Shown piece after piece: positions 1 through 27,366 of a stretch of 27,366 nucleotides of DNA (position 1 is its first letter; every line of letters begins with the position of its first letter). This DNA comes from Kondoa subrosea (lineage: Eukaryota). The translations under genes were made by a program, and so were the position numbers. The stretch covers positions 3,909,136-3,936,501 of the forward strand of contig BCIN01000001.1 in the NCBI GenBank assembly GCA_039545335.1, read 5' to 3'. Under the pieces are notes generated by a model. The model saw only the letters and a program-made list of their open reading frames with translations, was not told where the DNA came from and did no database searches.

Positions 1-257
1 CATTCGAACCAAGAAAAAGCACCTTCATATCTCTCCCAACAAAAAAGTACATATATGCATTCTTCGTTTTCGGAAATTGGACATCATGCTTTGCATTCTC
101 TTTAGACTAGAGTAGAATTTTTAGACTTAAAACTTAGACATCATCGTAACGAACATCGTGCTTGTACATAGTTTTCATAGAATTCCTTTACATGCATTTC
201 GACTTTAGAGAGTTAAATAGAACACAGTACATAACACAAACAGATACGATCAGAGTA

Positions 258-1403
258 TTACCAAATACTTCCCGGCAATCGCGGATCTTCCTCATCTTCC
301 GTCCAAATCGAATCCGGGCTGTAAGTGAGATCTGGCACCTGGTTGCGACCTGGAACTGGAGCTTCTCCGAGGTGTTGTTGGCGTAAATGTCGGAGTCTAG
401 AATCTTCTTGCTGCTGTTGAGGACGAGTTTGCTGATGCTTCTGAACATGAGCAGGATGATTTGGTTCAGAATGCTGAGTTGGACGAGGAGATGGATGATG
501 GGCTTGATGAAGGGGCTGAAGTGCCGCAATCTGAGCTGCGCGAACGATGTGAATAGTTGCTTCGTAGTATTCCTTTGTGTAGTTATAAGCTCGACAGAGA
601 GGGTACTTAAGCTGCCGGCTTACTAAGAGATGTCCGTTCTGGGTTTGTAGCTCAGCGCAAGCAACTTTGAGGTGAGCGTTCTCCGCTTGCAATTTCTTGA
701 GTTGCTGTTCTGGCTGTATGAAAATCATTAAACGAGTTTATCAAATCATCGGCAGATCTACCAGCTTCTCGTGCTCTGCCTTTGCTTTTGATTGACCGTC
801 TTTAGCTTGTTGCATCTGTTGCTGAGCGACTGAATAATTGCTGAGCCAGGATCGTTCCTTTGGTAAATAGATTACTTACAATGCTGCATCATCGCGTAAG
901 CTTGTTGGCGCTGCATCTCTTCTCTAGGATCGCCTTGAGTTTGATGCTGCTGCTGCTGCTGGGGCTTTTGCTGCTGGGACTTCCTGCCTGTTGTCCAAGG
1001 AGTTTCTTGACCTCTCTACATTGACTGTCAGATGTAGCGCTGTTCGGATACAGTCTTGACTCACCTGATATCGATCATTAAGATCATCTGTCGGAGAGAG
1101 CTTGAATAGCGGTCTCTCGGGCGGCGAGCGGGTAGGCAATGATTCCAGCAGATCTGCTAATTCTTCCTGCCTGCTCAAGATATGTGCGTGTCGAGCTGGT
1201 AAGCCTCCCATACGATTATAGTATTCTTCTTCGCTATCCGAAGACCTGCGTCTGGATGTTTCCTTTTGCGCCCGAGGTCTCTGAGGTTGACTTTGCCTAA
1301 CGGGATGGCGTGTCAGTGTTATGCAAGACAGAGTGCATTAAACACACCATTTAGTACTGGCCATTGATCTGTCCAGTGAAGTCAGCAAAGATCCGAAGCC
1401 CAT
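258..1403 (-). CDS. Hypothetical Gln-rich, coiled-coil protein (multi-exon; 5' end uncertain)
   Basis: GT-AG introns with branch points join the ORF-track pieces in frame: ...NRMGGLPARHAHILSRQEELADLLES...RYQ|RGQETPWTTGRKSQQQKPQQQQQHQ...|...KAEHEKL|PEQQLKKLQAENAHLKVACAELQTQNGHLL|EYYEATI...PRLPGSIW*. Stop at 258. The start at 1403 (MGFGSLL) needs a weak donor. No family recognised. Confidence 0.55.
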
Positions 1404-1663
1404 GATGAAGGTGAGATTGAGTTGCTAAAAACAGAGATCTAGTTCCAAGCAAGCGGGAATGATCAGAAGAGCCACACAAGATAGCGAGATGGCAGAAACG
1501 GAAAAAGAGAGAGACGAGCGATATCTCTTTTGACACAAAAGGGTCTTTCGAGTACAGCTTCTGAGAATTAGTAAGAAGACCACTAATTACGACCTATAAC
1601 GTGACCAGCAACCTGACCAGGACAATGCATTATATTTATGGAGGGTATACCAGTTGTAGACAG

Positions 1664-4600
1664 CTATTGATCATCTCGTAAAAGTTGCATAAGTTCGTGA
1701 ACAAGCTCCTGTGCGATTATAGTAAGTATCAGTGTGTCGCCTACGATCGGCAACTGACGCTATAGAGCTTTCGATTCTCAGGTCCAGCATTGAAGTCGAT
1801 TGCTTGCGTTCCTTCGCGATTGACTCGAAGAATGAGGGAAAGTAGAATCCTTGCTTCGTCGAATGAAAAGGGACAGGGTTTGTGTTGAGCACATGCAAGT
1901 AATGCCTGTACGAATGATCAGCCAGGAACCAAGATATATTAGGCTTCCGAAAGCTCACCTGCGGATCAGAAAGTTCAAGCAATTCGTAGTACCTTCTGCT
2001 CCTGTCCAAGTCTACGTATAGGGCTTGGCCACCGTCACTGAGGTTCTTCAAATTCTGTTGCAGAGCCATGATGTCGAGACCGATGCGCTTAGCTCCTTGC
2101 GCATTTGCCGAGCGTATTCGTTTGGCATTGGTTATCAATAATTGATCTATCAACGTTGGCAAACCGACTAGGACAAGGCTGCAGAAAGATTTGAGTCGGT
2201 TCAGAGCAAATGCAAGGAACATACTGTCTATCTTTAGCGGAAATTGTGTTTGTCAGACCGGCGTCACACATAGCCAAATGATTATTCAAATCGGTGACGA
2301 AACGATCGGGGTTCTGCTGGCCTTCATCTTCATCCAGCTCATATATGCGCTATGGGAAAGTCGATAAGGATTTCAGAGTGCGCTCGTGTTTGGCAAAACA
2401 ATTCTCGCACGTTTTTGGTCATTTGATCCAGATAGAATAGACAATGCAATCTTAGATCGACGCGAATAGTGAGGAGAGCAGTCTTGGATAACTGCTGTAT
2501 GGACGCGACCAAAGTTTCGAATTGACTGATATTATCATCTTTTAGGAATGGCATAAGGGCAAATCAAGGGCCTACTTTGCCATTTCTGCCGTCAGAGGGA
2601 GTACGATCGTATCATCAGTGCCATCCAAATACTTGTTGAGCTGGTTATCGGATGAACTGCTTGGCAATAGAGCGACTGATTGCTTCGTATTGTCGCGCAA
2701 GGATGCTATCCGCGACGCGAACCAAGACTGTACGAAGTCTTAGCCAAATATGCGGTCTAGAACTGGACTCCTCACTAGACCTGCAGCCAGTTGGCCGAGT
2801 CCAACATGCTTCTTTGTGTCCAAAAGCTGATCTTCGGTAATAACGGGTTCTTTCGCCTTCCTGCTTAGCGTGTTGCGTAGCTCGTGATACAAGATCTCGC
2901 TAGATGAAGCAGGATCGTCGGTAGGCTAACTACTGTTTGAGCTGCTGTTCCGACGCAGCTGCGTAGACTTGACTGACCGTTTCTGTGTGCATCTTTGCCC
3001 AACAATCCAGCATGATCGGATCTCTTGCCCAGGCCGCTGAGATTTTCTCGACTGATACGGACGTATTCGGTTCCTCTTGCGTTTCACTATTGACTTCTGG
3101 CTCTCTGGTCACCAGCTCTGTGCTAGAGATCAGATCGAAGCGCATCATTCGGAAAAGTAGCACTAGCCCTTATACCGCTCAGTACACCGAGAGTAGAAGT
3201 GAGCAATAACGCTGATAATGAGCTTGCTGTAGCTTTCGCGGTGAAAAGGCGAATTGCGCAGCATGTTGTATAGACTGTCGATGAGTACCAGGACACTAGT
3301 TGCTCCCTGCGTTGAATGGGTCAGAAGCGCCGTACATTTGTTAACACATATTCCACTCACCCTGAAGAGAGGAATGGGTGAGAAGCGCCGATATGACATG
3401 TCTTCTTGAAAAGAATCCGATGCAGACATAGCTTGTAGGAAGAGCGATGTGACCTTCTCATCCAGCTGAGGCAGGTAAGTATTGAGGACGAAATCTTCAA
3501 GAAGAGATCCAAAGCCTCGTTCTTCATCTGCACCAAGTCCAATGCGAGGCAAAACCTCTTTCATTCGATCTAGGAACGCTAGAGTTGGCGCAAACATGAT
3601 GCTGACATTGAAAGCATCTGGCGTAACGAGAAGAGAATGAGCTCCTCTTGTCTGTTCCCCAACTCCAATCGCTCTATCGTCGGTATTCGTAGTGCTGACC
3701 ACTGTGCTGATCGCTTCCGAGGCTGAGTTGACTAGTCCTGGTACGGAATTCTTGAGGGATTTGATCAGTTCCTCCTCATGATGCTTTAACACTCGTGAGG
3801 CTGCTTTGTTGTCCGATTCAACGAAGCGAAAGACAGTCTATGTGATATCAGCTATACGATATGTTGCAGAGCTCGGGAGACTCGCCTTGCTGTGATCACG
3901 CGACCTGCCTGTCCGCAATACGTCATTGATCGAAGCGACCATGCTGCGTGCGGATACAGTGCCTTCCGATTCTTCTGTGAGGTAAGCATGCAGAAGAGCC
4001 CGAACTTCGCTCTGGATCGGTTTCCATACTTCAACCAAAGAGAAGAGTAGATTCCCTTGATCAGTTTGACCATTGCTTTGCCTTGATGTGTCTCGGAAGC
4101 CTCGACGCTATGATCTGATTAGACATGGTCACGCGATAAGACGAGAACGCTTACTTCGCTGATGCGCATGGATACTTCATACGAAACTCGGAAACCCTGT
4201 AGAACGGCATCTAGCTTCGAATAAAGGGTCCAGAAGAGATCACGAAGCGTCTCTGCGCTAGCTAAGTGACCATGCTGTTGTTGTGTGTTCGGGTGAGCAC
4301 CAAGGGCAGCTTGATTGGAAGAGGAAGACGGAGCAAGAGATAATATGGATAGTATAGAGGTAGGTCGGAGAACACTACTGCCTGTCCTTGACGTACTGTT
4401 CGAAGTTGCAGAGCTGCCGTACATGGAGTTTTTGAGTGTTTCGTGCCGTTCAGAAACCTCTTCTATTGTCTCTTCTACTAGAATATAGATTTCTTGAGGA
4501 AGTCGCTGGACTATCGCATCAACAGCGTAAGTGAGCTTTCCCAGACAGGCTAAAGACTCAATCAGGGATTCCATATAGGTGAAGGAATTCGCTTCGGGAT

Positions 4601-6442
4601 TTGGGCGAGAGGTGGAGGGAGATGGAGCTGAGAGATCGTCTAGACTATGCGGAAGAAGAGGAGAAGCAGGCGGCCTGGATGTATCTATCGTTGGGGAAGA
4701 AGGTTCTGCAGCAGAAGTTGTAATAGGCTCCGAGCTGTGAGGCTCAGAAAGAAGAGGGTCTGTTGAGCTGCGCATTGAGAGGTTGTGTAGATAGCGACCA
4801 AGTATAGATGAATTAGCAGACTTTGGACCAGTCGGTGCACCCAATGCTGGAGATTGAGTATAATCGATATCTTCCACTTTGTTTAAGGATTCGATCACCG
4901 GTACTAGCAGACTCATACTTAGTAAGGTAAAGATCAGAAATATTCTGCAACTCACAAGCATCTTGGCCCCGAGAATAGGCTTTCCACCTGTTCTCGCAAT
5001 AGAACGACTTGAGGTAAAGATGATTGTGCAATTCCTCTATCAGTATGTCCAATAGGGACTGCAATCAATGTCAGTCATCAACACAAACAAGGTGGAGACT
5101 CTTCGCTAACTGTTTCTTGTGTCTGCAGATAACTCCTCAAATCCGTCACTGCGCCAATCTCAAGCATTTCCGATCTATTGATAGTCTTCAAACTTCTGAC
5201 CAGAAGCACCACAGCCGATAAGAAGCGTTTCTCAGACATGAGCGATTCCAATTGATCTGGAACATCTTTCAGTCGATCCACGGTATCCAATATTCGCTGC
5301 ATTTCAGCCAATTCGTTCTTTCTTGCAGCAATAACGCCTAGTTCACTTCTTCTTGTTCCTAATACTCCTTGAACTTCCGCTAACCTCGATCGAAGAGTAG
5401 CGACTGATTTTGATGCCGAACCCAAATTAGCTAAAGTAGAATTATAGGCTGAAACGGAAGCGTCGAAAGCCCGATAGTGGGATTGAATGTGCGCTTTCAA
5501 AGCTCGAGCCAAATCTTTTTCCAGGCGAACAAAACTTTCCAAACGGCCAGCGGATTGATCTATACTTGCTGGATCCAACATTGACAATGCCAATGAAACA
5601 GCATCGAAATCATTAGTCGTACCACCATTCTCTTGATCAGGTATCAGTTCAGGCCATTCAGTAGCTATCCTTTCCAAAACTTTCTCAATCTCTTTGAAAG
5701 CAGGGGTAGAGGGATATTTCTTGTTTAGCGATTTGATACGTGAAGATTCGCCTTGAGCAGATTCACCACCTCTTCTAGCTCTTGATTGAGGTGGTGGCTC
5801 AGGTTTCTTATGACTTCGTTTGCCAGCATCAGAGAAAGCGGCAAGAACGGAATTGAGTGCTTTTGGAGGTTCTGGTTGAATTGGAACAGGTGGAACAGGA
5901 GGTCTTCCATAATAATCATCGCTTTGTCTAGCATAAAGATCCGAATTACGTATAGTAGAACCACCGCTTGAGCGATGATTGGATTGTAAGTCTTCAGATT
6001 GTAAGGTCTTGCGAAATACCTCTCGATCGTCATCTGAGGGTACTGTAGACGCTATTGAGATGCTTGAAGAAGGTCTAGCTAGATTCTGCTGGAGCCTAGC
6101 GCTTGGTGTTTGAGTTGGTCTAGGTGGTTTGGGCTGAGAAGTAAATTCGCCGTCATTGGCACCTATTGTAGGCGAATAAGGTCTTCGTTGCGATTTCGAA
6201 GGCCGAACTGGTTGCTCTGATTGAGGTAATGGACCGTCTCTAGATGATCTTGCATAATCTTGCCTGCCCGAGCTTGCAATTGGGAACCCATCATGCGAGA
6301 ATTGCTGCTGCGGTCTAGGTGCTGATCTGTTGCTCGGCCGTAGCTTCAGAGGAGCTGTAGACTGTGGAAGCTGCTGTTGTTGCGGAGGTGCATTGTAATT
6401 GTTGGAGCCGCCCAAAGAATACGACTCGAAGCCATTGTTCAT
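1664..6442 (-). CDS. SEC8: Exocyst complex component Sec8 (about 13 introns, long low-complexity N-terminus)
   Basis: Sec8-type segments: FDAVSLALSMLD...YRAFDASVSAYN...DRLKDVPDQLESLMSEKRFLSAVVLLVRSLKTIN, ILIEELHNHLYLKSFYCENRW, PEANSFTYMESLIESLACLGKL, VWKPIQSEVRALLHAYL, DIMALQQNLKNL. Exons splice in frame to ...ELVHELMQLLRDDQ* at 1664. ATG (MNNGFES) at 6442. Confidence 0.93.
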
Positions 6443-6568
6443 GTTTGGTATAAGGATGCTCCTGTGCTTCGCATGGGTATGCTCCACAGCCTCTCCCTCT
6501 TTCTTTTTGATCTCTCGCTTTGTTTTGGTATATAGCACGGTTTGACGTTGACCTGCAACCGTCTCCCA
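6443..6568. promoter_or_regulatory. Short bidirectional promoter region between SEC8 and NDUFAF7
   Basis: Only 126 nt separate the divergent ATGs. The gap has a CT-rich tract and a TATATA near 6528-6533. Confidence 0.55.
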
Positions 6569-8245
6569 ATGCTTTCTATGGTGCTGCAATCGCCTGCTCT
6601 TCGGCTAGGCTGTCGAGCTCTCAGTACTTCTCCGAGCCCTCTTGTCTCTTCTGGTCCATCTCTCGCTTCAAATGAGCTGCTGCACTTGATCTTGCAGCAA
6701 ATAAGGGTGACTCTTTACTTTGCGATTTCTCGTTGGTCTTTTCTTACGCGATGGTAAAAGGCTCATGGACCGATGTCTGTATCACGCTATATGGCCTATT
6801 GCCTCAGTCATCCCACTTTGGGATATTATGCTCGTATGCGAGATCAAGCAACTTCCACTGTGTTAGGCAAACAAGGCGATTTCATTACTAGTCCAGAGAT
6901 TTCACAAGTTCTTGGTGAAGTGCGTTCTCTTCTTTGTGATCGGTGATGATTTCCATTGACAAGGATCAAGTTGATAGCTATTTGGTTTATCGCTCAATGG
7001 CAAGCTCAAGGCAGTCCGAAGAAGTGTCGGATAGTTGAATTAGGTCCTGGCAAAGGTACTCTGATGAGTGATGTGATGAGGGTGAATTCTAGTTTGCGTT
7101 TATCATTCATTCCGCTTTAAGCTGATTTACTTCATCAGACATTCCGTCAAATCAAGCCTTTCGGCGATACTCTGCAATCAATACATCTAGTAGAGACATC
7201 CCAATACTTTAGATCGGAGCAGAAGCAGATATTAGAGAAACAGCTACAAGGCACTAATACGCATCTTGAATGGCATAATACAGTGCAAGAAGTGCCATCA
7301 CAGAGTAGGCATGCGGCTGTTAAATTGGCTGTCAGCTTATCAATTTTGCATAACTACAGGCGAAGATCAGTTTACTGCTGTGATAGCCCACGAATTCTTC
7401 GATGCTTTGCCGATATACATCTTTGAGGTACATACCTTCGCCTCAAAGTATGGAATGAGCTGAATTAGGAAGCAGCGCAAACCTGAGGGTTGGCGAGAAG
7501 TAGCTATTGACGAAGCAAAGAGCGAAATCATTGTTTCCGGGAGGTATGCCAACTCTCTATCAGAAGTATCCCACTGATCACCCAGGCTATGTATAGACCT
7601 CGAGCAAGACTTCGCTACGTCGTCTCACCATCTCCTAATATTCCTTCGCAACTTTATACGAAATCACCTCGATTCGAAGCTTTCTCAACCGGTACAAGGA
7701 TCGAAGTTTGCCCTGAAGCGTTTCAAGTAGCTGGTCAAATGAGTCGCTTAATAGCCAAAGGCGGTGCGGGCCTGATTATCGATTATGGCGATGCGAGAAC
7801 CTTTGGCAGTTCTCTCAGGGTGCGGTCAACACTCCCTGTGCTTAATGAAAGCTTAGGAGGTGCCGATCGTACAGGGTTTCCGTGGACATCAGATAGTGGA
7901 TGCACTCAGCGAACCCGGGCAAACGGATTTGACTGCTAATGTGGATTTCGATTTTCTTTCAGAAGCGCTCAACAGCGAAGGTATGGTATTATTACAGCAT
8001 TACAATGTATATCGCTGACATAATGAGCAGGACAAGCTTCACAGTTGCTAAGTCAGCGCGATTTCCTGCAGAAGATGGGTCTGGAAGTTCGAGTTGAGAA
8101 CCTTCTAAAGACTGCTTCCGGCGCTAGACAGAGCCAGATCACGAGCTCAACAGAAAGACTTATCGATTTGACTGGGATGGGTCAACAATACAAAGTCATG
8201 GCAGTAACGCCTAAGGATTTGCAAAGTACACCTTATCCATTCTAA
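6569..8245 (+). CDS. NDUFAF7: Mitochondrial protein arginine methyltransferase NDUFAF7/MidA (complex I assembly factor family), 8 introns
   Basis: Presequence-like N-terminus (MLSMVLQSPALRLGCRALSTS). Family motifs: GPMSVSRYMAYCLSHPTLGYY, GDFITSPEISQVLGE, IVELGPGKGTLMSD, IHLVETS, IAHEFFDALP, LIIDYG, PGQTDLTANVDF, MGQQYKVMA. Ends PYPF*. Confidence 0.93.
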
Positions 8246-8269
8246 TGTAATAAGGCGATTACTGGCCAT

Positions 8270-10491
8270 CTACATATAGCCAGCTCCTGATCTCTGTTTG
8301 ACCCTCTTGATCTTGCGATGTTTCTTGTCACCCAACTCTCCTGTCAAAGCAGATTGTGGTACTGGTTTCCCATCCGGTCCGACCATTCTTTGATGAGGGA
8401 ATTTCTGTACTCTAGGTCCACTGGCACCGAATGCGGATCCTTTAAAATTCACTCCTGATCCAGATCCATTGGCAAAGAATTTCGAATCCACTGCTGCTGA
8501 TCTGACTGATTGAGTGATGACATTCTCTTGTTCTTTAGGCGTGGAGATGAAAGTATCAGCTTTCTTTCCTACTCGAGTGATGGGTGCTTTCTTGAGTCGA
8601 ACTTTATCTAGCACTCGAAGTCGTTCGAGATCCCTTAATTCTGCATTGAAATCATCTGAGTTGATGCCTGGTGGTGGTGTGCAGTAAAGAAGTTTGCCAT
8701 TGACGTAATCTTTGAGAATGGGTCGAGCTGCTCTTGATTCATCGGGATTGCCTTGACCAGCAGTAAAGAAACCTCGTGCAACTGTTCGTATCATTCATCT
8801 CCGTACATCACACTGTGATAGTAGAGATGAAGGACGAACCTGAGTAGGTAGATAACAGTTCTCTTGCAGTAGGTACACCAGTTCCACCTTCTTCCAGCGG
8901 TAAAGTATGTATAGTCAAACCGTACGTTACTTCCAACACTTCTTTCGGTATCCTTGAACACAGTAGATCCACCGGTGCAGTGAATTCCCTCATTTGATCA
9001 ATTGGTAATACACCATTACAAACGAGTTCCGCTTTTGTTGTAGCGAATTGTGGGAAGACCAGACCAGGACAATCGCAGAGAATAATGGAAGAGTCGGGTA
9101 GATGAATGGTTTGGAAGTTCTTGGTATGACCTGGTGTCGAGGAGACAGACACTTTCTTGCTACCTATTAAAGCATTGATGGTACTTGATTTACCGACATT
9201 AGGGTAACCGACTAGCCCAATAGTGAGCTTCGCTGGAGGTGGTAGAGATGGAGTAGCAAAGTCTGTAAGATTGGTGAGATGGAATCAACTCTAAGCCGAT
9301 CGCAACATGTCAATCTTACCATTTAGATCTGGTGCTTCTTGCATGAAAAGCTCTTCCAATTCTTCAACTGTCAATACTCGCGTAGGATCTTGTTCTTCAG
9401 CGTTATCAATGACTCTAAGTCTATCTGCCATATCTTCCGCTATTGAAGCTGATGATGAACCTGATGATGACGAAGCACCTTCTTTTTCTTCTTCTTCCTC
9501 TTCTGAGTCTGTCTCTTCTTCATCCGAATGAGGTTGCCATACTGCAGCTGGGGGAGCAAAACCAGAAGCAGCATCGGATTTAGCCATCTGTTCTTGCAGG
9601 ACTGTCGCATCCAAAGCTGAGAAGAAGGCGAAAGCAATGCCCTTCTCTGCAAAGTATTCAGCCCAGATTTGTCTGTCAATAACCAGGCCCTTCAAATCAG
9701 CTCAAGACTGAGTTGCAGAGTCGCAGTACCGACCTTTGCTTCTTGGTCAGTAGATCTGCTTTATTCACAAGTAGCAGATTCTTCCTCTTTCCAGGAGATT
9801 TGATAGGTTCATCGCCTTCTTCTGCCATTTCACCTTCAATATCCCTCACATATTCCTCCAGATCTTCACAACGGAAACCAAGTGGATTTCTAGCATCAAC
9901 AATCTGTACTACCAATTGAGATCTTTCAATTGTTCGCCAGAGTTGTCTCCAGACTGCTAAATTACGCTCGAAAGGTGTAAGAAGAAAGTTTTCTTGATCC
10001 GTAAGTCTATTATAACACATGTTTAGTTTTCTACAGTCTTATACAAGAATTGATGAATTTGAGACTGACTCTGCTAATGATCTTCTCCATTCCAAGAAAG
10101 CTTTCCTTTCATTCGTTTCCAATACTTCTTTATCCATAGATCGACTCCAACCCGGTCTTCTAGGTACTCTCAATTTCTTCGCATTCTCTCTATGTCTCGT
10201 CCTAACCGCTTTCTCTTCTGCAGCAGTTAACAAGTATGGATTACTGCTAGCCGTAGTACTCGGTCCAAGCATAGTAATGTTGGTGTTTCGTTCAGCAGTG
10301 AAATCCGTTTCTGCCAATTGTGCCGTGTTCAGAAACTCATCCAAATCATTCTCTTGAGTAATTGAATGTAAGCCTGAAGGTAAATTGGCAGAATGCAGTT
10401 CATCCTCATATTCTTTTTTTTGCTGCTTCACTCGACGATTGATTATAGCTCGACCTAATCCAGAGGCATTCTTGGCTGCTTTAGGGGGCAT
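8270..10491 (-). CDS. LSG1: Large subunit GTPase 1 (circularly permuted GTPase, 60S maturation), 4 introns
   Basis: GLGRAIIN...DLDEFLNTAQLAETDFTAER, TPFERNLAVWRQLWRTIERSQLVVQIVDARNP, G4 NKADLL, G1 GYPNVGKSS, G3 DCPGLVFP, PDESRAARPILKDYVNGKLLY. Confidence 0.95.
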
Positions 10492-10729
10492 CCTTTAGAA
10501 TCAGGTATAGCCGTTCAGCTCAGGGTATTTATAATGCAGACTTGGCCGCTCGAGACGAAAATACGATGATTTCATTTTTTCGCTTGCTTTCACTCGAACA
10601 GTGACTTGTCGCCTTGAAATTTGGATTCTCTTGCTATGTCTTCGGCCTTGCTGTGGAATTTGATCAATTGTCCTGGCTGGAGACTGTTTGGAATTTGCTG
10701 TCTTCGCGGGAAGAATACAGGTTCTGCTT

Positions 10730-11290
10730 CAATGTTCAACACGTCTCCTCGTGCAGGCCGCCTCTGGTCATTATTGCTCTACGCTCTATGGATATTAAAA
10801 CCACGTGATTGTGTCGTCCTTCTGTCTTGGGCTGTCGATTTGCTGGCTTGAAGGGGACGAACGCTTGAACTTGTCAAGGCTCAATTCTCCGTGTTATGGA
10901 AAAGGGAATACAGATTTCGAATCATCACAGGCAGGGTCTAATTGGAGCTTGCACCCAAAGTACAAGTTATCTTCAAGCAACTGTCCACCTGTGGTAATTC
11001 GAAATTGTTTCAAGGTTATGAGGCAGAGCAAATCAAGCGGCTCCAAAGATGGGTCGAGGAAGAAACAGGAGAGGAAAAGTTGAGGCTTTTATGGCTGCAA
11101 ATCTGTCAAGCAAAACATGAAATGCGACTGGTCAAATGGCTGAACAAGCGTTTCCAGCTGACCAATGTACGATAGTCGCGACGAAGCTACTCGTCTTGGC
11201 TACAGACAATCATGAATAGGTATTCAGCAAGTGCACAGATCTGAAACTTGCGCGTATTTACATCCTGATTACGCGATAGATTCGATGCCA
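10730..11290 (+). repeat. Diverged direct repeat copy C (partner C' at ~14750-15295)
   Basis: 10931-10993 vs 14941-15003 match 54/63 ungapped. Collinear flanking anchors: GAACGCTTGA, AAGGCTC, CAAGCAAAACA, AAATGGCTGA, CTGACCA. Outer boundaries are approximate. Confidence 0.75.
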
Positions 11291-11890
11291 TCAGGATGCT
11301 CTCTTTTGTTTTCTCTGTCAAGATCACGGTTCCTCTATGAAAGACACTCTCCTACCTTGGTACCCCCGAACGTCTCGACAGCTAATATTCTCTCTGTTGA
11401 AATCGCCTTTGCCTGGGAGCATCTGGGTACATTCTTTCCGCTCGTTTCGCCTGCTGCAACATCGTATCTTCATTCTCTCGCCTGTAGTGTTTTCTATCCA
11501 ACTCTATCGTACTGAAACACTGAATTGTATCAGACATGTGAAAAGGTCAGGCTCTGAACGACAGAGGCTTGACCAGAATTCTTGTGCAGAATAATAGCTA
11601 AAGCAGGGCCGCTGATGTGTTTGCTGACATCTCGAGCTTATCGGACACACGAAAATATGCTACACAGAATGACGATTCTTTCCAAAATTCGAATTCTTGC
11701 TCTGTGACAGCGACAGCCCTTCGTTCAGATACCAGACTAGTACAGTTCAACACGAGAGACTCGTCTAGAGCTTGATACCCTTGTTCACGAAGCTCGACAG
11801 CTGCTTGAGCACCATCTTCTCGCAAACGTCTGCGCATAGCGCCTAATAGTCTCTTCGCCAGCTCCGTCTCGCCTAATTCACCCAGCAAAG

Positions 11891-14457
11891 ATGCTATCAT
11901 CATGCCGTGTAGCCAACAGAGGCAAGCTAGCCCATTTCTACGCGCATTGACTTTTCGCTTATTTTTGGCTTGACTACAGCTCTACTGCCTTCCTCTCGGA
12001 CTCCATACTCTCGGTCTCTTACCATATCAGCATATCGATTGGCTCAACTTCCTGCAGCTCCTCCTTCTACTGAAACTGTGAACGAAAAAGCAATTCCAGC
12101 AGCTGCACCAGTCTATACGAATAGCCCAGCACAAGGTCCACCTCATGTCGCTTCTTCTTCGTATTCTGGTCTTCCTCCTCCACCACCACCTCCAAAGAAA
12201 GGTAGAAGCAAAGCGAGGAAATGGGTTGTTCGATTTGCAAGAACCACACTCTTTGTCGTGCTCGGTACTACTACTTATGTCGTTTATCGATCTTATCAAA
12301 CAAGACATCCGCCAACTCAGCTACCAAGAGATCCAACCGTGAGGCTGAAAGTCTTCCATCGACATGCCTGTTTGCTTATGTGACCGCTTTTTGACCTTTG
12401 CAGAAAAAGAACCTTGTAGTCCTTGGTAACGGTTGGGCTGCATCGAGTTTCTTGAAAGGAATCGATACGACGGATTACAATGTGACCGTCATTTCACCTC
12501 GAAACTACTTCTTATTGTATGTTTTGCCCCTTCAATATCTGTGCAACTGATCCTCATCATGTGCATTAGTACACCTCTGCTACCTTCAGTCACAGTAGGA
12601 ACAATCGAATCTCGATCTATTCTCGAACCAACTCGATTCATTACCCGTCACAAAACTCGAGCAGTAGAAGTTTTTGAAGGAGAAGCGGAATCTGTTGATC
12701 CTATACAAAAAACAGTTACTTTTACTGATGCGAATGAGAAAGAAGTTGATGTGAAGACTACTACTATTCCTTATGATGAACTGGTATACACTGTTGGTGT
12801 GTTCTTTCGTTCAAGAGTTCAACAACAACATAGCTTACATTGTGCTATCAGGTGCCGAGAACAATACATTTGGCATTCCTGGAGTAAAAGAACATGCTTG
12901 TTTCTTAAAAGAAGTCTGGGATGCTGAAAGAGTGCGAAAGAAGTTGATGTGAGCTTGACCATTATGGCTTCAGTTTAGTATCTGATTCCATTGTGTTTGG
13001 CTTACAGGGACTGTATTGAAACTGCTACATTCAAGGATCAGACTGAAAGCGAAATTGACCGCTTACTCCATATGGTTGTCGTAAGTCCTCACCCTCTTAT
13101 ATCTTTAGCTATCTAAGCAGTCCGATAGGTCGGTGGAGGTCCTACGGGAGTTGAATATGCCGCCGAGCTACACGTAAGGTTCATACTCTGGTCGCTGGGA
13201 CTCACATCTGACTTGACTGTAACAGGATTTTCTTAAGGAAGACTTGCAGAACTGGTACCCTGAGATCGCTGGTCGAATCAGGATCAGTCTAGTAGAAGCT
13301 CTGCCCTCAGTCTTGCCAATGTTCTCGAAAGTGAGTTACAGTCCTTCATCCTTGAAGCTTGATCGAAACTGATCTTCATGCATTAGCAACTCATGTCAGT
13401 ATTTTAGGACAATATGTGAGAACATCATATACTGAGCCGCATATGACAGCGATTATACCATGTCTACCATGCAGGAAAATCATATCGATATCAAGACACG
13501 AACTATGGTAAAGAAAGTAGAGGAGAAGAAGATCATTGCTCTTGATGCCAACAAGAACGAACTTGAGATTCCTTATGGGCTTCTTGTGAGTCAGTCAAAG
13601 GATTACTTGGCTACGACTGATCTCCAATCCAGGTCTGGGCTACCGGAAACACTGCTCGTGGTGTATGTTCAAGTACATTTGATCAATGATAGCAACCAAT
13701 TGTATTATATAGATCACGAAGAACCTCATGAACGCTCTTGGTGAACCTCAAAAGGGTAAACGCGGTCTAGCAGTCGATGAGCACATGCGAGTACAAGGCG
13801 CTGACGGTATTTGGGCACTTGGAGACTGCACGCAAACTCCCTATGCACCTACTGCTCAAGCTGCCTCACAACAAGGACAATATTTGGCTCGCACTTTCAA
13901 TCAAATGTCGAAGAAGGAAAGAATCGAAGCTGCTTTAGCTGATGCTAAGAGTGCGCATGAGTCCGAAAAAGTGGAGAAGCTGCAGAGGGAACTAGAGAAG
14001 GGTGTGTCACCACTTTCTAACAGACTGGAACTTTGCCGATTTAACTTTGCCGATTTATTGTCAACAGCATCTCGACTACCCGCATTTGCCTATACACATC
14101 AGGGAAGTTTGGCTTACATTGGAAGTGAAAAGGTAGGCTTCCACCTTTTGCTGTCAACAAAGCGATAGCTGATTTCTCGCTATAGGCGATAGCTGATATT
14201 CCGTTCTTTGGTAACGGTAACATCGCTAGTGGTGGTCTAGCGACAATGTCAGTAATCTCCGTATGGTTGAAGTGATTGCTGACTAGTCTTGCAGGATCTT
14301 CTGGCGATCCGCTTATATCTCTACTCTCTTTTCGTTACGTAACAGAACGCTGGTACTGCTTGACTGGACGAAGACTCGTATTTTGGGTGAGTCAATTTGT
14401 ACTCCAACTCATGAATGTTCTAACCACCATGCAGGTCGAGATGTGTCAAGAAGCTGA
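11891..14457 (+). CDS. NDE1: Mitochondrial alternative (type II) NADH:ubiquinone oxidoreductase, external NDE-type, many introns
   Basis: Presequence plus a TM segment. FAD motif VVLGNGWAA...[19 protein letters not shown](H) motif [15 protein letters not shown]. Also [54 protein letters not shown]. Ends GRDVSRS*. The paralog assignment (NDE1 vs NDE2/NDI1) is tentative. Confidence 0.9.
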
Positions 14458-14749
14458 GGTCAATCGATATGTAAATAGCTATAGAGATTGGTATTAGAGT
14501 AAACCGAGTTATGCATTCAATTGCCCAAATAGCTTACAAGATCGTGATGCGAAAGAATGATTAAATAGCGTGAGAATATATATTATTCTATTGTCCATGG
14601 AGAGAAGTTGTAGAGAACAGCAGTATCATCGTGTCTACTGACCAGGAATGTTCAGAGACAGTCATTGAGACAGAACAAGATTGGAGCATTTAGACTTGAA
14701 GCCCTTGAACGTCTGGTGTGCTGATGTATTTGCACACCCACACACCCAT

Positions 14750-15295
14750 TGACAATGTCCAATCAATATCGTTCGTTTATCAATGTGTCACATTTCCCTT
14801 GAGGCTATGGACTTCTTAAGCTCACCTCGAGTGCTAGGAGGTCCATCTAGCACCTGATAAGTCAAGGGAGAACGCTTGACACAAAGTAAGGCTCGATACC
14901 CATGGTATAATAGAAAGAACACAAACCACAAGCGATACAAGCAGGGTCTAATCGGAGCAGACACCCAAGGTGAAAGTTATCTCCAATCAACTGTCCACCT
15001 GTGTACTCGCAGCTGCTTCAAGAGGAGGCAATCGAGATGATGAACAAGAAGAAGAAGAGAAAGAAGAGGAAAGCAGGGTTTTGTTGCTGACCCTCCACCA
15101 AGCAAAACAAGCACAAACACATGTTGAAGGGGTCCAAAAAAATGGCTGATTGTGCGTTCCTGCCTGACCAGCACGCGACAGAGCTAAACTAAGCGACACC
15201 TACCATATAGGGAAGGTACAAGTACCCATGCAGGACCATAATTACGCGTTTCGCGCGATTTGCATAACTGTTCCGCACTGGGCCGTTCGATTTGG
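14750..15295 (+). repeat. Diverged direct repeat copy C'
   Basis: Partner of 10730-11290, offset ~4010. Includes a GAA-rich tract at ~15040-15072. All frames checked are interrupted by stops. Confidence 0.75.
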
Positions 15296-15679
15296 GAAAG
15301 GGCAAGAAAGGAGTAGAAAGCTGAAACATAGAGCATATAACAGTGCGATAGAGCAGGAGCAGCGCGAGCAAAGAGAATGTATTACAGTATTGCACAGCAG
15401 TTCGAAGAATCCAATATTCAGTATTGAGAGTAGTAGATCTTCCAGAAATACCCTGTTGAGCTGGGATCAGTGCAAATCAGTGGGGTGTCGACTTCGCATT
15501 AGCCACGCTAGCCTGTGCCCAATTCCTTGCAGCAGAATGAGAAGTTTGTCCGCGAGTCACGAATCTCGCACAGCTTTCGGCAAAGGCAGCGCATCGCATC
15601 TAGATCTTTTCTTTCAGTCCTTCAATTTCAGGCATGTGTGTTCAGGCATTTGTTGCCAGTAATTGCGTGACATCCAGTT

Positions 15680-15922
15680 ATCGTTTAAAAACAAAGCATC
15701 GATTGTTTGCATCGCATCTCTAGCTTCTCTGCTGTCCTGCTTGAAGATTCTCTTGTGCCTGCGTGTGCTTTCATCCGGAGCGATGCATTTTCACTGCCTT
15801 TCTTATCTATGTATTGCTTTCATTGCATTGATGCGTTTGGGATCTTTGCCTTCCCCTGCTTCGACCTGTTCAACAGTGTCAGGGAATGTTTCCCTCGTAT
15901 TTGCTAAAAACTAGTGAAGCTC
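15680..15922 (+). repeat. Direct repeat copy A (upstream region plus first 12 codons of the SET gene)
   Basis: Aligns to 19008-19248. 15812-15861 vs 19138-19187 match 49/50, and the alignment continues ungapped (offset 3326) to AGTGAAGCTC. Confidence 0.9.
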
Positions 15923-18730
15923 AACCTGGAACACATTTACAAACGCCAATTGCATACGCGAGTCGAAACATCATCAGCAATCCGCTCACACACAACGCCA
16001 ATGAATTACGACCTGGAAGAGATGAGATAGCTCATGTCGTCGCTACTATTGGGGTGGACGCAGATCTTGGTGCGCTCCAAGTTGATTTGATCGAATACGC
16101 TTGGAGCTATTGGGCGCCCGGAGGATCTGCTACAGCAGACGATGTGAGTGCTCAGCTTTGCTACAGTGGAAAACTGATCGTGAGCTGCTTACAGTACTTC
16201 TCGATGCAGCCTAAAGCAATCATAGGCAAGACAACAGGCGGCAAAGGTCTCTTTTCGGCTATGGCAATCCGAGAAGACGATTTGATCGTGCAAGAGATGC
16301 CAATACTTACAGTAACGGCTGCTATCACTGAAGGTAATCTGCAGAAGCTGTTCGAGTGCGTTTCTCGTCTTGCGAATACTAGCAAACTGATGATTATTTA
16401 GTCTACTACCTTCAGAAGCACGTAAAGCGATCAATGAGATGCCAATCAATCCCAAGGACGATACAAATAGCGACCCATCAACGGCAAAAAGAGTGTCATC
16501 TGTGATTAGGGTGGGTCGGACCTGTTCTTGCTCAATGCTTCCACTCACACATCGAGCAGAACAATGGTTTTATCATCGAATTAGCACCTTTCGGTACGGC
16601 GGTTACCTGCCTGTATCCATGTCTGGCTCGAACGAGTAAGCCATTTTTTGCGTGACCGCAAGCGAATCTAATGATCGCTTAGCCCACTCATGTTCACCTA
16701 ATATGGAAGTTCAGATGGATGGAGTCATTCTGAAGCTTGTAGCAACACGCTCGACCAAACCTTATAGTGAGTAGTAACAATTTGGTATCGGTCCATCTGA
16801 TGCTGATGGCTTCTCGGCAGAGCGCTTACACTTCGCTCAAATTGATCCATTACTCACTTGGGAGTCACGCAATGCTGAGCACCTGCGAATCCATGGCAGA
16901 CCATGTCAGTAGCACCCAATCCAAATTTTTGCATTGCTGACGAGTTCATAGGCGGCTGCGGACCCTGTACAGAACAGAGATACGACTCATACGCACCTAG
17001 TGATCAAAGAAGGATCTTCATAGCCAATGAGCTGGCTGAATTGGCAGCTGCCGGGAAAGCAACCAATTTCGATATGGCTCGGATCAAGAATTTGCAGGTA
17101 TGCTAAACTGAATACTGTAACAGATGCAGATAGCTCACGGTCTTTTAGTGGTGCATGACGGCAGAGAATGTTGGCATGAGTCAGCAGGCTCGATGTCACT
17201 CTGATATACATCTAATGAGAGCTACAGGAAGAGGAGATGTGAAGGCTAGAATCAAAGTCTTGGAAGAGCAGGAAAAGAAACTCAAAGCAGTCGCGTGAGC
17301 AGAACATCCCTTGTTCAAGTATTTATCTGACATGCTTTCATAGGTCACCAGCGAGTCAAGCCAGACCTGCAGCAGCACCTTGTACGATATACTGCTTCGT
17401 GCTGCTCTTTCATGTTCATTCGATGACTACAGAATCTTTTATTCAACCAATCATACCAGCATATCCAATTCAACACAGACCTGTTATGCCTATGTCCACT
17501 CATCCTCCTCCTTTACCTCGTCCTCAACCGGCTCTTTCAACAGCTCAGCCAATCTCTCAAGCTGCTATCATAATCATACCTTCTGCACCTAAACAGCCCG
17601 ATCCGGCTCGACCAGCGAAGCCGAAAGAAGCAGAGAATAACGAATCTCCACGAAGGCAGGAAGAGATACAGGAAGCGGTGAAAAGCATGCTGGACCTGTT
17701 TGCTGCGGATTACAAAGAAGCGTTAGAGGAAGAGCAGCTGAGCGAAAACAAGCGTTTCACAGCATTATCCAGGAGCAGACGAAGATCAAAATCGAGGTCT
17801 CCTGGTAAACCTTCTCTACACTCAATTCTTCGAAATCCGTATGATCCGTTAGAACTAGAAGCGGCTAGACAAAGAGATCCGCTGGAGATGGAAGAATTGC
17901 AACAGCTGGAAGATGAGAAAGAAAGGTTGAGATTGATGGAAGCAGAAAGGCAACGACAAGAGCTACAAGATAGATCATCCCGAATACTGGTAGATGATGA
18001 GAGACCTCTTTTACAACTTGCTCTGGATGCTCCGTCGAGAGAAGAACCTTTGCGAACTCAGCTCTTGATCGAAGAAAAGCCTTGCAGCACTTTCAACTCT
18101 CCGCTGGTTGTTTACAGCGCACTGGAAGATCCCGACATGCCTTCAGCATATCTTCACTACCAGAGCTTGCCTATTGAACAAGCTTTTGCACATCGCCATG
18201 ACTATGCTTCTCCTGGTACGTATGTAGCTTTGCTGCATTCTGATGCCGATCAAGAGCTTGCTGTTCTGCCCCTCTCACTACCTCCATCTGTATCTTTGCT
18301 GGACGATGCTTTCCCGCTTCCAGCATTGGCATCAGCTTGCGAAGCCGACAACAAGACAAGGGACAAGATGGTCAACAGTTACTCAGTCGTACCCTTTCGT
18401 AATCGCAATGCCCGTCCTTTCAATCACTCAATACCTCGAACTTGGCCAGAAGACAATCATCATTTTCACTTTGACCTTCCGCGCCTCTGTGACGAGACTG
18501 AGCAACTCGATAATTCGCATGATTTTGTCCTCCCATTCTTGAATGTCGAAAGCCAGCAGATCGGTATTCAGCAGGAGGAAGCTTTACCGCACATCTTGCC
18601 GTCTTCTTTTTCTTTCAGCGAAGAAACGCACTGCTTCTCTACTACTTACACCACGGAAGAGTCCGGTCAGCTGGTGATGCATAATGAAGGTTTGGTAGCC
18701 CTGCATGATTTGATGCACCTACGTGATTGA
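15886..18730 (+). CDS. SMYD/Set5-like SET-domain protein with degenerate catalytic motifs and a long Pro/Glu-rich C-terminal tail (~816 aa, 9 exons)
   Basis: Exons 15886-16143, 16195-16355, 16402-16510, 16560-16635, 16683-16766, 16821-16904, 16952-17097, 17149-17294, 17344-18730 are all phase-consistent GT-AG. Motifs: GKGLFSAMAIREDDLIVQEMP, IRNNGF, LYPCLARTTHSCSPN, ATRSTKPYKRLHFAQID, post-SET CGCGPC, SDQRR. The last exon is the 443-aa ORF of the track. Confidence 0.75.
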
Positions 18731-18978
18731 CATCAACAGCTTGATATCTGCTAAGTGTGGACGTTTGAATAGTATCAGGACAGTTGTAGCAATGTAATAG
18801 TCTTGAAATGCTATCATTTAAAGTACTTCGTCGCGCTTACACCTCACCTCAATATTCAATTTGCGCTTGTTTCGTTCTGCAACGTCCAAACTTTGTACTC
18901 CTTTGGTCACTGTCGCTGGTCGACGAATCTCTCATAGCGATCCCAGTCACCTTGAAGCGCTATTCTGCTCAGCTGCAG
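18654..18978 (+). repeat. Direct repeat copy B (last codons of the SET gene plus downstream region)
   Basis: Ungapped match to 21052-21376 with 9 mismatches in 325 nt. 18749-18942 is identical. Weaker similarity extends left to ~18623/21019. Confidence 0.97.
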
Positions 18979-19007
18979 TAGCTCCATTGCTAAGATTGCT
19001 TGCCATG

Positions 19008-19248
19008 ATCGTTTCAGAACAAGGCTTTTGTTGGCTTACATCTCGAGCTTCGCTGCTGCCCCTTTTGTAGCTTGTCTAGTACCTGCGTACGCTCCCATCC
19101 GGAGCGATGCATCTCACCGCCTTTCTTACCTATAGTATATTGCTTTCATCGCATTGATGCGTTTGGGATCTTTGCCTTCCCCTGCTTTAACCTATTCGAC
19201 AATGTTCAGAAATGTTTCTGTCGCATCTGCTAAAGACCAGTGAAGCTC
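19008..19248 (+). repeat. Direct repeat copy A'
   Basis: Partner of 15680-15922. The ATG at 19212 aligns with the SET-gene ATG at 15886 (MFLSHLLKTSEA vs MFPSYLLKTSEA). Confidence 0.9.
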
Positions 19249-19493
19249 CTAGCCCAAAAAAAATTTGAAGCGTTGCGTTTTCTTCAGCCTGCCTCAAGCA
19301 CCCGCCTGGCTGTTATCAAGACATCGCTGCGCAGGTCAGGAACCTTGCTGTTGTGCAAGCAGCGCTGCTGCTGCTCAAAGACCATTGTTGTTTCACAGCC
19401 TCCGAATAAATATGAAAATCTCGTTCTTCCTCGCTCTTCTCCCATCATTGATCTCTTTGCTCTAGCAAATCATTCAGTAGCACGGTAGTCAAG

Positions 19494-21012
19494 ATGGACA
19501 GCAATTACTTTTCAAACGCCGCAGTCTTGACGCAAGCGAATCGGTAATCTTGATCGGAAATTCATGGCGTAGCTGATTCTTTCGCCTATCCAGCTCCCTT
19601 CCAGCCAATATTGCAAGCGGTAGTACCGAACAGGCTCTTATCTCTGGTCAGCATGCTGCGTGAGCTCTTTCTGCGAGATGGTTGATCCCCTTTGTTTGAA
19701 AACCGCTCACTGCACTTTCTAATACAGCGCAAGTCGATCTTTACATGACCTGCAGGGTCGAGTCAAATGAGCTGCGGCATAAGTCAGGCAGCATCATGTC
19801 CAGACGACCAATGTTCAGCCTCGTTATCTGGTTGGTTGTTTCGGCGTGTACCGATTGAGGCTGAAGCTCTTTCTTAAGAGATGGCTTATTACGTTCCGCA
19901 GCAAGGTCGCGCGGGAGGGAAAGAATAATTTCATGGACTACCGCATTTGCGTTCCCAAGCCGCTCAGCCAGTCAAGCGCGGCAGAACATCAAACAGCCAA
20001 TACGTTGCTCGCACTGTCCGGTTTCTGGGGCTCGCCTATTCAATTTTGGACACAAGCTGATGTCTGGAACGATCCACTGCATCGAGCATTGGTGAATACG
20101 CCTTACACCATGCCTTCGTTTCCCACTTTCTCCTTATACAGTAAGCTGCTAATACGAAGTGCTGCTTTGTCATCTGTATTTCGGCCTACTACTACATTCT
20201 ATATTGTCGACCACGACAAGATTCCCTTCGTGTTGTTAGATGCGGTCAAGGACAACAAATCCACGATTCGTCAGTCTGCATCTGCTGCAGGTCAAGCGAG
20301 CTGTAGTCTGCCTCCGGGATATTCGAAAGACCTGCTTGATCTTGCGGCAATGTTTGCCTCCGAAAGAACTGTGAGTCTATGTCAACTTAAGCTTGGACAG
20401 CTCTCTGAATCTGACAGAAGCGCATGGCGTCCCGTGTCTTTGACATTGTACTCATACCCATGACGACTGTCGAACCTGTTGGTCATTGTTCTCTGCTCGT
20501 AATCTACCCCAAACTCAATACTTGGGTCCACCTTGATACGTGCACGGCATTGCATGGCTTGACGTCTGAAGATGTGAGTGCTCGTCTGCTTCTGGGAACA
20601 CAGCTGACTGTCGGGTCTAGACACAACGCATGACGTTTTTGCTCTAATACATTTGTCGAGCTATGGGTTTGTCAACATCCAGATCTGCTCTCATGAAGCA
20701 GACTATCAATAGAGTGCATCTTTAACAGTTTCGAGTCCTTAGATGTTAATTGCTGATCACGCGCGTCAACAGAGTTTACCAACCAGAAGCTATCAATACG
20801 ATTGCTTAGTTTTTACCCTAGCAAGCATGAAGTGGCTCATCTACAGTCCACCGAATCCATCAGGTGATATACCTCTGACACCTAAAGATGGACCAGCCCT
20901 ACGAAGAGGCATGACGGCTGAACTCATGGCTGGAGCAATCGCTGGCAGTCGTACCTTGAAGGCCGAAGAGTCGGTCTACGAGGACTTCAAGCGCGTCAAC
21001 AAGCAGCTCTAA
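19494..21012 (+). pseudogene. Ulp1/SENP-like (peptidase C48) gene with three in-frame stops
   Basis: The spliced model gives FDIVLIPMTTVEPVGHCSLLVIYPKLNTWVHLDT and LPTRSYQYDCLVFTL, the His/Asp/Cys triad in C48 order. Phase-consistent GT-AG introns at 19544-19593, 19660-19727, 20371-20417, 20574-20620, 20714-20772. In-frame TGA at 19768, TAA at 19780, TAA at 20645. Confidence 0.65.
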
Positions 21013-21051
21013 GACTTTGAAACGCAATATTTTTCTACCACTACAGTTTAG

Positions 21052-21376
21052 CGGAAGAGTCCGGTCAGCTGGTGGTGCATAACGAAGGTTTGGTAGCTCT
21101 GCATGACTTGATGCACCTACGTGATTGACATCAACAGCTTGATATATGCTAAGTGTGGACGTTTGAATAGTATCAGGACAGTTGTAGCAATGTAATAGTC
21201 TTGAAATGCTATCATTTAAAGTACTTCGTCGCGCTTACACCTCACCTCAATATTCAATTTGCGCTTGTTTCGTTCTGCAACGTCCAAACTTTGTACTCCT
21301 TTGGTCACTGTCGCTGGTCGACGAATCTCTCATAGCGATCAAAATCACCTTGAAGCGCTATTCTGATCAGCTGCAG
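21052..21376 (+). repeat. Direct repeat copy B' (overlaps the presumed CNB1 promoter)
   Basis: Partner of 18654-18978. Ends 51 nt before the CNB1 ATG. Confidence 0.97.
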
Positions 21377-21427
21377 CTTGTCAACTTGGGTCATATCAAT
21401 CCTCTCTCTTAGTAGAACTCTTTCATC

Positions 21428-22369
21428 ATGGGTCAGGTAGGCTGACGTGCTATACTGCTTGCTTTCAAGTTCAAGTCGGTGCCATTCTACAGGGAGGCAG
21501 TCAACTGCTTCAGGAAATGGAGAACAACTCCAATTGTTCGCTCTCTCAATCATGTCATGTCAAAGATTCTCGTATGAGCTCACGTGTACTATGCTATGCT
21601 GTGCAGTCTCTGGACCTGAAATACAACGATTGAGAAGAAGATTCATGAAACTAGACAGGGATGGATCAGGTTCGATAGACAAGGACGAGTTTTTGCAAAT
21701 ACCTCAGATTGCCAATAACCCTTTGGCTTCTCGAATGATTGCAATCTTTGATGAAGAGTCAGTTGCAACAGCGTGCTCTCTTATGCTGATTGTCAGCTTA
21801 CCGGGGACTTCGTAATGACAGCGGTGGTGGAACAGTCGATTTTCAGGAATTCGTACAGGGTTTGAGCGCGTTCAGTAATAAGGGAGAAAGGGAGGAGAAG
21901 CTCAAGTGTGCGTATGCATACTGAAGGATCAGAGTCATCTAATGCTTAGGGACTTGTTGCGCACAGTCGCTTTCAAAGTATACGATATGGATCGGGATGG
22001 GTTCATATCTAATGGAGAACTGTTCATTGTACTCAAGATGATGGTGGGAAATAATCTGAAGGTTCGCTTGTTACATTGAGTCCACTTTCGAGTGGTTCAA
22101 CATGCCAACATGCTGCGAACAGGATCAGCAATTACAGCAAATCGTGGATAAGACAATCATGGAAGCAGATCTAGACGGGTATGTCCACATTGTTACGTCT
22201 TTCTGCCTACCGCTTACGTATTGCTTACAGCGATGGCAAGCTGAATTTCGACGAGTTCAAAGCAATGGTAGCGAATACGGTAGGCTTGCCTGGACCGCTC
22301 AGAATAGCTCTGATGTGTCTCTCGGTGGACTCACAGGATATCGCGCGGCAAATGACGCTAGAGTTTTGA
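21428..22369 (+). CDS. CNB1: Calcineurin regulatory subunit B, 7 introns
   Basis: Myristoylation-type start MGQGGS. Spliced sequence: [62 protein letters not shown]...[58 protein letters not shown]...QMTLEF*. Four EF-hands. Confidence 0.97.
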
Positions 22370-22565
22370 ACAAAGCAAAAAATAATCGCTCGCCTTACAC
22401 TTATACAGTACATACCCGCTGCATTAATATGAATCCTGTTGCAAGATCTGGCTCCTTGTGCAAAGTCGTTTGTCGTATTCTGCTTTATACATTCAGGCTC
22501 GGTTCTTTACACTTTTTGCACTCATATACATTTCTACATCTTTTCTACGGTTTTACGCAACGCAT

Positions 22566-23194
22566 CTAGGCTTTGAACATGAACTCCTTCAGCGGCTTCC
22601 AGCTCGTATCTTGCTGATACTCCCATGCAGCTATTCCCAAACCTTTAGCGACTGGCATCTCTTTCTTCAATTCTTCCATCTTGCTCTGCATTTGCTCAAA
22701 CACCTCTTTCGCTCGTGCTTCTTTTTCTTTGTTGCACACAGTAACATGTACGCCTCTCATTTCCCTACCCGCAAACAAATCAGCTTCCTTCCTCTACAAG
22801 TCATTGGTGCGACGAATAGAGCGTACCTCGAATCTTGCTCTGTCAATTCTATCCTCGCTTGATAGAAAGCATCCAATAACCAAGAATGTACTTCTTTCGC
22901 TTTGAAGCTCTTGAAATTCAATGCAACCCCAGACCCATTCTTGAACATGAATGGATCTCCCAACCCTAGATTGAATGGTTTAACAGTACTGATAGTCTTT
23001 TCGATCAGAGGAAACAATTGATCTGAAGGAGGTAAAGCGTGAAAGTAGGTGATATGGGCGTGAAGTACATTTCGATGCGAAGGGAAATAAGCAGAGCGTA
23101 AAGAAGTTAAAGTGGATTCTGATTGTTTGTCCAGGATTAAGGAGAGGACGATAGGTCTTGCTCCTACTCGCATATCTTTCGGTTGTTGCTGCAT
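22566..23194 (-). CDS. 2H phosphoesterase (2'-5' RNA ligase-like superfamily), one intron at 22765-22826
   Basis: Two HxT motifs (LHAHITYFHALP and GVHVTVCNK) about 80 aa apart, preceded by IVLSLILDKQSESTLTSLRSAYFPSHRN. Confidence 0.8.
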
Positions 23195-23337
23195 GACGAC
23201 CTCTATGCTCAACTTGGCTCAACTCACGTTTCCGGATTTTGTGCTTCACTCCAAACCATGACAAAGTAAAGGAATCTCTTGGGCCCTCTTCAAGCTGGCT
23301 TAGAGCGTGCCTGTGATACCCCTCTTCCAAAGGAAAT

Positions 23338-25394
23338 ATGCCCTGGTCTTTAAAATTTTCGAGTTTGCAAAGCAAAAGTCTGATACATCGAATTGCTCGT
23401 CTTTGTCTCTCTTGCTTCCTGTTTTGCACTTTGGCGACTTATGTGATCATTACGGCTCCTTTGGTGTATTTCTTTAATGGGTTAGAGGGAGTGCTGAGAT
23501 TGGTCAAAAGGCGGTTGCTTGGACATGATGCTGAATCTCGTTCGCTGAAGAGAAGGAACAAAAAGGTTTCACAGACGAGCAGTAGGACGGCTCTGGGCAA
23601 TGCGTGAGTCAATTTTGGCATACAACGAGAGGGAGCGTGCTGAATCAATTGGTTTCAGCTTGCCTGTCAAAGCAAAGCACGACCCGACTGGAGGCAATAC
23701 TCAGCCCGAGCAAGATCCTATTGTGTCAAGTACTATAAATTCGGCCAAAGGCGATGATCCGCTCGAAGAAAATGACCTGTAGGTTCGGCTTAGAGAAATG
23801 CAACTACTTTTGCTCATGAGTTTGTCCTCTACAGGCTGCAAAAACCTTCTCAAGATATTCCACGTGCACCTAGCGGCAACAAGGATGTTTCGTCTGAAGT
23901 TCAACTTGCTGTGCCTGCGCCCAATTTCAACAGCGAAGCAGTACCTCTATCTTCGACTGCCGAGTACGCGCAGGATCTACCTACTTTTCAATCTGCGGAT
24001 GAACCTGGGCTCGTCACAACTTCTACTGACGTTGCGTTCGTAGGGAAAGATGTGCTCTCAAGGTGAGTTTAGGTCTGCTTCGGCTTTCTGTTTAGCTGAA
24101 CGCAAGCCGAAAATCATAGCTTGCCAGAAGCTAGCCAAGACTGTACCTGTGCCGATGTTGCTCCAAACACACTAGCCCCGGTCGAAGCGTCTTTGTCTGC
24201 TCTGTCAATTGATGAAGTCAAAGAAAATCAAGACATGGAGCTTTCAAGTTCTATACCTGCTAAGCAAGCTGAAGTAGCGACTAGAGACGTGCATGAAGAG
24301 CAGATAGCTGAAAAGCCTGGTGGTGAATCTAGGTGTGCGAATTGTACTCAGATGTGACATTTTGCTCACATTGAGAGATAGCTCGTTCGCAGCTGAAGCT
24401 GAAACTCTGGCGAATCCGGAACATCGAGGTGACGAGTCTGCTGCTGCAGCTACTCCGCCTGCTAGTCCCAAAATGTAAGAGGACGTTCAAATTTCAGCTC
24501 AAGTTGATAGTTTGAGTTATCCTTGCTTACAGATCCTCATCGTCACCTGCTCACAGTCGCTATTCTTCCGTCGGCTCATCAGTACCCAGCACTCTCTTCG
24601 ATTACCCAGTTCGCTTTCCGTTGTCACATGCCGACTTGGACCATACCTCGCCAACGCTTACTCTAGTCGATCCGGAAGAATCGCAAGACTTCTCCAAGGA
24701 GTACAATTCACATCAAGCTGCTGGTTTAGGATTGTCGCTTGAGAGTACTGATAAATTATCTACCGGGCGACCATCTGCTCCATCGCCAATTCCCTACAAC
24801 GCGAATTACACTTCTATTTCATCTACCTTCGATCAGTCTTTCGACACTAGTCTACCAACCGAAGTCTCTTTCGATGCAAGTCCATTGATACAGTCACGCC
24901 ATGTCGACTTCACTCCTGTCGATTCGATTGCTCTAGTAGCTCCCTCCATCGTTCCGGCTACAAGGCATATGGTGCGCAAAGCACCTGCATCAAAGAGTCG
25001 GGCAAGTCGGATTCCAGTGTCTACAAGTACAGCTACGCCAATTCCTTTCGCTACTTTTCCTCTGCGAAGACAATCTTCACCCATAATCAATCCTGTAACA
25101 CCGGCAAGATTCCCAACCCACGCTCGAACTTCTTCATCCGGCTCACAAGCTTCTATCTCGCCTCGGATTAGAGCGATTTCTGAAAGGCCGAGCGGAAGTC
25201 GAGCGCTGTCTTTCTCCAAACCAGTCAACTCTACACCTCCTTTTCCTCGCACCGGTTCTATTTCTCCCACACTCTCACGTAGAACAGCTAGAGATACACC
25301 GATGTTTCGTTCCAGAACCGAATCTATGCCTATTCTCGCTCGATTGCCAAAGAAGCAAGAACCAGCATCCTCAACGACCATTACATCAACATAA
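23338..25394 (+). CDS. Hypothetical protein with an N-terminal hydrophobic segment and a long Ser/Pro/Thr-rich disordered region (6 exons)
   Basis: Hydrophobic stretch LCLSCFLFCTLATYVIITAPLVYFF. Five GT-AG introns join the track ORFs at 23338, 23600, 24121 and 24621 in one frame to the TAA ending at 25394. Confidence 0.7.
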
Positions 25395-25798
25395 ATATCC
25401 CAACAAGCAAGATTTTCGATTTCATCACCTGTATCACTATGCCTGTACATATCATAGACAACATTTATGCATTGCCGATTCAGGTTTTGGGTTCTCGTGA
25501 GTCTATGATCTGTTGTCTTACTTTCTTCTGCCTTTGTGTGTCTTATTTCTCATCTCGATCCGTTCTACTTCCTTCCGCATCCGTCAAATTCCATTGCTGT
25601 GGACTTCGGTCAATTACCTACGCAGCAAAGGGCCAAAGTGATGCGAATATCAAGCTACTTATGTTTTCCTTCGGGTTACATCTGTCGTTCATCTTAACGC
25701 CCTTTTGATCTTTGCTGATGTTCAAGCTAAGATTAGGGCTGGTAGTTTCGTACATACTTCTTTACTCATACAAATGCAATTCGAATTACAAATTATGA

Positions 25799-26501
25799 TT
25801 AGATACAAGGTTCGCAGACATCGCTCACGCAGACTGAATCCCTCGGAGTGCTATACTATAGCATAAACAATCGGCGAGTAGCGAACGCAGACAGATAGAC
25901 TGACCAGAATTGAGTGTTCCCATCTCCTTGATCACAGCTTTCACCAGCAACGCTTCGTCCTGATCCAGCAGGCGGCAGACATTGATTTCCAGTACAAGCG
26001 TAACCGCTGAGCGTATCACAATCGGATGAGTCAGCGCAGTAGCCTTCCAAAGATGTTCGCTTGAGTTGCAGACCTTAGACGTTTGATCAGGACTAAGAGA
26101 GTGATAGACTTACTGGACAAGTGAGTTGACATATTCCACCAGAACAGATCATTCCCGTTTGACTGGTGACTAAAACATCAGCTGCTTATTTACTGGAACA
26201 AATGGAAGACAAACCAGCATAAATTCATACCGTTACAAGTCTCGCTTATTCCAGCGTATACTTGACAAACTGGAGGAGTAACTGGTTTGACTCTAGTGAT
26301 TGGAGTAACAGGTGTTGGTTTAGCATTCGAAGTGACTGGGGTTGACAAAGGTTGTTGCTGAGTTGCCCAAATCGATAAGGCTGATTTGAGCGAGTCGAAG
26401 AAATTGATAAGACCTGGGTCAATTGGTTGGATGGTTTGCTGTTGTTGTTGGGCTGAAATGAGTGGAAGGAGTACGAAAAGAAGTGGGGTAGCAAGCTTCA
26501 T
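25799..26501 (-). CDS. Small secreted cysteine-rich protein (signal peptide, Pro/Thr linker, three Cys modules), 3 introns
   Basis: Signal-like MKLATPLLFVLLPLISA; PVT repeats. Spliced C-terminus CQVYAGISETCNGMNLCCQTGMICSGGICQLTCPRTSLEGYCADSSDCDTLSGYACTGNQC...GESCDQGDGNTQFCTPRDSVCVSDVCEPCI* (16 Cys). Confidence 0.8.
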
Positions 26502-26973
26502 GCTGCTTTCGACGTTCTGTTCAAGAGATGTATGGGCGGCTTTGACCTAAAGGACAGCAGAGTGCAAGAAATGAAAAGGGAAGAGAAGACAAGATGGAGG
26601 ATAGGCAAACATAGACAGGCACTTTGAGATAATTCGACGGATTTGGGAAGAAAAAAAATAGGGCCAGCCATGAAAAGTCAAGGTCCCGAATTCTCGTCGC
26701 GTAGCAAAGTCAAGGGTGTATACTAAGAGGAGAGCAAGTGGAAATAGTCATCCCATGAGCCAAAAACGAGGTTACCGCGAAGTTGGCGCGTTGATGCGCC
26801 CAGAATATGATGATCGGCAGGCTGCAGTACGACAGAGCTTGAGGCGAAGCAGAAGAGGATGGTATATGATACATTCAACGAGCGGCCTTCCAAGGTCACC
26901 GAGAACAATGGTCCTCACGAGAAGAGGCACTCGAAAAGGATTTTCAATTTTTTGAAGCGGCTTCTTACAAACC

Positions 26974-27366
26974 ATGTCTGTACCTACCAGCACCAGCTTA
27001 CCTGGAGAAGAGCCTGCTGTAGCTGTGTCTACCTCTGCTACAATCGAGGACACTCCAATGGGCGAAGGCTCCACAGGTCCGTCTTTACGAAGTTCTTTGA
27101 GCGAGTCATACGTACTCATGCGCTATTCGAGCAGGCAACTCTGCGGAAGCTGTCTCTGCTGAAACGAAACCTGAGCCCAAGGCTGAAGAAGTGAGATCAG
27201 AAGAAGGCAAGCAAGCTGAAGACAACAAGCCTGTAGCAGATGCACCAGTATCTACAGAAAAGGCAGAAGAGAAGCCTGAAGCTTCTGCTCTGTACATCGA
27301 ACAAACTCCTGAACGCAAAGTAAGCTCTTCCATAGCATCCGCTCGGTTTCAACTTATGTACTTGCA
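26974..27366 (+). CDS. 5' part of an unidentified gene with an acidic Glu/Ala/Pro-rich N-terminus, truncated by the window end
   Basis: ACCATG start, MSVPTSTSLPGEEP...GST|GNSAEAVSAETKPEPKAEEV...LYIEQTPERK, followed by a GTAAGC donor at 27320. Confidence 0.6.

Follow-up and report, generated by a model that had tools for sequence, protein, structure and literature searches.

Two neighbouring units on a basidiomycete chromosome, Pucciniomycotina-like in character, start and finish with the same DNA and enclose different genes. One encloses the body of a SET-domain gene and the other a predicted C48 (Ulp1-like) peptidase gene. How can two units have their ends in common and their interiors unrelated? 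A sequence-only reading of the DNA offered two answers: a gene shell that was duplicated and given a new interior, or a cassette that swaps cargo between conserved ends. The replaced shell fits all tests run here, and the cassette is very improbable in this genome. Below, the window means the whole stretch of DNA that was analysed (27,366 nt).

Tandem units and their shared ends

Self-BLASTN of the window gave three off-diagonal matches. Two of them define the units, 15680-18978 and 19008-21376, which lie head to tail as the sequence-only reading had described, with a gap of 29 nt where it had estimated about 30. Its left end of ~240 nt was recovered as 15680-15922 versus 19008-19248 (79.7% identity, 246 columns, E = 1e-54). 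Its right end of 325 nt measures 325 to 359 nt at 94-97% identity; the BLASTN match is 18623-18978 versus 21019-21376 (94.2%, 359 columns, E = 1e-156). A repeat search delimited ungapped cores of 300 nt and 97% identity in the right ends (18654-18953 and 21052-21351), and of 86% (15812-15922 and 19138-19248) and 80% (15715-15788 and 19039-19112) in the left ends. The 86% core opens with identical runs of 12 nt (15812-15823) and 37 nt (15825-15861), with one mismatch between them. Both unit boundaries are sharp, 18978 being the last base of unit 1 and 19008 the first base of unit 2. The filler between them shares no word longer than 10 nt with the rest of the window. The third self-BLASTN match, between 10927-10993 and 14937-15003, has no relation to the tandem units.

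Table 1. Coordinates of the tandem units and their genes in the window.
Feature	Position	Strand	Description
A, left end of unit 1	15680..15922	+	206 nt upstream of SET ATG and first 12 SET codons (15886-15921)
SET-domain gene, unit 1	15886..18730	+	9-exon model, 811 aa, no internal stop
Interior 1	15923..18622	+	2700 nt, SET gene body, missing from unit 2
B, right end of unit 1	18623..18978	+	last 25 SET codons and stop (18653-18730), 248 nt downstream
Junction filler between B and A'	18979..19007	.	29 nt, without template in the window
A', left end of unit 2	19008..19248	+	diverged copy of A
Interior 2	19249..21018	+	1770 nt, unrelated DNA bearing the C48-like gene
Possible upstream exons of C48-like gene	19494..19932	+	ATG 19494; introns 19544-19593, 19660-19727
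C48 (Ulp1-like) peptidase gene model	19933..21012	+	exons 19933-20370, 20418-20573, 20743-21012; 287 aa
B', right end of unit 2	21019..21376	+	relic of last 25 SET codons (21051-21128) and downstream DNA

The shared ends include both extremities of the SET gene. The left end covers its start codon (15886; 19212 in unit 2) along with an alignment of 12 codons, and the right end its last 25 codons and the stop codon (18728-18730). In unit 1 these ends are in frame with the open SET model, and in unit 2 they are dead. The relic start codon of A' runs into a stop after 18 codons (TGA 19266-19268), and an in-frame TGA 10 codons upstream closes the reading frame of the C-terminal relic in B'. The ends thus descend from a copy of the SET gene, which fits the suggestion of a duplicated SET shell with a replaced interior. 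The end of B' lies 52 nt from the start codon (21429) of the calcineurin-B gene CNB1, which has EF-hand Pfam matches at 21441-21812. B' is the region directly upstream of CNB1, and B contains a copy of that region.

The interiors had been described as dissimilar, and this holds: the best match between 15923-18622 and 19249-21018 has E = 0.28 in BLASTN and E = 1.4 in TBLASTX. Interior 2 shows no similarity to the remaining window either (best TBLASTX E = 0.067). Two copies, one orientation, and common left and right boundaries agree with a simple tandem duplication, but the paralogous interiors of such a duplication are absent.

The ends differ in their divergence. A and A' are identical at 196 of 248 positions (79%). 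From left to right, the parts of B and B' are identical at 22/34, 73/77, 211/213, and 32/35 positions. The pooled edges of B (54/69, 78%) are as diverged as A (Fisher p = 0.87), and the core at 18654-18943, with 6 differences in 290 nt (~98%), differs from A (p = 3e-13). Edges as diverged as A around a near-identical core suggest an old event and a later conversion of the right ends. Among the changed relic codons, three of five are synonymous in A' and likewise three of five in B'. This slight enrichment hints that the ends may have been translated for some time, in the past or at present, which the history favoured below does not require.

The genes in the two units

Five of the eight introns in the SET model have a single frame-preserving GT..AG choice, and the other three have two to six choices. 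Coding potential is highest in the frame of the model. The consensus signature of SET domains consists of GxG, N-F, (N)HSCxPN, and a Cys-rich post-SET region. The 811-aa model contains, in this order, GKGLF at 102, NGF at 173, HSCSPN at 198, and GCGPC at 254; by eye, the residue preceding HSCSPN is T, not N. The last exon (17344-18730) is a lineage-specific tail with one weak match among 1.84 billion representatives. Pfam was run on single exons, and the SET domain is split over at least five short exons; the SET match (PF00856), on a 28-aa exon piece at 16685-16768, stayed below the cut-off (E = 0.19, 12.6 bits versus 22.4).

The model of the C48-like gene is open, both of its introns are of the form GTGAGT..YAG, and the model frame has the highest coding score in all three exons. 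PF02902 (Peptidase_C48) matched the 52-aa middle exon below the cut-off (E = 0.12, 12.6 bits versus 20.7, model positions 84-120). It is the sole Pfam family on that exon, and the other two exons have no Pfam match. The first match in the ESM Atlas scored 0.95, a value reached by about 1 in 100 shuffled proteins according to the tool, with 186 of 256 features; 98% of the members of that cluster carry PF02902. The PF02902 set accounts for 28 of the 30 Atlas matches. The putative catalytic residues are His169, Asp186 (+17), and Cys219 (+33). In yeast Ulp1 the order is His, Asp, (Gln), Cys, with a His-17-Asp spacing. Here the residue six before Cys219 is Arg, not Gln, by eye, and the Asp-Cys spacing is shorter than in Ulp1. 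AlphaFold2, applied to exon 1 only and without an alignment, gave a mean pLDDT of 38.6, too low for use. PDB sequence searches with the three exons returned nothing relevant, no homologue was found among proteins of 124-396 aa or 397-2000 aa, and metagenome scans gave no match.

Judged by the open model, the splice sites, the coding score, the PF02902 match, and the Atlas, the cargo of unit 2 is a real C48-like gene as far as sequence can indicate. The assignment of the cargo to a SET gene and a spliced C48 gene is less firm than the sequence-only reading had put it: open spliced models, SET motifs, and Atlas support for C48 speak for it, but both Pfam matches are below threshold. Candidate exons further upstream in the C48-like gene are in frame with its main ORF but broken by TGA (19768-19770) and TAA (19780-19782), and 19783-19932 is not coding-like. 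The stop codon of the gene lies 6 nt upstream of the start of B'.

Read depth and copy number

Read-derived contigs came from two runs (X1 and X2) of one sample. The assembly may itself have been built from these runs, so that they are no independent check on it. The contigs bridge A, the SET gene, and B (15832-18739), then B, the filler, and A' (18913-19180), and then A', the C48-like gene, and B' (19158-21137). At a threshold of 80%, all seven matching contigs in each run were at least 99% alike. Among the 6171 and 9166 contigs, none with a likeness of at least 80% represents an additional copy of the ends A and B or of one of the interiors, and there is no further contig of that likeness that could be the donor of the 1.77-kb segment of unit 2.

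In X1, the depth is 134 and 136.8 in the interiors, 132.2 at the junction, and 144.5 and 139.9 in the flanks; the shared cores reach 266.5 and 249.3, about twice as much. In X2, the shared cores have depths of 111.7 and 97.1 versus 52.5-56.4, or 48-56 in the wider range, in single-copy parts. The junction contig 18913-19180 is at single depth in both runs, and a 233-nt contig over 18710-18942 is at about double depth. With shared cores at ~2x and the interiors, junction, and flanks at 1x, there are two copies, not two alleles chained by the assembler. The read-derived contigs and the ~2x right-end core also place the near-identity of B and B' in the reads.

The order of the units rests on the assembly. 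The contigs are compatible also with a 2.4-kb circle, because the identical core of 233 nt exceeds the word of the assembler. An artefact, whether from chaining two haplotypes or from wrongly inserting a small DNA circle, could hide behind this core, which is beyond the resolution of the read-derived contigs, and behind runs that may be the assembly's own source. It is nevertheless hardly credible. Chained haplotypes predict interiors at half the flank depth and no junction contig, whereas the depths are equal (132-145 in X1, 48-56 in X2) and one contig spans B, the filler, and A'. A free circle would have to match the chromosomal copy number exactly by coincidence.

History of the locus

There are no inverted repeats of 30 nt or longer within 14000-23000. 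Shorter repeats are limited to scattered pairs of chance size (13-23 nt), none of them at the unit ends. Neither direct repeats flanking the units nor a target-site duplication was found. Pfam covered 72 ORFs inside 15400-21600, 21 long ORFs, and 69 of the 76 ORFs of at least 75 aa outside, the remaining seven being among the long ORFs. It gave no match to a transposase, recombinase, or reverse transcriptase in the 27-kb window, which is consistent with the earlier impression that no transposase or recombinase is visible there. TIR transposons and Pack-type elements are thus not indicated: terminal inverted repeats and target-site duplications are absent, and the copy number by depth is two.

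Helitrons start with TC, end with CTRR preceded by a subterminal hairpin, and insert between A and T. In their families the ends are conserved, the captured cargo varies, and head-to-tail arrays can arise. The two units are similar in having conserved ends and variable cargo head to tail and in starting with TCG directly after an A. They differ in that both finish with CTGCAG (followed by T in unit 1, by C in unit 2), so the 3' ends are GCAG and not CTRR. They also differ in that there are only two copies and no hairpin near either 3' end, except a palindrome spanning the end of unit 2.

The recurrence of Ulp1-like domains in DNA transposons, which the sequence-only reading had noted, is in print: the sources describe Mutator-like elements with ULP1/Kaonashi genes, Ginger1, and oomycete Cryptons (PMC2836005, PMC13317346, PMC3212892). 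As in these elements, a divergent C48 gene lies here beside host-gene fragments, and the peptidase is without detectable close relatives, as expected for a fast-evolving non-housekeeping copy. Unlike those elements, the locus lacks a transposase, a target duplication, and terminal inverted repeats, its C48 copy is single, and the host fragments keep the order of the parent gene and lie directly against it. A mobile family whose ends are conserved and whose cargo can be exchanged, be it pack-type, Helitron-like, or driven by recombination, could draw on the common ends with different cargo, the head-to-tail arrangement, the A/TCG starts, and the known C48 passengers of Mutator, Ginger, and Crypton elements. 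The copy number of exactly two, with no further copy of at least 80% likeness among the 6171 and 9166 contigs, and the lack of inverted repeats, target duplications, CTRR end, hairpin, and transposase in 27 kb make it very improbable. Moreover, the "ends" are simply the start and finish of the adjacent gene, with its order and orientation kept. For this genome, the cargo-swapping cassette or pack-type element thereby runs into one of the refuting conditions that the sequence-only reading had named, since no further A or B at 80% likeness or more came up among the contigs.

A one-off, non-mobile rearrangement is the reading that we regard as moderately probable: the tandem duplication would be old, the interior of the distal copy would have been replaced, and gene conversion of the right ends would have followed. 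The 3.3-kb segment 15680-18978, that is, the whole SET gene with 206 nt of 5' and 248 nt of 3' DNA, would have been duplicated head to tail by illegitimate recombination, leaving the 29-nt filler at the junction. The downstream copy would then have lost 2.7 kb, starting at SET codon 13 and reaching to within about 35 codons of the stop, and 1.77 kb of unrelated DNA with a compact, divergent C48 (Ulp1-like) cysteine-peptidase gene would have taken that place, either in the same complex event or in a later break repair. The surviving shell would consist, on the 5' side, of the promoter and 5'UTR region and a start that runs dead after 18 codons, and, on the 3' side, of the last 25 codons with the 3' region. 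Much later, as the identity pattern suggests, conversion between the right ends may have homogenised ~230-290 nt. Weighing against this history, the replacement and the conversion are needed beyond the duplication, and we infer both; nor did the contigs, the protein searches, or the metagenome scans yield a donor for the 1.77-kb segment. Known tandem gene duplications with gene conversion resemble the locus in the head-to-tail pair of two copies with common boundaries and in the near-identical tract (18710-18942) within older homology of ~21% divergence. They differ in that the interiors here are non-paralogous, and of the parent unit only 243 nt and ~357 nt survive in unit 2.

Other one-off histories can be set against this rearrangement. 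Replicative template switching (FoSTeS/MMBIR) gives complex duplication-insertion rearrangements in which several sharp breakpoints, short untemplated filler, and foreign DNA within a duplication occur together. In a single event of this type, likewise non-mobile, the fork would have passed through B, jumped from there back to 15680, replicated A, changed over to the peptidase gene as a distant template, and resumed from 18623 onward. The four sharp breakpoints, the 29-nt filler without a template in the window, the end of the inserted segment 6 nt past the peptidase stop codon, and the copy number of two are consistent with this route. It predicts an equal age of A' and B', however, and the ends differ in apparent age (79% in A versus ~98% in the core of B), so a later conversion would be needed as well; we regard it as unlikely. 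Two independent partial duplications, an old A' upstream of a resident peptidase gene and a much younger B' placed downstream of it, would explain the distance between the end identities (79% versus 94-97%). This is less plausible still, since order, orientation, and abutment are those of one tandem unit, with B ending 29 nt before A', and since the edges of B (54/69) are as diverged as A, a pattern better explained by an old B' whose core was converted than by a recent one.

Mating-type idiomorphs and the yeast HML/MAT/HMR cassettes have common flanks, including gene ends, around unrelated interiors, and MAT of some homothallic fungi offers a comparison for fused alleles. The locus shares this architecture. 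It differs in that it shows no mating-type genes, its copies lie side by side instead of being alleles or silent stores, and there is no sign of switching. A fusion of two idiomorph-like alleles, A-SET-B and A'-C48-like gene-B', by unequal, illegitimate exchange between homologues would account for common ends with unrelated interiors, and allelic divergence could explain the 21% by which A' differs. It seems decidedly improbable: the ends of unit 2 are dead SET coding pieces, which leaves the need for a replacement within a SET gene; depth puts both units on every chromosome copy; and the stretch is present in one sample only.

If the favoured rearrangement is right, the peptidase gene, which stops 6 nt before B', would use the A' upstream region and the B' terminator. 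It is predicted to be transcribed from the SET-type A', with a possible contribution from the duplicate CNB1 upstream region within B. The SET-type 3' region B' is its predicted terminator, besides adjoining CNB1 upstream.

Two units with shared ends

Unit 1, carrying a SET gene, and unit 2, carrying a C48-like peptidase gene, lie head-to-tail, and all four of their edges are sharp in pairwise alignments. In self-BLASTN of the window, the right ends B and B' are 94.2% identical over 359 columns (E = 1e-156), and the left ends A and A' are 79.7% identical over 246 columns (E = 1e-54). Without gaps, the core of the right ends is 97% identical over 300 nt, and the cores of the left ends are 86% identical over 111 nt and 80% over 74 nt. 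The interiors show no similarity to each other (best BLASTN E 0.28, best TBLASTX E 1.4). The sequence-only reading had described two units with the same ends and different interiors, and these comparisons agree with its description and coordinates. No template for the filler between B and A' was found elsewhere in the window. G+C content is 0.43-0.49 throughout the window, and unit 2 is not marked by a composition step.

Coordinates of the two units, the peptidase gene model and the read-derived contigs
Feature	Position	Remarks
Unit 1	15680-18978	A, SET gene, B
Left end A	15680-15922	
Interior 1	15923-18622	SET gene body
Right end B	18623-18978	
Junction filler B-A'	18979-19007	29 nt between units
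Unit 2	19008-21376	A', C48-like gene, B'
Left end A'	19008-19248	
Interior 2	19249-21018	C48-like peptidase gene
Right end B'	21019-21376	
C48-like gene model (predicted exons)	19933-20370, 20418-20573, 20743-21012	open, 287 aa; introns both GTGAGT..YAG
Read-derived contigs	15400-15854, 15832-18739, 18710-18942, 18913-19180, 19151-19187, 19158-21137, 21311-21700	

A further direct repeat, the third found by self-BLASTN, pairs 10927-10993 with 14937-15003 (85% over 67 nt). GAA-rich simple repeats lie near it at 15042-15073, and it is probably of low complexity.

Predicted genes of the two units

The predicted splice model of unit 1 has nine exons and encodes 811 aa, with the frame kept and no internal stop. 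With Pfam-supported exons from other parts of the window as the training set, the coding potential is highest in the model frame. The motifs GKGLF, NGF, HSCSPN and GCGPC appear in the order of the SET-domain consensus. The family tests for both the SET and the C48 models rest on single exons, and Pfam searches with exon pieces of unit 1 returned SET only, below threshold (E 0.19). The last exon (461 aa) had one match among 1.84 billion representatives (E 5.7e-4); the matched protein contains the domains INV_N and FAM186 but lacks SET, and the match is spurious. The exon is thus without a real relative among those representatives. In the metagenome scan, none of the 155 pattern matches to the SET tail was confirmed.

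The model of the peptidase gene in unit 2 has its own stop codon 6 nt upstream of the start of B'. In all three exons the model frame is the best one, yet the coding potential is 0.06-0.14 per codon, against 0.12-0.23 in host exons. For the middle exon, Pfam returned Peptidase_C48 only, at model positions 84-120 and below threshold (12.6 bits, E 0.12). Its top match in ESM Atlas is a PF02902 cluster (0.95, 186/256 shared features), and 28 of the 30 matches belong to the PF02902 set. The putative catalytic residues His169, Asp186 and Cys219 of the model follow the clan-CE order, with a His-Asp spacing of 17, which is also the spacing in yeast Ulp1. The position expected for the oxyanion Gln is occupied by Arg.

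Other searches with the peptidase exons returned no relatives. For the main exon (19783-20460), none of 730 candidates among proteins of 124-396 aa was at E <=1e-3, and none of 3152 among proteins of 397-2000 aa was at E <=1. Searched one by one against PDB sequences, the three exons gave no match, three chance matches to unrelated proteins (E 0.66-4.9), and no match, respectively. In the metagenome scan, exon 1 had 321 pattern matches, with none confirmed. Bacterial acyltransferase clusters matched exon 1 in ESM Atlas at 0.92 with just 108/256 shared features, which is chance level, and its AlphaFold2 model was discarded (pLDDT 38.6). Judged from its sequence, the unit 2 gene is a divergent C48-like gene and not a conserved housekeeping Ulp1 or Ulp2.

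The Sec8 exon upstream of the units gives a scale for these results. It had 40 protein matches at E <=1e-5, and the best ones, from Microbotryomycetes, show just 40-48% identity over 40-55% of the query. Such distant best matches place the window in a basidiomycete lineage for which the protein libraries searched contain neither its own proteome nor that of any close relative. For fast-evolving genes, a failure to find homologues is thus weak evidence here.

Further upstream, an ATG at 19494 and two well-formed introns share the frame of the main ORF; two stops, at 19768 and 19780, lie between, so the N-terminus of the peptidase is uncertain. The second intron (20574-20742) is 169 nt long, whereas the remaining modelled introns measure 44-67 nt, and its 3' part extends the frame of exon 3 with just two stops. 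A degraded exon may lie within this intron; that could account for the short distance from Asp to Cys. Third-position G+C is 0.49-0.54 in the peptidase exons (19933-21012), higher than in most host training exons (0.36-0.49) and than in SET exon 9 (0.41). This may be a mild hint of a different origin or of relaxed selection.

Divergence of the ends and origin of unit 2

The ends of unit 2 are dead pieces of a SET gene. From the copied SET start codon at 19212, the frame runs for 18 codons before a stop. The copied last 25 SET codons (21051-21128) lack a start and have an in-frame TGA 10 codons upstream. These pieces keep the order and orientation of the parent gene and abut it. In unit 2, a run of eight A (19256-19263) lies just past the left breakpoint. 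Directly after this run the frame of the SET relic ends, and the other two frames stay open there for 66-82 codons.

The left ends are identical at 196 of 248 positions. The right ends are heterogeneous: 22/34 at the left edge, 73/77 in the 25 codons, 211/213 in the next 213 nt, and 32/35 at the right edge. When the two edges of B are pooled (54/69, 78%), they are statistically indistinguishable from A (79%; Fisher p 0.87), whereas the core of B differs strongly from A (p 3e-13). Edges as diverged as A around a near-identical core suggest an old duplication, ~21% diverged, whose right ends were homogenised later. Gene conversion between the right ends would have had a tract of ~230-290 nt. Structured RNA was rejected as a cause of the identity: the predicted folding of the B core is not stronger than that of shuffled sequences (z -0.54, -1.00), and the core has no Rfam match. 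In A, a single mismatch (49/50) interrupts a 50-nt block that lies 25-75 nt before the SET ATG (15812-15861). By our own arithmetic, the 37-nt perfect run in A/A' has a chance of ~0.01 at 79% identity. A conserved element of the promoter or 5'UTR may account for the block, as may a short conversion tract.

Two public sequencing runs (X1 and X2) from one sample and study, possibly the source of the assembly, contain 99% of the sampled words. Contigs derived from their reads were matched to the stretch at a likeness of at least 80%; seven per run matched, every one at least 99% alike. In X1, the depth is 132-145 for unique pieces, 266.5 for the shared 233 nt of B/B' and 249.3 for the shared 37 nt of A/A'. 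In X2, it is 48-56, 111.7 and 97.1, respectively. The shared cores are therefore present twice in the genome and no more, and no diverged copy of any unit part was found at >=80% likeness among the contigs of both runs. An assembly artefact is opposed by these data. The junction contig has single-copy depth, so the join of B, filler and A' is present in the reads; the interiors are as deep as the flanks, which rules out two alleles chained by the assembler; and the near-identity of B and B' is seen in the read contigs, so it is not a polishing artefact. On the other side, the identical 233-nt core is longer than the assembler word, so the contigs alone do not fix the order of the units, and a 2.4-kb circle is formally possible. 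In the assembly, position 18748 in B is C and 21146 in B' is A, and the 233-nt contig over this site, at about twofold depth, has a single letter only. Either the contig assembler popped a single-base bubble, or one letter of the window is wrong.

The dead, collinear and abutting SET ends make duplication, replacement and conversion the simplest account. A tandem duplication of 15680-18978 would have been followed, in the same complex event or later, by replacement of the distal interior with 1.77 kb containing the C48-like gene, and subsequently by conversion between B and B'. Less probable rivals are template switching in one event, two partial duplications that arose separately, and the fusion of two idiomorph-like alleles. 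The locus is a real and tidy rearrangement, probably one-off, produced by known processes. The peptidase gene would use upstream and downstream regions derived from the SET gene, and B' would have a double role, as it is also the region directly upstream of CNB1, the calcineurin-B gene.

The sequence-only reading had offered two options, a gene shell with a replaced interior and a cassette or pack-type element that swaps cargo. The former stands as the simplest account, given that the ends are dead SET pieces, and the mobile cassette fails in this genome on copy number, terminal repeats and transposase. The sequence-only reading's remark that no transposase or recombinase is visible in the window was borne out: Pfam returned no transposase, recombinase or reverse transcriptase in 72 ORFs of the region, 21 long ORFs and 69 further ORFs of at least 75 aa. 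Passages of PMC2836005, PMC13317346 and PMC3212892 place Ulp1/C48 domains in Mutator-like, Ginger1 and oomycete Crypton elements. A transposon could thus plausibly have been the source of the cargo; nothing at the locus shows mobility. Within the literature library used, no paper was found that combines SET domain, Ulp1, tandem duplication and fungi, and PMC12730594 does not mention Ulp1, C48 or SUMO. It is very improbable, in our estimate, that A and B are the working arms of an exchange locus, in which homologous recombination between a conserved A on the promoter side and a conserved B on the terminator side replaces one protein-modifier gene with another. Such a process would maintain the B/B' tract and the 49/50 block of A/A', and different cargo, or single alleles of A', the C48-like gene and B', would be expected in other strains.

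If duplication and replacement are right, the locus is a clean natural case of a gene without detectable relatives installed in a ready-made regulatory shell, namely the promoter and terminator sides of a duplicated neighbour. It also illustrates how gene conversion can give a recent appearance to one end of an old duplication and so mislead dating by identity. The same ends around different cargo are insufficient to call a cassette; for this genome, copy number from read depth decided the question. The locus opens no new class of mobile element, and its interest is local, in gene birth and genome dynamics of a poorly sampled basidiomycete lineage.

Neighbouring genes

Pfam searches with long ORFs identified Sec8, an NDUFAF7-type methyltransferase, a GTPase and an NADH-dehydrogenase-type oxidoreductase upstream, and a 2'-5' RNA ligase-like protein downstream. 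The EF-hand (calcineurin B) gene, also identified with Pfam, begins 52 nt past the end of unit 2. None of the seven ATG-started ORFs of the region matched a Pfam family. There were no Rfam matches at E <=1 in 15000-22000 and no tRNAs in the window. Two ORFs without a Pfam match, 24516-25391 (+, 292 aa) and 24836-25549 (-, 238 aa), overlap on opposite strands, and both are coding-like (0.225 and 0.226 per codon).
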